A DNA stretch of 64,000 nucleotides from Candidatus Poribacteria bacterium (GTDB taxonomy: Bacteria > Poribacteria > WGA-4E > WGA-3G), in the NCBI GenBank assembly GCA_965205015.1, contig OZ242029.1, positions 192,001-256,000 on the forward strand, given 5' to 3'. Both the position numbers and the translations under genes were made by a program. Of this stretch, positions 1-64,000 are shown one piece after another (within the stretch, counting starts at the first letter, position 1; every line of letters starts with the position of its first letter). A model generated the notes under the pieces. It saw nothing but the letters and a program-made list of their open reading frames with translations, searched no databases and had not been told where the DNA came from.

Positions 1-390
1 ATAATTTTCAAGGCAATCATGGATGAGACCGAAACGTTTGTCGATAAAGTCGCCATGATGATGAAAAGTGATGACGAGATGTATACCGGTCACGCGGGTT
101 GGAGATATGAAAAATATGCTCGGCCCAGTGAAGATGGCGAGTATATGCAGGTCAGAGGGTCCAACCTTGAAGATGCAGGTAACGGCTGTCACGGTTGCCA
201 CGCAAAAGCCACGAATGACAGTGTCTTCGTTTCACTCCCCATGGATAAAACGCCAGAGACGTCCGACGCTGATGCTGGTGATACCGGCGATGACGATGAC
301 GCTGATACTGGCGACGATACCGGCGATGACGATGCCGATGATACCGGCGACGATACCGACGCTGATGCTGGTGATAGCGATCCCCAGTAG
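1..390 (+). CDS. C-terminal part of a c-type cytochrome (cytochrome P460-like domain) with an acidic low-complexity tail; 5' end probably outside the window
   Basis: CxxCH motif (CHGCH) preceded by GWRYEKY and followed by NDSVF, as in the P460 family; D/G/T-rich tail. Confidence 0.6.
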   Translation: MIFKAIMDETETFVDKVAMMMKSDDEMYTGHAGWRYEKYARPSEDGEYMQVRGSNLEDAGNGCHGCHAKATNDSVFVSLPMDKTPETSDADAGDTGDDDDADTGDDTGDDDADDTGDDTDADAGDSDPQ

Positions 391-412
391 TCGGTCTCAC
401 AACACCTACGAG

Positions 413-457
413 AAGGGGATTGGTAACAACTTTCTATTGTTACCAGTCCCTTTTTTT
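413..457 (+). terminator. Intrinsic terminator, possibly bidirectional
   Basis: gggattggtaacaa...ttgttaccagtccc stem followed by T7, between convergent genes. Confidence 0.8.
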
Positions 458-465
458 ATTACACC

Positions 466-2226
466 TCAACTGATAAATGCTCCGCTTTGCGCTGGCAGTG
501 AAATGCTTAGGGAATCCTCTGAGACTGTCACTCGATTTCCATTGAGCAGGTCCTTCGCAGAAATTTGAAACGACGAAACCGGAACATCGATTGTCTGAGA
601 ACGCCGACTCCTATTCAATGCGATGAGGATAGAATTCGCTTTTGAAGTGCGGAGATACGCGTAAGTCCCCTTTTGAACGTTCAAATGAACAACTTGTCGC
701 GTACCAGAAGTAAGTCCCGAAAACTGATTCCGTAAGGTTCCCAAGCGTCGGAAATAGTCCAACAAGTCTTCGTCCGCTTTATCCCCCCACGGCATCGGTA
801 ATCGCGCTTCCTCGAAACGCCCAAGCGGATTTCTTTGTGAAACGCCAACCTCAGTTCCATTGTAAATCACAGGCGGCGCGGAGAGTGTGAACAGCACCAA
901 TGCCGCCAATTTGACTTTCGCCTTATCCGCTTTCGCTAAATAGAGAATGCGCGTCATATCGTGGTTATCCAGAAACGCTGGCAGTGAAAAGTTATCTGGA
1001 AAGTATGTCTCATGCGCTGCCAAAAACGCTTCAAATTCCAAGAGTGTCGAAGTTTCAAGGACAAAGGTTCTCCGGAGTGCATCCGCAAGCAGGAAATCGA
1101 GGCACCCATCAAAATGTGGGATATAGGACGCGATCACTTCCGAATGACTCACGACCTCCCCAAACAGAAAAGCGTCAGGCTTCACGGCTTTGCAGGCTCG
1201 GCGAAAATCTGCCCAGAACGTCCGTGGCGGACCTGGCGCATAGTCGAGCCGATACCCATCAACACCTTTCTGAAGCCAATGCTGTGCACACCGCAATAAA
1301 TAATCGCTCACCGGTGTGTGTTTTAAGTTCAACTGTGGCATTCCCTTCACAGTGAAGAAACTTGCGTATTCGTCGGGCCAGCGCTGCCATGTGTACCACG
1401 CTCGATACTCACTATCCGGGTCCCGCTGCGCTTCTTGAAACGTCGGATGGTGGTTCGACCAGTGGTTGGCAACAAAATCGAGGATAATCCGTATGCCACG
1501 CCGATGCGCTTTTTCGATGAATTCTACCAGTTCCGCATTTGTGCCGAACCGAGGCTCAACGGTGTAATAATCTGTCGCATCGTAGCCGTGGTGAGAGGGG
1601 CTTGCAAAGACGGGGGAAAGCCAGATTGCAGTGCATCCAAGCGATTGAATGTAGTCAAGCTTCTGAATTGCGCCACGGAGCGTTCCACCGAAAAACCCAG
1701 AGAGGTTTGTCGGTTTCTTCCACGGCACACCATCTCCCGGATAGAATCGATCAAGAAAAATGTGATAGATAACCGCATCGCGGACCCATTTCGGCACGTC
1801 GCAATCGTCAACACAAATAGCGAATTCCGTTGCTTCGGATAACACCCGCGCTTGGTTATCCGCAAAGATCCATCCATCTGATCCCACGACGCGTCCACCA
1901 ATCCTATAGCGGACGACTCTCCCATCCGGTTGTGGTGGAATTTGCCCATGCCAGTGGTGTAGATATCGCCACTCAAGTGCGTTCCATACCGACCCACTCG
2001 ACGTGAGTTCAAACGTGGATGCCTCACCATCTACGTCCACCCAACAGCGAACCGAATCGTAGGCGACACCACCAGACGTTGTCACGTAAATGTCAATCGG
2101 TTGATTCGGCTGCGGTCGCCATCGGTTCGTAAGCGGTGGATTTAATCGGTGAAGGTGCTTGATACCCGCTAAATTGCTACGGTATTCGGCAATACGGTTC
2201 TCGGAATCTCTTTGCGGACCAAACAT
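466..2226 (-). CDS. GH13 alpha-amylase family protein (neopullulanase/cyclomaltodextrinase-like)
   Basis: HGYDATDY, LDFVANH, DGYRLD, GEV and FLDNHD conserved GH13 regions. Confidence 0.9.
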   Translation of the reverse strand: MFGPQRDSENRIAEYRSNLAGIKHLHRLNPPLTNRWRPQPNQPIDIYVTTSGGVAYDSVRCWVDVDGEASTFELTSSGSVWNALEWRYLHHWHGQIPPQPDGRVVRYRIGGRVVGSDGWIFADNQARVLSEATEFAICVDDCDVPKWVRDAVIYHIFLDRFYPGDGVPWKKPTNLSGFFGGTLRGAIQKLDYIQSLGCTAIWLSPVFASPSHHGYDATDYYTVEPRFGTNAELVEFIEKAHRRGIRIILDFVANHWSNHHPTFQEAQRDPDSEYRAWYTWQRWPDEYASFFTVKGMPQLNLKHTPVSDYLLRCAQHWLQKGVDGYRLDYAPGPPRTFWADFRRACKAVKPDAFLFGEVVSHSEVIASYIPHFDGCLDFLLADALRRTFVLETSTLLEFEAFLAAHETYFPDNFSLPAFLDNHDMTRILYLAKADKAKVKLAALVLFTLSAPPVIYNGTEVGVSQRNPLGRFEEARLPMPWGDKADEDLLDYFRRLGTLRNQFSGLTSGTRQVVHLNVQKGTYAYLRTSKANSILIALNRSRRSQTIDVPVSSFQISAKDLLNGNRVTVSEDSLSISLPAQSGAFIS

Positions 2227-2246
2227 AATCTCCTCTCCTGAGAAAC

Positions 2247-2277
2247 AAAAAAGCCGTGTAGCAGGTACACGGCTTTT
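2247..2277 (-). terminator. Intrinsic terminator
   Basis: aaaagccgtgta-gcagg-tacacggctttt perfect hairpin downstream of the 2299-3225 gene. Confidence 0.75.
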
Positions 2278-2298
2278 CGATCTTAATTACAAATTTAC

Positions 2299-3225
2299 TT
2301 ACTTATCGCCCCAGGCGCGCCCACGTGGAATCAATAACAGCTGTCCCACACTCAGTTTGCTCCGATCGAAGATGTAATCGTCCTGGTTCGCGGCGACTAA
2401 CCGTTCCCACATCTCCGCATTATCGAAAATCTCAGGACGCGCAGCGATGCGTTTGAGTGCCGCCTCGCCGTTTTCTTCCTGAATATCCCCTTCCTGCACA
2501 TGGTATTTGTAAAGCACTTCAGGACTGGTGATGCTGAAACTGAAACTGTGTGAACTTTCGAGGGCATTGCCTGCCATATCCGTAGCACCGGAGACGGTGA
2601 CAGTATACATACGTCCTGCGCGCATCGGCATATCGGATGTAAACGTCACGGAATCACCACTCCCGCTCACTGTACCCGACAGCATTGCGTTCATCGGTTC
2701 ACTCATTGAATCTTCCGTTTTCGTAACTGCTACATCCACAGAAACACTGTTGCTATCAATCGGTTCGCTGAAGGAAACCGACACGCTATCCATCACATTC
2801 AGCGAATCCTCGTACTCAGAGAAAACCGTGCCATCTGCAGGTTCATTCAGTGTCACTGTCGGCGGAGTCGCGTCAGTGTAGGTAAATTTCTGTGAAAGTG
2901 TGACCGGTACTTCAGGTTTTCCTTTATTCGTAACGACGATGGACACAGATTCTCCTGCCATGCCACCGGGCGTCACTGCCGTGATTTGTGTTTCACTTGG
3001 GACGGTTACACTTTGCGCATTTTTCCCACCGAACGTCACGGTTACACCGTTTTTCATATCAAATTTTTCGCCAGTAATCTGGACAGTCGTCCCGCCGGTT
3101 TCGGGTCCCTGTGTCGGATTCATCCCGCTCGGTATCGGTTCTGGATTACAGCCAGCACATCCTGCCATCCAGGCGCAGACAATCGCCAAGACAGCCAGTA
3201 CGGCTATATGTCTGGGGTTTCTCAT
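2299..3225 (-). CDS. Lipoprotein with IPT/TIG, bacterial Ig-like (SbsA/Big_5) and LysM-like domains
   Basis: Signal peptide with AGC lipobox; GPETGGTTVQITG (IPT); V.FSEPID...YTVTVSG.TDMAGN (Big_5); YHVQEGD...LSVGQLLLIP (LysM). Confidence 0.8.
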   Translation of the reverse strand: MRNPRHIAVLAVLAIVCAWMAGCAGCNPEPIPSGMNPTQGPETGGTTVQITGEKFDMKNGVTVTFGGKNAQSVTVPSETQITAVTPGGMAGESVSIVVTNKGKPEVPVTLSQKFTYTDATPPTVTLNEPADGTVFSEYEDSLNVMDSVSVSFSEPIDSNSVSVDVAVTKTEDSMSEPMNAMLSGTVSGSGDSVTFTSDMPMRAGRMYTVTVSGATDMAGNALESSHSFSFSITSPEVLYKYHVQEGDIQEENGEAALKRIAARPEIFDNAEMWERLVAANQDDYIFDRSKLSVGQLLLIPRGRAWGDK

Positions 3226-3448
3226 TAATTCGGTCTCCTTGTGGTCAGAAAGGTCTCATTCGGGCTCGCGCCAAATTTTACTATTGAAAGTGGCACATCT
3301 TGCACGCCAAACTTTACTATTAAGAGAAGGATTTCGTGATTAGAGGGACACCTCTAAATTACACCTTAAGCTATTATACACGTAAATCGAAACGGTTGTC
3401 AACACTTTTTTCCGCAAACGACAAGCGAAAACCTGCGCTACCCATATT

Positions 3449-4297
3449 CTAACCGCGCCAAGTCGTCCGCTTGAGTGGATCGCTGACATTAACAGTTAAC
3501 GCTGGACCGAAACCTTCTACGGATAACTTTACTGTGTCTCCGTCTCCAATTGCGGTGAGTGCCTCATGGTGTGTCCCTGTTGACACAACATCTCCCGGTT
3601 CCAACGTTACCACACTGGTCACCTCTGCGAGCAATTCGGGGATAAAGCGTGCCATGGAATTTGTAGAGAAATCGTGCTGGAGACCGTCGTTAATCCAGAG
3701 TTGCACGCCGAGGGCATTCCCATCACCCACTTCGTCAGCCGTAACGATCGCTGGACCCATCGGTGCAAACGTATGCCAACTTTTTCCTAAGAAGAAACCA
3801 CCGGGCAACCCTCGCGCAGAAACATCAATAAATTGCGTGTAACCAAACACACAGTCTAACGCGTTATCTTCCGATAGATGCTTCGCCGTTTTACCGATCA
3901 CAATCGCTAATTCCGGTTCAAAGTGGAACACGGTTACATCAGCTTCTGGAAGTTCCACTGTCCCCTTCGTGGCAATAATGCCGGTCGGCGACTTCAGAAA
4001 GGCATTGAAATCCCCGCGCGACGGACTATCCGGTTCAATGTAATTGCCCGCCAAGCAGACGAGTTGTCCCGGGCGCGGGACGGGTGCTTTAAGGCTGATG
4101 CCGTCCAAAGCAGTGGCAGCACCGTTTTCAACTGCGTCCTCTATGGTCGGACGTAGATTATCAAAATCCTCAATTACCGTTCGTATGAGTTCTTGCGGTG
4201 TATGGTAGGAAACACCGCTGAGTGCCCCGCTGATGTCAACAATCCCGTCTGCTGTTATTACACCGAGCTGGTAATCATTAAAAAAGGCAAGTTTCAT
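3449..4297 (-). CDS. Fumarylacetoacetate hydrolase family protein
   Basis: HFEPELAIVIGK, GKSW.TFAPMGP and LEPGDVVSTGT motifs. Confidence 0.9.
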   Translation of the reverse strand: MKLAFFNDYQLGVITADGIVDISGALSGVSYHTPQELIRTVIEDFDNLRPTIEDAVENGAATALDGISLKAPVPRPGQLVCLAGNYIEPDSPSRGDFNAFLKSPTGIIATKGTVELPEADVTVFHFEPELAIVIGKTAKHLSEDNALDCVFGYTQFIDVSARGLPGGFFLGKSWHTFAPMGPAIVTADEVGDGNALGVQLWINDGLQHDFSTNSMARFIPELLAEVTSVVTLEPGDVVSTGTHHEALTAIGDGDTVKLSVEGFGPALTVNVSDPLKRTTWRG

Positions 4298-5412
4298 TTT
4301 TTCTCCTCAAGACATTTCGCAAGCGGATGACTCCGCTCCTCTAACGGCAGTTGCACCTTTGTTCCACTGAAATGGGAGACGTAGGTTGCGCTGACGCATT
4401 CAAGAGATGTAAGCGCGTTGCGTCCACCGAGTTCTGGTTGGTTTTCGTTAAGAATTGCGTCCCGTATATTTTTCGCGCTCCAGATGGTGTGGCGCGACTG
4501 CCACGGTCTTCCAGAGATAAGAAACGCTGATGCGTCAAGCGCTATCTGCTCCCATGCGGGTGTATGCGCTGCAAAAGAGACATCAAAGGGACAGTACCAC
4601 ATTTCATCTATACCGGTGTCTGGGTGCGGTTTTACCATCAATTGCCCCTCTGAACCGAGCAGGTGGGGTCCCATCATCCACCCGTGTCTCGGTTCGCGGC
4701 AATAGAGTTCCATGATGCCGTAGGCACTGTTTCCACCGCCGATATGTACGAGCATCGTGTCTCCCGCGACGATGCCATTGTCGCGGCGGTCGGTTTTGCA
4801 CAACTCACTGCTGTGCATAATGTCCGCTTCCGTCACATCATGTCCCTGATATGTGATATGCGCCTGAATCCAAGAGATGCCATCTAAGAAGAAATCCATC
4901 TCGTCAAAATAGTGCACCCCCATCTCCATCAACTCGAACCCCGCTTCACGTCCTTTGCCGACTTCACGAATCGAACGGAGTTCACCGATTTTTCCGGCAT
5001 CAATTAAGGATTTCGCGTGCCGAAAAAGCGGCGTAAATCGGAATTGGTGGCTGACCGCCAAGTGTACACCCGCCTCACGACATGCTGTAACCATTTGATC
5101 CGCCATTTCTAAATCGACGGACAACGGTTTTTCACATAAAACGTGGATGCCCTCTTTTGCGGCGGCAATCGCAATCGGCGCGTGTAACGGCGCGTGTGTA
5201 CACACACTTACGATATCGAGTCCCTCGCGTGCGAACATCTCTTCGTAATCAGTATATCGATTTGAAACACCGTATTCGTCGGCACGGCTGTTGAGCGCAT
5301 CTCGGTTTATATCACACATCGCGACGAGATCAATGCCTTCCAAGTTGGCGTGCGCGCCCGCGTGACTCCGGCTAATCCCGCCACAACCGACAATCCCTGC
5401 CCGTAATGTCAT
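4294..5412 (-). CDS. Gfo/Idh/MocA family oxidoreductase
   Basis: GIVGCGGI Rossmann motif, HVLCEKP. Confidence 0.9.
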   Translation of the reverse strand: MTLRAGIVGCGGISRSHAGAHANLEGIDLVAMCDINRDALNSRADEYGVSNRYTDYEEMFAREGLDIVSVCTHAPLHAPIAIAAAKEGIHVLCEKPLSVDLEMADQMVTACREAGVHLAVSHQFRFTPLFRHAKSLIDAGKIGELRSIREVGKGREAGFELMEMGVHYFDEMDFFLDGISWIQAHITYQGHDVTEADIMHSSELCKTDRRDNGIVAGDTMLVHIGGGNSAYGIMELYCREPRHGWMMGPHLLGSEGQLMVKPHPDTGIDEMWYCPFDVSFAAHTPAWEQIALDASAFLISGRPWQSRHTIWSAKNIRDAILNENQPELGGRNALTSLECVSATYVSHFSGTKVQLPLEERSHPLAKCLEEKK

Positions 5413-5629
5413 GAGCCATCTCCTGAATCCAGTTTAGATTGGTGATTTAGGGTATATATAGTTTTCGGATCTCGCGCTAAGATGTATTATACGCTGATGC
5501 CAAAAGAGTGCAAGTCAAAAATATCTTTTTAATTTTTCTTGCGGTTCGGTTAGACAGATCTGTGTCTGAGTGTACCTTTACGTATATCCGCTTTCTATTT
5601 CGTTCCAAGCTACGCGCCTGGGGCTAATT

Positions 5630-6640
5630 TTAAGAACCGCTCATCTCCAGTAACGCTCGCCACTGTGCTTCGTCCACGAGTACCCCCTTTTCAAGGCTCT
5701 CCTGTCGCGTCCGTAACATGCCTTCCCCAGGATACCTCACACGCTCGTTTTTATTTAAGGGTTCCGACGCGCGGAAGTCGTCAATAATCGCTGCGACCGT
5801 TTCATTCAACATCGCCTGTCCCATCATTCCTGTGGCGTTAATAGCGATATACACCTGAGAGACAGCGTATTCCGAACCCTGCTTTCCTATTTCGTGTGTC
5901 GCTTGACCACCCGAAATAACGGATGCCATTGTGTCAAGCACCAGTGCCAAGCCTGACCCTTTCCAGTAACCGATGGGAAGTGCTCTCGCGGAATCAAGAA
6001 TCTCTCCCGGTTCGATCGTCAACGCTCCTTTAGTGTCGTATCCACCCGGTAACGGTAATTGTTTCCCTTGTAGTTGCAGCACCTCCAATTTCCCGTTTGA
6101 ATACTGACTCATCGCCATATCCAGCAGAATGTGTCCGCCTGCCCTCGGAATGCCAATCGCCATCGGATTGTTCCCTATCTTTTTTTCCGCTGAACCCCAC
6201 GGCGGCATGAGTCGGGTTGTATTCGTCCAACATATCCCGATATATCCAGCTTCCGCGGCTTGGAGGGCATAGGCACCGCCACGCATCCAGTGATTGGTAT
6301 TTGAAAGTCCAACACACCCTATGCCATGGGTATCGGCGAGTTCTGTTGCCCGTTGCATACAGAAGTGAGCGTTGACGAGTCCCACCCCCATCTTGCCATC
6401 CCATCGTTCTAAGGCACCGAAACCTTCAACTTTTTCTGGCTGTGCACGGAAATTGATCTGTTTGTTCTCCAGCCCAGCCACGAATCCGGGGAAGCGATTG
6501 AGTCCGTGTGAGTACACGCCATCACGCTGATTCTCCGCGAACAATCTCGCACACAGCATCCCTCGCTCGCCGTCAAACCCAATTGCTGCGAGTACACGAT
6601 AAAATTCATCACATAAAGTTTGGAAAGGTACACGTTCCAT
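5630..6640 (-). CDS. yiaK: 3-dehydro-L-gulonate 2-dehydrogenase (2,3-diketo-L-gulonate reductase)
   Basis: DGVYSHGLNRFP, NTNHWMRGG, GNNP, DMAMSQYS and LPIGYWKGSGL motifs. Confidence 0.85.
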   Translation of the reverse strand: MERVPFQTLCDEFYRVLAAIGFDGERGMLCARLFAENQRDGVYSHGLNRFPGFVAGLENKQINFRAQPEKVEGFGALERWDGKMGVGLVNAHFCMQRATELADTHGIGCVGLSNTNHWMRGGAYALQAAEAGYIGICWTNTTRLMPPWGSAEKKIGNNPMAIGIPRAGGHILLDMAMSQYSNGKLEVLQLQGKQLPLPGGYDTKGALTIEPGEILDSARALPIGYWKGSGLALVLDTMASVISGGQATHEIGKQGSEYAVSQVYIAINATGMMGQAMLNETVAAIIDDFRASEPLNKNERVRYPGEGMLRTRQESLEKGVLVDEAQWRALLEMSGS

Positions 6641-6701
6641 ACAATTTCGTCCTCATTGATTTATTGAACACCATTATGCCTGAGGTCTAAGAAAAAAGCA
6701 A

Positions 6702-6798
6702 GTCTGAACTATGATTATTATGATTGAGTGATTGACTATGACTATCGGAGGTTTTATCATCACGATGATCACATAAATCAAAAAAAATCCTGATCAGA
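6702..6798. repeat. Nonamer-based (GATT/AATC) palindromic intergenic repeat; related copies at 23368-23463 and 62510-62640
   Basis: gtctgaactatgat is shared with 23368; GATT units are followed by complementary AATC units ending in tcaga. Confidence 0.65.
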
Positions 6799-6904
6799 TT
6801 TGATCTTGCCTGAAAGCGTTTTACAATGTATCATAGATACCCACAGTCGCGATTTTTAAAGCATCCCATATCTTCTCTCAACGTCCTACAAAAAGGAGAA
6901 AGAA

Positions 6905-9265
6905 GTGGTATCCTCAAATAGTTTGTTCACAGCTTTCAACTGTATACTTACTGGATGGCTTCTACTTGCTTTTGGAAACGCTTTGGCAGATCCCGAGGAA
7001 GAACCGCTGAAGATGAAACCGATCGAGGTGATCGGCGTGACACCGCTCCACGGTGTAGGGCTTCCGAAAAATAAGGTGCCTGCCAATATCCAAACGGCGA
7101 CTCACACCGAAATTGATGCCGCTCAGAGCTTAAACCTCACCGAGTTCATTAACCTTAATCTCGGTAGCGTTCATGTCAACGAGGCGCAAAACAATCCTTT
7201 CCAACCCGATATTCGCTTTCGAGGGTTCACGGCTTCCCCGTTACTCGGACTGCCTCAGGGATTAGCCACCTATCAGGACGGCATCCGTATTAACGAACTG
7301 TTTGGGGACACAGTGAACTGGGATGTCATTCCGCAATCCGCAATTGCCAGCATCAACCTGATGCCCGGCTCGAATCCGCTTTTCGGCTTGAATACGCTCG
7401 GGGGTGCCCTCTCACTGAAGACCAAGACAGGCTTTACACACCCCGGTCACGACCTAAAACTCTACGGTGGTTCCTTCGTCCGCAGAGCGATTGCGTTTTC
7501 CAGCGGAGGGCACAATCAGAGATTGAGTTATTTCCTCAGCGGCACTCTCTTTACGGAAGACGGTTGGCGCGATTTTTCGCCTTCCGATGTCAGGCAGCTG
7601 TTTGGCAACGTCGGTTGGGAACAAGACGCTACCACATTGAACCTAAGCCTGACTTTGGCAGATAATGAACTCTTGGGCAACGGCGCGCTACCGATTCAAC
7701 TCCTTGAGACAGAACGGAGCGCAGTGTTCACACACCCCGACAGGACCGAGAACAACATGCTCCTTGCCAACTTGCGCAGCAGCCATGCTTTATCTGATAA
7801 CGCGATGTTGGCGAGTACAGTCTACTATCGACGCAACAATATTGAAACATTCAATGGAGACGATACCGACTTCGAACCGTGTGAAGATCCTGAAAACGCA
7901 GGTTTCCTCTGCGTTGAGGAAGGCTCAGAAGAGAAACGGGTGAGGGACCAGTTTGGAAATGATGTCCGTCTCACTGAGAATAGTTATGACAACGATGAGG
8001 AAGCGAACGAAACCGATGACGACGATGAAGGAGAATTTAACGCCACAAATAATACGAGCCAAACACGCCAAGGCGGCTACGGGGCAACTCTACAGGCAAC
8101 CTTCACCAATCCCCTCATCAACCGTGAAAATCAGTTGATCGTCGGGGCAAGTTTAGACCGTGGTGGCGCGTTGTTTAACGCTGAGACGGAACTGGCGGGT
8201 CTAACACCCGATCGCGGCACAATCGGCAGCGGCATTTTTGATGGAGAATCCTTCGTGGATGTTGAGGCTGCGGTTCAGAATATAGGCATCTATGCGACAA
8301 ACACCTTTGCCATCACGCCGCAGTTGGGCCTCACGTTGTCAGGACGCTACAACAGAACTGAGATTGCATTACGCGACCAAATTGGTGTAGAACTCAATGG
8401 GGATCATACCTTTAACCGGTTTAACCCGGCAGCAGGCTTGACCTATCAGGTCTACACGGGACTTTCACTCTATGGCAATTATAGTGAGTCTTCACGGGTA
8501 CCAACGCCTGTGGAATTGACGTGCGCCGATCCTGAAGCACCCTGCAAATTACCGAATGCATTCGTCGCCGATCCGCCATTGGATCAAGTCGTAACAAAGA
8601 CCTTCGAGATGGGATTGCGGGGTGAGTTAAGTGACATCAGCTGGAATGCTGACCTCTTTCAAGGAACGAGTTTTGACGACCTCATCTTCGTTAGCAGTGG
8701 TGCACTCACCAATGAAGGCTACTTTCAGAACGTCGCTCAGACGCTCCGCCAAGGCGTTGAACTCAGCATCGGTGGAACGCTCTTTAACCGACTGCACGGG
8801 CTGCTCAATTATACCTTCATTTCAGCGACTTTCGAGACCGATCTAACAGTTAGCAGTCCAAACCATCCAGAAGCGAAGGGGGGAGAGATTGACGTGGAGG
8901 AAGGCGACCGCATTCCCGGTGTCCCACACCATACTCTCAAAGCAGACTTCACGTATGTCGTAACCGACGCCCTGTCCTTGGGAACGAATATCCTCATCAA
9001 TTCCAGCCAAGTCTTCCGAGGAGACGAGGGTAATTTGATTGACCAGATCCCAGGCTACAGTATCGTTAACTTACGCGCCAGATATACAGTATGGACGCAT
9101 TTCTCTATCTTTGCTAAGGTAAACAACCTTTTCAATGAAACGTATGAAACCTTTGGACTGTTTGGGGAAGCGGACGAAGTGTTAGGAGATGATTTCGAGG
9201 ACTCACGTTTCCTTTCTCCGGGCGCCCCCCGTGCCGCATGGATCGGACTCGAAGCAAACTTTTAA
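6905..9265 (+). CDS. TonB-dependent receptor
   Basis: Signal peptide, plug (FRGF...YQDGIRIN...LGGAL), beta-barrel with NNLFNETY and C-terminal Phe. Confidence 0.92.
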   Translation: MVSSNSLFTAFNCILTGWLLLAFGNALADPEEEPLKMKPIEVIGVTPLHGVGLPKNKVPANIQTATHTEIDAAQSLNLTEFINLNLGSVHVNEAQNNPFQPDIRFRGFTASPLLGLPQGLATYQDGIRINELFGDTVNWDVIPQSAIASINLMPGSNPLFGLNTLGGALSLKTKTGFTHPGHDLKLYGGSFVRRAIAFSSGGHNQRLSYFLSGTLFTEDGWRDFSPSDVRQLFGNVGWEQDATTLNLSLTLADNELLGNGALPIQLLETERSAVFTHPDRTENNMLLANLRSSHALSDNAMLASTVYYRRNNIETFNGDDTDFEPCEDPENAGFLCVEEGSEEKRVRDQFGNDVRLTENSYDNDEEANETDDDDEGEFNATNNTSQTRQGGYGATLQATFTNPLINRENQLIVGASLDRGGALFNAETELAGLTPDRGTIGSGIFDGESFVDVEAAVQNIGIYATNTFAITPQLGLTLSGRYNRTEIALRDQIGVELNGDHTFNRFNPAAGLTYQVYTGLSLYGNYSESSRVPTPVELTCADPEAPCKLPNAFVADPPLDQVVTKTFEMGLRGELSDISWNADLFQGTSFDDLIFVSSGALTNEGYFQNVAQTLRQGVELSIGGTLFNRLHGLLNYTFISATFETDLTVSSPNHPEAKGGEIDVEEGDRIPGVPHHTLKADFTYVVTDALSLGTNILINSSQVFRGDEGNLIDQIPGYSIVNLRARYTVWTHFSIFAKVNNLFNETYETFGLFGEADEVLGDDFEDSRFLSPGAPRAAWIGLEANF

Positions 9266-9290
9266 ACTTCGGGCACCTCGCGCCTGATCC

Positions 9291-10148
9291 TTACCACATC
9301 TCAAGCCATTTTGTAACAGGGGTTACAGGTTGCGTCTCGCTACGGATAACCCACTTGAAATCGGGATCCTGCCAATAAATTGTGCCCGGATGATCCCCAT
9401 CACGAAGATAACGGATGTCAATCGCCCAGCGGATGATCTCATTGGTGGTATGCGGTAAGGAGCGGTGGAGCGTCAGATTGTGGAAGACTAAGGCGTCCCC
9501 TAATTCCATCGGACACGTCACGACCCGAGAATCCTCAATAAGTTCGTCTATCACCTCAAGAAACTTCCCCTCCCGTTCCTCCGTGTGATGATTCACCACG
9601 CCCAACCGATGTGAGCCTGCAACCACTTGTAAACAGCCGTTGGTCTCATCTACCGGCACCAGCGGTATCCAGGCAGTCGGGATGAGCGAAGTTTCACTCA
9701 CCGTACCGAAATAACCGCTGTCCTGATGCCACGGGACAACAGTCAATTGCTGACCCGGCAGTTTCGGACGCGCATTGAAAACGGGGTGTCCGATGACATC
9801 TGTGCCCGTGAGTTGACCGATCACATCCACGAGGCGCGGGGCATGGTGCAGCTCGAAGACCTCAGGTGTCGCAACTTGGTTGCGCCAAGAACGACCAAAT
9901 CGGTTGGCATGTTCACCCGCGACTTGTGCGAATCGCGTCTCAAACGGGAGTTCCACCCCTTCATCTTCGATAATCCCATCCACTTTCAACTCGCGAATGA
10001 TGCCGTCTACCACGCGAGCGAAACTCTCACACACGCCATTGATGGCAGACTCCGGGACAACGCCTTTTAAGAGCAAATATCCATCGTTTGCCCACTGATC
10101 CATCTGTTCAGGTGATAACGGAGTCGCTTGTTTCTGATCTGTTTTCAT
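9291..10148 (-). CDS. Phytanoyl-CoA dioxygenase (PhyH) family protein
   Basis: WHQD, NGCL, GSH, H-R-S and R.AIDIRY motifs. Confidence 0.9.
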   Translation of the reverse strand: MKTDQKQATPLSPEQMDQWANDGYLLLKGVVPESAINGVCESFARVVDGIIRELKVDGIIEDEGVELPFETRFAQVAGEHANRFGRSWRNQVATPEVFELHHAPRLVDVIGQLTGTDVIGHPVFNARPKLPGQQLTVVPWHQDSGYFGTVSETSLIPTAWIPLVPVDETNGCLQVVAGSHRLGVVNHHTEEREGKFLEVIDELIEDSRVVTCPMELGDALVFHNLTLHRSLPHTTNEIIRWAIDIRYLRDGDHPGTIYWQDPDFKWVIRSETQPVTPVTKWLEMW

Positions 10149-10296
10149 TTTCTACTCGATTCCAAAGTTTAAACAATTTTGAGAATTAAGATGACATAGA
10201 GAAAAAAAAGATTGTGGGAATCATAACATACCTGACGAAAAAAGTCAAAAAAACGGAACGAGAGTAGGTTGGCTGAACATTTGAAACCCAACAAGT

Positions 10297-10330
10297 AACT
10301 GACAACTGACAACCGATCGCCGATAACGAA
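10297..10330. repeat. Heptamer tandem repeat (CTGA(T/C)AA / CCGATAA type); related tracts at 20750-20780, 29779-29868 and 44165-44185
   Basis: aactgac aactgac aaccgat cgccgat aacg; the same unit recurs in other intergenic spaces. Confidence 0.7.
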
Positions 10331-10334
10331 AAAA

Positions 10335-10363
10335 TTGACATTTCGATCCGAAAATGCTATCCT
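10335..10363 (+). promoter_or_regulatory. Sigma70-type promoter
   Basis: TTGACA-17 nt-TATCCT, upstream of AAAGGAGG RBS and ATG at 10386. Confidence 0.65.
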
Positions 10364-10385
10364 ACACATCAAAGGAGGACGCAGA

Positions 10386-11759
10386 ATGGCAACTTTAACA
10401 CAGACCGAGAACCAAATCAGACCGCTGTATATTGACGGATACACACACCAACTCAGTTATGTTCCCGGCGAAGAAATCGCGTTCCACATCTCAACGAGTG
10501 CAGAAAATTATTCGCTTGAGATCGCTCGTATCGGGGCGACGCGCGAGGTCGTCTGGCGTCAAGCAGAACTCCCCGGTGAAGCACAACCCATCCCCGCAGA
10601 TGCGTCATCGCAGGGATGCGGATGGTCTCCCATCTTTACGCTCGAAGTCCCCGAAACGTGGCAGAGCGGCTATTATGAAGGCACACTCCGTGCAACCGAT
10701 GGTGGGGGTGGCCACGTTTATAGGAATCAGCGCACGGCTGAAAGCACGCTCTTCTTTATTGTCCGTCCTGCGAAACCGGGAGCAAATACACCTATCCTGC
10801 TCCAACTCTCTACGAACACCTATAACGCATACAACAACTGGGGAGGCTTCAGCCTCTACGGGTATCACGGAGCAAGCAAGATACAGGGAAACCGCGTCTC
10901 GTTCGATCGACCTACGCGCGGTATCTGCAGTAACTGGGAATTGCCTTTTATCGTCTGGGCAGAGCAGAACGGATATACACTCGACTACGCCGCGAACTCC
11001 GACTTGGAATTCCACCCTGAAATATTAGAACATTACAAACTCGTCTTGAGTGTTGGGCACGATGAATACTGGTCTGCCCCGATGCGCGATAACCTTGAGG
11101 CATTCATCGCCAACGGCGGAAATGCCGCCTTCTTCAGCGGGAATTCCGTCTGCTGGCAGGTCCGCTCCGAAGATGACGGCAGAGCCCTCGTCTGCTGGAA
11201 GCAAACCTATAACCAAGATCCAGTTTTCAAGACTGATGATTACAGTACCCTCAGCACACTCTGGAGCCACTATCTCGTAGATCGTCCTGAGAACCAGTTG
11301 ACCGGCGTAGGCTTCCTTCAAGGCGGTTATCACCTGAGTCACGGTCAATTTATGGACGGTCCAGGGGAATACACCGTCCATCGTCCAGAACACTGGATAT
11401 TTGAAGGCACAAACCTCTCGCGAGATGATACCTTCGGCGGCGAAAACACCATTGTCGGTTACGAATGCGACGGATGCGAGTGGACCCTCGTAGACGGTTT
11501 GCCGGTCCCGACCTATCAAGACGGCACACCTGAGGGCTTCACGATCCTCGCGACGGCTCCCGTCCGCTGGCATCCCGACGACTGCGAATGGTATGAACGC
11601 TGGGAAAGAGGGAGAACCGGTGCCGCAACGATGGGCATCTATACGAAAGACGGGACCGTTTTCACTGCCGCTACAACCGACTGGTCACACGGCTTGGCGG
11701 GTGGCGACGCGGTGGTTGAACGCATTACGCACAACGTCCTGCGGCGGCTCACAGGATAA
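10386..11759 (+). CDS. N,N-dimethylformamidase beta-subunit family (DUF6605-like) protein
   Basis: TYNAYNNWGG, VSFDRP, SVGHDEYWS and VGYECD motifs; start chosen from the RBS. Confidence 0.8.
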   Translation: MATLTQTENQIRPLYIDGYTHQLSYVPGEEIAFHISTSAENYSLEIARIGATREVVWRQAELPGEAQPIPADASSQGCGWSPIFTLEVPETWQSGYYEGTLRATDGGGGHVYRNQRTAESTLFFIVRPAKPGANTPILLQLSTNTYNAYNNWGGFSLYGYHGASKIQGNRVSFDRPTRGICSNWELPFIVWAEQNGYTLDYAANSDLEFHPEILEHYKLVLSVGHDEYWSAPMRDNLEAFIANGGNAAFFSGNSVCWQVRSEDDGRALVCWKQTYNQDPVFKTDDYSTLSTLWSHYLVDRPENQLTGVGFLQGGYHLSHGQFMDGPGEYTVHRPEHWIFEGTNLSRDDTFGGENTIVGYECDGCEWTLVDGLPVPTYQDGTPEGFTILATAPVRWHPDDCEWYERWERGRTGAATMGIYTKDGTVFTAATTDWSHGLAGGDAVVERITHNVLRRLTG

Positions 11760-11770
11760 GTACGCGTTAT

Positions 11771-13290
11771 CAAAACCTCCGAGTCTAAAACCCCCTGCTT
11801 CAGCTGGGGGATACAGACTCGCTTTTGTGGACAGGGCCACGGGGTTATCTGTGAAAATTAATGTGCTTTTGCAGGCAAATCGTGGTATAATGAAAGTATC
11901 GTATGAGGACCGGCATTATCAGCGTTACGGACTTGGGAGCGTGTCGGTTCCACCCACTGAGAAGGGGTAAAAGATGCGATATGCGAGAATCCAGCAATGC
12001 CGAAGTTTCACCGCACCGATATCCTGAAAATAGAACCTCAACCGATATATGCTGAGATCAATGAGGCGTCGGGGTCTGTATGGAACGAGTGTCTCTCTCA
12101 AATGTCAATGTATCAGTGGCACCGTGGGTATCCTCACGCGTGGGACTTTTTCTACTTTGGTCCGGAGTGTGAAGGCTGGATTGATAAAAGGCTTACCAAA
12201 TCCCAACCTTTGCATTCACAAAGTATTCAAGCTGTTCGTGAACGTTACTTTAAATCTTGGGAGTCCTATCGTATTCTGAAAAAGGGTAACCCAACTGCGA
12301 GACCTCCACGGAAGCCGAAACGCTTTTTGACGACCCGTTGGAAAAAATCAGCGATTCGCTTTCAAGACGGCTGCGTCTCTCTGTCAATGGGACTGGGTAG
12401 AGATCGCCTCTGTATCCCTTTGCCTTCCAACTTCAATATGTCCAAAACGGAGCAGATTGCGACGATTGATTTGGTCTACACCTTCGGTCAATGGGAACTC
12501 CATTTCTCCTATAGATACGAGTTGGAAAAGACCGAAACAGGTAAAGGGGTTGTCGGCGTTGATATTGGTGAAATACACCCGATTGTGAGTCATGACGGAA
12601 CAGACACACGGATTTTCAATGGACGGTATATCCGCTCGCTCTATCGCCATAGAAACAAAGTGATTGCCGAGTTCAGTCAAGCCATCAGCCGGTGTAAACG
12701 CCATTCGAAACGCTGGTGGAAACTCACGCGTCGGAAGTGGAAACGTATCAAAAAGATTGACAATCAGCTTAAAGATGCGTTGCATCAACATACCTGTAAG
12801 TTTCTAAAGTATTGCAACCTCAAAGGCATCGGCACGATTGTGCTTGGCGACCTCACCGGTATCCGTCATCGCATTCACTACGGAAAACGTGCCAACCAGA
12901 AACTTCACCAGTGGGCTTTTGGTAAAATCACAGCGTTGCTAACCTACAAAGCGAAGGTGTTTGGTATCAAGGTTGTGCAGATTGACGAGGCCTACACCTC
13001 ACAAACTTGCCCAAGCTGTGGCAATCGGAAGAAACCTACAAATCGGACCTATACCTGCCCCTGCGGGTTCAAATACCATCGCGACGGTGTAGGTGCTATC
13101 AATATCAGAGCAAAGTATCTGGGACACTTTGGTGTCCCCGTAGTGGCGGACATGGACCTGCGAACCATGAAGATGACACCGCCCTTGGGCTTTCGACTGA
13201 AAGTCCCTGTTGCCTCGTCTTAGACGCGAGGAATGTTCCTACAAGGAACAAAAGAACCCCTGGTTTCCTTTAGGCTTGGGAGTATGTCAG
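11771..13290 (+). mobile_element. Non-autonomous IS200/IS605-family (IS1341-type) element carrying tnpB only
   Basis: Left-end hairpin cgagtct-aaaa-ccccc-tgcttcagct-ggggg-atac-agactcg preceded by TTAT; right-end hairpin gaac-ccc...ggg-agtatgTCAG; no target duplication; no tnpA. Confidence 0.85.
11997..13223 (+). CDS. tnpB: RNA-guided endonuclease TnpB
   Basis: LHSQSIQ, RuvC-I GVDIG, IVLGDL, IDEAYTSQTCPSC...CPCG zinc finger, RuvC-III HRDGVGAINI. Confidence 0.93.
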   Translation: MPKFHRTDILKIEPQPIYAEINEASGSVWNECLSQMSMYQWHRGYPHAWDFFYFGPECEGWIDKRLTKSQPLHSQSIQAVRERYFKSWESYRILKKGNPTARPPRKPKRFLTTRWKKSAIRFQDGCVSLSMGLGRDRLCIPLPSNFNMSKTEQIATIDLVYTFGQWELHFSYRYELEKTETGKGVVGVDIGEIHPIVSHDGTDTRIFNGRYIRSLYRHRNKVIAEFSQAISRCKRHSKRWWKLTRRKWKRIKKIDNQLKDALHQHTCKFLKYCNLKGIGTIVLGDLTGIRHRIHYGKRANQKLHQWAFGKITALLTYKAKVFGIKVVQIDEAYTSQTCPSCGNRKKPTNRTYTCPCGFKYHRDGVGAINIRAKYLGHFGVPVVADMDLRTMKMTPPLGFRLKVPVASS

Positions 13291-13310
13291 ATCTCTTTAC
13301 GCTGAAATGA
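13130..13310 (+). ncRNA. Predicted omegaRNA/reRNA scaffold plus flank-derived guide; 5' boundary approximate
   Basis: Inferred from known TnpB architecture: the scaffold overlaps the tnpB 3' end and right end, and the guide follows TCAG. Confidence 0.55.
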
Positions 13311-14735
13311 GACGTGTGCTGCTGCAAATAACACCATGAAAAAGAGCAATAGCAGCATCACGTTCAGAATCGCGCCCTTGAAGGCATCCTCTAAACGCAC
13401 CCGGTCCTGAAATTTAGGCATACTTTCAAAGGGAACGGGCTTATCAGACATGCCTTCTCTAACAAAAGGGATGTGTAGACTGTCTGGATCCGCGCGATCG
13501 GCAGAGATGAGGAAATCATTGAATTCATCGGCATAACGCTCGGCGTTCTTCAAGAAATCCAAATGTCTTTGGAATCCTGTTCCAGCAAGGGATTCGATGG
13601 CATGTTGTGTGACCGCAGTGGGTGAGATCCGATTCACTTCCCTGGCAATCCGAATTTGATTGATTTGGGCACGCAAGAACATTTTATTTAAGCGTTTTCC
13701 CTCTTGAAGTTCTTCATTGAGAAATTCCGCCCACAGCAGTGTTGCTGGTGTTGGTGGATGTTGGCGGGTTGGGGCTTCTTCCTCTAATCCGCGTGCCTTG
13801 TAGCGTTCATAGAGTCCACTACGCGTGAAATGTATAGGGCTCGGTCCCTTCCGGATTGATGGCAAGTTCAGCCCGCTCATAATTGTTCCAAGCATTGACG
13901 GTACGAGGATAACCCAAATTACCCATATGAGCAGCAGAATGACGAGGCTTGTTGAAGGGGTGTTAAGAAGTGTTGAGATGAAAAGTCCTAAGGCGATAAA
14001 GACAGAGATATATATCAAACCTACGACGAAAATACCACCGATTCTGTACCATTCTTGGGTGTCTAATTGCAGGTTTCCAGAGAGATAGAGCAGTAGGAGA
14101 TTCATCAATACCCCGCTCATGAAAACAGCACCGAGGCTAAACAGATTGCTTAGGAATTTCCCAGTGAGCAGCGTTTGACGCGCAACGGAATTTGACAAGG
14201 TCAACCGGAGAGTTCCTTGTGCCATTTCACCAGCAACCGCGTCGAAGGTAAAAATTAGTGCAAGGAAGCTGAGAATGTTTGCAATGATAAGCGTCCAGTC
14301 GATCCTTAAGAAGATTGGAAAGATGTCGGCTGCCCGGATTGGCGGAAAACTGGTATACTTCAATCTCCAGATACCCGAAAAAGGATAGTTTTTCCCATCT
14401 ATAACGGGACTCATACCATAGCCCGCACTCCATCCCAATACAGACGCTGGTAGATTATTTTCACTACCGTGTGCACAGAAAGAGAGTGCGGAGGGTGTCT
14501 TGTAAAGCACGCCCGGCCCGCGGATGACGAGGTTGTAGAACTGACGGCTATCGCGTTCCAGTGCTGTCAAAGCCTTTGAGACGTTTCGCCGATATTCTGT
14601 TTGCTGTATTTTAGACGCGCCTATATGCCCCAAGGCGTTGACGATCATCAAAAAAACAGTCAGTAGCATCGCGAGTGCGAAACGGAGACTGCTGATCTGC
14701 TCAAATAATTCGCGTTTGATAATATACCACAGCAT
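13287..14735 (-). CDS. ABC-2 type transporter permease
   Basis: IIKREL...LRF N-terminus, FDAVAGE..QGTLRLTLSN, multiple TM helices. Confidence 0.85.
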   Translation of the reverse strand: MLWYIIKRELFEQISSLRFALAMLLTVFLMIVNALGHIGASKIQQTEYRRNVSKALTALERDSRQFYNLVIRGPGVLYKTPSALSFCAHGSENNLPASVLGWSAGYGMSPVIDGKNYPFSGIWRLKYTSFPPIRAADIFPIFLRIDWTLIIANILSFLALIFTFDAVAGEMAQGTLRLTLSNSVARQTLLTGKFLSNLFSLGAVFMSGVLMNLLLLYLSGNLQLDTQEWYRIGGIFVVGLIYISVFIALGLFISTLLNTPSTSLVILLLIWVIWVILVPSMLGTIMSGLNLPSIRKGPSPIHFTRSGLYERYKARGLEEEAPTRQHPPTPATLLWAEFLNEELQEGKRLNKMFLRAQINQIRIAREVNRISPTAVTQHAIESLAGTGFQRHLDFLKNAERYADEFNDFLISADRADPDSLHIPFVREGMSDKPVPFESMPKFQDRVRLEDAFKGAILNVMLLLLFFMVLFAAAHVSFQRKEI

Positions 14736-14736
14736 G

Positions 14737-16191
14737 TCATATCTCCTGTCGGCAGAAGACAGCAAAAGCGGTCATAAATAGCACTGGGTTAAGAAGGAAA
14801 AGGAGGAGAAGGTCTGGGAGTGCACGGTTACTGGCATCTCCAGAGACGCTTGGCAGGTGATACGAGAATCGGGGGACATCCGCCCATCGGACACCGCCTT
14901 TATCACTCGCAAACCATTGGCGTGAATTGAACGCCTTTTGGTCGTAAAAATAGCCTAAGAGCGTCTCTCTGTACTGCCGACCTGCGTTGAAGAAGTCTTC
15001 CATTCTGGCGATATCTGTGCCTGCCCATGCCGCGGTTGAGAGTTGATATAAACCTGTAGGTGAAAATCGGAGAACGTTTCGGGCGGTGCGCGATTTAGGG
15101 ATATAGGTTTCAGAAAAGGCTTGCTCTCGGACCCGCCAGACTGCTTTCGCTGTGTTCATCTGCAATGCTGTTATGGTTTCAAAATAGGCTTTCACGGCGG
15201 GGACATCCGGCTCGCTTTCCACCGGAATAGATGTGATCGTCTTACTCCGATGGGTGTAACCGCCATGCCACCCCCGTCCGAGATGCTCAAAGGGGTTCTG
15301 TAACTTTTCTTCCTCGCGATAGAAACGCTCGGCAAGTTGGTCAATGTGTTGATGTGCTTGCGCCATTCTCTCCGACGTATCCATAAAGCGGTTCACAAGA
15401 AATAGGCTCACGTTCGGATAGAGCAACGTCAGTACTACCCAGATGAACATTGAAACAATAAGGGATGTTGCCGTGCGGTGAATTATGCTGGAGATAAGCA
15501 ACCCAATGAGATAGAACGTGGAGGTATAAATAACCGTTGTAAGGAAGATACCTCCGACGCGTAGGAATTCATCAGGGGTGTAATGGATAGCATTGGATTG
15601 AAGTTGCAGCAGGAGTGCCAATAAGAAACTCATTAACAGGGGTAGTGTCAAGCATAACATAGCACCCAAATATTTTGACAATACAATCAAGCCGCGTCCA
15701 ACAGGGTTGACAAGGATTAGGCGTAACGTACCATTCTCGCGGTCGCCAGCGATCGCGTCGTAAGCAAACACCAGGGCAAGGAGGCTTGAAAGAATTTGGA
15801 AGATAGAAACCAGATCTATATCAGCAAGGAGATGTCGGAACGGATTATTGAAGCCGGCACTGCGGTAGACATCCGCCCATAAGAAGGGGACCTCTCCAAG
15901 GCGGATCTGGATAGAATTTCCTGCACGCTTGTCAAGCCCTTGATTGAAGAGACTCAACGGATTCGGGGCTCTGTCAAGAAAGGGCGTAAAATCTGAGTAG
16001 GTTTCCGCACGAGTAGCTCGCTCCTGGTGTTCTTGGACTGCGGCGTTGTAACTCGCAAGCCTTCGTTCATAGTTGTCTGTTAAAACAATGCTGCCCGCGA
16101 GCACAAGGAGGAGATATGAAATCAGGGTTACCAAAAACCGGAACGTCATTAAATTGGTTAAAAGTTCATGTCGAATCAGCGTCCAAATCAC
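14737..16191 (-). CDS. ABC-2 type transporter permease (paralog of the downstream gene)
   Basis: YDAIAGDRENGTLRLIL, multiple TM helices, C-terminal RQEI similar to RKEI of its neighbour. Confidence 0.85.
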   Translation of the reverse strand: MIWTLIRHELLTNLMTFRFLVTLISYLLLVLAGSIVLTDNYERRLASYNAAVQEHQERATRAETYSDFTPFLDRAPNPLSLFNQGLDKRAGNSIQIRLGEVPFLWADVYRSAGFNNPFRHLLADIDLVSIFQILSSLLALVFAYDAIAGDRENGTLRLILVNPVGRGLIVLSKYLGAMLCLTLPLLMSFLLALLLQLQSNAIHYTPDEFLRVGGIFLTTVIYTSTFYLIGLLISSIIHRTATSLIVSMFIWVVLTLLYPNVSLFLVNRFMDTSERMAQAHQHIDQLAERFYREEEKLQNPFEHLGRGWHGGYTHRSKTITSIPVESEPDVPAVKAYFETITALQMNTAKAVWRVREQAFSETYIPKSRTARNVLRFSPTGLYQLSTAAWAGTDIARMEDFFNAGRQYRETLLGYFYDQKAFNSRQWFASDKGGVRWADVPRFSYHLPSVSGDASNRALPDLLLLFLLNPVLFMTAFAVFCRQEI

Positions 16192-16323
16192 TTGTTGTTT
16201 CCGTTTTCACATTTTGCTGGGGTGGAACTTGCTTCTTTTCAATCTTCAAATGATCATACAACCTTCATTTATATACCCGCTTGGATGCACTTTTCAAGCG
16301 TTTAGCGGAATTGGAGTCGGAAG

Positions 16324-16349
16324 GTCGGAATTCGGAGATCCCGCCTATA
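16324..16349 (-). repeat. REP-like palindrome; near-identical copy at 24288-24312
   Basis: gtcggaattcggagatcccgcctata vs gtcgagattcggagatctcgcctac (GTAG foot on the minus strand). Confidence 0.65.
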
Positions 16350-16355
16350 AATATA

Positions 16356-16384
16356 TTGCCAATTGCGTGATGACGTGCTATTCT
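16356..16384 (+). promoter_or_regulatory. Sigma70-type promoter, probably leaderless transcript
   Basis: TTGCCA-17 nt-TATTCT with extended -10 TG, then 7 nt to ATG 16392, no SD. Confidence 0.55.
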
Positions 16385-16391
16385 ATTTAAT

Positions 16392-17798
16392 ATGAAAACG
16401 GAAACGCGAACCCCCTCAGCGATACACGCCCCCGGCGCAATCCTCTTGATCTCTTGCTACGAACTCGGGCACCGACCCATCGGACTCACCCGTCCACTTC
16501 GCGCCCTTGAAGCCGCAGGATTCGCGCCCGATGCAATTGATATTGCTGTCGAACCGCTGGACGTTGAGAAGGTCGAGCGCGCACACTTCATCGGCATCTC
16601 TGTCCCGATGCATACTGCATTGCGACTGGGGGTTCATCTCCTGGATCGTATCCGTCAACTCAAGCAGGGGACACCCTATACAATATGCATGTACGGGCTT
16701 TACGCGACGCTCAACGCCGATTACCTGCTTTCACACGGTGTCGATTTTTGCATCGCAGGAACAGATTCAACGCAACTCGTCGCGCTGGCGGAATCCCTTG
16801 CGAAAGAAAAACAGTTCGAGACACGGGAATCTGATTTCCTTGCGGAACTACCCCCTCTGGAGACGTATGCTCGATTTGAGGACCAAGATGAGGTGCGAAC
16901 TGTCGGGTATACAGAGACGACACACGGGTGCAAGCACCTCTGCACGCACTGCCCCATTCCGCCTGTCTATAACGGCAAGTTTTTCGCTGTGCAACGCGAC
17001 ACCGTCCTCGCCGAAATAGCGGAACAGGTCGTGGAAGGTGCGACACATATCACCTTTGGGGATCCAGATTTTCTCAACGGTCCGACGCATGGACTCCGTA
17101 TCCTCCGGGCAATGCATGAGACTTTCCCAAGCCTCACTTTCGATTTCACCACCAAGATTGAGCATATCCTGAAAAATAGAGAACACTTCCCAGAATTCGC
17201 GCAACTCGGATGTCGGTTCGTCATCTCTGCCGTCGAAACACTGAACGAACAGGTGTTGACGATTTTGGAGAAGCATCACACGCGCGCCGATGTAGCGGAA
17301 GCGATTGACATCGTTCACGGAGCCGGGATCGCGTTGCGTCCGACATGGGTGCCGTTCACGCCGTGGACAACCTTGGACGACTATCTCGACCTCCTCCAGT
17401 TTATTGATACGCACGGTCTTGTGTATCACGTCGATCCGGTGCAGTACGCCGTTCGGCTGCTAATCCCACCCGGTTCATACTTGCTCAATCGTCCCGAAAC
17501 GAAAGAACTTTCACTGGTCCTTGACGAAGCCGCCTTCAGTTATACGTGGGCACATCCGGATGCCCGGATGGACGAACTTCATAAAACCGTCAATGCCCTC
17601 GTTGAAAACGACGCGCGAGCCGGTGTTGACGCGCTGAAAACCTTCTATCGGATATGGACCCTCGCTGCCGATATGCGAGGGCACTCCCCACCAACACAGA
17701 AAAAAGAAGCGCATCTACCCGCACCACGACTCACCGAAGCGTGGTTCTGCTGAGCGGAACCCACCAAAGGGCAGTTTGCCCCAATTCAATTTTTTTAG
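16392..17798 (+). CDS. B12-binding radical SAM selenoprotein with CUAEP tail (TGA 17751-17753 read as Sec)
   Basis: CxxxCxxC (CKHLCTHC); readthrough gives WFC-U-AEPTKGQFAPIQFF* ending at TAG 17796-17798; hairpin GGGCA-GTT-TGCCC downstream of the TGA. Confidence 0.85.
17754..17785 (+). promoter_or_regulatory. Candidate bacterial SECIS element
   Basis: Stem 17769-17773/17777-17781 with a G-first loop 20 nt after UGA. Confidence 0.5.
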
Positions 17799-17820
17799 AA
17801 TATTGGGTTAAGGAGAAAAT

Positions 17821-18507
17821 ATGTCAGAACAATTACAAGAATTACTCAATTTAGAGACTGCCCCTGTCGCGGTAACGTTTCACGACACACAACCGGACGG
17901 TGTTTCCCGTGTGGAAAAGGTCGAAGCCTCGGGTTGCACCTACTGGCGACGTGCCGCGGAAGGCAAAACCTTCTATACGGAAGCCCCCGACCATTACAAC
18001 TGTCCGATAGGGTGCTACACACATAACATTGCGTTACCAGACGCACAGATGAAAGAACTCGAAAACACACTCGGATTGATGGGCGAACTCGGCTACATCA
18101 CGATGGAAGAAGTCCCCGGTATCCCGACCCGGGACACCCCGTTCAAAAGCGCGGTCTATGCCCCTCTATCCAATGCAACAGACACGCCGGATGTCGTCAT
18201 CATCTCTGGCACCCCGAAACAGATGATGTTTTTAGCAGAAGCCGCGACGGCTGCTGGCATCGGGGCGGAAGATAGCGTCATGGGACGTCCAACATGTGCA
18301 GCCATCCCTGCCGTTATACAGGGGGGACGGAGCGTAAGTAGCTTGGGATGTATCGGCAACCGCGTCTATACTGCCCTCTCTGACGATGACTTCTACTTCG
18401 CTTTCCCCGGCAAACACATCGACGCGCTCGTTGAAAAGTTGGAAACGATTGTGAATGCGAATCAAGCGTTAGAGGAATACCATCAGCAACGCCAATCGGA
18501 TTTTTAA
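17821..18507 (+). CDS. DUF169-like Cys-rich protein
   Basis: L.L..APVAV, GCTYW, HYNCPIG, PDVVII...PKQMM.L, PTCA and LGCIGNR motifs. Confidence 0.8.
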   Translation: MSEQLQELLNLETAPVAVTFHDTQPDGVSRVEKVEASGCTYWRRAAEGKTFYTEAPDHYNCPIGCYTHNIALPDAQMKELENTLGLMGELGYITMEEVPGIPTRDTPFKSAVYAPLSNATDTPDVVIISGTPKQMMFLAEAATAAGIGAEDSVMGRPTCAAIPAVIQGGRSVSSLGCIGNRVYTALSDDDFYFAFPGKHIDALVEKLETIVNANQALEEYHQQRQSDF

Positions 18508-18651
18508 ACTTACCTTGCGGAGGTGCAACGTGGGTTAAGACTATTGCGCGCGTTTCTCAAATCCGCCCTCCTAGCGCAAGCCGCGTGTGGGCTTGCGGGA
18601 CAATGTTACGGGCTACGATTTCATTGCTAATAATGAGGAGATCCGAAGGTC

Positions 18652-19461
18652 ATGCAAAATGTCGCTGTTATCACTGGCGCAGCGAGCGGTATCGGACGAG
18701 GACTGGCAGAACGGTTCGCCGCGGCGGGTATGAAAGTCGTTCTCGCTGACGTTGAAGCGGCAGCGTTAGCCGAACTTGAGGCAGATTTAAAGGCTAAAGG
18801 TGCGACGGTTCTCACTATCAGAACGGACGTCTCAAACGCTACAGAGGTCGAAAATCTTGCCGCTCGAACACTGGACGTCTTTGGCGCCGTGCATATCCTC
18901 TGCAACAATGCGGGTGTCGTTTGTAGTCGACCTGTCTGGGAGCATACCCTCGCCGACTGGGAATGGGTGTTAGGCGTTAACCTGTGGGGCGTGATCCACG
19001 GCATTCGAGCGTTTGTCCCACACATGCTCGCGCAAGGGGACGAATGTCACATTGTGAACACGGCTTCCATCTTGGGTCTGGTAGGCGGCAGCGGTGAAGG
19101 TATCTATAAGGTAAGCAAACACGGTGTCGTCGCGCTTTCCGAAACCCTCGCCGCTGAATTGGCACAGAAAGGGGCTAACATTCAGGTACATGTGCTGTGT
19201 CCCGGATGGGTTCGCACAGGGATTCTGGATTCCGCCCGCAACCGTCCGGACGCATTGCAAAATCCAGCAGAGAAGAAGCGTCCACAAGACCTCGTTATTG
19301 GCGGTTCACGGAACACTCGCGCCGAGATGGAGGCGGGACTATCACCTACAGAGGTAGCAGAACATGTCTATAACGCCATCCAGGACGGCACCTTCTACAT
19401 TCACACACATCCTGAACACAAAGCATGGATTCGCGAGCGTATGGCGCGTATTCTCGAATAG
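18652..19461 (+). CDS. Short-chain dehydrogenase/reductase
   Basis: TGAASGIG, NNAG, YKVSK. Confidence 0.92.
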   Translation: MQNVAVITGAASGIGRGLAERFAAAGMKVVLADVEAAALAELEADLKAKGATVLTIRTDVSNATEVENLAARTLDVFGAVHILCNNAGVVCSRPVWEHTLADWEWVLGVNLWGVIHGIRAFVPHMLAQGDECHIVNTASILGLVGGSGEGIYKVSKHGVVALSETLAAELAQKGANIQVHVLCPGWVRTGILDSARNRPDALQNPAEKKRPQDLVIGGSRNTRAEMEAGLSPTEVAEHVYNAIQDGTFYIHTHPEHKAWIRERMARILE

Positions 19462-19486
19462 TCTCTGCCATCTTCACCGTATTTCA

Positions 19487-20569
19487 TCAAGTCAAATCCA
19501 GCACACTTCGTGCGACTTCGCCCCTTGCTAAAGCCTCAAACGCATCGTTGATCCCTTCCAACGGATAGGTGCGTGTAACGAGTTCATCCAGTTTAAGTTG
19601 TCCCGCTTTATAGAGCGAAACCAACCGTGGGAAATCCACATGCGGGCGCGCGGTCCCATACATCGAACCGATAACCGTTTTCTCAGCTATCAGCATCCGT
19701 GCGTCAAACTCGACTTGTGTGTTCTCTGGCGCATGCCCGACAAACACCGTCACGCCCCTACTCCGCGTGCAGAGGATCGCCTGTCGGAACGTTTCACCGA
19801 TCAATCCGATCGCCTCAAAAGCATAGTGGACACCGCGTCCATGGGTAATTTCCTTAATCCGCTCCACGGGGTCTACCTCGGAGGCGTTAACCGTGTGTGT
19901 CGCCCCAAACTGCTTGCCGAGTTCGAGCTTGTTGTCGAGGACATCAACGGCAATAATAGGTTCGCCACCAGACATCGCAGCACCCTGTATGCAATTGAGT
20001 CCAACCCCGCCGCATCCAAAAACAGCAACTGAACTGCCGGGTGAAACTTCTGCTGTATTGATAGCCGCACCGACGCCCGTCATCACGCCACACCCGATGA
20101 GGGCGGCTTGTGCAAACGGCATATCCTTATCAATCGGAACAACCGCGTCCTGTGGGACGATCGTTTCAGTACCAAATGTTCCTAATCCCGACATCTGGTC
20201 GATTTCACGCCCACTCGTTTTTATCGCAGGTCTCCCTGAACCATCGGAAGGGAGTGCACATAAATTCGGATACCCCTTCTGACACATTTCGCAGTATCCA
20301 CAGTTCCGTTTCCAAGAAAGGATTACATGGTCCCCCACTTGGACTTGTGTCACGTCGCTTCCGATCTCTTCTACGACACCCGCCCCTTCATGTCCAAGAA
20401 TGACAGGCAACCTAACGAAGGGCCAATCGCCCTTAACGACGTGCCAGTCGGAGTGGCAAACGCCACTGGCGACCAATCGCACCCGGACCTGATTCGCACG
20501 TGGACGCGGTGAGTCGAACTCTTCAATCCTTAAGTGTGTGTCCGTTTCATACAATACTGCGGCTTTCAT
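19487..20569 (-). CDS. Zn-dependent alcohol dehydrogenase (class III-like)
   Basis: GVCHSD, GHEGAG, structural Zn CGYCEMC...C, GCGGVG. Confidence 0.92.
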   Translation of the reverse strand: MKAAVLYETDTHLRIEEFDSPRPRANQVRVRLVASGVCHSDWHVVKGDWPFVRLPVILGHEGAGVVEEIGSDVTQVQVGDHVILSWKRNCGYCEMCQKGYPNLCALPSDGSGRPAIKTSGREIDQMSGLGTFGTETIVPQDAVVPIDKDMPFAQAALIGCGVMTGVGAAINTAEVSPGSSVAVFGCGGVGLNCIQGAAMSGGEPIIAVDVLDNKLELGKQFGATHTVNASEVDPVERIKEITHGRGVHYAFEAIGLIGETFRQAILCTRSRGVTVFVGHAPENTQVEFDARMLIAEKTVIGSMYGTARPHVDFPRLVSLYKAGQLKLDELVTRTYPLEGINDAFEALARGEVARSVLDLT

Positions 20570-20788
20570 GAGGTCCCTCCGAAATTGGTATGGCGAGATC
20601 CAGCATTCTCTGGACCGATTAAGACTTTGGGTGTTGTCACGGTTATTATTATATCACTTTTGGGAAAAGATACAAGGTAAGATTTTCAGGACCGTTCAGG
20701 GATTGGTTAGCAGTTACATAATGTTCCTGACATCATCAGAGTCCTCTTTAACCGATGACTGATAACCGATAACCGACAACTTTTAAGA

Positions 20789-20817
20789 TTGACATCTACC
20801 TCTTAAAACGCTATAAT
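20789..20817 (+). promoter_or_regulatory. Consensus sigma70 promoter
   Basis: TTGACA-17 nt-TATAAT. Confidence 0.8.
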
Positions 20818-20885
20818 AGATTAAAACGGATCTCTATGGGAAGCCCACTCAGCTGCCCTAAAAAACAGAATAGAGGAGGATTGAT

Positions 20886-21404
20886 GTGTTTGGTTTTAAT
20901 GTACCCCGCAAGCTTATATTAAAGAGTCGGAGAGTCCTACTCGTCGGCATCTGTGTCTTCGCCACGCTTTCGTGTGGAAGCGGGGTAATTCAGAACTTTG
21001 AGGGCATCCAGATCCAATCAGATCCACGCGTTAACAGGATCGATCTACGGATTTATCTGGTGGATAGAAACGGTATACCGCTGATATGGAATCAGAGCAT
21101 TCTGAGTCCGAGTGTCGGTGTGAGCACCGTTTCTGAGGCAGATTTCACCACCAATGCCAAAGTCTACTCTATGCGTAACGGAAAGCAACATAAGAAGGTC
21201 TACGATGGACGGCTCCTGGACCTCCGTTGGTCCCAGGAACTCAATAGACTGGATCGACTCATGACCGGAGAAATCCCGCGGGGTTTTATCGAAGAAGACC
21301 CGGAACGCGATACGCCTTTAGGTGTTATCACCGTTGAAATTCAGACTGAGAAACAGGGTCCCTTCTCGGACACCTTAGAGAGAACCGCCATCTATAAGTA
21401 TTAA
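20886..21404 (+). CDS. Hypothetical lipoprotein
   Basis: GAGGAGG RBS, hydrophobic stretch with LSC lipobox-like motif; no recognised domain. Confidence 0.6.
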   Translation: MFGFNVPRKLILKSRRVLLVGICVFATLSCGSGVIQNFEGIQIQSDPRVNRIDLRIYLVDRNGIPLIWNQSILSPSVGVSTVSEADFTTNAKVYSMRNGKQHKKVYDGRLLDLRWSQELNRLDRLMTGEIPRGFIEEDPERDTPLGVITVEIQTEKQGPFSDTLERTAIYKY

Positions 21405-21445
21405 GAAGACTGCACGCTACAGACACCGATGGTTCCTGAAAAAAA

Positions 21446-21555
21446 CAAGTCCGAAACGAAGTGGAGGTGTTTTTGCTTGGGAGTTTTTTCAACTCGAACA
21501 CGAAGACTGATCAAGTCCTTAACAGTATTACTTATCCGCAAGGTAAATTAAAAGA
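21446..21555 (+). repeat. ~110-bp dispersed repeat ending at a start codon; second full copy at 44039-44147 (-)
   Basis: ccgaaacgaagtggaggtgtttttgcttgggagttttttcaactcgaa...tattacttatccgcaagg(t/a)aaattaaaa is shared by both copies. Confidence 0.85.
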
Positions 21556-22422
21556 ATGCCTATTCACACACAGGACTACCGACACTGGGAAGGCACACTG
21601 AACCCGCATCCTTATACACGGTGGTGGATTATCACAAAAGCGGAGTTAAAACTGCTGGCACAACGCAAAATTGTCCGATTAATTGTTGCTATCCCCCCCG
21701 CCATTTACATCTTGGTTCACGCAACCCTTATTTACATCCTTAATCAGGTGCCGGGCGCGGAATTTGGGTTTGACATTGACAATGCGTTTTTTCAGCAATT
21801 CCTATTCCGAAACCCAGGTACAGGTCCCCCTTCCTCATTTCTCATCGCGCTGATCGCTATTTTCGGTGGCTCGGGGTTAATCGCGACAGATCTGAAGAAC
21901 AACGCGCTCGCTCTCTACCTCTCAAAGCCTATCTCATGGATAGATTACCTGATTGGGAAATGTGCTGTTATCGGTATCTTGCTCGGTTGCCTCACATTAG
22001 TTCCCGGATTGTTGCTGTTTCTTGAACACATACTGCTGACCGATACTTCCTTTCTGAAAGAGAGCTATTGGATCCCTCTTTCGATCATTGCCTACTCGGC
22101 GATTATCACACTTTCCTCCAGTCTATTGATGTTATTGTTCTCATCGCTTACCTCAAATCCTCGCTATGCCATCATCGGTTTTTGCGCCGTGTGGTTCGGC
22201 TCGCCTGTTATCTATGAGATCCTCAAAGCGATTACCCGCACCAGCAAAATGGCGTTAGTCTCTATTTGGGCACACTACGATATTCTCGGCACAGTCCTGT
22301 TTGCGGGTTCACAGAACTACGCCGTGCATTGGGTGTGGGCACTTCTCATCCAGATTGCATTGATAGCCCTCTGTCTCTTTGTACTTCATCGTCGGATTCG
22401 CGCAGTCGAAATCATCAAATGA
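21556..22422 (+). CDS. ABC transporter permease
   Basis: IATDLKNNALALYLSKPIS..DYLIGK, about six TM helices. Confidence 0.8.
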   Translation: MPIHTQDYRHWEGTLNPHPYTRWWIITKAELKLLAQRKIVRLIVAIPPAIYILVHATLIYILNQVPGAEFGFDIDNAFFQQFLFRNPGTGPPSSFLIALIAIFGGSGLIATDLKNNALALYLSKPISWIDYLIGKCAVIGILLGCLTLVPGLLLFLEHILLTDTSFLKESYWIPLSIIAYSAIITLSSSLLMLLFSSLTSNPRYAIIGFCAVWFGSPVIYEILKAITRTSKMALVSIWAHYDILGTVLFAGSQNYAVHWVWALLIQIALIALCLFVLHRRIRAVEIIK

Positions 22423-22456
22423 CCCCTGTATAGCGAACAGGAGCCGCGCCTACTGA

Positions 22457-23317
22457 TCAGCGTAACCTTGCGCCATTCGCATCCCACATCTCAGCCTCAG
22501 AATAGACCTGTGGAGGCGTTATTGAGGTCAACGTCGGTGTCCAATCTGCACGGAATTTTTGAACTAACCGCACCGCGTTCCGGTAGGCAATCCGTTCCTT
22601 TGTTTCATCGTTCAGTTGTGCGGATTCAATTTGCGCCTGCACCAGACGAAAATCATAATACGGCAGGTCGCTCCCAAACATAAGCCTATCGTTACCGAGA
22701 TGATTGACGAGATGGACGAGATCCCAACTTGCGTCTGCCCCCTCCGGTTTCTGTGCGACATCGAACCAGACATTCTCGCATTTCCCACAATGATCAATCG
22801 CCTCGAGATGCCCGGCTTTGTTCATCGAAACATGTCCGATGATGAACGTTATCGCCGGAAACCGCTGCGCGTAAGCAGCAATATTTTGGGTAGAGCCTGC
22901 CTGATGTAATAGACATAACCCGTTGTGCATCGCCACCACCTCAAGGAACGCGTGCAACTCACCCCCGAGCGAGTGCCCAGAGAGCCCAGGGTGACACATA
23001 AATCCGACCAAACCGTCTTCCCGCATGGCTCTGTCCAATTCGTCAGCACCTGCTTGTTCGTGCCGAACTTCCGCGATCCCAAGTCCAATTGGAAAGCGGT
23101 CCGGATAACGCTTGCATGCGTTGGCAATCGTTTCGTGTTGTGCGCGTGTGTCCAATACACCCCGCGCCTGCGGGCTACCCCCCGTTGGACACGGAATCGC
23201 TCCGATAACATCTGCCGAAGCCATTCGGGCAAGACATCGTCCGACGCTCTGTCCTACAGTCGGGGCGCGTGATACCGTCATACCGATGTGACAATGGACA
23301 TCGAAATAGGGACGCAT
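22457..23317 (-). CDS. Amidohydrolase_2 family protein
   Basis: DVHCH, IIGH, LMFGSDLP and NAVRL motifs. Confidence 0.85.
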   Translation of the reverse strand: MRPYFDVHCHIGMTVSRAPTVGQSVGRCLARMASADVIGAIPCPTGGSPQARGVLDTRAQHETIANACKRYPDRFPIGLGIAEVRHEQAGADELDRAMREDGLVGFMCHPGLSGHSLGGELHAFLEVVAMHNGLCLLHQAGSTQNIAAYAQRFPAITFIIGHVSMNKAGHLEAIDHCGKCENVWFDVAQKPEGADASWDLVHLVNHLGNDRLMFGSDLPYYDFRLVQAQIESAQLNDETKERIAYRNAVRLVQKFRADWTPTLTSITPPQVYSEAEMWDANGARLR

Positions 23318-23458
23318 AACGCCTCCTTCTTTATAATTTTTGGTTCAGTTATCGGGTCAAAAAAGAAGTCTGAACTATGATCTTTATGATGATGGGATTT
23401 CTTGCGATTCACTATTTCTCTAAATCACAGTCAATCACAAGAATCACAGAAACCCCGG

Positions 23459-24226
23459 TCAGAATTTCGGCACAGGCGTATAAGCATTAAAGCCATCGGT
23501 TCTATCTTCGCCTTGCAGCAGGTAAATATGGTGCTTGCGCCGCCACTCTGCCCCAGGATAGCGGACACTCGCTGGCATGTAGCGCATTGTATAACCACAT
23601 CGCCGTTTTTGTGAGACGTTCGGACTGGAGTTATGGATTGTCCACGCGTCGTGAAAATGGCACTCGCCGACTTCCAGTTCCAGATTGACCGCTTTCGATG
23701 TGTCTAAGTCCGCCTCCACAACCTCGCTGCCGAAGAGGTTATTCGTCCGATCAACATCCTCATAGCGACGATCCTGCAATTTGTGGCTGCCGGAAATAAC
23801 ACGCATACAGCCGTTTTCAACCTTCGATTCATCTACCGCCAGCCACATTGTGATCACGTCCATTGGATCAAGAGACTTACCCCAGTAGACCCCGTCTTGA
23901 TGCCACGGCACTGCCATCCCATCGTGCTCGCGCTTGCTAATGAAGTGGCTCGACCAGAGCACAATATCCGGTCCAACAAACCGTTCTATAACCTTCAATA
24001 CCCGTGGATGCGTTAGATATTTAAACAAAAACGGGTGCTCAAAATGCGGGACATCCATCTGTTCTGGACGTCTACCTTCCGGCAAATTCTCGATCATCTC
24101 GTCTACATAATCTCGGAGTGTATCCAACTCCGATTTCGTGAAGATCCGTCCAAACGTGAGATATCCGTTTTCTTTGTAAAACTCGACCTGCTCATCAGAG
24201 ACAGTTGTTTCCAGTTGCCAATCCAT
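23459..24226 (-). CDS. PhyH family dioxygenase
   Basis: PWHQD, ENGCMRV..GSH, H.S..N. Confidence 0.9.
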   Translation of the reverse strand: MDWQLETTVSDEQVEFYKENGYLTFGRIFTKSELDTLRDYVDEMIENLPEGRRPEQMDVPHFEHPFLFKYLTHPRVLKVIERFVGPDIVLWSSHFISKREHDGMAVPWHQDGVYWGKSLDPMDVITMWLAVDESKVENGCMRVISGSHKLQDRRYEDVDRTNNLFGSEVVEADLDTSKAVNLELEVGECHFHDAWTIHNSSPNVSQKRRCGYTMRYMPASVRYPGAEWRRKHHIYLLQGEDRTDGFNAYTPVPKF

Positions 24227-24337
24227 ATAGTCCTCCTTTTAGTGATTTATTATAGCCGGGTCTTACAGAAAGATCAAGTTAGAAAAAGTCGAGATTCGGA
24301 GATCTCGCCTACAGGCGCATTGCATCGTTCTGCCATA

Positions 24338-24364
24338 GTAGGAACGAGGTGACCTTACTTCTAC
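24338..24364 (+). repeat. Degenerate GTAG-type REP-like palindrome
   Basis: gtaggaacgaggtgaccttacttctac; related to the intragenic copy at 32963-32988. Confidence 0.55.
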
Positions 24365-24368
24365 AAAC

Positions 24369-24397
24369 TTGACAATTCGCGGGGTTTATGCTAAATT
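24369..24397 (+). promoter_or_regulatory. Sigma70-type promoter, probably leaderless transcript
   Basis: TTGACA-17 nt-TAAATT with extended -10 TG, then 7 nt to ATG 24405, no SD. Confidence 0.6.
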
Positions 24398-24404
24398 ACC
24401 AACC

Positions 24405-25553
24405 ATGAAAATTGTAATTGCGCCTGATTCATTTAAAGGGAGTGTCAGTGCTCTCGAAGCTGCACGTGCGATTGAGCAGGGACTCCGCCGCGTGTTTCCT
24501 GATGCCGTCATTGAGAAAATACCGATGGCGGACGGCGGTGAAGGAACTGTGCAATCGCTTGTTGATGCCACCGGTGGCCACCTCCACACACGCCGTGTGC
24601 TTGCCCCCCTCGAAAACGAGGTCGATGCGCAATTCGGTATCCTCTCCGACGGAGAGACCGCCGTTATTGAAATGGCATCCGCCTCCGGTCTCACACGCGT
24701 TGAACCGCACGAACGGAACCCACTTCGGACCACCACCTATGGCACTGGACAACTTATTCACACCGCTCTGGAAGTCGGATGTAGACGCTTGATCATCGGT
24801 ATCGGTGGCAGTGCAACAAACGATGGCGGCGCCGGAATGGCAGAAGCACTCGGGGTCCGATTGCTGGATACGAACGGAAAACAGATTCAGCGCGGTGGAG
24901 GAAGCCTTGGGCAATTAGCATCAATAGATGTAACCGGTTTACATCCCGCGATTGCCGAAACTGAAACCGTTGTCGCCTGTGATGTTAACAACCCTTTGAC
25001 TGGACCAGACGGGGCATCACACGTCTATGGACCGCAGAAGGGGGCAACGCCTGAAATGATTGAAACGTTAGATGGGCACCTTGCACATTTTGACGATATC
25101 TTGACCCAGACGTTCGGAAAATCCTTTAATGATATTCCCGGCGCGGGCGCAGCCGGTGGATTAGGCGCAGGATTGATGGCGTTCCTCAATGCCGAATTGC
25201 GACTCGGTATTGATATTATGATTGATGCCGTGAATCTCAAGGAACGGGTAAAAGGTGCCGCCCTCGTTTTCACCGGTGAAGGGCAACTGGACTTTCAGAC
25301 AGTGTTTGGGAAGACACCTGTCGGCGTTGCGAAGGTCGCGAAAGCGCACGACATTCCCGTTATAGCAATTGCGGGTGGCATCGCTGAAGGCGCCGAAGCC
25401 GTTTACGATGCCGGTATTGATGCAATGTTAGGCATTGTCCAAGAACCGATGTCTCTTGAAAATGCCGTTACAGATGCCTCACGACTGATCGCCGACATAG
25501 CAGAACAAGCAGCACGATTAATCGTCATCGGTCACGGTGGATTGAGAGACTAA
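24405..25553 (+). CDS. glxK: Glycerate kinase (GarK/GlxK family)
   Basis: MKIVIAPDSFKGS, PMADGGEGT, GGSATNDGG, GPQKGA. Confidence 0.93.
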   Translation: MKIVIAPDSFKGSVSALEAARAIEQGLRRVFPDAVIEKIPMADGGEGTVQSLVDATGGHLHTRRVLAPLENEVDAQFGILSDGETAVIEMASASGLTRVEPHERNPLRTTTYGTGQLIHTALEVGCRRLIIGIGGSATNDGGAGMAEALGVRLLDTNGKQIQRGGGSLGQLASIDVTGLHPAIAETETVVACDVNNPLTGPDGASHVYGPQKGATPEMIETLDGHLAHFDDILTQTFGKSFNDIPGAGAAGGLGAGLMAFLNAELRLGIDIMIDAVNLKERVKGAALVFTGEGQLDFQTVFGKTPVGVAKVAKAHDIPVIAIAGGIAEGAEAVYDAGIDAMLGIVQEPMSLENAVTDASRLIADIAEQAARLIVIGHGGLRD

Positions 25554-25585
25554 GATCCGAATTCATTTAAAGGGTGAAAGCGGCT

Positions 25586-25650
25586 GGAATGGAAAGGTGG
25601 AAGACTGGAAGGGTGGGTGCCCAACCTTCCTCCCTTCCATCCTTCCAACC
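25586..25650. repeat. GGAAG/CTTCC palindromic repeat; related copy at 37355-37405
   Basis: ggaatggaaaggtggaaga is identical in both; complementary cttcc arms. Confidence 0.65.
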
Positions 25651-25675
25651 AAGTCCTTTCTATCAACATTCAATT

Positions 25676-27013
25676 TTACACCGGCAATACTGGTATATCT
25701 TTCATGAAATCGTCTGTCTCGATCTGCCACATTTGCATATCCGCAGCGAGTGACCGAATACGATCGGCATGCTCAGGCAAATCGGCAAGGTTTGTCGTCT
25801 CCCAAGGATCCTGCTCTAAATCGAAAAATTGGATGCAATCCGTGCCGGCACCCGTCTCTTCGGAGACATAGTAGCGAATCAATTTCCAACGCCCATCCCT
25901 GATCGTGCGTTGGATGTCTCTATACGCCGCGAAGACGGTGGCGCGTACTCGATCCACACGACCCTTCATCAGTGGCACCAAACTGCGCCCTTCAGTCGTA
26001 TCTGGACAGGCAACATCGGTGAGATCACAGACAGTGGGAAACACATCATACAGATAGGTTAACGCATCAACTGTTTCCCCTTCGGGGATCCCCGGTCCAG
26101 CAAATATGGAAGGCACGTGGATACTATGGTCATAGAGATTCTGTTTCCCCAACAGTCCGTGTTGTCCGACAGCGAGTCCGTGGTCGGCGGTGTAGATGAT
26201 GATCGTGTTGTCCAGGTGTCCGGTCGCTTCCAATGTGCTTAGCACGCGTCCCATTTCGGCATCCATGTGCGTAATCATCCCGTAATAGTCTGCGATGTGC
26301 TGTTGAACGATTTCCGGCGTGCGCGGGAAGGGTGCCAACACTTCATCCCGAATACGCATTTCACCGTTGTCGAACGGATGTTCCGGGTGGAAGTTTTCGG
26401 GGACAGGTATCTCCTCCGGTGAATACATCGTCGCGTATTCTCCCGGTGCTGTTCTCGGATCGTGCGGTGAAGTAAAGGAGAGGTAAAGGAAAAAGGGATC
26501 CGTTTCGCTGTAGTTTTCTATAAATTGCACGGCGGCGTCTGTGAAGAGTTCTGTGGAAAACTTTTCTCCAATGTACCTGGCATCATCCGGGTATTTTCCT
26601 GTTGGATCGAAATCGAAAACTGGCACTTTATATTGATCGCTCATTCCACCAAAGAAAATCTTAGCACCGTCATCGAAACTGTCGGTAAACGTTTGTCGAT
26701 CATTGTGCCATTTGCCACTAAAAAATGTGTGATACCCGGTTTCGCGCATTACCTGTGGCCAAACCGCCAAATCTCGGTTAATTTGGTTTCCACCGCTGCG
26801 GAACAGGTTAGCACTCGTGAGGACAGCAGCGCGGCTTGGTACACAAACGGCTCCAACAAGGGATCCCATAATGTGAGTTTGACGGAAAGTTGTCCCGCGT
26901 GCCATGAGTGAATCCATCGTTGGTGTTTTGACCGTTGGGTCGCCCATGCCACCGATAGCATCCCATCGATGGTCGTCCGCGATCATAAAAAGAACATTGG
27001 GTCGTGAGGACAT
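25676..27013 (-). CDS. Sulfatase (choline-sulfatase-like)
   Basis: PNVLFMIADD, CVPSR formylglycine motif, GKWH, ADHG...GKQNLY. Confidence 0.92.
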   Translation of the reverse strand: MSSRPNVLFMIADDHRWDAIGGMGDPTVKTPTMDSLMARGTTFRQTHIMGSLVGAVCVPSRAAVLTSANLFRSGGNQINRDLAVWPQVMRETGYHTFFSGKWHNDRQTFTDSFDDGAKIFFGGMSDQYKVPVFDFDPTGKYPDDARYIGEKFSTELFTDAAVQFIENYSETDPFFLYLSFTSPHDPRTAPGEYATMYSPEEIPVPENFHPEHPFDNGEMRIRDEVLAPFPRTPEIVQQHIADYYGMITHMDAEMGRVLSTLEATGHLDNTIIIYTADHGLAVGQHGLLGKQNLYDHSIHVPSIFAGPGIPEGETVDALTYLYDVFPTVCDLTDVACPDTTEGRSLVPLMKGRVDRVRATVFAAYRDIQRTIRDGRWKLIRYYVSEETGAGTDCIQFFDLEQDPWETTNLADLPEHADRIRSLAADMQMWQIETDDFMKDIPVLPV

Positions 27014-27351
27014 TTTTTTAATTTTCCTTGTGGTTCGATCAGGTGGGTTTCGCTTATGAAGTATCTTTTCGTAGACCCGCCTGCGTGTTTTTGCAAACGC
27101 TGAAATCCAATGCGAAGAAAGTATTTGCTTGGGGGTTTCTGTGTATTTCTGCGTATTGTTGCAGGCTGCACAGCTGACAGACTGCAAGCCTGATAGTGTG
27201 CCGACCTGCACATCTGCACGTGTGATACTCTGCAGTTTCTAATTTTCCTTGCGGTTCAGCTTGACCGCAAACAGTATTAACCCTGTCTGGAATTCACCAG
27301 AAAGCACCGCGTAATGAAATCGAGCGGTGACCAGGAGGACAAAATTAAAAA

Positions 27352-28497
27352 ATGAAAATTGCTACGATTGAACAATTCTACCCACGGCGTCGGATGCGTC
27401 TCGTGAAGATTACAACGGATACCGGTATCGTCGGATGGGGAGAAACCACACTTGAAGGTAAACCCAAGAGTACTTGGGCGGCTGTCGAAGAACTCTCCGA
27501 TTATTTTATCGGCAAAGACCCACTCCGTATTGAACACCATTGGCAACACGTTTACCGTTCTGCCTTCTTCCGAGGCGGAAATATTCTTATGTCCGCCTTG
27601 TCAGGTATTGATCAGGCGTTATGGGATATCGCCGGTAAACATCACGGTCTACCTGCCTATCAACTCTTAGGTGGTGCCGTGCGCGATCGTATCCGCGTTT
27701 ACGCACACTGGGGCATCGGCAGTCTGACAGATGAAGGCAAAGCCTCCGCGAAAGAACGCCTTGAATTCTTACAGCAAAAAGGGGGCTACACAGCGTTTAA
27801 AAGCGGTCCCGGTGGTAAATGGCGTGGGCATGAACCTCCTGCAGTGATTGATGAATTTGTGGAACGTGCCTATCTCATGCGTGAATGGGTAGGACCCGAT
27901 GTCGAACTCGCCTTCGACTTTCACGGTAAAATGACCCCCGCCCTTGCAATCGAGATCTGTCACGAACTTAAAGGGATGCGTCCCATGTTCGTCGAGGAAC
28001 CCATCCCGCAAGAAAACGTTGACGCCCTCAAACAGGTGTCCGACCATGTGCCGTTTCCAATCGCGACTGGGGAACGGCTGCTCACCCGCTGGGGCTTTCG
28101 AGAGGTGTTTGAGAAACAGGCAGTCGCTTATCTACAACCCGATACCTCACATGCTGGCGGCATTACTGAATTGAAAAAGATTGCGAACATGGCGGAGGTC
28201 TACTATATGCATATCGCTCCGCATTGCGCCATTGGACCCGTCGCCTTCTCCGCCTCCCTTCATGTTGATGCCGTTGTCCCGAATTTCCTCATTCAGGAAC
28301 AGATCGATGACGGCCTGGGGGCAGGCTTATTGACTGAGGAGTGGCAGGTCACAGATGGCCATATTGCGTTGCCGACACAGCCGGGACTCGGTTTTGAGAT
28401 CGATGAAAAGGAAGCGGAACGGATACTCGATACCTATCCAGAGGAGCTCGGTGGCGAATTTTATTACGACACCGATGGCAGCGTCGCCGATTGGTAG
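27352..28497 (+). CDS. dgoD: Galactonate dehydratase-like mandelate racemase/enolase family protein
   Basis: GWGE..LEG, SGIDQALWDIAGK, DFHG, FVEEP, ATGER; substrate uncertain. Confidence 0.75.
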   Translation: MKIATIEQFYPRRRMRLVKITTDTGIVGWGETTLEGKPKSTWAAVEELSDYFIGKDPLRIEHHWQHVYRSAFFRGGNILMSALSGIDQALWDIAGKHHGLPAYQLLGGAVRDRIRVYAHWGIGSLTDEGKASAKERLEFLQQKGGYTAFKSGPGGKWRGHEPPAVIDEFVERAYLMREWVGPDVELAFDFHGKMTPALAIEICHELKGMRPMFVEEPIPQENVDALKQVSDHVPFPIATGERLLTRWGFREVFEKQAVAYLQPDTSHAGGITELKKIANMAEVYYMHIAPHCAIGPVAFSASLHVDAVVPNFLIQEQIDDGLGAGLLTEEWQVTDGHIALPTQPGLGFEIDEKEAERILDTYPEELGGEFYYDTDGSVADW

Positions 28498-28515
28498 TTA
28501 GTTGTCAGTAACATT

Positions 28516-28616
28516 GTAGGTTGGGTTGAACGGATAATCCCAAACCGTAGCAGCTCATAGTAAACTGATACTTCTTCCGTCACCTTTAATTATAGAGATA
28601 CCGAGTGAAACCCAAC
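28516..28616 (+). repeat. GTAG-type REP-like element
   Basis: gtaggttgggttga...tgaaacccaac inverted arms between convergent genes. Confidence 0.65.
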
Positions 28617-28645
28617 GTTTTTCTGCCTTTAACCTGAGTTACGCG

Positions 28646-29392
28646 TTAGACCACGGGTTTCCGGTTGGCAACATAAGGCGGTTCAAGCATCAACTTCTGA
28701 TCCTCATCAGCCATCAAGTTGCGGAGTTCATCGTCGTATCTGCCCTGACCCCACGAGGCATGTCCCGGTGAGTACTTGAACAGAATCGAGCGGCGTTCGT
28801 GCGAGGCAGTCCACGGGAGCGTGCCGTGCGTCATCGCCTCTGTGAAGATAACGACATCCCCCGCTTTTTGATGCACGGGTGCCATACACGTCTTATTGTC
28901 CTCCACCGGTCGGAACTCAGCAGGACACGGATAGTTGCTCTTATGGCTACCCGGTATACAACAGAAACCACCCTGTCCGGGCAGCATATCCGTTAAAGCC
29001 CACGACACGACGGTTAAGCCGTTATACATCCGATCGTTTCGGAAGACGTAATACTGCGCTGGATCATAAGGCGTTCCGCCACCGTGAAGCATCCCGCCCG
29101 GGTTTCCTTCTATCATCAAAATGCCGTAGACATGGTCCAATCGGAATTTTGGACCGACGATCTCCGCTAAGAACGGCATAATACGCGGGTGGTTGAGGAG
29201 TTTACGGAACGCGGCGTTCTCCCAATTCAAGAATCCACCGAATCTCTGCGAATAGACATCCTCATCCACCGGATCTGGGTAATCTTGTGCATCGATAAGA
29301 GCATTGAGTTCCGCGAGTTCGTCTGTTCCTAAGACGTTTTCGATGTTCACATACCCCCAAAGGTCGAACAGGTATTTATCTTCAGCATTCAT
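28646..29392 (-). CDS. PhyH family dioxygenase (HGG variant)
   Basis: YLFDLWGY, LHGG, IPGSHK, HGTLPW. Confidence 0.85.
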   Translation of the reverse strand: MNAEDKYLFDLWGYVNIENVLGTDELAELNALIDAQDYPDPVDEDVYSQRFGGFLNWENAAFRKLLNHPRIMPFLAEIVGPKFRLDHVYGILMIEGNPGGMLHGGGTPYDPAQYYVFRNDRMYNGLTVVSWALTDMLPGQGGFCCIPGSHKSNYPCPAEFRPVEDNKTCMAPVHQKAGDVVIFTEAMTHGTLPWTASHERRSILFKYSPGHASWGQGRYDDELRNLMADEDQKLMLEPPYVANRKPVV

Positions 29393-29413
29393 CCAGACAC
29401 CTCCCTTAAGGAT

Positions 29414-29437
29414 GCACAAACTAACAGTTTATGCTAC
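29414..29437 (-). repeat. GTAG-type REP-like palindrome; related copy at 46870-46893
   Basis: Minus strand gtagcataaactgttagtttgtgc vs atagcgtaaacttttagtgtgcgc. Confidence 0.6.
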
Positions 29438-29760
29438 TATTGGTGTGCCGAGCGTGAAGTGGGTTCAAGCCGCGTAACAAGGATCTGTTCTCTGTCAATC
29501 AACTCGCCGACGCGGGCAGAGATTTCATTTAGCCATCGGTCGTCTTCATAAACCGCCGCATAGAGTTGCTCGCGCTGCGCTTCGCTCTCAAACCGCCGAA
29601 TCCAGACGTAGAGATCGTCCTCTTCTTCACCGATGAAACTGCCAATCACAACCATCCCTTTAGAAATCTGGAACGGGAGGACTGTTTCTTCCATGTATTG
29701 CACCCAATTCTCGCGTTGACCGGGTTTCGTTCTATACTGTCGTAATTCAAAAAAAGCCAT
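29437..29760 (-). CDS. NIPSNAP family protein
   Basis: FELRQY..KPG, YVWIRRF. Confidence 0.85.
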   Translation of the reverse strand: MAFFELRQYRTKPGQRENWVQYMEETVLPFQISKGMVVIGSFIGEEEDDLYVWIRRFESEAQREQLYAAVYEDDRWLNEISARVGELIDREQILVTRLEPTSRSAHQ

Positions 29761-29869
29761 GAAAATCTCCTTTTTAATAGTTGTCGGTTATCAGTTTTCA
29801 GTTTTCAGTTAAAGAGAGATTTGTTAAACGAAAACCTTTTAACCAACCGCCGATAACCGATAAAACTAT

Positions 29870-32800
29870 TTATAATCTGTTGTAACCGTAGCCGTTACCT
29901 GTAATTTCAAAGAGTGCTGCTGCCGCTTGGAAGTGAATCTCAGCGTCCTGGTCTTGGAGAATCAATTCGAGCAGTGACACTGCCTTCGCATTTTTAGCCT
30001 CTCCAAGTGCCTTGATGGCATCGAGACGGAAACCTCTTGTAATTTGAGCCTCATGCAGTGCCGTTAGTTTTTCCACCAGCGCCGTTACCGCCTTATCCGT
30101 CGCGATTTTACCTAACGCCCGCGAGGCATCGCGTCGAATTTCGACGTGGTTTTCATCGGTGTTCATCACCTCAATAAGCGCGTCGGTCGTTGTGTCATCA
30201 GCCAACTCACCGAGTCCCTGCGTTGCCGCTCGACGGACATCCTTCTCAATTTCGTTTTCACCTTTCATGATCTGAACGAGTTCTGGTATGAGTTCGCTAA
30301 TTCCGGCTTGCCCAACGCTCAGTGCTGTCGCCTTTCGGGTGTCCACATCTGGATCAGCTAACCGCTGTTTAAGTTGTGAAATGTCTAAAGAGACATCAGT
30401 TGCTTTACACCTACCGAGTGCAACCATTGCCGCGTTTCTGACTTGGTGATTTTCCCACTCATCCTCCGCACGGGCTGCCATTTTCGGTGCAACGAACGCC
30501 GGTAAGTCCAATTTTTTAGCGGCGTTGACGAAGACTTCCCAACTCCAGTTCCGTTTCAGATCGTCTGCGCCGATGGCTTTCCTATTTGCCGCATCCTCAA
30601 GTGCAACGATGTATTCGGTATCGTCAACGAGCCGTCTCGCAATCGCTTCAGTGGCACGCGCGCCTCCAATCTCACCGAGTGCTGTTGCGGCTTTTGTTCG
30701 GGAAGAAGCCTTCGCCAACGCATCTGTACTCGCATCCAACGCTATTTGCTTGTCTTCCAAGATAGCAATTAACTCGGGGATCGCTGCCGCACTTTCGAGT
30801 TTGCCCAAAGCGACAATAGCGTTCTTTGAGATATTTCCGACCCGGATATCTAAAGCGCGAATCAACACATCTTCAGCGGATTTACTCCCAATATTGCCGA
30901 GTGCCGCCACGGCAGCATCGCGGACACCATCCAACTCCAGCGGATTTTCAACCATCTCACTGAGTTGTGCAACCGCTTTTGTATCCTTGAGGTTCCCCAA
31001 GGCAGCAGCGGCTCGCAATCGGACTTCGGCATTTTCATCGGAGAGTGCAGTTAGCAGGGGTGCAGAGGCACGTTCATCTTTAAGCGCACCAAGCGAAAGG
31101 GCCGCCGCCGCACGAACCGATTTCATCTCATCCATATTTTCGAGAACAGCAATCAACGGTTCAACAACCCGACGCTCCTTGAACCCACCTAACGATTCCG
31201 CAGCGCGTCTACGGACGATGTAACTTGGGTGTTTCAATTCTTCGAGCATGGCATCAACCGCAACTTTTTTTGCACTCGCTCCGATCACATGAACAAGTGC
31301 CCACCGCGTCCACTCATCATCTGCTGATTTCAGAGCATCGAGTGCAAATTCGGCTGTTGGAATGTTATTATCTTTGATTAATGCCCCAATGACTTCGTCC
31401 TGAACAGATTGCACTTCGTATCCATCATCAAAACTTCCCAAACCCTTCTTGACAATATCAACCAGCCCTTTATCCCCGGCTTGAATCTCTCGGAGTGCCT
31501 TTGCCGATTCAAAGCGCGTCGTTTCATACTTATCGTTTTTCAGAACATCTACCAGCGGATCAACAACCTTCTGCCCTTTTATTTTTCCGAGTGCGATCGC
31601 CGCTTCTTGTCGGACTGCCCCCTGCTTATCCTTTTTCAACGCGGTAACCAATGGAGGGATGGCAGTATCACCCTTGACTTCACCGAGTGCCCACGCTGCG
31701 CTTTGCCGCACGGTCGCGCGCCCATCGTCTCGAAGTGCGTTTGCCAGCGGTTCTACGACGGTATCCCCCTTGATGACCCCGAGTGCTCGAGCCACCTCAC
31801 TCCGAACGAGACTCGGAATCGGTTTGAGTTCACCCCATGTCCGATAATTCGCGCGTGGGTAGTCAGGCGTCCATTGAATCTGGAAGGAGTCAACCTGTGT
31901 TCGAAGGGCATCCAGTGTTTTGTATTCCCGCTTCATGTGCCGTTGAAAATCTGAAATTTCGTCAAATTGTGTTGAAAGCACCCAGAGTAACACAGGAACC
32001 GTTTCAGGAGCCTGGATTCGGCTCAACACCTTGACAGCATTCGCGCGTAGGACCGGACTGGTCTCGTCACTAAACATCAGAAGTAGCATCGATTGTGTCG
32101 CTTCTTCAGGCTTGAGCCGCCAGAGTGCCGTCAGAGCCGCAATGCGTAAGGTCTCGCGCATATTTTTTTCCATCGCTACGAGAATCAACTTTTGAACGGC
32201 ATCTTCTGTAGATACATCGATTTTTCCGAGTGCCTCTGCTGCGTTTGTCGCGGTCGTGTCGTCATAGGAGAGCGCGTTCGTGAGCGCGATGACTGCCCTT
32301 TTATTTTCGCCACGTGCCCGCATATTACCAAGCCCGACCGCTGCGAGTGCCTTCACCTCTTTGTATGGATCGTTGTCCAATGCTTCAATGAGCGGAACAA
32401 TTGCGCGCCGGTCCCCGATTTGTCCGAGCGCATCTGCGACCTTCACTCGGATTTCGTCTGTGCCGTTTTTGAGTGCGTCGATCATCGGTAACACAGCAAC
32501 GCCGCGCATTTCGACGAGTGCCACCAACGCTTCATCTTGCAAATCCTCGTTTTCCAAGGCATCTATGAGCGGCTCTACACCGTCTCCCGATTTGAGCAAT
32601 CCGAGTGCTTGGATCGCGGCTGATAAGGTCCCGATCCTATATTTTTTCATCCATAAACTATCAATATAAGCACTCGCAATGTACCGGTATTCTGCGGCAA
32701 ACCCGATGTCCTCATCGGGAATAAGGTTTCGCGCACCAGTGCCCAACACCTCAAGTAGTGGGGCGACGGCGGGGTCCCCTATACGATTCAGCGCATCTAC

Positions 32801-33820
32801 AGCGGTATCCTTGACATAAGTGTTCGGATCTGCGAGAAGTCGGACGAGATCGGGAATAGCCGTTTCCGCTTGGATGCTCCCGAGGAGTTTCGCGGCGTGC
32901 ATGCGTACCTGGGCACTGTTGTTTCTGAGGGCGAGTTGGAGTCCCGGCACAATAGCTGCAGCTAGGGGCGAGGTCACCTCGCCCCTACTCCCCATTGATC
33001 GCTCAAGCGCGACAATTGCTCTGTAGGCAACTTCAGGATCATTTTTCGCTTCGGAAACCAAGGCTTCTTCAAAAATTGGGATAAGTTCAGGATTTCGCAT
33101 CGCCCCGAGATAACGGACAGCCTCTTTTTGTATGGCGGTATCCTTATGGCGCATTGCCTGCCGTAAGCGCTCAACAACCGCTTCTCCATCTCCGAGTTTC
33201 GCTTTGAGTTCAGAGACCGCCGTGAGCACGTTAGGTTGATAGCATTTTTCTGCGGCTAAAAGCCCTATAACGACAGCCGCATCCGCATGTGCTACGAGGT
33301 CAGAGAGCAATTCTGGACGCTTTTTGACGGCTTCAGCGAGCGACACAGCGAAGAGTCCAGAGATAGAATTCTGCGAGCGGACAAGTCTTTCTTGTCGATC
33401 AAGTTCGTCAGAATCCGGATCCTCTTGCAACGAGATCGCGAGGATGTCCGCCGTGAGCGTTTCAAGATAAACGTTCGATTGTGCAATCGCTTGGTGCCAC
33501 CGTTCTGTCTCGGTACGCGTCCGGTTTTGCAGGAAAGCCTTCAGATGTCGCGCTTCCTGATTCCCAGCGTCTATCTTCTGGACCGCCGCTTGTGCAGCAA
33601 CATAATCTCCGCGAACAATAGCCGCTCGCGCTTCAATAATGTCTCTGTTCTCTTTCTCACCACACCCTAAACTTATGACGAGGGCAATAGCGACAATGAG
33701 TGAGAAATGGATTTTTTTAATTATTAAATCTGGGCACCGCTTCATTAAATTTCGCGGTGGTCTTCGGTGAATCCCAACTACATCTGAGACTCGAACGTCA
33801 CTTTTGAGGCGTTGCTTCAT
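29870..33820 (-). CDS. Large HEAT/PBS-lyase repeat protein with predicted lipoprotein/membrane anchor
   Basis: Many VR..AA.ALG.I...AV.PL...L.D units; hydrophobic stretch with SLGC; start chosen from GGAG RBS. Confidence 0.88.
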   Translation of the reverse strand: MKQRLKSDVRVSDVVGIHRRPPRNLMKRCPDLIIKKIHFSLIVAIALVISLGCGEKENRDIIEARAAIVRGDYVAAQAAVQKIDAGNQEARHLKAFLQNRTRTETERWHQAIAQSNVYLETLTADILAISLQEDPDSDELDRQERLVRSQNSISGLFAVSLAEAVKKRPELLSDLVAHADAAVVIGLLAAEKCYQPNVLTAVSELKAKLGDGEAVVERLRQAMRHKDTAIQKEAVRYLGAMRNPELIPIFEEALVSEAKNDPEVAYRAIVALERSMGSRGEVTSPLAAAIVPGLQLALRNNSAQVRMHAAKLLGSIQAETAIPDLVRLLADPNTYVKDTAVDALNRIGDPAVAPLLEVLGTGARNLIPDEDIGFAAEYRYIASAYIDSLWMKKYRIGTLSAAIQALGLLKSGDGVEPLIDALENEDLQDEALVALVEMRGVAVLPMIDALKNGTDEIRVKVADALGQIGDRRAIVPLIEALDNDPYKEVKALAAVGLGNMRARGENKRAVIALTNALSYDDTTATNAAEALGKIDVSTEDAVQKLILVAMEKNMRETLRIAALTALWRLKPEEATQSMLLLMFSDETSPVLRANAVKVLSRIQAPETVPVLLWVLSTQFDEISDFQRHMKREYKTLDALRTQVDSFQIQWTPDYPRANYRTWGELKPIPSLVRSEVARALGVIKGDTVVEPLANALRDDGRATVRQSAAWALGEVKGDTAIPPLVTALKKDKQGAVRQEAAIALGKIKGQKVVDPLVDVLKNDKYETTRFESAKALREIQAGDKGLVDIVKKGLGSFDDGYEVQSVQDEVIGALIKDNNIPTAEFALDALKSADDEWTRWALVHVIGASAKKVAVDAMLEELKHPSYIVRRRAAESLGGFKERRVVEPLIAVLENMDEMKSVRAAAALSLGALKDERASAPLLTALSDENAEVRLRAAAALGNLKDTKAVAQLSEMVENPLELDGVRDAAVAALGNIGSKSAEDVLIRALDIRVGNISKNAIVALGKLESAAAIPELIAILEDKQIALDASTDALAKASSRTKAATALGEIGGARATEAIARRLVDDTEYIVALEDAANRKAIGADDLKRNWSWEVFVNAAKKLDLPAFVAPKMAARAEDEWENHQVRNAAMVALGRCKATDVSLDISQLKQRLADPDVDTRKATALSVGQAGISELIPELVQIMKGENEIEKDVRRAATQGLGELADDTTTDALIEVMNTDENHVEIRRDASRALGKIATDKAVTALVEKLTALHEAQITRGFRLDAIKALGEAKNAKAVSLLELILQDQDAEIHFQAAAALFEITGNGYGYNRL

Positions 33821-33874
33821 GGGTCTCTCCAGTCGTATTAACAGCAGGCTTAGATATCCTTTCAAGTGCTTTTT

Positions 33875-36800
33875 TTAAGTTCCAGCGATTACGAGTTTCG
33901 TCAGATCCGCGACAGCATAGATATTCTGTCCGATTCGGTTCAATAACGCCAATCGATTCGAGCGCAGTGATGGCGCCTCCGCCATAACCAAAACATCATC
34001 AAAAAATGTGTCTATTGCGGGTTGTAAAGCGGCGAGTTGCGTCAGCAGTTTCACGTAGTCGCGTTCCTGAAGGCTTTGCTGGAAACCGAGTTCTGCTTCG
34101 GTAATACAGGCATACAACTGTTTCTCAGCATCGTCGTGCAGGAGCGCAGCGTCTACAGTTTCTGGCGCATCCGGCGGTAAAATTCTTAGCACTCGATTGA
34201 GTGCATTATACACTTCCTCAAAATTTGGTGTCAAGCGAAATTCAGCGACTGCGCTAACGCGCTTGAGAATATCAACGACATTAACATCACCGACCTCCAA
34301 GACAGCATCAATAAGATCGGGTGTGTAATGCTGTGTTTGCACGTTTAAATATTGGCGTGCCAACTCCGGCAAGATCAAGACACTCCGTAGACGCTCCCTG
34401 ATAAAACTGAGGACGCTCGTTTGTGTATCTGCCGTCAATGCCACAGCATATAAGGAAACAGCCTTCTCAACGACCGCATCTATTGAGATTGATAACTGTT
34501 GCCGCTGGAGGATTCGGATTGTGCCGAGGGCATGCCGTCTTAACGAGTAAGGGTCTTGCGAACCGGTGGGGCGCTCTTCTATACCGAAGTATCCGACAAT
34601 AGTGTCAAGCTTATCGGCAATCGAAACAAGCACACCGACTTCGGTTTCGGGTAAAGGTGTATCAGCACCGATCGGTTGGTAATGCTCAGCAATAGCGGTC
34701 GCGACAGGTGCCGCTTCTCCACTATTCTCGGCGTAATATTTGCCGGTAATTCCCTGTAATGATGGAAATTCAATAACCATCTGCGTCGTTAAATCTGCTT
34801 TACAGAGCCACGCTGCGCGTTCTGCATGACGAACGGTCATTTCGGGGACTTGCAACGCTGCCCCGATAAACTGAACTAACGCTTTAAGCCGATCGGCTTT
34901 ATCCAAGAGTGAACCGAGTTTAGCGTGGAAGACAACCGCGTCTAAACGTTCAACCTTATCGGCGAGGCTGGTTTTCTGGTCCTCGCTATAGAAGAACTCT
35001 GCATCGTTGAGTCTGGCGTGGAGGACGCGCTCATTCCCGTGCCGTACCCCGTCAATATTGCCGTCTGTCCCGTTGGAAATCGTAATAAACTTCGGGGCAA
35101 GGACGGACTCACTTTTCCACATTGGAAAATAGCGTTGATGTTTCTTCATCGCCGTAATCAGCACTTCAGACGGTATCTCCAAATGTGATTCACTAAAATT
35201 GCCGACGATCGGTTGCGGGTTCTCGACGAGATAGTTCACTGTATCCAGCAATTCTTCATCCAATTTGGGAAGACATCCTTCGACCTCGAAAACGTCCCTC
35301 ACCTGTTTCTCGATCGTGTTCCTGCGCTCTTTCGGGCAGACAACAACGTCAACAGCACGCAGTTTTTCAACATAAGTGCCTAAGTCAGCAGAGGTTAAAG
35401 TTATCGGTTCAGGATGTAATGCGCGATGCCCGTAGGTTAACCGTCCTGCGTGAGTGGCACCGTAAGTGCAATCAATAACCGCATCTCCCAGTAAAGCAAC
35501 GAGCCATCGAATCGGACGCGCAAACCGTGCGAACGCTTGCGGTTCTTCGGCGTCGGTCTCCCAGCGCATGGTTTTCAGAAAACGGAGTGCTTCAATCCAT
35601 TCAATCAACAACGTTTTCAAGATTTCTCGTGTCGGGACTCCCGTTTCGAGTTTGGAGGCAGCGACATATTCCCCGCGCTCGGTCTCAACGATGCGGAGTG
35701 CCGAGAGTTCAACCCCTTGCGTCTTGGCAAAGCCGATTGCGGCTTTTGTCGGTTCGCCGTTTTCATCATAGGCGATACGCTTGGGGGGTCCCACGACCTC
35801 CGTCTCTTGGCTTTCCTGAAGCGTCTTTATGTCCTTGATACTGAGCGTAATACGACGCGGTGTGCCGAGCGTTTCAACTTCGCCAAACGGGACCCTGTGG
35901 TTCGTAAGGGATTCAGTCGCGAGTTCGCGTAGCTGTTCAAGGACAGGCGGAACATAACTCGCCGGTATCTCTTCCGTGCCGATTTCAAAGAGGAGGTCAG
36001 CCGTCTCTCGTTCCTTATCAGATTCAGTGCGATTAGAAACCGCACCTACCGTCGTGGAGGTTGTTTCTACGTTAAAACGTCCCATGAGGGGATGTTCCAT
36101 CTCTTCCCGCTGTTTGACATAGGCGCGTGCTATCCGCTGTGCGAGCCGTCGGACACGTTCAATGTAACTTACCCGCTCTGTGACACTGATGACCCCACGC
36201 GCATCTAACATGTTGAAGGTATGCGAGCATTTCAAGACATGATCGGTTGCCGGTAGCACTAACCCTGCATCTAAACATGCGTGGGTCTCCTTCTCATACG
36301 TGCTAAACAACGCAAAAAGCATGTCTACATCCGCACGTTCAAAGTTGTAAGTCGAGTATTCCACCTCGCTTTGCCGGTGGACGTCACCGTAATTGACGTG
36401 TTCATTCCAACGGATGTCAAAAAAGTCGTCAACATCCTGCAAATAGAGCGCGATGCGCTCAAGCCCGTAGGTAATCTCAGCACATATCGGGTCGAGATCA
36501 ATACTCCCCATCTGTTGGAAGTAGGTAAATTGTGTGACTTCTGCACCGTTCCACCAGACTTCCCAGCCGAGTCCAGACGCACCGAGCGTCGGCGATTCCC
36601 AGTCGTCTTCTACAAATCGGATATCGTTTTTACGAGGAGAGATACCGAGACTATAGAGGCTCTCAAGGTAGAGCGGAAGCACATTCTCAGGTGCTGGTTT
36701 GAGTATCACCTGATACTGATAATATGCCCCGACACGGAAAGGGTTTTCGGCATATCTACCGTCGGTTGGGCGTCGGACGGGTTCTACATACGCCACTCGC

Positions 36801-36943
36801 CACGGTTCTGGACCGAGGCATCGCAAAAATGTTGCGGGATTAAATGTACCTGCACCGACTTCTATATCGCACGGTTGCTGGATGATGCACCCGTGGTCTG
36901 CCCAAAATTTCTCTAACGCTAATATTATTTCTTGAAGAGTCAT
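33875..36943 (-). CDS. glyQS: Glycine--tRNA ligase, fused alpha and beta subunits
   Basis: Alpha: [26 protein letters not shown]. Beta: [27 protein letters not shown]. No stop between them. Confidence 0.95.
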
Positions 36944-37437
36944 ATCTGTTTTTCTTTTCACGCTCCGTTCCGATTTATTCTCATTCATTTTAACATAAAT
37001 AGATTTCTTTACGCAATAGATTTTCACAGAGGCTTGTTTACATTATCTAATTGGAACCTCATCAGAGAATTTCACAGTAAGCTTTTGAGAAAGCATCTAC
37101 GTTACCCTCACAGAACCCAGTCGTGGTATGGGTTCATAGTCTCTTGGGAAGCGTTGCATTTTTTGGGGTTTACTGTGAAAGTATAAAATTGTGAAGTTTG
37201 ATTTAACCTTTAGCAATCCAGTCACAGTGTGGGTTTATCGGCTATCGATAGTGTCACGAGATTTTGGGTTTACTGTGAAAATATCGATATGTTGAAATTT
37301 ACATAACAGAATGCGTAATACTTTCTGTCTGAACCGTGGATTTCTGCGGGCTACGGAATGGAAAGGTGGAAGATTGGGGATGCGTCCGGGTTGGGAATCC
37401 TCCATAAGCCCCTACAGTGGATGTGCTGCATACTTTT

Positions 37438-37900
37438 TCAAACTGGGGGATCTAAAAGTTGTGATCGGTTGACGGGAAATTGGAATCCGTACCGCTCAAC
37501 TATCCGTTCAAGCGTCCTTGGAATCCATTCCTCAGCATGTGGTGATACAATTACTTTGCTATTTTCACCAATCAATGTTTGAACATTAATTTTAAGAGGT
37601 TTGCCAAACTCATAAGAGACATCACGTGGAATTGATGAAATATCAATGATCGCACGCACTTCATGAAATTGCTCTTTCACTTTCTCGAGAAATCTCTAAA
37701 TGCATTACGAGTATTCATGGCTATAGATTCAATGGTTCCGAGATCAAAAGTCATCATATCAGTTTCTTCAAATTCAGTCCTGACACTTTTTGACATCATG
37801 GCATATATGAACTTGTGAGATCTGAACCAGTTATCTATATTATTCATATCAGGAATTTCATCTTCTACCACTCTCATTCTAACCGTGTATTCATCAAGAG
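37438..37900 (-). pseudogene. AT-rich frameshifted C-terminal remnant, DUF2971-like
   Basis: EVRAII...VIVSPHAEEW....ERIVERYG..PV.RS.L resembles DUF2971 C-termini; the upstream part is fused in frame to the protease ORF. Confidence 0.4.
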
Positions 37901-38252
37901 CCAAATGCCTCAGAAAATTTAAACCCAACAATCCTTTTATTGGCGAATTTCCAGGGAGGTCGTGACACAAGACATCAATGTTCTCAATAGTCTCTCCAAC
38001 CGCGGTCAGCTTCCGAACAGTGATGAGTTTGGCGAAGGCAGAACCGCTCGCGGTGAGCAGTTGGACTCGCTCTTTTGGGTTTAACAGGTCATATCCTAAA
38101 GCGATAGCCACTTGTGACGGAATAATGGTAATTGTGGCCCCGGTATCTAAAGCTACAGGCACATTTCGGAAGGCATCTGTGTTGACATCGCCGACTTGAA
38201 GGCGAAGGATAATTGACTCGCTTGAGGGATTAAAGGAGACGTATCCCATCAC
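37677..38252 (-). CDS. Retropepsin-like aspartyl protease with a foreign C-terminal extension
   Basis: ALDTGA catalytic motif, TASG, GLLGLNFL. Confidence 0.8.
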   Translation of the reverse strand: MMGYVSFNPSSESIILRLQVGDVNTDAFRNVPVALDTGATITIIPSQVAIALGYDLLNPKERVQLLTASGSAFAKLITVRKLTAVGETIENIDVLCHDLPGNSPIKGLLGLNFLRHLALDEYTVRMRVVEDEIPDMNNIDNWFRSHKFIYAMMSKSVRTEFEETDMMTFDLGTIESIAMNTRNAFRDFSRK

Positions 38253-38482
38253 AAAAGGAAACCTCCTATTCCGTCTGGCAGAAGTTTACCTGTATAATGT
38301 ATGGCTGCGCCGCCTTTGTAGTGCCTTGAGGCATCATGAATATCATCTTCAGATCTGCTATGAACAGCAACAACCCCTGATAACAGCTCGGTATTCTCGC
38401 TGATTTCACAATCCACGATGAACAGCCATTCGTCAGGGTATTTCTGCTCCATCTCTTCAAGGGTCATGCGTTCGTTAGACAT
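38249..38482 (-). CDS. Small acidic partner protein of the aspartyl protease (DUF5678-like)
   Basis: KYPDEW, G.V..HS; AAGGAGG RBS; stop overlaps the protease start. Confidence 0.65.
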   Translation of the reverse strand: MSNERMTLEEMEQKYPDEWLFIVDCEISENTELLSGVVAVHSRSEDDIHDASRHYKGGAAIHYTGKLLPDGIGGFLL

Positions 38483-38573
38483 TTATGTTTCCTCCTTAAA
38501 TAAGGGAATACCTACAACACAAAATCTGCTAAAAGTGATAGCATTATACCCTATTTTCGAGAGGCTTGTCAAA

Positions 38574-39974
38574 TCATTTTAAGAGGGACCAATCGGGTTC
38601 GTCCTCTGGATCGCCGAGGGGACCGTGGGCGTTGCGGACGATACGACGTTGCGCGTCATACCAATCCATGTAACGCGTCGCGGGCTGGAGTGTGTCGTTC
38701 CGGGCATCCATCAGGTTTGTGAGGGTGCTCTCCATTTCGTCCGCTAACGCTCCCGCTTCGGAGGCATCAATCAGATTGTTCATCTGCAAGGGATCCGCCT
38801 CCACGTCATACAGCATCCGTTTACCGTCGAACCAACGGGCGTAACTATGCGTTTTGGTCCGCACGCCGCGCCACTCGTTGCCATCAATGAGGTAATCGTA
38901 GGTCGATCCGAAGTTCATTGTCAAAACGGCATCCTGTTCAAAGGCATCAGCATTACCGCGCCAAGAGGCTGATAGATCGTAACCTTCAACAGTTCGCGGT
39001 GGCTGGATACCACATAATCCGCAGAGCGATGGGAACAGATCTACGGGGGAGGTGAGCGTGTCACAGGAGCGATTCCCCTCGAAAACGCCGGGCAGACGCA
39101 TCATCAGCGGCACTTTGATGGATTCCTCGTAAGGTTCCCGCTTCGCCCAGAAATTGATACCTTGCCCGCCGCCTTGTGTGCCGTGGTCAGATCCGAAAAC
39201 GAGCAGCGTGTTTTCGACACGTCCCGTTCTTTCAAGATACGCCATCAGTTCGCCGAGCATATCGTCCACTGTTAAGGTCATTGCGAGATAGTGGCGGTAA
39301 ATCTCTAACGATTGTTCTTTAACCGAATCAGGAACATTTTCCGGGAGTCGAAGTTCAGTGGGTAGCCGGTCATAGTATTCCGGTGGTGCAAACTCATAAG
39401 GCGTGGAGTGTGCTTGATGCGGAGAGATAAACAAACAGAACGGGGTATCATCATCCACGTTGTCCATGAATTGGAAGGCGTATCGGTTCAACGCATCCGT
39501 CTCGTAGCCCTCCCATTTTTCATTCCGCCAATCGTCGAGGTTTACCGTCCCGTTGAAATAGTCGGTGTGGAAGTTATAGCCGCGCCAATGTTGGAATCCA
39601 AGACGGTCGCGCCCTTCGGGGACGTAATCGCGTCCGCCGATCTCTGGAAATGAACCGGTGTGGAGATGCCATTTCCCAACCCATGCTGTTCGATAACTGT
39701 TTCTGCTGAAAACATCGCCGAGTCCGATCTCATCGTGCCGGGTCCTGACGAAATTAATGAGATGTCCAGTCGTCTGTGGGTGCCGTCCGGTGAGTAGCAT
39801 GGAACGGTAGGGGGTACAGACGGGCGCGGTAGCGATTGCGTTCGAAAAGACGGTGCCTTCCTGTGCAAGCCGGTCGATATTCGGTGTTTCGATCTGTGTA
39901 TCGCCGTATACCGGCAATGAGCACGCACGAATCTGATCTGCCAGAAGATAAACGATGTTCGGTTTGTTTGTCAT
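38574..39974 (-). CDS. Sulfatase
   Basis: PNIVYLLADQ, CTPYR, LTGR, GKWHL, SDHG. Confidence 0.92.
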   Translation of the reverse strand: MTNKPNIVYLLADQIRACSLPVYGDTQIETPNIDRLAQEGTVFSNAIATAPVCTPYRSMLLTGRHPQTTGHLINFVRTRHDEIGLGDVFSRNSYRTAWVGKWHLHTGSFPEIGGRDYVPEGRDRLGFQHWRGYNFHTDYFNGTVNLDDWRNEKWEGYETDALNRYAFQFMDNVDDDTPFCLFISPHQAHSTPYEFAPPEYYDRLPTELRLPENVPDSVKEQSLEIYRHYLAMTLTVDDMLGELMAYLERTGRVENTLLVFGSDHGTQGGGQGINFWAKREPYEESIKVPLMMRLPGVFEGNRSCDTLTSPVDLFPSLCGLCGIQPPRTVEGYDLSASWRGNADAFEQDAVLTMNFGSTYDYLIDGNEWRGVRTKTHSYARWFDGKRMLYDVEADPLQMNNLIDASEAGALADEMESTLTNLMDARNDTLQPATRYMDWYDAQRRIVRNAHGPLGDPEDEPDWSLLK

Positions 39975-39985
39975 ATTTGGTGTCC

Positions 39986-41050
39986 TTAAAATTGGAGCCC
40001 CATACTCACCCTATGTACCTGTTGTAGACGTCCGAAGTCAGCATAGGCATAATCGAGAGAAAGCACCCTTCTGCCAAGGTTCAGGTGGATACCCAAACCG
40101 AGTGTAAGCCCCTCTTCATCGTCGGCGCGGTCCTCACCCAACCGGAATTTGTACCCGCCACGAATCGCCGCCATTTTTCTGTACCAGTACTCCATGCCGA
40201 TGTTCAACCGTTCACTGTTGTCATTCGGATGATTGGCATCGAGGGCGAGGGTGAGAAGATTGCTACCGGAATCAACAATATCGTAGGCGAGTCCGAGCCG
40301 GAAATTGGAGGGTAGCGGGAACTCAATCGTCTCCAATTCTGCTTTCCGTGCTGGATTCGTTGTATCTGGAAACGGACGATAACTCGCTATCCTCGGGTCA
40401 CCCGCAACTTCTGCCCCGCTTGTCAAATCGGGACCGCCGAAGCGCATCTCCGGTCCAAAGTTCGAGAAACACATCCCGATCCGTAAACTTCGCCAGCCGG
40501 TATGGTATAAGGTGCCGACATCAATAGCAACACCTCTGGCACTTTCGCGGTGGATCTGCTGATGGATGTATTTCGCGTTAATACCGACAGACAACTTAAC
40601 GCCGGATTCCTGCTCGTAAAGTTGCCGGGCATACGCCAACGAAACAGCGGTATCATAAGCGGAATACCAGAGTCCCGTCCCGTCCGGTTTTGCGAGCGTG
40701 GTGATCTCCGTATCAGGGACGTTGAGAAATGTGACGCTCGCGCCCACGGTGCCGATGTTTTTTATGGGCGTTGCGAACGCCAGATAGTTATACCGGACAT
40801 CGGCAAGCCAGACGGTATGTGTGTCCGAAAAACTGGTTTTTTCGAGTTGGCTTATCCCTGCTGGGTTCCAATAGATGCTGGTTACGTCGTTGGCGAGCGC
40901 GCCAAACGCACCCCCGAGACTGTCTACCCGTGCCCCAGGACCGATTTTCAGAAACTGGGCACCCGCTGTGCCGACATTGGTGGTCGCCTGACTCGGAACA
41001 CTCCACAGTAAAAGAAGTATGAATAATAACGTGGAAATTATATGTCGCAT
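39986..41050 (-). CDS. PorV/PorQ (UPF0164) family outer-membrane beta-barrel
   Basis: FLKIGPGAR...GGAF.ALAND...IYWNPAG; ends DYAY..FG.L...HRVSMGLQF. Confidence 0.85.
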   Translation of the reverse strand: MRHIISTLLFILLLLWSVPSQATTNVGTAGAQFLKIGPGARVDSLGGAFGALANDVTSIYWNPAGISQLEKTSFSDTHTVWLADVRYNYLAFATPIKNIGTVGASVTFLNVPDTEITTLAKPDGTGLWYSAYDTAVSLAYARQLYEQESGVKLSVGINAKYIHQQIHRESARGVAIDVGTLYHTGWRSLRIGMCFSNFGPEMRFGGPDLTSGAEVAGDPRIASYRPFPDTTNPARKAELETIEFPLPSNFRLGLAYDIVDSGSNLLTLALDANHPNDNSERLNIGMEYWYRKMAAIRGGYKFRLGEDRADDEEGLTLGLGIHLNLGRRVLSLDYAYADFGRLQQVHRVSMGLQF

Positions 41051-41062
41051 GTATTTCTCCTA

Positions 41063-44038
41063 TTATCGGATAATAGCAAATCTGCCGATCTTGTTACCGA
41101 CGACTTCATCACTTTCGTCTCTGGCTTCAACATGGAAGATATAAACACCGCTTGCGAGTGCCTGATTGTAGCGGTTGAGGAGCTCAAATGATGCCGTCCC
41201 GCCCTTGTCCCCTTGTGCTCGTTCCCCCGGGTTATAAAGGGCAATGCTCTCGTGTTCAAGCGTTCGTACTAATTCACCTGCTAATGTGTAAATCCGTATC
41301 GTACACCGCGGTGGGAGGTGCGTGAAGAAAATCTTATCCGTTCCTTCGGACAGTACTGCTCTGTTCGTAACGAAATAAGGGTTTGGAACGACCCGAATTT
41401 TTCCAAGATCGGCTTCAATGTCTTCGGGTGCAAGCGTTTCCCCCTTTGTATTTAGGAGGAACTGATCGCCGTCCTGTGGGGCACTGACGCCTCCCATTTC
41501 AACAGTGAAGACATCTCCAGCAGAGATTTCACCGTTCGGATCTTTTATATACACATAGCCACCTCGGATGTAAATACGGAAGAAACCCGGTGTTTCCGCT
41601 GGATTATATGTATCACGCCAACCCGTGCCTGTGAGAATAGCGTATCCAGCGGCGCGCTGGTCGTTGAATTGAATTTCTTCACCCGTATCTTCATCTACCA
41701 CCTTGACGTGAGTATCGTCGACAAACGTGATCGAATATGTATGTGGCCGATAGTAGGTTGCCCAATAGATGTTGGGCCAGGTATTCTCACCAAAACCGGG
41801 GGATTGGATGTTCACCTCCCACCCTGTCACTGTGCCCGCCGTCAATTTAACGTCGTTAATCGGATTTTCCATGGGACTGCCGTAGAATACGTTGACCCCT
41901 GTTATCTTCAAGATGATCCCATCAAACATCGGGGAGAGCACTTCAACAGCCTCACCGTGACCAGGGTCGAACCAGTCAAAAGATTGTTTTTCGACGACAG
42001 TTGCGTCGGTCGTCATATTCACAATCTCATAGGCGGGGGGTTGATACCCGGGCCCCGTGATATATGCTGCTGGACCTATCTGTTTCGCGCCGTACCAGAC
42101 CATCTTGTATTGATGCCCCGTTATTTTGTTCGGTGCGAGTACCGTCGGTTCGACGGTAACGCTTCCCTGTCCCTGCTGCTCTATATCAGCAGTCGGTTCT
42201 CGGTATCCTGCCGGTTGGGGACGTGGAACAACGTGAACCATCGTCTCGATTTGGCTACTCTCCATTGCGATCAACCCGGTTTTTGGGTTGCCTGTATCAA
42301 ACGAGGTCACCGCATACGTGTATTCAAGTCCGTTGGTTAAGTCTGCGTCGGTGTAGAATTTCTTGATGCCTGCGTCCTCGCCGAGTGCCTGCGAAGGGGT
42401 CGAGACGACTTGGAAGATATCGCCAGCAACGGGCGGTCCCGAAGGACCGTCGCTAATTTGCACGTAGAGCCCACCGAAATAGATCCGAGCACCGGAACGA
42501 TATGTACCGTCAGGATACGGTTCGCCTGTATTCGGGTCTTTGATAACAACGTATCCACCACCGTTCCCGGGGAACGCAGCGTTATACGCCATAACCTCCC
42601 ACAGCGTCGTGTTAATGACTTCAAAATCTGTGCTGGAGTTGAATTTGATGACGTAGACGGCATTCTTGAAGAAATCGGCGAAGAACGGTTCATCCCCCAT
42701 GCTTTCAATGGTGGCATCCGACTGCTTACCGACATGCGACACCGTAAAGAAATTGCCCGTCGCACTCGGTTTGTCGAATTCCATCAGCATCGTCCAATCT
42801 TCGACCGGATTGCCGGTGGATTCATCATAAGAGACATCGCGCCTATAAACCCGATATCCCTCAAAAATTTTCTCCGGATCGGTCACATCGACATATTCTT
42901 CAATGCTCTTACCGACGCCGGCATCAACCCAGCGTCCCTCGCTCTCCCAGACGAGTGTCACCTGTTTATCAGCAGGATAAGCAGTTACCAACGGGGAAGG
43001 GGGTGGTGCCGGTGCAACGTAACCGTCGTCATATAACTTCTGTGCCCAGTCCGAAGACGCTTGTAAACCCGCAAGCCCTTCACCGATTGCCACCGCGATG
43101 ATGATGTTGAAGGACTCACCCGGGGCAAACGATTCAATCGGTCCGTAGGATTGGATAAAGCGTTGATCGTCATAGTTGGCTGGGAGAGGCTCAACACCGG
43201 GTGTGCTGATGAGGGCGTACATCTCTGCATCCGTCGTTGGGTCTGTGGAGATCGTAATCCGTTTGTGTGCTGTGAAAGGGATTTTTGCCGCTGGATCTTC
43301 TGCATTCTCCCCTATATACGCATCCAATACCCGTAACCCGATATACCCAGGGGCGGAAGCGTTGGAGAATCCGTAAGAGAGGTAACGGTTGGGGTGATCC
43401 ACAGGATTGAGGGCATCTGGTGTCTGATCCAGAGCGACAAAGTCGTCAGCAGAGTAACTGGCTGTCCCTGTCTCGTTACTGGAGATGTCCACATCGTACC
43501 GGAACGCCATAAACAGATCTTCAAGCGTGTCGCCACCGACATTTTTGACGTTATACTCGAGAATAAAGAAGTCGTAGAGCGGTGCGTAACTCCACTGAAA
43601 TCCGTTAACGACGATTTCTAAACCCAGAATTAAATCCTTATTCGCCTCCGGATTTGTATCGGAGCATTTGAACATGATGGATTGATTCGTCGGCGTTCCC
43701 TTTGTCGTTACACCGGGTTTGTTTGAGATGACCTCTGGTACATCGTCAGCGGGCCAGATTTCGCTGTGCCTGCCATCCGCCTCAGCAACGCCGACTTCAC
43801 CGTTTCTCTTCGCACCGATCCAGATGTCTCCTTCATAGATATAGGAATCGTTTGTGCCCGCGGGCCACCAGCCTGAAGGGTTCGCTGTAGGGTTGCTCGG
43901 AAACCCGACGACTGCGGTGTTATAGATAGCAGAGGACAGGTTGCCCACATCCAGTGCCTTCCAATCCACGTCTGCCCTCGCCGACACCGCGACGCATCCC
44001 AAAATTGTAGATATACATATAAATCGTAATAATTTCAT
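41063..44038 (-). CDS. Large exported protein with Fn3-like segments and a T9SS-CTD/FlgD-like C-terminal domain
   Basis: Signal peptide; FEGYRVYR, YTYAVTSFD; IRVVPNPY...TIRIYTLAGELVRTL...ASGVYIFHV. Confidence 0.8.
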   Translation of the reverse strand: MKLLRFICISTILGCVAVSARADVDWKALDVGNLSSAIYNTAVVGFPSNPTANPSGWWPAGTNDSYIYEGDIWIGAKRNGEVGVAEADGRHSEIWPADDVPEVISNKPGVTTKGTPTNQSIMFKCSDTNPEANKDLILGLEIVVNGFQWSYAPLYDFFILEYNVKNVGGDTLEDLFMAFRYDVDISSNETGTASYSADDFVALDQTPDALNPVDHPNRYLSYGFSNASAPGYIGLRVLDAYIGENAEDPAAKIPFTAHKRITISTDPTTDAEMYALISTPGVEPLPANYDDQRFIQSYGPIESFAPGESFNIIIAVAIGEGLAGLQASSDWAQKLYDDGYVAPAPPPSPLVTAYPADKQVTLVWESEGRWVDAGVGKSIEEYVDVTDPEKIFEGYRVYRRDVSYDESTGNPVEDWTMLMEFDKPSATGNFFTVSHVGKQSDATIESMGDEPFFADFFKNAVYVIKFNSSTDFEVINTTLWEVMAYNAAFPGNGGGYVVIKDPNTGEPYPDGTYRSGARIYFGGLYVQISDGPSGPPVAGDIFQVVSTPSQALGEDAGIKKFYTDADLTNGLEYTYAVTSFDTGNPKTGLIAMESSQIETMVHVVPRPQPAGYREPTADIEQQGQGSVTVEPTVLAPNKITGHQYKMVWYGAKQIGPAAYITGPGYQPPAYEIVNMTTDATVVEKQSFDWFDPGHGEAVEVLSPMFDGIILKITGVNVFYGSPMENPINDVKLTAGTVTGWEVNIQSPGFGENTWPNIYWATYYRPHTYSITFVDDTHVKVVDEDTGEEIQFNDQRAAGYAILTGTGWRDTYNPAETPGFFRIYIRGGYVYIKDPNGEISAGDVFTVEMGGVSAPQDGDQFLLNTKGETLAPEDIEADLGKIRVVPNPYFVTNRAVLSEGTDKIFFTHLPPRCTIRIYTLAGELVRTLEHESIALYNPGERAQGDKGGTASFELLNRYNQALASGVYIFHVEARDESDEVVGNKIGRFAIIR

Positions 44039-44147
44039 TTTTTTAATTTTCCTTGCGGATAAGTAATAGTTTCTGGAACTTGAAGGTTTTCGTTTTCGAG
44101 TTGAAAAAACTCCCAAGCAAAAACACCTCCACTTCGTTTCGGGCTTG
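44039..44147 (-). repeat. Second copy of the ~110-bp start-codon-abutting repeat
   Basis: Reverse complement aligns along its length with 21446-21555 and ends at ATG 44038. Confidence 0.85.
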
Positions 44148-44173
44148 GCACTTTGGAATATTTGTCAGAGTTA

Positions 44174-44236
44174 TCAGTTTTCAGCAGAAAGTGCAGCCTC
44201 GTAATCTGCCTCGGTCTTAATTGGTTTAACTTCCAT
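44174..44236 (-). pseudogene. Truncated HigA-type antitoxin N-terminus
   Basis: Translates MEVKPIKTEADYEAALSAEN*, cut off by a heptamer repeat tract. Confidence 0.6.
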
Positions 44237-44238
44237 TG

Positions 44239-46047
44239 TTAATCGGTCTCCGTAATTTCAAAAACCCGATAGTGTTGCGTTTTTCCGTTTCCGATGTCCA
44301 CTTCGCCTTCAATGAACACCGGATAATTGTAAACCGTTTCTTTGACAGAGAAAAGATACGGAATCGCACCCGCTTCACGCGCTGTTTTGGCTTGGCTCTT
44401 GAAATCGCGAGGCGCCTTCATGTGCTTATTGTAAATCTGATACGTTGACCTGTCGGCGTAATACATCAAATCGAAGTGCGCCCCGACGCGTTCATCGTCA
44501 AGAAAGAAACAGGCGTTCTCTGGCATCTCACGTTGGAGACGTTGTCCACTCTTTTCATATAGAGGGACCTGACGATTCCGCTCCGTGACCCTGTAAGCCG
44601 CATGCACATAGTGTCCTGCATAGAACAACGCAATTATCAGTGCGACCGTACGGAGCCCGAACCCTATCCACCTCTGCACATTACGGTGGCGAACCAGCAT
44701 ATACACACCGGCAAAAATCGCCAACAACACCCCGAAGCCGATCAGTTGCTCAACAATCCAGAAATTCGTTTCAATAAAAGGCGCGAATCTCTTGAGTCCA
44801 TCGAACTGGTCCCGACTCTTGACGAGGGTGCGTCCGCCAGTGATAATCGTAATCGCGAGCATCCCCGCTATCCAAATAGAGGTATAAATCCAGTCCCGCC
44901 GTTGCCATGCTCGGCTGATGACCGCTGCGAGACACATCAGTAGCGGTGGCACGGCAATCATCGTCGCCGATGGCGTTTTCGTCTGGGCAAGCGTGTGCGG
45001 GACAATCACGCCGACACCCCACGCTAACACGAAAAGTTCCGCTAACTGCCAGCGTCTGAACATAACCACGATTAGACATAACGCCGCCGCAACGAGCGCG
45101 ACATAGAACACCGGATAAAACAGTGGCATGTAATCAAACAGCGGTCGATCCCAACTTGCCCCCCAGCTTTCAATATCGGTGTTGAGGTGATCCAACACGC
45201 GCTTATGTTCCCAAAGGAATTCCTTACGATAGTAAATCAGGCAATAGGTGACCCACGGTGCAACTGTCGCAATTGCCGCCAAGAGTTGCAACCCAATATC
45301 CCCGAGACGAATCTTTGCGTCTATCGCATCGGCTTGTAACCCGTCACCCGATACACGTCTCTCGCTATAGATTTGCTGGGCTCGTGCAATACACCAAACG
45401 ACAAGGGCGATACCGAAAGTGATGAGGGCAAGGTAACTTTTCGACAGATACGCAACACCCATCGCAACGCCGGATAAGATGTAATTCCGCCGCTTTCCCG
45501 TCCGAATCGCCCGGAGTAGGAACCAACACGACACCTGAACCCAAAGCAACAAAGCGATGTCAATGTGATCCGAATAGCGATAGCCGTGAATCGACTCAAA
45601 GAGAAACGGGTTAAACGCTTGAAGAAACGCCGCAATGAGTCCAGCCCGTTTGTCAAAGAGATCCGCGGCAATCCGATACGTTAACCAGGTCGTCACAACT
45701 AAACTGACTGCGGACGGCACCCGGAGTGCGAACGCATTAATGCCAAAAACGAGATGTGAGAGCCAGATTGTCCACATCGCCACCGGTGGTTTATGTAGCC
45801 AGATGTGGTTCTCGCCCCACCCTTTATAGTCGTAAGGGAGCCACGGTTGATCGTAGAGCGTAAATTTGAGCGGATGCTTCGTCAAATTCCGCGCAACGAC
45901 GGCATGAAACCCTTCGTCCCAATACGTGATCCCGCTATGCCCAAGATTCCGCAGCACCAAAATCCCTGAGGCAATCAGAATGCAAAGTAGGACGATTTTT
46001 ACGAGTGTAAATTCGCTGTTTAATCGGAAACCCTCAAAGTTCATCAA
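44239..46047 (-). CDS. ArnT/PMT-like GT-C glycosyltransferase (family 39/83)
   Basis: WDEG.H, KPP..W, FG...FALR.PS, many TM helices. Confidence 0.85.
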   Translation of the reverse strand: MMNFEGFRLNSEFTLVKIVLLCILIASGILVLRNLGHSGITYWDEGFHAVVARNLTKHPLKFTLYDQPWLPYDYKGWGENHIWLHKPPVAMWTIWLSHLVFGINAFALRVPSAVSLVVTTWLTYRIAADLFDKRAGLIAAFLQAFNPFLFESIHGYRYSDHIDIALLLWVQVSCWFLLRAIRTGKRRNYILSGVAMGVAYLSKSYLALITFGIALVVWCIARAQQIYSERRVSGDGLQADAIDAKIRLGDIGLQLLAAIATVAPWVTYCLIYYRKEFLWEHKRVLDHLNTDIESWGASWDRPLFDYMPLFYPVFYVALVAAALCLIVVMFRRWQLAELFVLAWGVGVIVPHTLAQTKTPSATMIAVPPLLMCLAAVISRAWQRRDWIYTSIWIAGMLAITIITGGRTLVKSRDQFDGLKRFAPFIETNFWIVEQLIGFGVLLAIFAGVYMLVRHRNVQRWIGFGLRTVALIIALFYAGHYVHAAYRVTERNRQVPLYEKSGQRLQREMPENACFFLDDERVGAHFDLMYYADRSTYQIYNKHMKAPRDFKSQAKTAREAGAIPYLFSVKETVYNYPVFIEGEVDIGNGKTQHYRVFEITETD

Positions 46048-46050
46048 TAG

Positions 46051-46210
46051 TTATAGATTCAGCGTTTGTAACTTGGTTTTTTCCGCATCGAGGACATCCA
46101 GAAAATTGTTCCACACTAACCATCCATGTTCGTTGAACCTTGCTCCCAGTTTGATGTAAAAACCTTCACTACCGCCCTTGTGATCTACACAGACCTCATT
46201 GTAGTGGGTG
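46051..46210 (-). pseudogene. C-terminal gene fragment, possibly GNAT acetyltransferase
   Basis: Open frame VCVDHKGGSEGFYIKLGARFNEHGWLVWNNF with no start. Confidence 0.3.
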
Positions 46211-46276
46211 TGAATTGCGTTGAACCCAGATTCACACTAAAAATGCAAAAATCCGAGAAATCTGTGAAATCCGCGT

Positions 46277-46810
46277 CTACTGTGTATTCGCATAAAATCC
46301 TAATCCAATGACGGCAGCTGCTGTCCCCGCTGCTGCCCATTTTGTCCGAAGCGATCGAGTTTTTGTCTTATAGGCATTGGTGTAAAACTCAACATATTTC
46401 GGTGATTTTCCGAGGAGCCGCTCAGGTGGCGGACCTCCCTGATAATTGTAAATTCCAATGAGTGGGATTAAGCCACCAACTATAGTACTCCAGCCCACTG
46501 CTGTCCTTCCGATGTCATGGGGGGTTGAGGCGTTCACTGGAGTGAATAAACTCACTACAATCCCTCCAGCGAGGTAACCAATGGTACCTCCGATACAGCA
46601 AGTTCCCACCCCCGTACCGAACCATAAAAGTCTATTGACATTGTTACTCGCGTCCTGTTCAGCGGCAACTTTAGCTTCAAGACTAACAGCGTTTGCATCT
46701 TGTGCTGTAGCAGTTTTGGCTTCAACCCGCACGGAATTCTTTTGCGCAAGGGTGGTAAACGGCATACCGAAAGTCAATACTATTATTAAAGCAGCCATTC
46801 TGTGAAACAT
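46277..46810 (-). CDS. Hypothetical membrane protein
   Basis: Signal peptide, TM segments, PPPERLLGKSPKYV. Confidence 0.65.
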   Translation of the reverse strand: MFHRMAALIIVLTFGMPFTTLAQKNSVRVEAKTATAQDANAVSLEAKVAAEQDASNNVNRLLWFGTGVGTCCIGGTIGYLAGGIVVSLFTPVNASTPHDIGRTAVGWSTIVGGLIPLIGIYNYQGGPPPERLLGKSPKYVEFYTNAYKTKTRSLRTKWAAAGTAAAVIGLGFYANTQ

Positions 46811-47144
46811 AGGCGGTAAAAGCCTTCAATTATTTTGGATCCGGTTATCACCCCTGAGTGTATGCAAGCGCGCACACTAAAAGTTTACGCTATGAAACTT
46901 TCGCGGATTATGAATCGCTTTCATGAAAAAGGGTGTCCGCCCATCTAAAATCTTGTAAGTAGTAACTTGGGTTACTATAGGTCAGATTCGTTGATTTTAT
47001 TGTAGATGTCGGTCCCCTTGGTGACTAATTCCTGACGGATTTCATTCCAATCTTCTCTGTCGGTTTTGCCTTTCTCAAGTACAGGAAATATATTTGACCT
47101 TTCAGATTACATTAAAGTGTTTGTAACTTAAAACTCGGTAAGAT

Positions 47145-47366
47145 TTAAAGTCTTTCAAATTCACTTGGCGTTAATCCTGCTTGGCGCAAAATGCTTCGCA
47201 GCAGACCAACCGAAATTTCGCGATGATATGGAACAATCGCTGTTTGAATCCCATCGCTGTTGTATCGGACAAATTTTACATGACTGCCTCGTTGATTCGC
47301 TATTGTGAATCCTGCCTTCTCGAGTTTACGTTTGACGTGACGATACGAGAGTGGTTTAAGCGGCAC
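47145..47366 (-). CDS. hicA: HicA family toxin
   Basis: L.KAGF....QRGSH.KF, VPYH.EI..G.LRSILRQAG. Confidence 0.9.
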   Translation of the reverse strand: MPLKPLSYRHVKRKLEKAGFTIANQRGSHVKFVRYNSDGIQTAIVPYHREISVGLLRSILRQAGLTPSEFERL

Positions 47367-47565
47367 TGACTTTCGCCTCAAACTTCCGGATTACGGGTTT
47401 AAAACTTGGTTGAGGTGGCTCAAAGTACAGTTCCAACGCTTCCGCTAAGTTACTCAAAGCCTCTTCTTCGCTTTGACCTTGGCTTGCAATATCAACCTCT
47501 AAACATTGGGCGATAAACCAGTTATTTTCTCTCCAGATACTTGCCGTAAATGTTTGATTTTTCAT
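47356..47565 (-). CDS. hicB: HicB family antitoxin (short form, no DNA-binding domain)
   Basis: SQGQSEEEALSNLAEALELY. Confidence 0.88.
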   Translation of the reverse strand: MKNQTFTASIWRENNWFIAQCLEVDIASQGQSEEEALSNLAEALELYFEPPQPSFKPVIRKFEAKVSAA

Positions 47566-47589
47566 TTTCGATTTTTCCTTTCTCCGAGT

Positions 47590-47693
47590 TTATGGAACTT
47601 ACAACGACACGTGTCCCTTCCTACACATCACTGCGTGCTTCCGAGAGTTCAATTTTACCATCGCGATAAATACCTTCAATAGTTTACTGACAT
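47590..47693 (-). pseudogene. Decayed DUF104-like antitoxin
   Basis: ATG at 47693, then a frameshift to TIEGIYRDGKIELSEARSDV*EGTRVVV with an internal TAG. Confidence 0.55.
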
Positions 47694-47695
47694 GG

Positions 47696-47908
47696 TTATT
47701 TCTCCTTATCCCTCTCCTCCAATATGGAACGTAACGCTTCATTAACGGCTTCTTCAGTGGGAAAAGCGGCGGCAACATCCGGTTCAAGGCGGACAATATT
47801 TGTTCCAGCAGCATATTGTTTCGCATATTTCCCACGAATGCCATCTTTTAGCAGCGTTTCGTCGTATTCGGGACGCAATTCGTCGTTAAGTCCATTTTTG
47901 TCAGTCAC
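47696..47908 (-). CDS. BrnA-like antitoxin partner
   Basis: DELRPEYD, RGKYA, V.LEPDV...FP....VNEALR; GTG start overlaps the brnT stop. Confidence 0.75.
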   Translation of the reverse strand: MTDKNGLNDELRPEYDETLLKDGIRGKYAKQYAAGTNIVRLEPDVAAAFPTEEAVNEALRSILEERDKEK

Positions 47909-48173
47909 TTTCGTATATCCTCCTTTCTCGATGGGTAACTTTACGAGCACTAATAATTCGGATCCGTTGCCCGCGATCCGTATGAGAAATAATAAGTAAT
48001 TGTCCTTGAACTGACTCACCAATCGTAATATATCTGGCTTCATCACGCAGGCGATCTGGATCGGGAAATGTAAGGGACAATGGGTCGCTAAATACAGTTG
48101 ATGCTTCGTGAAAAGATATATTATGTTTAGCAAAATTGCTTGTTGCTTTATTAGGGTCCCACTCAAATTCCAT
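47901..48173 (-). CDS. brnT: BrnT family toxin
   Basis: MEFEWD.NKA.SN..KH.ISF.EA..VF.D, IRIISAR. Confidence 0.9.
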   Translation of the reverse strand: MEFEWDPNKATSNFAKHNISFHEASTVFSDPLSLTFPDPDRLRDEARYITIGESVQGQLLIISHTDRGQRIRIISARKVTHRERRIYESD

Positions 48174-48205
48174 CGTGTCAACTTAACTATTATCTATTGT
48201 CCATA

Positions 48206-48673
48206 TTAGGATTGGCTCGCAAAACCCTCATAGCGAGGCTGCAAACGACACTGAACAAATGCCTCTAACAAGTTGAGAACCCACTTGCCCATATCAGCAT
48301 CAAGTAGGAAATTCACCCGGTCTGTGCTTTCCTTGATCCAGTTAGATATATTTTTCTCATTCAAACCGTATCTTTGAACAGAGTTTTCATCTTTCAGGAT
48401 TGATGCGGCTAAAGTACTTGGTGCTGAACCTGGATTGTAATGTTGACTCGTATATCGGGCCTGAGACCGAGAACCGGCTTTGCCAACTTTCAAAACACAT
48501 TCTTTATTAAAGAATACATACACCGCCATTTTCCCTTTAGGTAGATTCCTCGGTGGTTTATGTGGCATCGTCCAGGTTTCAATACCGATATCACTCGGTT
48601 GTATTCCAATTCCGCCCAGTTTGGCGACCATTAAAAAATCGTCTCGGAGTTTTTCAGGATCCCAATTCATCAT
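48206..48673 (-). CDS. GIY-YIG-like nuclease fold protein
   Basis: AVYVF....LKVGKAG...R..QH, LE..L.PRYEG. Confidence 0.5.
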   Translation of the reverse strand: MMNWDPEKLRDDFLMVAKLGGIGIQPSDIGIETWTMPHKPPRNLPKGKMAVYVFFNKECVLKVGKAGSRSQARYTSQHYNPGSAPSTLAASILKDENSVQRYGLNEKNISNWIKESTDRVNFLLDADMGKWVLNLLEAFVQCRLQPRYEGFASQS

Positions 48674-48681
48674 TTTCCATC

Positions 48682-51600
48682 CTAAAAATCCAAACTCACG
48701 CCCATCATAATCAACCGCGGGGAGCTCCATGACAGCGGATGCGAATGCTTCTGGTTGTCGAGCGGGATACCATATCGGTCGTACGTCACTGCATCCAAGA
48801 GATCGTCCAGATTCTTCGTATTGAAGATGTTCCGAATGTCGGCAAAGAAGGTATAGGTCAACCCACCAACCCGACTCCGTTTGCTGATCAGCGCGTCAAC
48901 ATTATAGGTCGGCGGATAACGCTTCGAGTTGATGTCTGGCTTGACAGGTGCCCTTGGATTCGGTGTGTAGGGCAAACCGCTGCCATATCTACCAATTAGA
49001 TTGATAGAGGAATCGAAGGGCAATTGGATGTCCAACAGTCCAGACAAGACATGACGTTGATCCCATGCCAACGGATGGCTTTCGGTTACGTCAGGCTGCT
49101 GTCGGTAGTAGGTGAGGTAACCCAGATTCCGGCTGGAGCCTTTTCCCTTCGCGACGGAATAGGTGTAACTAAGCATCCCAGAGACCGGACTTCCGCCTGC
49201 ACGCCACTTGCGAATGGTGAGTTCAAACCCTTGAACCCGACCATAGATGCCGTGGAGCATACCGTCGAATTCACCGTTGAGGAAGTAACTGTAATCGTTG
49301 GTAATGTCCACATGCACGCTATTGACAAGCTTATCAATATCCTTTGTGAACCCCGTGATGTCAATCGTTAAATCATCGGTGAATTGCCGGATAATACCGA
49401 CTTCATAAGCGATCGTCCGCTCTGGCTCCAAGTTAGGATTGCCCCTTCTTCGGATTGCACCCCGCATATCAAAACTGAGATTTTCGTAGAGATCATCCCC
49501 CCGCGGAATCTGATAGTAATGCCCGTAGGTGAAGTGCAACTTCGATCGGTCGGTAACCGGGAAGGAGATGCCGAGGCGTGGGGCGATCATGTGTTTGGTG
49601 GAAGCCTCAACAGGATCTTTGATGATCGGGAGTCCAACTTTATAGGTGCTTTTATCCAGTTTGATGGTGCCATCGTCGTTCAGTTCGAGCGGATCAAACG
49701 GGTCTGCGGGTGAGATCCCCGATGGATTATATAGGTCATATCGTAAACCAGCGTTGACGATCATGCCTTCATACTCCATCTTGTCCTGGAGATACATACT
49801 CAAGGATTGCGGTTGGACATCATAGTACTCCATATAGAGGTTGGAGCTTCCGTAATTTGTTGTACTGAGATTATAGAGATCGTATCCCAAGAACTCAACG
49901 CCTGTCTGGATCAGGTGATTCGCCGTGACTTGGCTGGCAAAATCCGCTCTTGCTATTGAAGTTGTTGCAGTGCTGGTCCCCCAAGAATTACTGTCACCGG
50001 CGACGAAATAGGTTGTATCGTTGTATGCCTGCTGGGGCGGGTTTCGGATCCTGCCTTCTTCCTGATTCTGCTCAAAGGATTTATCGGGATCCCATGCGTT
50101 TTCATCAAACGCCTTTTCCAACGGATCCCACACCTTTCCGGGTTGATGTGCCTCACCAGAACGATGAAATTGCCCAACCGTCAACGTATAGAAAGTCCCA
50201 GAGTTGATATTATGTGAGAGCCGCACAGACGTATTCCGCGCGCTTGAATTTGACACTGGAACGGCACTGGGCCAAAAGCGGAAGGAACCCCCATAGGAAT
50301 GGCTTTCGCCGCGATTGAAAAGCCCACTGGCGGTGAGTTTGATACTCGGTGTCACTTCAAACTTCAGTTTCCCTTGGAAGATATATGAGGTCCCATTGCT
50401 ATTCGGAAAATAACTGTGATTTCGTGAAAGTTGGCTGGAGGCAGCGAACGTTAACCGATTTCCCCATATCGGTCCGCTGAGCGCAAATTCACCGATATGG
50501 CTCGGAGATAGATTGTACTTCTTCGTGTCATTGAACAACCCACTATACTGTTCCAGGTCCACGACGTAGCCGTCCAACAAAGTAACCTGTCTCTTCTCAT
50601 AGTCGATAACAGTGCCATCGGCATCCCGATAGGGTTGACGCGTCATCATCGGTTCACCCGTATCGGCGTTAACTTGCGGTTCACCCGTTTCCGGATCTAT
50701 CACAGGCTGAAGTGGGTTTTCCGTCCTGTCCGCATATACGCCCGGGAAAATCTCCGTAAAGACGACCTGCTCGTCGCCTTCCCGCTCCGCTAACTCCGCA
50801 ACGGTGACCTCCTGTCCGCGGTAGGGTGTTTGATAGTCGTAGGGTTGCCCGAAGAAAATACCTCTGAAGGGTTCTATCGCAACCGGTCGAAATCCGTTGT
50901 CTGGATCCAGCCACGGACCGTATAACGGATCGCCGTGGTGCGTCCCCCACTGTCCAACCCGGTACCGGATTCTACCAGAAAATTTATTCGTTCCGACCTT
51001 CGTGATGAGATTAACGATACCGGATTGCGCATCACCGTGTTCCGCATTGAATCCGCCCGTGATAACCTCCATCTGTTCGAGGGAATTCGTGCCGATACTC
51101 AAGCCCAAACTTCTGCTGATCGGATTATTAATTGGGATACCGTCAATGAGATACCGAATCTCCATCGACCTGCCGCCCCGAATATGGGTTGAACCGGTTG
51201 CGTTTAGCACGGCAACGCCAGGTAAAGTCTGTAGAATGCCATTCACGGTATCGCGGGGCATCGCCTCAATATCGTCTGATTCAATGATTCGTGTCGACTG
51301 CGTAACATCCCGTTTGATGAGCGGCTTCACAGCCGTCACCGTTATCCCTTCAAGCTGCACCGTGGTGCTCTTTAGGGCAAAGTCTAACGTCGTCGTAAGA
51401 CCGGCGATCACCCTTGTCCCCGCCACAGTCTCCGCTGCATAACCTGTGAGTTCGACCTTCACATCATAACTTCCGGGCGGGATATTCGTCATAACATAGT
51501 AGCCAGCACTGTTGGTTGTGGCGGTGCTGCTCGTTCCGACGAGTGTTACCGTGACATTCGCCAGCGGTGTATGCGTCGCTTCAGCGGTGATGACCCCAGA

Positions 51601-51747
51601 AACTTTTCCAGTAATCGCCGCAGCAGCATCAAAGTTAACGGCTACCACCAAATACACAGCAACAAGTAAGAGAAACGGTCCTGTGGCGAAACTCGCAAGT
51701 TTCTGAAACGTGCCGCTAAAAGTTTTTAAGATACTATTTTTCTTCAA
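48682..51747 (-). CDS. TonB-dependent receptor with N-terminal carboxypeptidase-regulatory-like domain
   Basis: GKVSG.I, HIRGGR, ITGGFNAEHG, PRLGISFP, GNPNLEPE, C-terminal Phe. Confidence 0.92.
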   Translation of the reverse strand: MKKNSILKTFSGTFQKLASFATGPFLLLVAVYLVVAVNFDAAAAITGKVSGVITAEATHTPLANVTVTLVGTSSTATTNSAGYYVMTNIPPGSYDVKVELTGYAAETVAGTRVIAGLTTTLDFALKSTTVQLEGITVTAVKPLIKRDVTQSTRIIESDDIEAMPRDTVNGILQTLPGVAVLNATGSTHIRGGRSMEIRYLIDGIPINNPISRSLGLSIGTNSLEQMEVITGGFNAEHGDAQSGIVNLITKVGTNKFSGRIRYRVGQWGTHHGDPLYGPWLDPDNGFRPVAIEPFRGIFFGQPYDYQTPYRGQEVTVAELAEREGDEQVVFTEIFPGVYADRTENPLQPVIDPETGEPQVNADTGEPMMTRQPYRDADGTVIDYEKRQVTLLDGYVVDLEQYSGLFNDTKKYNLSPSHIGEFALSGPIWGNRLTFAASSQLSRNHSYFPNSNGTSYIFQGKLKFEVTPSIKLTASGLFNRGESHSYGGSFRFWPSAVPVSNSSARNTSVRLSHNINSGTFYTLTVGQFHRSGEAHQPGKVWDPLEKAFDENAWDPDKSFEQNQEEGRIRNPPQQAYNDTTYFVAGDSNSWGTSTATTSIARADFASQVTANHLIQTGVEFLGYDLYNLSTTNYGSSNLYMEYYDVQPQSLSMYLQDKMEYEGMIVNAGLRYDLYNPSGISPADPFDPLELNDDGTIKLDKSTYKVGLPIIKDPVEASTKHMIAPRLGISFPVTDRSKLHFTYGHYYQIPRGDDLYENLSFDMRGAIRRRGNPNLEPERTIAYEVGIIRQFTDDLTIDITGFTKDIDKLVNSVHVDITNDYSYFLNGEFDGMLHGIYGRVQGFELTIRKWRAGGSPVSGMLSYTYSVAKGKGSSRNLGYLTYYRQQPDVTESHPLAWDQRHVLSGLLDIQLPFDSSINLIGRYGSGLPYTPNPRAPVKPDINSKRYPPTYNVDALISKRSRVGGLTYTFFADIRNIFNTKNLDDLLDAVTYDRYGIPLDNQKHSHPLSWSSPRLIMMGVSLDF

Positions 51748-51835
51748 TTTGATAACTCCTTATCTGTTCTGAATGTTTCCAGACTAAATATATAAAATTT
51801 TGAGTGAGAAACCCAGCGTATAAATCGTTTGGGGT

Positions 51836-52600
51836 CTACAAAACATTCTCAATAAATCTGAGGCTTTTTAAGGTGCGTTCGGTATGATATTCAATGAAAT
51901 TGCCAAGCAGACGCTTAAGTTCCTGATGATTGCGGGTAGAGGCGCGGATTCGGTTGAACCGCTCCCATTCAGATTTCCGAAGCACTTTCAGTAATTCGCA
52001 ACTACCGAGTGCGATTGTAAAGGCAGCACCGTCTCGATTTTTGCACTCACCACACAGTACACCGCCGTATCGGACGCTGAAAGCGATGCCGAAGCCCTCT
52101 GTCGTTCCCCTTTTTACAGCTGAACCACACTGCACACACCGTGAAAGTTCCGGTCCATATCCCGCACAATCGAGAAACTTAATCTCAAACCCCCTGGCGA
52201 GCAAAGGAATATCATCCGCATGAACTAAAGCGTGGTAGGTGGTGTGGAGGAGATTGAAAATCTCAGGGCTGGCGATCCCTTCTGAGGCGATGCTATCTAC
52301 CAATTCAGCGAAATAGCACCCGTAGGTGATACGCGTGAAATCGGAACGGATCGCGTCAAACCCGTCAATCAGATTGAAGTCGGTGATGTTTTGCAATTCC
52401 CGATTTTCGCGATGCTGAAAGAGGAGTGTCCCGTGGTTGAGGAGTTCCAAACTTCCACTGAGGCGACTCTTTGGACTTTTCACGCCGTAAGCGACCGCTT
52501 TAATTTTCCCGAAGTCAGGCGTGTAGAAGGTAATAATTTTATGGAATTCTTGAAGGGGAAAGGTGCGAATGACAATCGCTTGGGTCTTTTGAGCTGCCAT
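51836..52600 (-). CDS. recO: DNA repair protein RecO
   Basis: GKIKAVAYG...KSRL, GYGPEL..CVQC...C..C, LKSLRF. Confidence 0.92.
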   Translation of the reverse strand: MAAQKTQAIVIRTFPLQEFHKIITFYTPDFGKIKAVAYGVKSPKSRLSGSLELLNHGTLLFQHRENRELQNITDFNLIDGFDAIRSDFTRITYGCYFAELVDSIASEGIASPEIFNLLHTTYHALVHADDIPLLARGFEIKFLDCAGYGPELSRCVQCGSAVKRGTTEGFGIAFSVRYGGVLCGECKNRDGAAFTIALGSCELLKVLRKSEWERFNRIRASTRNHQELKRLLGNFIEYHTERTLKSLRFIENVL

Positions 52601-52642
52601 GGTTCCATGTGTGGTGAACGCGCGTTCACTGAGGGAATAAAA

Positions 52643-52717
<75 letters not shown>

Positions 52718-52729
52718 TTCTTATGTTTA

Positions 52730-52758
52730 ATTATACCGTGCCTGTCGGGCGTTGTCAA
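52730..52758 (-). promoter_or_regulatory. Consensus sigma70 promoter for tRNA-Pro (and possibly recO)
   Basis: TTGACA-17 nt-TATAAT on the minus strand. Confidence 0.8.
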
Positions 52759-52864
52759 ATTTTAATTTCAAACTTGTAACGTTCAGACAAACCCGATCCC
52801 CTTTGGAGACCAACACGGTTTAAAAAGTCACCTATGGAATGGACCCCCAATACTTCCCACGCGA

Positions 52865-54145
52865 CTAAGAGACATCGCCGGTGTGGATATCCGGCATCTG
52901 CAGGTGAATCCTACGGACGCGTCGTTCATCCGCCTCAAATATGGTAAAACGGATACCGCGGTAGGTAAATTGTGTTCCCCGTTCAGGCACACGTCCGAGA
53001 TGATCTACAACGAAGCCACCGATCGTATCAATGTTTTCCGCTTCAAGTTCTGTCCCGAGTCTTTCGTTCAACTCAATAAGATTCAGTCTCGCATCAATCG
53101 AATAGGTGTTGGCATCCATCTGAACGTAGTCATCCTGTTCGTCCATCTCGTCTTCATCGTGAATTTCGCCGACAATTTCTTCGATGATGTTTTCTAAGGT
53201 TACGATCCCGGCGGTGCCACCGTATTCGTCCACAACGATTGCGATGTGCTGCTTATGCGCCCGAAGCTCGCGGAAGAGTTCTGAAATATTCTTGCTCTCC
53301 GGTGTGAAAAATGGACTCCGACCAACAATCAACTCCCGCAGATTGATCGGTTTGCCTTCCTCCCAGTAATCCAACATATCTTTAACGTGCAAAATTCCGA
53401 TGATCCGGTCGATGGTTTCCTCATAGATTGGAATACGGGTATGTCGGCAGGCGATGGTTGTCTGTAAAACCTCGTCCGCAGGAGTGGTAACTTCAAGACA
53501 GATCATATCCGTCCGGGCAACCATGATTTCCCGAACAACTTTGTCCGGTAAGTCTAAAATCCGAGAGATCATTTCTCGGTCATCCGGTTCCAAGATTTCT
53601 TGGCTATCGGCGACGTTGTCGAGCGTCTCCAAAACCTCTGGGGATACGAGGCTGTCTTGCGCTGAGGTAACTTTACCTCCAAAGACACGGACAATAAGGT
53701 TGGCGAGAAAATTTAAGGGGATTAAGACTAAGAACCCACCCCAATAGATCGCACGGAGTACACTGAGGGCTCGAATCGTGGCTTCACCCGTGCTACCCTG
53801 GACATAATTTTTGGGGAATAACTCCGTAAAGACGACGAAACAGGCGACGGCGAGTGCCGCATTTGCCACAGGGTATTCCCAAAACGTCATAAATACCATA
53901 ACGCTCACCACTATCAGAATCGTTTTGGCAGTGATAAGGGTCAACGAATAGCGGCGTGGGTTGCGTAACAGGGAGGTCAGTAGTTCGTAGCGTTTGCCTC
54001 CCTCCTCGGCAAACCTGAGAATATCATCTCGCGTTAACCGAGCAAGTAACGCTTCGGCAGCTGAAAACAGCGCATTGAGAATTAAAAGTATGCCTAAGCT
54101 AACAAGTTTGATGACTAAGTCTAGGTCGTCCAAACGTAAAATCAC
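52865..54145 (-). CDS. Hemolysin family HlyC/CorC (CNNM-CBS) protein
   Basis: FSAAE, ELFPK, HTRIPIY, VVDEYGGTAGIVT.E.IIEEIVGEI.DE. Confidence 0.92.
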   Translation of the reverse strand: MILRLDDLDLVIKLVSLGILLILNALFSAAEALLARLTRDDILRFAEEGGKRYELLTSLLRNPRRYSLTLITAKTILIVVSVMVFMTFWEYPVANAALAVACFVVFTELFPKNYVQGSTGEATIRALSVLRAIYWGGFLVLIPLNFLANLIVRVFGGKVTSAQDSLVSPEVLETLDNVADSQEILEPDDREMISRILDLPDKVVREIMVARTDMICLEVTTPADEVLQTTIACRHTRIPIYEETIDRIIGILHVKDMLDYWEEGKPINLRELIVGRSPFFTPESKNISELFRELRAHKQHIAIVVDEYGGTAGIVTLENIIEEIVGEIHDEDEMDEQDDYVQMDANTYSIDARLNLIELNERLGTELEAENIDTIGGFVVDHLGRVPERGTQFTYRGIRFTIFEADERRVRRIHLQMPDIHTGDVS

Positions 54146-54206
54146 ACTCCTAATAACGGACCAATTTCGCGGTGTTCAGAAGACAACAGACAACACACTA
54201 CAGTGC

Positions 54207-54650
54207 CTACAAGAGACGAAAGATACTTTCCTGCTTTTCAAACATGGTCTTGGCTGCCTCTTTCGTTTGATGGTCGTAACCGAGTAGATGTAGCATGCCG
54301 TGGACTGTGAGCAATGCGGTTTCAGTTTCAAGGTTACCGCAAGCACCACTGAGTCCGTCCCTCGTCGATGCTTGTCGCGCCGCAGTTTCAAGGGACACAA
54401 CGAGATCTCCGAGTAAACTTGGATTTATATCGCCATCTTCACCTTCACGCATTGAAAACGCTAATACATCTGTTGGTGCATCAATACCACGATACTCGCG
54501 GTTAAGTTGTCTTATGTCAATATCATCTGTCAAGAGGACGCTAACTTCACTCGGTTCTGCGTCATGCGCCTTTAACGTGGCACGCACCGCGTTGTAAACC
54601 ACTCCTATATCAAAAGTAGTATTGCGACTCGTATTGGTAACCCGAATCAA
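54207..54650 (-). CDS. ybeY: rRNA maturation RNase YbeY
   Basis: LN.EYRG.DAPTDVL.F, HGMLHLLGYDH. Confidence 0.95.
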   Translation of the reverse strand: MIRVTNTSRNTTFDIGVVYNAVRATLKAHDAEPSEVSVLLTDDIDIRQLNREYRGIDAPTDVLAFSMREGEDGDINPSLLGDLVVSLETAARQASTRDGLSGACGNLETETALLTVHGMLHLLGYDHQTKEAAKTMFEKQESIFRLL

Positions 54651-54655
54651 AACGG

Positions 54656-55672
54656 TTATCCTTCTCTACTCGAGACATCCGATGGATCTATCCCGTTCCG
54701 TCTCGTATTGTGCGGCGATGCCTGCTCATAAGCCTCGACAATGCGTTGGACCAGTTCATGCCGCACGACATCAACCTTGGAAAAATAGATGAACTGGATT
54801 CCTTTTATACCCGAAAGTACCTCTTGTGCGTCCGCGAGTCCTGAGACCTTATGGTTCGGAAGATCCGTCTGCGTAATATCACCCGTAACGACCGCTTTTG
54901 AATCGAACCCGAGTCGGGTCAAAAACATCTTCATTTGCTCAATAGTGGCGTTTTGTGCTTCATCCAGGACGACAAACGAGTTATTGAGGGTCCTGCCTCG
55001 CATGAAAGCGATAGGCGCGACTTCAATAACATTTCGCTCAATATATTTGTCAAGAGCCTCTGGGGGCATCATGTCGTAAAGGGCATCGTATAACGGACGT
55101 AGATATGGATGGACTTTGTCTGCAATGTCACCCGGTAGGAAACCGAGCCGTTCACCGGCTTCAACGGCTGGACGTGTCAAAATAATACGACTCACCTGCC
55201 CGCTTTTGAGAGCGGAAACCGCCATTGCCATAGCGAGATACGTCTTTCCCGTTCCTGCCGGTCCGATGCCGAAGACCAAGTCGTTGTGCTTAATTGCCTC
55301 AACATAGCGTTTCTGCCCAGCAGTTTTGGGACGAATTACACCGCGTTTCGAGAAGACTGGAATCGACTCGGCTCCAGTTTCATCTAAAATATCTCGTTCA
55401 CCAGCACTCGACGCTCGAATTACATAGTTGACATCGGCTGCCTGAACGCGTTCTCCTTTCCGGATGCGGTGAAGTAGGGATTCGAGAACCGTTGTCACCC
55501 GGTTAACTTCAGTGATATCTTCACCAATGACAGCAAGACTGTCACTTTTCAAAACAACGCGAACATCAAATCCATCTTCAATAATTTTCAAGAAGGCATC
55601 GCTCTGCCCGAAGAGGGCTTGTACCTCAGCGTTGCTCTGTATGGGAACGCCCTTCGATTCTTGTTTTTGCAA
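54656..55672 (-). CDS. phoH: PhoH family ATPase
   Basis: GPAGTGKT, RPAVEAGE.LGFLPGD, MRGRT, DEAQN. Confidence 0.95.
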   Translation of the reverse strand: MQKQESKGVPIQSNAEVQALFGQSDAFLKIIEDGFDVRVVLKSDSLAVIGEDITEVNRVTTVLESLLHRIRKGERVQAADVNYVIRASSAGERDILDETGAESIPVFSKRGVIRPKTAGQKRYVEAIKHNDLVFGIGPAGTGKTYLAMAMAVSALKSGQVSRIILTRPAVEAGERLGFLPGDIADKVHPYLRPLYDALYDMMPPEALDKYIERNVIEVAPIAFMRGRTLNNSFVVLDEAQNATIEQMKMFLTRLGFDSKAVVTGDITQTDLPNHKVSGLADAQEVLSGIKGIQFIYFSKVDVVRHELVQRIVEAYEQASPHNTRRNGIDPSDVSSREG

Positions 55673-55901
55673 TCGGATTCTAATCCTCCGGTTATTTAAA
55701 CGTGAAACCTATAGTTTCACATTGTGTGTTCTGTCTAACCTTAACGCAACTGCTAAAAAATGTCAAATTTCAGAAATTATACACAATCAGTTTCTCGATG
55801 GGTGAAGTTTCAATCAGCACCCGCAGAAATAACTTGTGAATAAATCCTATTGAGTTACTTTTATTTTACAAGATTCCCAAACAAAAGTCAAGCGGATTTT
55901 A

Positions 55902-56567
55902 TTATCTGCCATAGAATTTAATTTCTCGGATCGCAGCGCCCTTCAAAGGAATGTCAATTACTTCGTTACCCGCTCCGTCATCAAACCGCGTAGCATTCCG
56001 CCGGTCCTCCATAGCGTTTGCTGTCACGCGCAGGTAAAGCAGTTCCCTGCCGACTTGGAATTTGACCGGTTTTGTGCCCTCTACATCTTTATGCTGTTTG
56101 TCATGCACAGGTTTGAAGCCTGTACCGGATTGACCCAGGTGATAGGTTGAATCTTCCAATGTTGTGCTCAGCGCCAAATTGGGAATGCGCGACGCCGGAT
56201 AAACTTCAACGGTACTCACGTACATCGGTTTTTCCAGCTGAATCAAAATCTCGCATCGGATTGTTCCATCCAGCTCCGTTAGATACCGGTTTCTGAGGGA
56301 GAAGTACCCTGCGCCTCCCACAACACCGTGGCTCTTTTTCACGTCCCCTCGCACATCAAAAGTCCCGATTGTTTCCAAATTACCATCCACTATTTCGGGA
56401 TGGGTGTCGCAGGTCAGCCGTGAAGAGGCGATCTCCTCAATAGGCGTGTCCCGAAGCCAAGATAGACTTGATGGCAGCATTTCCGTTCCCGACTTCCCTT
56501 GAAGTCCTACACAACCAGCGATGCTGAACGATAGAAACAATAAAATGCTAAACGTCCATTTATTCAT
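55902..56567 (-). CDS. Hypothetical lipoprotein (discoidin-like), paralog of its neighbour
   Basis: IAGC lipobox; SRLTC, VDGNLET, EVYPAS and IPLKGAAIRE shared with the neighbour. Confidence 0.7.
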   Translation of the reverse strand: MNKWTFSILLFLSFSIAGCVGLQGKSGTEMLPSSLSWLRDTPIEEIASSRLTCDTHPEIVDGNLETIGTFDVRGDVKKSHGVVGGAGYFSLRNRYLTELDGTIRCEILIQLEKPMYVSTVEVYPASRIPNLALSTTLEDSTYHLGQSGTGFKPVHDKQHKDVEGTKPVKFQVGRELLYLRVTANAMEDRRNATRFDDGAGNEVIDIPLKGAAIREIKFYGR

Positions 56568-56585
56568 CTCCTTGCTCCTTTCCCG

Positions 56586-57185
56586 TTATGGGGTCTGACG
56601 AATGTAAAATTTGACTTCGCGAATGGCAGCACCTTTCAGTGGAATCTCAACACCTGAGTTTGCGGTCCGAGTGGAATTCTGTCTGTCCTCTATTCCATCT
56701 GCCCCAATTCGTAGATAAAGCACTTCCCGCTCAATGCGAAAACGCACCGGAGTCAACCCCTCTATGTCCTGATGCTGTTTATCGGACACTCGTTCAAAGG
56801 CGACATCAAAGCGTGGGGGATCATCGGTTGTCGTCATCATCGCGAAATTTGGGATCCGTCGCGATGCCGGATAGACCTCCACATACGAAATATAAGTCGG
56901 AGCATCCAGTTTGATAATCGCTTCCGTGCGACGTTGCCCTTCAACCTGCGTTATGTAACGCCGTTGTGCATAGGCGAGCCCGCGCCCCTGACCCTGGTGA
57001 AGTAGATACGCTTTTCGGACAAACCCCTTCACCTCGAATGTGCTCTCTGTCTCCAGATTACCATCTACAAATTCCGGGTTAGACTCACAAGTGAGACGCG
57101 ACGCTGCCATCTCACCAATGGGCTGATTCAGTGCAGCACACCCCGTAATGCCGATAAGCAAAACAAACAAACCGTAGATTCTCAT
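56586..57185 (-). CDS. Hypothetical lipoprotein (discoidin-like), paralog of its neighbour
   Basis: ITGC lipobox; same shared motifs; start MRIYG chosen from GGAGG RBS. Confidence 0.7.
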   Translation of the reverse strand: MRIYGLFVLLIGITGCAALNQPIGEMAASRLTCESNPEFVDGNLETESTFEVKGFVRKAYLLHQGQGRGLAYAQRRYITQVEGQRRTEAIIKLDAPTYISYVEVYPASRRIPNFAMMTTTDDPPRFDVAFERVSDKQHQDIEGLTPVRFRIEREVLYLRIGADGIEDRQNSTRTANSGVEIPLKGAAIREVKFYIRQTP

Positions 57186-57231
57186 TTTTTCCTCCCGTTG
57201 CATGTTTACGGCACACGGCGTGTGCCTCATA

Positions 57232-58275
57232 TTATATCGGGACGGCTACATTGAAACGTTCTGCGGCTTCAACGAGGCGATTCCAAGTCGGTGCCTCAAT
57301 CGGTATTCCCTCTTGCAGGCGTTTCTCGCGGCTCCGTTCCTCGAATTCTCCAGGTACATAGATTTCGTCAACACCGGGCAACCGAGCGGATGACTTCACC
57401 CACTCTACAAGATACGCAATCTCCTGTTCATAATCCGCTAAGTCGATGAAATCTTCAATTTTAATCGCAAACATCACAATGCCACTTGCGCCACGGGTCG
57501 GTTGTTCACGGCTACATCCCGCCCAAGAAAGTCCACCCGCGATGGCATCTATCATCACACCGAGACCAAAACCTTTGTGCCCGAACTGAAAACCTCCAAG
57601 CGGCATAACGGCAGTGTCCTGTGGGCGTTCACGAAACGCATTCGGATCCGTGAGCGGCTTCCCTTCGGCATCTATCATCCAGCCTTCCGGTATCGCTTCA
57701 CCGCGCGCCATCTGGACGAGCAATTTTCCGCCTGCGACGACACTGAGCGTCATATCAAGAAGAAGGGGTTCCCCGTCTTGACGCGGCACCGAGATCGCAA
57801 TCGGATTCGGTGGCAGTCGCCGCGAAGTACCACCGTGCGGGTGCATGAAGCGTCCACCGCCGTTGAGCAGAACGATCCCGATCATGCCCGCACGTGCCGC
57901 AATCGGTGGATATTCCCCCATCCGTCCTGCGTGTCCACACCGATGTAAACCGACCGCACCGATCGTGCAACTCTCTGCCTTTTCGATAGCCATCTCCATC
58001 GCCTTACGTGCGGCAACCATGCCGAGTGCCCCATTGGCGTTGATAACGGTGGCTGCACCGCTTTCCCTGACAATCTCCATCCTATCTGCCGCGGGACCGC
58101 CCTCCATCCCACCGATGTAGTTCGGTGCGTTGATGACACCGTGTGAATCGTGTCCGACGAGATTAGAATCGACAACGTGGTCACTGACGATACGTGCGTC
58201 CTCCTCCGTACCCCCAGCCCCGCGATATATGTCATACACAAACTTTCTCAAAACATCATGAGCTACAACTGGCAT
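57232..58275 (-). CDS. Ldh_2 (malate/L-lactate/ureidoglycolate dehydrogenase) family oxidoreductase
   Basis: GHDSHG, H.GR.G, NPI, GHKGFGL, PGE. Confidence 0.9.
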   Translation of the reverse strand: MPVVAHDVLRKFVYDIYRGAGGTEEDARIVSDHVVDSNLVGHDSHGVINAPNYIGGMEGGPAADRMEIVRESGAATVINANGALGMVAARKAMEMAIEKAESCTIGAVGLHRCGHAGRMGEYPPIAARAGMIGIVLLNGGGRFMHPHGGTSRRLPPNPIAISVPRQDGEPLLLDMTLSVVAGGKLLVQMARGEAIPEGWMIDAEGKPLTDPNAFRERPQDTAVMPLGGFQFGHKGFGLGVMIDAIAGGLSWAGCSREQPTRGASGIVMFAIKIEDFIDLADYEQEIAYLVEWVKSSARLPGVDEIYVPGEFEERSREKRLQEGIPIEAPTWNRLVEAAERFNVAVPI

Positions 58276-58347
58276 AAATGTCCTCCTTATTGAATTTAAA
58301 ATTTGGAAGATGGATACAAACACTTGGCATCTGGATTGGTGTCTCAC

Positions 58348-58944
58348 CTACAACTGATTCCTATCAAATTCAACACGCCTATAAATGTCCGGTAAGGACA
58401 AGGCACATTCAATTGAAACAAGCGAGAGGATATTTTCAAGCGAGCGAAATTCGGTGAGTTTCCACTCTGTTTCTTGCCGACGATAATGTTCAATATGCAC
58501 TTCGTCTTGTGAAACAAGGATGTATTCTTGTAGGGACGTAAGTTGCTGATAGCTCTTGAACTTCTCTCCTCGATCATACGCTTGGGTTGACGGAGAGAGG
58601 ACTTCTACTAAAACGATCGGGTTGAGAAGTGTATCAAAAGCGTTATCCGCAAAGCGAGGTTCACCACAGACGACAACGACATCCGGATAGAAGTAGGAGG
58701 TTTCAGGGTGAGTCCGCACGCGCATGTCGTTAGTGTGGACTTCACAGATGCCTCCTTTTAATTGAATATAAAGTTCTCCAGAGATGTTCGTTACAATGAG
58801 ACTATGTTCGCGACTTGCCCCGGACATAGCGATTATTTCCCCGCGCAAGTATTCATGTTTCGTATCGGACTTGCGTTCCCAATCGAGATATTCCTTGGGG
58901 GTTAGATAGGTTTGTACTGCGGCAGATGACATGGTAGCCTCCAT
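58348..58944 (-). CDS. Uma2 family endonuclease
   Basis: KHEY..G.I.AM.G, YPDVVV, VEVLSPST, EYILV. Confidence 0.9.
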   Translation of the reverse strand: MEATMSSAAVQTYLTPKEYLDWERKSDTKHEYLRGEIIAMSGASREHSLIVTNISGELYIQLKGGICEVHTNDMRVRTHPETSYFYPDVVVVCGEPRFADNAFDTLLNPIVLVEVLSPSTQAYDRGEKFKSYQQLTSLQEYILVSQDEVHIEHYRRQETEWKLTEFRSLENILSLVSIECALSLPDIYRRVEFDRNQL

Positions 58945-59030
58945 AAAAACATCATGGCGCGTTTTTCAGAAATGCTTTTGTTAAAAGTGTAACCTCCGAT
59001 AGAAGAATTTTCAATGCTTCATATTATCTT

Positions 59031-59843
59031 TCACGCGTGGCGAAATCCTGCGTCCGTGCGATGCCAATTCTGCCCGTGGTCTGGATCGCGGAACTGGATA
59101 TTTCTGCCCAACAACTGCTTCAGCACATCGCTCTCACCCACCAACTCGGCATCGGTTAACTGCCGAGGCATATCTTCCTGCGGATAGATGACCGAACGGT
59201 TATACATACCCAGCAACCCAACGCGGGGTGTATCCGTCAGATTCGCCCGAGACTGATGCCAGATCGCACCGTTCGTGAACATGATAGAGCCTTTCGGCGC
59301 GACAGCGATGCACATCTCAAGCCCTTCTGCTTCCCCCAATTCCGGACGACGAAGCGTTTTGTGTGACTCCGGAATACACGCCGTTGCCCCGTTCTCTTCC
59401 GTAAAATCGTCTAACATCCACACCGTTTGTCCCGTCAGCGAACCGGATGGAAAGGGAGATTGCATCGCCCAATACGGATAGTCGATATGCCAACCGCCCG
59501 CGGGCGCGCCAGGTCCAACGATGTTCGCCGTAAACGTGGAAGCGATCACATCTTCACCGAGCATCCGTTTCCACACCGCCACCACGGTCGGGTGCTGGAT
59601 GAAATAACGGAAGATGGGTGATTTCCCAACGATTGCCCAGACGCGCCGGATTTTACCATCGCCGTAACTGTGGTCATACCCGTTGGCAATATCCTCTTCG
59701 ATTAATTTCCAGATGACCTCACGCGCTGCGTCTGCCTCTTCGTCGGTAATCACGTTCTCAATGACATGGAAACCGACTTCGCGCAGGTCCTGTTCGACAA
59801 GATCAAGCCTTTCTGAATCCAACGCAGATTTAATTTGTATCAT
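59031..59843 (-). CDS. PhyH family dioxygenase
   Basis: WHID, DDFT.ENGAT..IP.SH, WH...N. Confidence 0.9.
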   Translation of the reverse strand: MIQIKSALDSERLDLVEQDLREVGFHVIENVITDEEADAAREVIWKLIEEDIANGYDHSYGDGKIRRVWAIVGKSPIFRYFIQHPTVVAVWKRMLGEDVIASTFTANIVGPGAPAGGWHIDYPYWAMQSPFPSGSLTGQTVWMLDDFTEENGATACIPESHKTLRRPELGEAEGLEMCIAVAPKGSIMFTNGAIWHQSRANLTDTPRVGLLGMYNRSVIYPQEDMPRQLTDAELVGESDVLKQLLGRNIQFRDPDHGQNWHRTDAGFRHA

Positions 59844-59857
59844 GTTGTACCTCTATA

Positions 59858-60850
59858 CTATCGAATACGCGGTAGATTGCGAACCGTCTCGATAATCTGA
59901 TCCTCCAGATCGTCGGCATCGCTATCTGGAACCAGATTGTGTTTGTCCATCCACGCGATGTTTTCGGCTACACTCTCTGTAACCGGAACTTGTGGCGTAA
60001 ATTCAGGTAATACTGCTGATAGTTTCTCGTGGCTAAAAATTTGGGTATGCCCAAAGTTGCCTCGCAAGCCACTGAACCGTTCAGGTGCCATTGCGATGAG
60101 CGTCTCTTGGGATACATGCACGATCTCCATGTCAACACCGAGCGCATCCGCCGCGGCACGGTGCCACTCGTCCCACGTCCGCGCGTGCGGATGGACGATG
60201 TTGTATATTTCACCGAAACAGTCAGATCTACCGAGTACCTCTGTAAACGCAATTCCAGCGTCGCGAGATGACAGGAATTGAAAATAGTTCAGTCCATCAC
60301 CCGCGGAGAGGATCGGTTTGCCCTTCCGCAACCGGTCAATCCAACTCCCATCTCCACCCACTTGCCGATGGAGATTCATGCCGGGACCGTGTGTATAGGA
60401 GGGCTTGAAAATGGTTACGGGGAACCCATCGCGTGCGTGAGTCTCTAAGAGGAGGTTATCCGCTTCAATTTTCCCCAGTCCATATCCCGATGTGCCTTGC
60501 AGCGGTGCCGTCTCAGGGAGATTGATCCCGCTGAAGGGCGGTCCGTAGGTCATCACCGTTGAGCAGTGAACGAAGTGTCCGACACGTCCCTGACATGCCC
60601 GCAGTGCGGAGGCAGCATCTTCGGCGTTGAAGCTAATCATATCAATGACGGCATCCCATTCCTCCGCGCCGACTTTCGCCTCAAAATCCTCACGATTCTT
60701 CCGGTCGCCGTGAATCACACGGACATCTGGCGGCGGTGGATCGGCGTGTTGTCCGCGGTTAAACAGGACGACTTCATGGTTTCGGTTTTGCAACGCCGCC
60801 ACAATCCCACGACTGATGTTGCCCGTGCCACCGATGACTAAGACTTTCAT
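59858..60850 (-). CDS. NAD-dependent epimerase/dehydratase family protein
   Basis: IGGTGNIS, NRG, YGLGK. Confidence 0.88.
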   Translation of the reverse strand: MKVLVIGGTGNISRGIVAALQNRNHEVVLFNRGQHADPPPPDVRVIHGDRKNREDFEAKVGAEEWDAVIDMISFNAEDAASALRACQGRVGHFVHCSTVMTYGPPFSGINLPETAPLQGTSGYGLGKIEADNLLLETHARDGFPVTIFKPSYTHGPGMNLHRQVGGDGSWIDRLRKGKPILSAGDGLNYFQFLSSRDAGIAFTEVLGRSDCFGEIYNIVHPHARTWDEWHRAAADALGVDMEIVHVSQETLIAMAPERFSGLRGNFGHTQIFSHEKLSAVLPEFTPQVPVTESVAENIAWMDKHNLVPDSDADDLEDQIIETVRNLPRIR

Positions 60851-60938
60851 TGATTATTTCCTTTCTCTATCAAGGCAATTTCTGCGGTTGTTAATCTGTG
60901 TTATTCTAAACATTCAGGTCTCCTCTGATGTTTGTTTG

Positions 60939-61259
60939 CTATCCAGAATTACCGTTTGTCTGCACTACAGTCTTGTTACGTTTGCGCCGCGAAAAGGAGA
61001 TACCGCCAAAACCGCTGATAATGGCGATATAAAATCCAAAATCGTAAGCCCATCCAGTATTGTTGGGTTCATAGAGGCGGATTTCTGGATTAAACAGCAA
61101 TCCCCATATCAGTGAGATTGGTGCGATCCATCCGTGCCAGATGCCCCAGAAGAAGCCAGCCGGTTTCTCAGCGGTGTGTTTCCCATCGCCAGGTATGCAT
61201 CCCACAAGAGTGATGAATCCTATCAATAACAGTAGGCAAATTAATTTTTGAATGCCCAT
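60939..61259 (-). CDS. Small membrane lipoprotein
   Basis: LVGC lipobox, AGFFWGIWHG.IAP, YE..N.GW.YDFGF. Confidence 0.7.
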   Translation of the reverse strand: MGIQKLICLLLLIGFITLVGCIPGDGKHTAEKPAGFFWGIWHGWIAPISLIWGLLFNPEIRLYEPNNTGWAYDFGFYIAIISGFGGISFSRRKRNKTVVQTNGNSG

Positions 61260-61278
61260 TTCTCTACTCCATGCCCAT

Positions 61279-62349
61279 TTAAAGTTGTAGATGCTGCGCG
61301 TCAACAATTGCTCGCGTCAACGCCCAATCCAATCGTCGTCGGTAGTGTCCATCGCGGCGTAACCCCTTGAACGCCGTCAGAAAAACATCGTGGGTCTTCT
61401 CCCGGATTGTTCTCAAACGGGCATTGAGCATTTCTATATCCACGCGCCACGGCACGCCAATTTTTGTAATGGAACGGCAATGGACGCGGATAGGATAGTC
61501 TTTCAGCTCCTCTGGTGGACAGAAACGGATAGAGGCGGAAACGGTATTGTCTATCGCGATGAGCCCAAGATTTCCCTTCGGGTCGTTGAACATAATGTCA
61601 CGATTAGAAGAAGATTGTGGAAGGTGTTCGCGGAGTTCACCCATCGTGCCGAGAAACCGATTGTTGCGCCAGATCCTAACGTCCGATGATACATCCGGTG
61701 CAAACAGTGCGAGACCGACAGGATGCTCCGTGTCCTCGAACATATAAGAGGTATCTCTTGTTTTATTTTCTTTTTTTGTCTTATCCTCTCTTCTCGGGAC
61801 TAAAGAGATGAAATCGTGTAACCTTTCCAGAAACAGATCGCTCCGAATAAACGCCTCTGGAATAATTGCAGCGACCCACCCGCAATGCGTCAGACACTGC
61901 TCAAGCGCGTATTTGTAGAGGTCATCGTAACCCGTCGCTTCCGGGAAAGGCAAACCACGGCGTGTCGCCGAGTTGCGAGCCAACCACGGTGGATTGGTAA
62001 TGCAGACATCAAACCCTTTGGGAAAGTCGGCGAGTGTATCGCGTCGCACGATCCCTTTTGCACCCGGTTCGATGTCAAAAAATGCCCAATTCCAACACTG
62101 CAGATGCGCTGCGTCAATCAATCGTGGAATGTCTTTAGCCCCTGCGAAGGGTTCCAAGATTGCCTGGTGTTCTAAATTGGAGGCTTTTGCCCACGTCTGG
62201 AACGGTTCTAACTGAAACGGATTCCCACGCGTGTAGTAGCGTCCACTCGCTCGTTTTTCGTCCATTTGCATCGTGTTTTTCGAATAGGTAGGTCTTTGTA
62301 GGAATGTCTGTTTTTTTATCCAAATTTCAGGTTCATTAGGGTATGACAT
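61279..62349 (-). CDS. Orphan N6-adenine/N4-cytosine DNA methyltransferase; start uncertain
   Basis: YYT, LEPFAG (motif I), DI, ITNPPW (motif IV), DLY. Confidence 0.75.
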   Translation of the reverse strand: MSYPNEPEIWIKKQTFLQRPTYSKNTMQMDEKRASGRYYTRGNPFQLEPFQTWAKASNLEHQAILEPFAGAKDIPRLIDAAHLQCWNWAFFDIEPGAKGIVRRDTLADFPKGFDVCITNPPWLARNSATRRGLPFPEATGYDDLYKYALEQCLTHCGWVAAIIPEAFIRSDLFLERLHDFISLVPRREDKTKKENKTRDTSYMFEDTEHPVGLALFAPDVSSDVRIWRNNRFLGTMGELREHLPQSSSNRDIMFNDPKGNLGLIAIDNTVSASIRFCPPEELKDYPIRVHCRSITKIGVPWRVDIEMLNARLRTIREKTHDVFLTAFKGLRRDGHYRRRLDWALTRAIVDAQHLQL

Positions 62350-62661
62350 AACACAGTCCAGTAGTGTTGCATTCTATCATAAATCCGCTTTCATGTCAAA
62401 TTTGCGGAGCATTCTTTATCAGAGCCATTCAGTTTTTCCATTGCCTTCTTTACAGGTTTAACTTGACCTATCCCTTAATATGGATATAATAATTGGTAAT
62501 TGCGTTTAGTTGCCTGAGTCAGGATTTTCAGGATTATGCCCTGTGCTGCTGGCGAGGTTCCCTAACCTCACCAACTTAGAGTGTCTCATTAATTCTAAAG
62601 TTTACCATAGTTGTCTGAATCAGGACTTGCAGGATTACGGTCCGATAGACTGGAGGAACCG

Positions 62662-63321
62662 ATGCGCTATTCATATATCATATCTGTCATATTCATGGTC
62701 ACCCTATTGACCTCTGTTGCCTCGGCAGGGATATGGCAGGAAAATTTCGACAATGGACTGCCCGATGGCTGGAACGAGGTCAGTGGCGAATGGAAGATTG
62801 TGAAGGATGCCTATGCCGAGACCTCTGGTGGACAGTACGCCAAGACGATGTTCGGCGATGAAGATTGGACGGATTACACGGTTGAGGTGGACGTAACGCT
62901 GGTAAAAAACGTGGGGGTGAATGCCGCGGGTTTGCTAATCCGTGCAGATGCGGACGGAGATAACGGCATGCGATTCTGGATTCGCACAGACCAACATAAA
63001 TGCCAATTTTCCCGATGGAAAGAGAATCAATGGGACCACATCGCCACACCTCTGCCCTTTGAACCAGAAGTCGGTGAAACCTATCGTCTCAAGGTTGTCG
63101 CAGCGGGACACAATTACGAATGTTTTATTGACGACGAACTCCTGTTCGAGGGTGACGATGATATGAAGTTTCGTGACAGTGGACGCATCGGCTTCATTAC
63201 ATACGAGGCAAACGCCCATTACGACAATTTGGTCATCGATGGAGAGGAGATCCCCGCCTTCGCTGTTGAGCCAAATGGCAAACTTGCCACCCGCTGGGGT
63301 CAACTGAAAACAGATATATAA
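62662..63321 (+). CDS. Exported DUF1080-like (ConA/glycoside hydrolase fold) protein
   Basis: Signal peptide, WTDYTVE, SGRIGF, YDNL; C-terminal AVEPNGKLATRWGQLK. Confidence 0.75.
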   Translation: MRYSYIISVIFMVTLLTSVASAGIWQENFDNGLPDGWNEVSGEWKIVKDAYAETSGGQYAKTMFGDEDWTDYTVEVDVTLVKNVGVNAAGLLIRADADGDNGMRFWIRTDQHKCQFSRWKENQWDHIATPLPFEPEVGETYRLKVVAAGHNYECFIDDELLFEGDDDMKFRDSGRIGFITYEANAHYDNLVIDGEEIPAFAVEPNGKLATRWGQLKTDI

Positions 63322-63366
63322 CGCACTATCAACTTCTAACCTACGTGGAGAAAAGAGGACACCGCA

Positions 63367-64000
63367 ATGCCAATTACGGATGCAATGCCGGAACTCAACC
63401 GAACACTTCAGTTTTTTCCCGTTGAAAACGAGAATCCATCAACCCTAACGCATGCCCAAATTGACCACTTCAACGAGAAAGGTTTTATCTCACCCTTAGA
63501 TGTTTTCTCCGAAGCGGAGATGGCGGAACACCGCGCCTATTTCGATCAACTCATGGAAAAAGCGTTGGCAGCAGGCATGAATAGTTATTCCATCAACGGA
63601 TGGCACACCACCTGTCCCGGTATCCATGATCTGATTACCGAAGACAGAATTCTCGATTACGTGCAAGACCTACTCGGCGAAACGCTCATCTGCTGGGGAA
63701 CACACTACTTCTGCAAGCTACCGGGCGATGTAAAGCAGGTGAGTTGGCATCAGGACGCCTCCTATTGGCCCCTCTCCCCGAGCAAAACCGTCACCGTATG
63801 GCTCGCGATTGATGACGCCGCGGTCGAGAACGGTGCAATGACCGTTATCCCGAAATCGCACCTGCACGGGCAAATCGCATTTGAACCGAGCACCGCTGAG
63901 GAAAAGAATGTACTGGGTCAGACGGTGCATGGGGCAACGCAATACGGAGAGACACCATTCCCATTCGAGATGAAAGCCGGGCAGATGTCTCTGCACTCGG
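63367..64000 (+). CDS. PhyH family dioxygenase, truncated by the window end
   Basis: Manual translation MPITDAMPEL...WHQDASYWP...WLAIDD...NGAM..IP.SH; absent from the ORF track. Confidence 0.88.
   Translation, partial: MPITDAMPELNRTLQFFPVENENPSTLTHAQIDHFNEKGFISPLDVFSEAEMAEHRAYFDQLMEKALAAGMNSYSINGWHTTCPGIHDLITEDRILDYVQDLLGETLICWGTHYFCKLPGDVKQVSWHQDASYWPLSPSKTVTVWLAIDDAAVENGAMTVIPKSHLHGQIAFEPSTAEEKNVLGQTVHGATQYGETPFPFEMKAGQMSLHS

Follow-up and report, generated by a model that had tools for sequence, protein, structure and literature searches.

The 64-kb window analysed here (the whole stretch of DNA, from a genome of the sponge symbiont Candidatus Poribacteria) contains a 1520-bp element of the IS200/IS605 family, IS608-like in its ends, which carries a tnpB gene and lacks tnpA (Table 1). 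The element lies 3' of a TTAT and its final four bases are TCAG. The insertion point is the 3' end of an ABC-2 family permease gene, and the complement of TCAG now provides the TGA stop of that gene, which ends in ..GAG ATC TGA in the window and in ..GAG ATA TAA in empty sites, both read as ..E I stop. The host DNA directly after the element is ATCTCTTTACGCTGAAATGA. The tnpB product has the domain architecture expected of a TnpB, an OrfB_IS605 RuvC core (PF01385, 2.6e-13) and a zinc-ribbon/TNB domain (Cas12f1-like_TNB, PF07282, 5.6e-23), both exceeding the Pfam cut-off, scores 195.9 bits against a cut-off of 100 with the NCBIfam model guided_TnpB (NF040570), and finds its best Foldseek matches among Cas12f/TnpB structures (E 2e-18 to 2.6e-17, probability 1.00).

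Table 1. Features of the element and its flanks, in coordinates of the window.
Feature	Position	Strand	Evidence or remark
TTAT, target and left cleavage site (C_L); predicted TAM	11767-11770	+	host-site bases, outside the element
Whole element	11771-13290	+	no target duplication, no terminal inverted repeats
Left-end structure	11780-11821	+	inverted repeat I1; DNA fold; covariation in 61 left ends
Left outer helix, two arms	11780-11786 / 11815-11821		
AAAA, left guide (G_L)	11787-11790		directly 5' of left hairpin
Left inner hairpin (IP_L), CCCCC..GGGGG	11791-11810		
ATAC	11811-11814		
tnpB, 408 aa	11997-13223	+	Pfam; NCBIfam; family conservation; dN/dS; Foldseek
Predicted omegaRNA scaffold	13122-13290	+	RNAalifold; pairing counts
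Stems of predicted omegaRNA	13122-13127/13132-13137, 13145-13149/13179-13183, 13213-13217/13227-13231, 13234-13239/13245-13250, right-end hairpin		
GAAC, right guide tetranucleotide (G_R)	13254-13257	+	directly 5' of right hairpin; 4th base covaries with the element's last base
Right subterminal hairpin (IP_R), CCC..CC TTTA GG..GGG	13258-13280	+	family covariation; left-end profile also matches right-end hairpins
TCAG, right cleavage site (C_R), last four element bases	13287-13290	+	flank divergence in related loci; empty site
ABC-2 family permease gene (host), 492 aa	13287-14765	-	Pfam ABC2_membrane_2, 4.8e-34
Predicted omegaRNA guide	13291-13310	+	host DNA, antisense to last permease codons; first host base after the element; analogy with ISDra2

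Both ends can be placed to the base. In a related Poribacteria genome with an empty site (G001, locus L086), window position 11770 abuts 13291: the site reads gtccgcgTTAT followed directly by ATCTCTTTACGCTGAAATGAG, and its two flanks share 89% and 96% identity with those of the window. Three further related genomes (G002, G004 and G005) have TTAT immediately before the orthologous right flank, and in all four the motif is kept once (TTAT, then ATCTC). BLASTN similarity to the loci L001 (92%), L002 (90%) and L003 (81%) runs from 11767 to 13289-13293, between unrelated flanks, and among 80 related loci it ceases at the same two end points, the flanks parting company directly after the right boundary. 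Copies from the same sample show up in contigs of the public runs X1 and X3, which branch exactly at 11767 and at 13290/13291, where other left flanks are joined in three contigs of X1 and two of X3, and other right flanks in two and one, respectively. The empty site, the 80 related loci and these branch points show that the decoded arrangement is not a product of chance. The element was thus inserted 3' of a short motif without target duplication, and its donor joint keeps the motif, as is characteristic of the family. The preliminary description had delimited the same span from the letters alone and had expected a junction gcgTTAT followed by ATCTCTTT in alleles lacking the element; every motif it named (TTAT, TCAG, AAAA, GAAC and the bases at 13291-13310) is present, the junction gcgTTAT followed by ATCTCTTTACGC is read verbatim in L086, and the copies and relatives that it proposed as a check have exactly the same boundaries. 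No further copy was found within the window, and the excised joint of 11770 to 13291 is absent from the contigs of X1, X3, X5 and X6, contigs being prone to drop rare variants. A resemblance of 11932-11950 to the right end at 13275-13293 (repeat D5, 15 of 19 bases) was considered as a pseudo-right-end left after tnpA loss and dropped, since other pairs in the same repeat list score alike and the match is at chance level.

The subterminal imperfect palindromes of the family occur at both ends, with compensatory changes in 61 left and 74 right aligned ends. Folded as single-stranded DNA, the left end surpasses its shuffles (z -3.02; 1 of 200 equally good); its two inner helices are paired in 93.9% and 89.1% of the aligned left ends, and five of the seven pairs of the outer helix have been altered on both sides. 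The right end alone folds no better than shuffled sequence (z -0.82; 45 of 200 as good), so the support for the right hairpin comes from covariation within the family and not from folding energy. The distance from TTAT to the foot of the left hairpin is 20 nt and the element ends 10 nt past the foot of the right one, close to the 19 and 10 nt given for IS608 in PMC3201880, where an ATAC 3' of IP_L is also described. The covarying outer helix of the left end closes around two elements, the left guide AAAA and the ATAC needed by TnpA. An Rfam scan of 11000-14000 gave nothing above gathering thresholds; its lone sub-threshold match placed Hrs1 at the left hairpin (20.7 bits, gathering score 56.4, E 0.74) and was taken as chance.

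The right guide of IS608 is GAAT, and at either end a single compensated base separates the Poribacteria element from IS608: AAAG/TTAC has become AAAA/TTAT and GAAT/TCAA has become GAAC/TCAG, such that the fourth guide base pairs with the fourth base of the cleavage site on both sides. In other respects the arrangement is that reported for the Helicobacter pylori element (PMC3201880): subterminal hairpins, a 4-nt guide in front of each with a 4-nt cleavage site as its pairing partner, and insertion without duplication 3' of a TTAN-type tetranucleotide. Compared with the published description of IS608, our copy lacks tnpA and has a rearranged RuvC-II and an additional outer helix around the left guide and ATAC. 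The IS608 pairing rule, from which TTAT and TCAG had originally been predicted, is backed by natural covariation at both ends. At the right, 73 guide/cleavage pairs could be called in the 80 loci, 36 of them GAAC/TCAG, 36 GAAT/TCAA and a single one, that of L043, discordant (GAAT/TCAT); the mixed combinations GAAC/TCAA and GAAT/TCAG do not occur. Counted by alignment columns in 70 distinct rows, these ends show 36 U-A pairs, 33 C-G pairs and one other. At the left, the 61 rows include 45 TTAT/AAAA, four TTAC/AAAG, one TTAC/AAGG and one TTAA/AAAT, and the matching guide base accompanies all six sites that depart from TTAT; 51 rows agree by columns and three more after correction of a one-column misalignment. 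In the remaining seven the position-4 rule is broken (TTAT/AAAG in L040 and L060, GTAT in L035 and L038, two further cases in L021 and L070, and a deleted guide in L076). The last base of the element has changed at least nine times on the TnpB tree, and on well-supported branches five of five independent pairs changed together, for which a sign test reaches only p = 0.0625. G_R and C_R lie about 35 nt apart, and the module that holds them has been swapped between lineages; some of the co-change at the right end may therefore reflect the transfer of whole blocks and not paired mutation. Recognition of the cleavage sites by guide tetranucleotides is, in this family, supported by covariation.

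Upstream of the right boundary, five conserved stems with compensatory changes outline a predicted omegaRNA. RNAalifold on 74 right ends gave 27 pairs, 16 of them with a compensatory change, and 96.5% of cells are paired, compared with 85.5% in shuffles and 39-50% when the structure is slid along the alignment. By analogy with the omegaRNA (reRNA) of ISDra2 from Deinococcus radiodurans, which includes about 16 nt of flank after the right end (PMC8612924), an RNA would be expected from the 3' end of tnpB and the right end with a guide derived from the flank, and that guide would start at 13291. A scan of 11600-13500 for sigma-70-like promoters, which is uninformative for this phylum, found none where 2.1 were expected. 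The same analogy would make the TAM of TnpB identical to the TnpA target, TTAT, as was the case when the TAM of ISDra2 was selected from a library (PMC8612924). It is nevertheless a real, if unlikely, alternative that the TAM is shorter, longer or more permissive than the TnpA target (e.g., TTAY or NTTAT). Family members with changed guides are preceded by TTAC (5/61) or TTAA (1/61), and such a change concerns the DNA guide of TnpA and not obviously TnpB; position -5 shows a weak preference for T (30/61), and the TAM measured for TvTnpB has 5 nt, NTGAC (PMC10530073). Beside the precedent of ISDra2, what argues for the simple TTAT is that T, T and A are each invariant in 61/61 left flanks, followed by T in 55, C in five and A in one.

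No tnpA was detected in 11771-11996 or anywhere in the window (best tblastn E 0.16), and the Y1 (HUH) TnpA that autonomous members of the family encode is thus missing from this element. In the related locus L022 a Y1_Tnp gene (2576-2998; 1.1e-37) lies between the left end and tnpB, and a full-length tnpA occupies that position in 28 of the 80 related loci. Since relatives carry a tnpA and this copy has none, we class the element as non-autonomous; the IS200/IS605 family is known to include such tnpB-only forms (PMC8612924; PMC10691335). We assume that in this organism TnpA acts in trans. The right-end module (13254-13290) is identical at 36 of 37 positions to those of L011, L012 and L030 and at only 27 of 38 to those of the closest relatives, L001 and L002, whereas the 154 nt before it match L001 at 147 of 154 positions. 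The right-end module is, to judge by these matches, chimeric, and the element joins the left hairpin type of L001 to the right hairpin type of L011. A conceivable, though improbable, reading is that this copy is a stranded relic, immobile for want of a compatible TnpA (none being encoded in the window) and with mismatched hairpin types, in which tnpB survives by recent ancestry only. Several results speak against such a fate. The same element, chimeric right end included, joins at least two other left flanks and two other right flanks in X1 and X3; the tnpA-less form occupies four different sites (the window, L001, L002 and L003); and the dN/dS of tnpB is about 0.1 (0.10-0.13 against six relatives). 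Depth in X1 and X3 is approximately 168-174 in the element and 60-78 in its flanks (about 2.3-2.8-fold), and reaches 183 over the chimeric right end (13212-13290), which points to several near-identical copies, bearing in mind that contig depth is not copy number and that the copies could be in other strains.

The protein departs from the canonical D-E-D triad of RuvC. Asp189, Glu331 and Asp363 are present in all 69 full-length family members, as are the four cysteines of a zinc finger (C338/C341/C354/C356), and Gly284, found in 68 of the 69, aligns with the Glu of M-E-D-L-T in PDB Cas12f relatives. Glu331, directly after a predicted strand (325-330), is 47 residues downstream of Gly284. Replacement of the RuvC-II Glu by Gly and a conserved alternative Glu located some 45 residues further on are features of 'TnpB2' (Thermoplasma volcanium TvTnpB), of the 'RIIr' branches and of Fanzors, and these proteins are likewise linked to Y1 TnpA and LE/RE ends of the IS605 type (PMC10530073; PMC10691335). 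In these rearranged sites the Glu is changed to Gly or Pro (same sources), and the archaeal enzyme tested, TvTnpB, is reported to be active as a nuclease, to depend on a TAM and to show no collateral activity (PMC10530073). The family described here is bacterial, and its predicted TAM, TTAT, differs from the NTGAC of TvTnpB. The ISDra2 TnpB has the same length (408 aa) and domain order, and sequence matches to PDB 8bf8/8exa/8h1j reach E 2.4e-10 (Foldseek 2.6e-17 for 8h1j), but identity in the Foldseek alignments is only about 15-19%, and ISDra2 combines the canonical triad with a 5-nt TAM, TTGAT, as against a putative D189/E331/D363 and a 4-nt TTAT here. By its residues, then, our TnpB is of the rearranged TnpB2/RIIr type and not of the ISDra2 type. 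The AlphaFold model is of moderate quality (pLDDT 74.4, pTM 0.47; residues 362-408 below 50), and confidence in the RuvC C-terminus is low, so that a place of Glu331 in the active site is putative. A reading in which the element is as delimited and its TnpB, through loss of the RuvC-II Glu, is an RNA-guided binder or repressor, comparable to the nuclease-dead derivatives of TnpB, would fit Gly284 and that low-confidence C-terminus, yet it is very improbable given the three invariant acidic residues, the agreement of the 47-residue spacing with the compensating Glu of active Fanzors and TvTnpB (PMC10530073) and with that modelled for RIIr TnpBs (PMC10691335), and the setting of the gene, which is not immobilised beside a regulated target but travels in a mobile element that has kept both ends intact and exists in several recent copies. 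The same invariant residues, intact ends and copies at different sites place the protein outside the class of nuclease-dead exapted TnpBs, in which catalytic residues, ends and mobility have been lost. The 408-aa open reading frame that the preliminary description had proposed as a programmable nuclease is present and probably is one; that description held for the boundaries and the pairing rule and had missed two points, the rearranged RuvC site and the absence of tnpA together with the chimeric right end.

Taken together, we consider it highly probable that the element is a non-autonomous, tnpB-only IS200/IS605 insertion sequence with IS608-like ends, residing in a Candidatus Poribacteria sponge symbiont and operating as follows. 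A Y1 TnpA such as full-length relatives encode would act in trans and, in a 'peel and paste' manner, excise and insert the top strand by way of the guide/cleavage-site pairings AAAA/TTAT and GAAC/TCAG. TnpB would bind an omegaRNA that runs from the 3' end of tnpB through the right end into the flank, and would cut the empty, TTAT-flanked donor site, which would lead to the element being copied back by recombination. We would also offer, with much less assurance, a more specific proposal: a mesophilic bacterial 'TnpB2' nuclease that recognises TTAT as a 4-nt TAM and may lack collateral activity; an outer helix that serves as a switch, hiding the left guide in DNA or in a leader RNA and thereby regulating excision; and guide-plus-hairpin modules that are exchanged between lineages and yet remain functional.

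We found no paper naming both 'TnpB' and 'Poribacteria' in the PMC open subset or bioRxiv. The element itself is an ordinary but cleanly delimited IS200/IS605 transposon, and it leaves the current understanding of such elements unchanged. It does illustrate that decoding the ends and target motif of an IS200/IS605 element from sequence can be exact to the base, in an example verified with an empty site, and that the guide start can be decoded in the same way, as the base directly after the element end, its role as a guide following by analogy. The approximately 60-73 ends with compensated changes constitute a natural data set for the guide/cleavage pairing rule of TnpA. For the uncultured symbionts of sponges, our results describe an abundant family of rearranged-site TnpBs under selection, whose members are possible compact editors.

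The limits of the element can be read from an unoccupied allele. When window positions 10800-14300 were searched against the five genomes holding the related loci L001-L004 and L011, one of them (G001) was found to carry an empty site (L086) in which 11770 is joined directly to 13291, with the junction ...gtccgcgTTAT/ATCTCTTTACGCTGAAATGAG. Its flanks share 89% and 96% identity with the window, and such an allele had been predicted in the preliminary description (gcgTTAT/ATCTCTTTACGCTGAAATGAG). Positions 11770 and 13290 carry different bases (T and G), as do 11771 and 13291 (C and A), which fixes both cut points without ambiguity: the element occupies 11771-13290 (1520 bp), without target duplication. 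Genomes G002, G004 and G005 likewise have TTAT abutting the orthologous right flank; to its left is a spacer of 12-14 nt whose sequence has diverged. All sequence letters cited in that description were found at the positions it gives (see table).

Features of the element, its predicted RNA and its neighbours
Feature	Window position	Strand	Basis
DMFA2_C-domain gene	10335-11759	+	flanking gene
Target motif TTAT	11767-11770	+	letters read at coordinates
Left guide AAAA	11787-11790	+	abuts left hairpin
Left hairpin	11791-11810	+	directly 3' of AAAA
ATAC 3' of left hairpin	11811-11814	+	IS608-like layout
tnpB ORF, 408 aa	11997-13223	+	ORF and domain matches
RNA stem 1	13122-13127/13132-13137	+	consensus structure
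RNA stem 2	13145-13149/13179-13183	+	consensus structure
RNA stem 3	13213-13217/13227-13231	+	consensus structure
RNA stem 4	13234-13239/13245-13250	+	consensus structure
Right guide GAAC	13254-13257	+	abuts right hairpin
Right hairpin (RNA stem 5)	13258-13280	+	directly 3' of GAAC; consensus structure
Element end TCAG	13287-13290	+	letters read at coordinates
ABC-2 permease gene, first of tandem pair	13287-14765	-	flanking gene
ABC-2 permease gene, second of tandem pair	14737-16191	-	flanking gene

The predicted span also matches the ends of other copies. BLASTN similarity to the three closest loci runs from 11767 to 13289 in L001 (92%) and L002 (90%) and from 11767 to 13293 in L003 (81%), with unrelated sequence beyond. 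Contigs of two public sequencing runs, X1 and X3, which contain 92% and 84% of the sampled words, switch flanks at the same ends: at 11767 other upstream sequence is found in three (X1) and two (X3) contigs, and at 13290/13291 other downstream sequence in two and one. Together with contig depth (approximately 168-174 over the element versus 60-78 over its flanks), which does not equal copy number, this branching is what would be expected if TTAT sites elsewhere carried several near-identical copies, which may belong to other strains; no second copy was found within the 64-kb window. Over 11300-13800, contigs also end loosely at 11809, 13249 and 13280, evidence that the same samples contain family members sharing just the left or right hairpin regions. 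A variant carrying an additional T after position 11795, which L002 also has, makes up roughly 10-20% of the depth. The insertion leaves the host ABC-2 protein unchanged (..GAG ATA TAA in empty sites, ..GAG ATC TGA in the window; region 13285-13292), the element contributing the stop codon of the first permease gene and the third base of its final Ile codon. The second permease gene, a paralogue that overlaps the first by 29 nt, also ends in ..EI.

A scan for relatives of the TnpB protein, covering a single genome for each prokaryote species, yielded 131, and 80 loci were retained; their record titles read Poribacteria (78/80) or 'uncultured bacterium' (2/80). In IS608 the cleavage sites are not read by TnpA itself but pair with the tetranucleotides 5' of the hairpins; the left site, TTAC, precedes the left hairpin foot by 19 nt, the right site, TCAA, follows the right foot at 10 nt, and the left hairpin is followed by ATAC (PMC3201880). 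The window element has the same layout, with distances of 20 and 10 nt. Right ends were called with a pattern that left the two critical bases free, and the 73 loci called comprised 36 GAAT/TCAA, 36 GAAC/TCAG and one GAAT/TCAT (L043), with no discordant GAAC/TCAA or GAAT/TCAG. By eye, three of the seven uncalled loci read GAAT..TCAA (L051, L055) or AAAT..TCAA (L057), and no recognisable right end was found in L036, L059, L067 and L072. When 74 right ends were aligned with MAFFT (70 distinct rows), the guide/last-base pair was U-A in 36, C-G in 33 and other in one. The last base changed at least nine times on a FastTree phylogeny of 69 full-length proteins, and the guide base co-changed in all five independent well-supported pairs (p = 0.0625, from five pairs only). 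Some of this co-change is not block transfer, because between L018 and the loci L024, L028 and L029 both the guide base and the last base differ although the hairpins are the same. The IS608 rule from which TTAT and TCAG had been predicted is thus borne out by covariation at 72/73 called right ends and at most left ends.

Left ends were matched by an iterated profile in 60/80 loci, giving 61 rows with the window. Site/guide combinations were TTAT/AAAA (45), TTAC/AAAG (4), TTAC/AAGG (1) and TTAA/AAAT (1); L033, L051 and L055 have guides offset by one alignment column that read AAAA or AAGA by eye, and the exceptions were L040 and L060 (TTAT/AAAG), L021 (ACAT), L070 (AAAC), L076 (guide deleted) and L035 and L038. 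The last two are copies in one genome that have the guide GTAT instead of AAAA while still being inserted 3' of TTAT, and they have tnpA in common (split in L038); either pairing is less strict in these copies or they have lost the ability to excise. The bases T, T, A precede the element in 61/61 rows, followed by T in 55, C in five and A in one, and therefore the family target is TTAT, the motif that precedes the window element, is retained in empty sites and is commonest among the left ends. The element starts with C in all 61 rows, and position -5 has a weak T preference (30/61). An outer helix (11780-11786/11815-11821) encloses the left guide and ATAC; with both-side changes in 5/7 pairs and 75.6% of cells paired across the 61 left ends, it might occlude the guide, either in the DNA or in a leader RNA.

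No transposase was found in the 226 nt between left end and tnpB, and no tnpA anywhere in the 64-kb window. Among the 80 relatives, a full Y1 transposase lies in this interval in 28 (in L022 with a Y1_Tnp match of 1.1e-37), a partial or split one in 14 and none in 38, and the short tnpA-less form is common to the window and L001-L003, at four different sites. The right-end module (13254-13290: guide, hairpin and cleavage site) matches L011, L012 and L030, whose TnpB is 74% identical to that of the window, at 36/37 positions, versus 27/38 for L001 and L002. In the 154 nt before it the picture is reversed, with 147/154 identities to L001 and 130/160 to L011, and the left hairpin is of L001 type. 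Judged from these identities, the module is of other sub-lineage origin than the rest of the element, and its ends are chimeric. Leader positions 11932-11950 resemble the right end at 13275-13293 (15/19, CTTGGGAG..GTC.G); this candidate trace of tnpA loss was set aside, since its score does not exceed those of the chance pairs found alongside it. In another Poribacteria genome, a CRISPR-like array (L062:1-1400; at least 19 repeats of ~37 nt, period 72-78) lies ~1.5 kb upstream of a family member's left end.

The identity of the protein is shown by Pfam matches to Cas12f1-like_TNB (5.6e-23) and OrfB_IS605 (2.6e-13) and by the NCBIfam 'RNA-guided endonuclease TnpB family protein' (195.9 bits, cut-off 100). 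Because its L-G-D-L-T falls on M-E-D-L-T in alignments with solved Cas12f structures, the canonical RuvC-II glutamate position is Gly284. Of 81 family proteins, 12 are truncated or stop-containing; the 69 full-length ones all have D189, E331, D363 and C338/C341/C354/C356, and Gly occupies position 284 in 68 of them, with Ser in the remaining one. E331 is found 47 residues C-terminal to G284, in I-D-E-A-Y-T-S-Q, right after a predicted strand (325-330). By its sequence, the window TnpB is of the published 'rearranged catalytic site' type: Altae-Tran et al. (PMC10691335) describe RuvC-II Glu-to-Gly branches with modelled compensation by an alternative glutamate, and Jiang et al. (PMC10530073) name such proteins TnpB2, place the alternative Glu ~45 residues away and report that TvTnpB of Thermoplasma volcanium is TAM-specific (NTGAC), without collateral activity. 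An AlphaFold2 model (51-row alignment, pLDDT 74.4, pTM 0.47, residues 362-408 below 50), too uncertain for active-site geometry, matched AsCas12f (2e-18), ISDra2 TnpB (2.6e-17) and Fanzor2 (7e-11). The dN/dS of 0.10-0.13 against six relatives shows purifying selection on tnpB. A search of the literature library found no paper linking TnpB to Poribacteria.

The 3' region is conserved and structured. In an alignment of the last 200 nt before the right boundary (74 ends), the RNAalifold consensus has 27 pairs, 16 of them with compensatory changes, and the named structure pairs in 96.5% of cells, versus 85.5% in shuffles (0/500 reach it) and 39-50% with slid partners. These stems fit a predicted omegaRNA scaffold that overlaps the 3' end of tnpB, the arrangement described for ISDra2, whose ~150 nt RNA ends in ~16 nt of flank (PMC8612924).

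Our results support the preliminary description overall, and the element belongs to a well-understood kind. By analogy with IS608 and ISDra2, a TnpA acting in trans would excise and insert it as a single strand through the AAAA:TTAT and GAAC:TCAG pairings, and TnpB with its omegaRNA, whose guide would start at 13291, would cut the TTAT-flanked donor joint.
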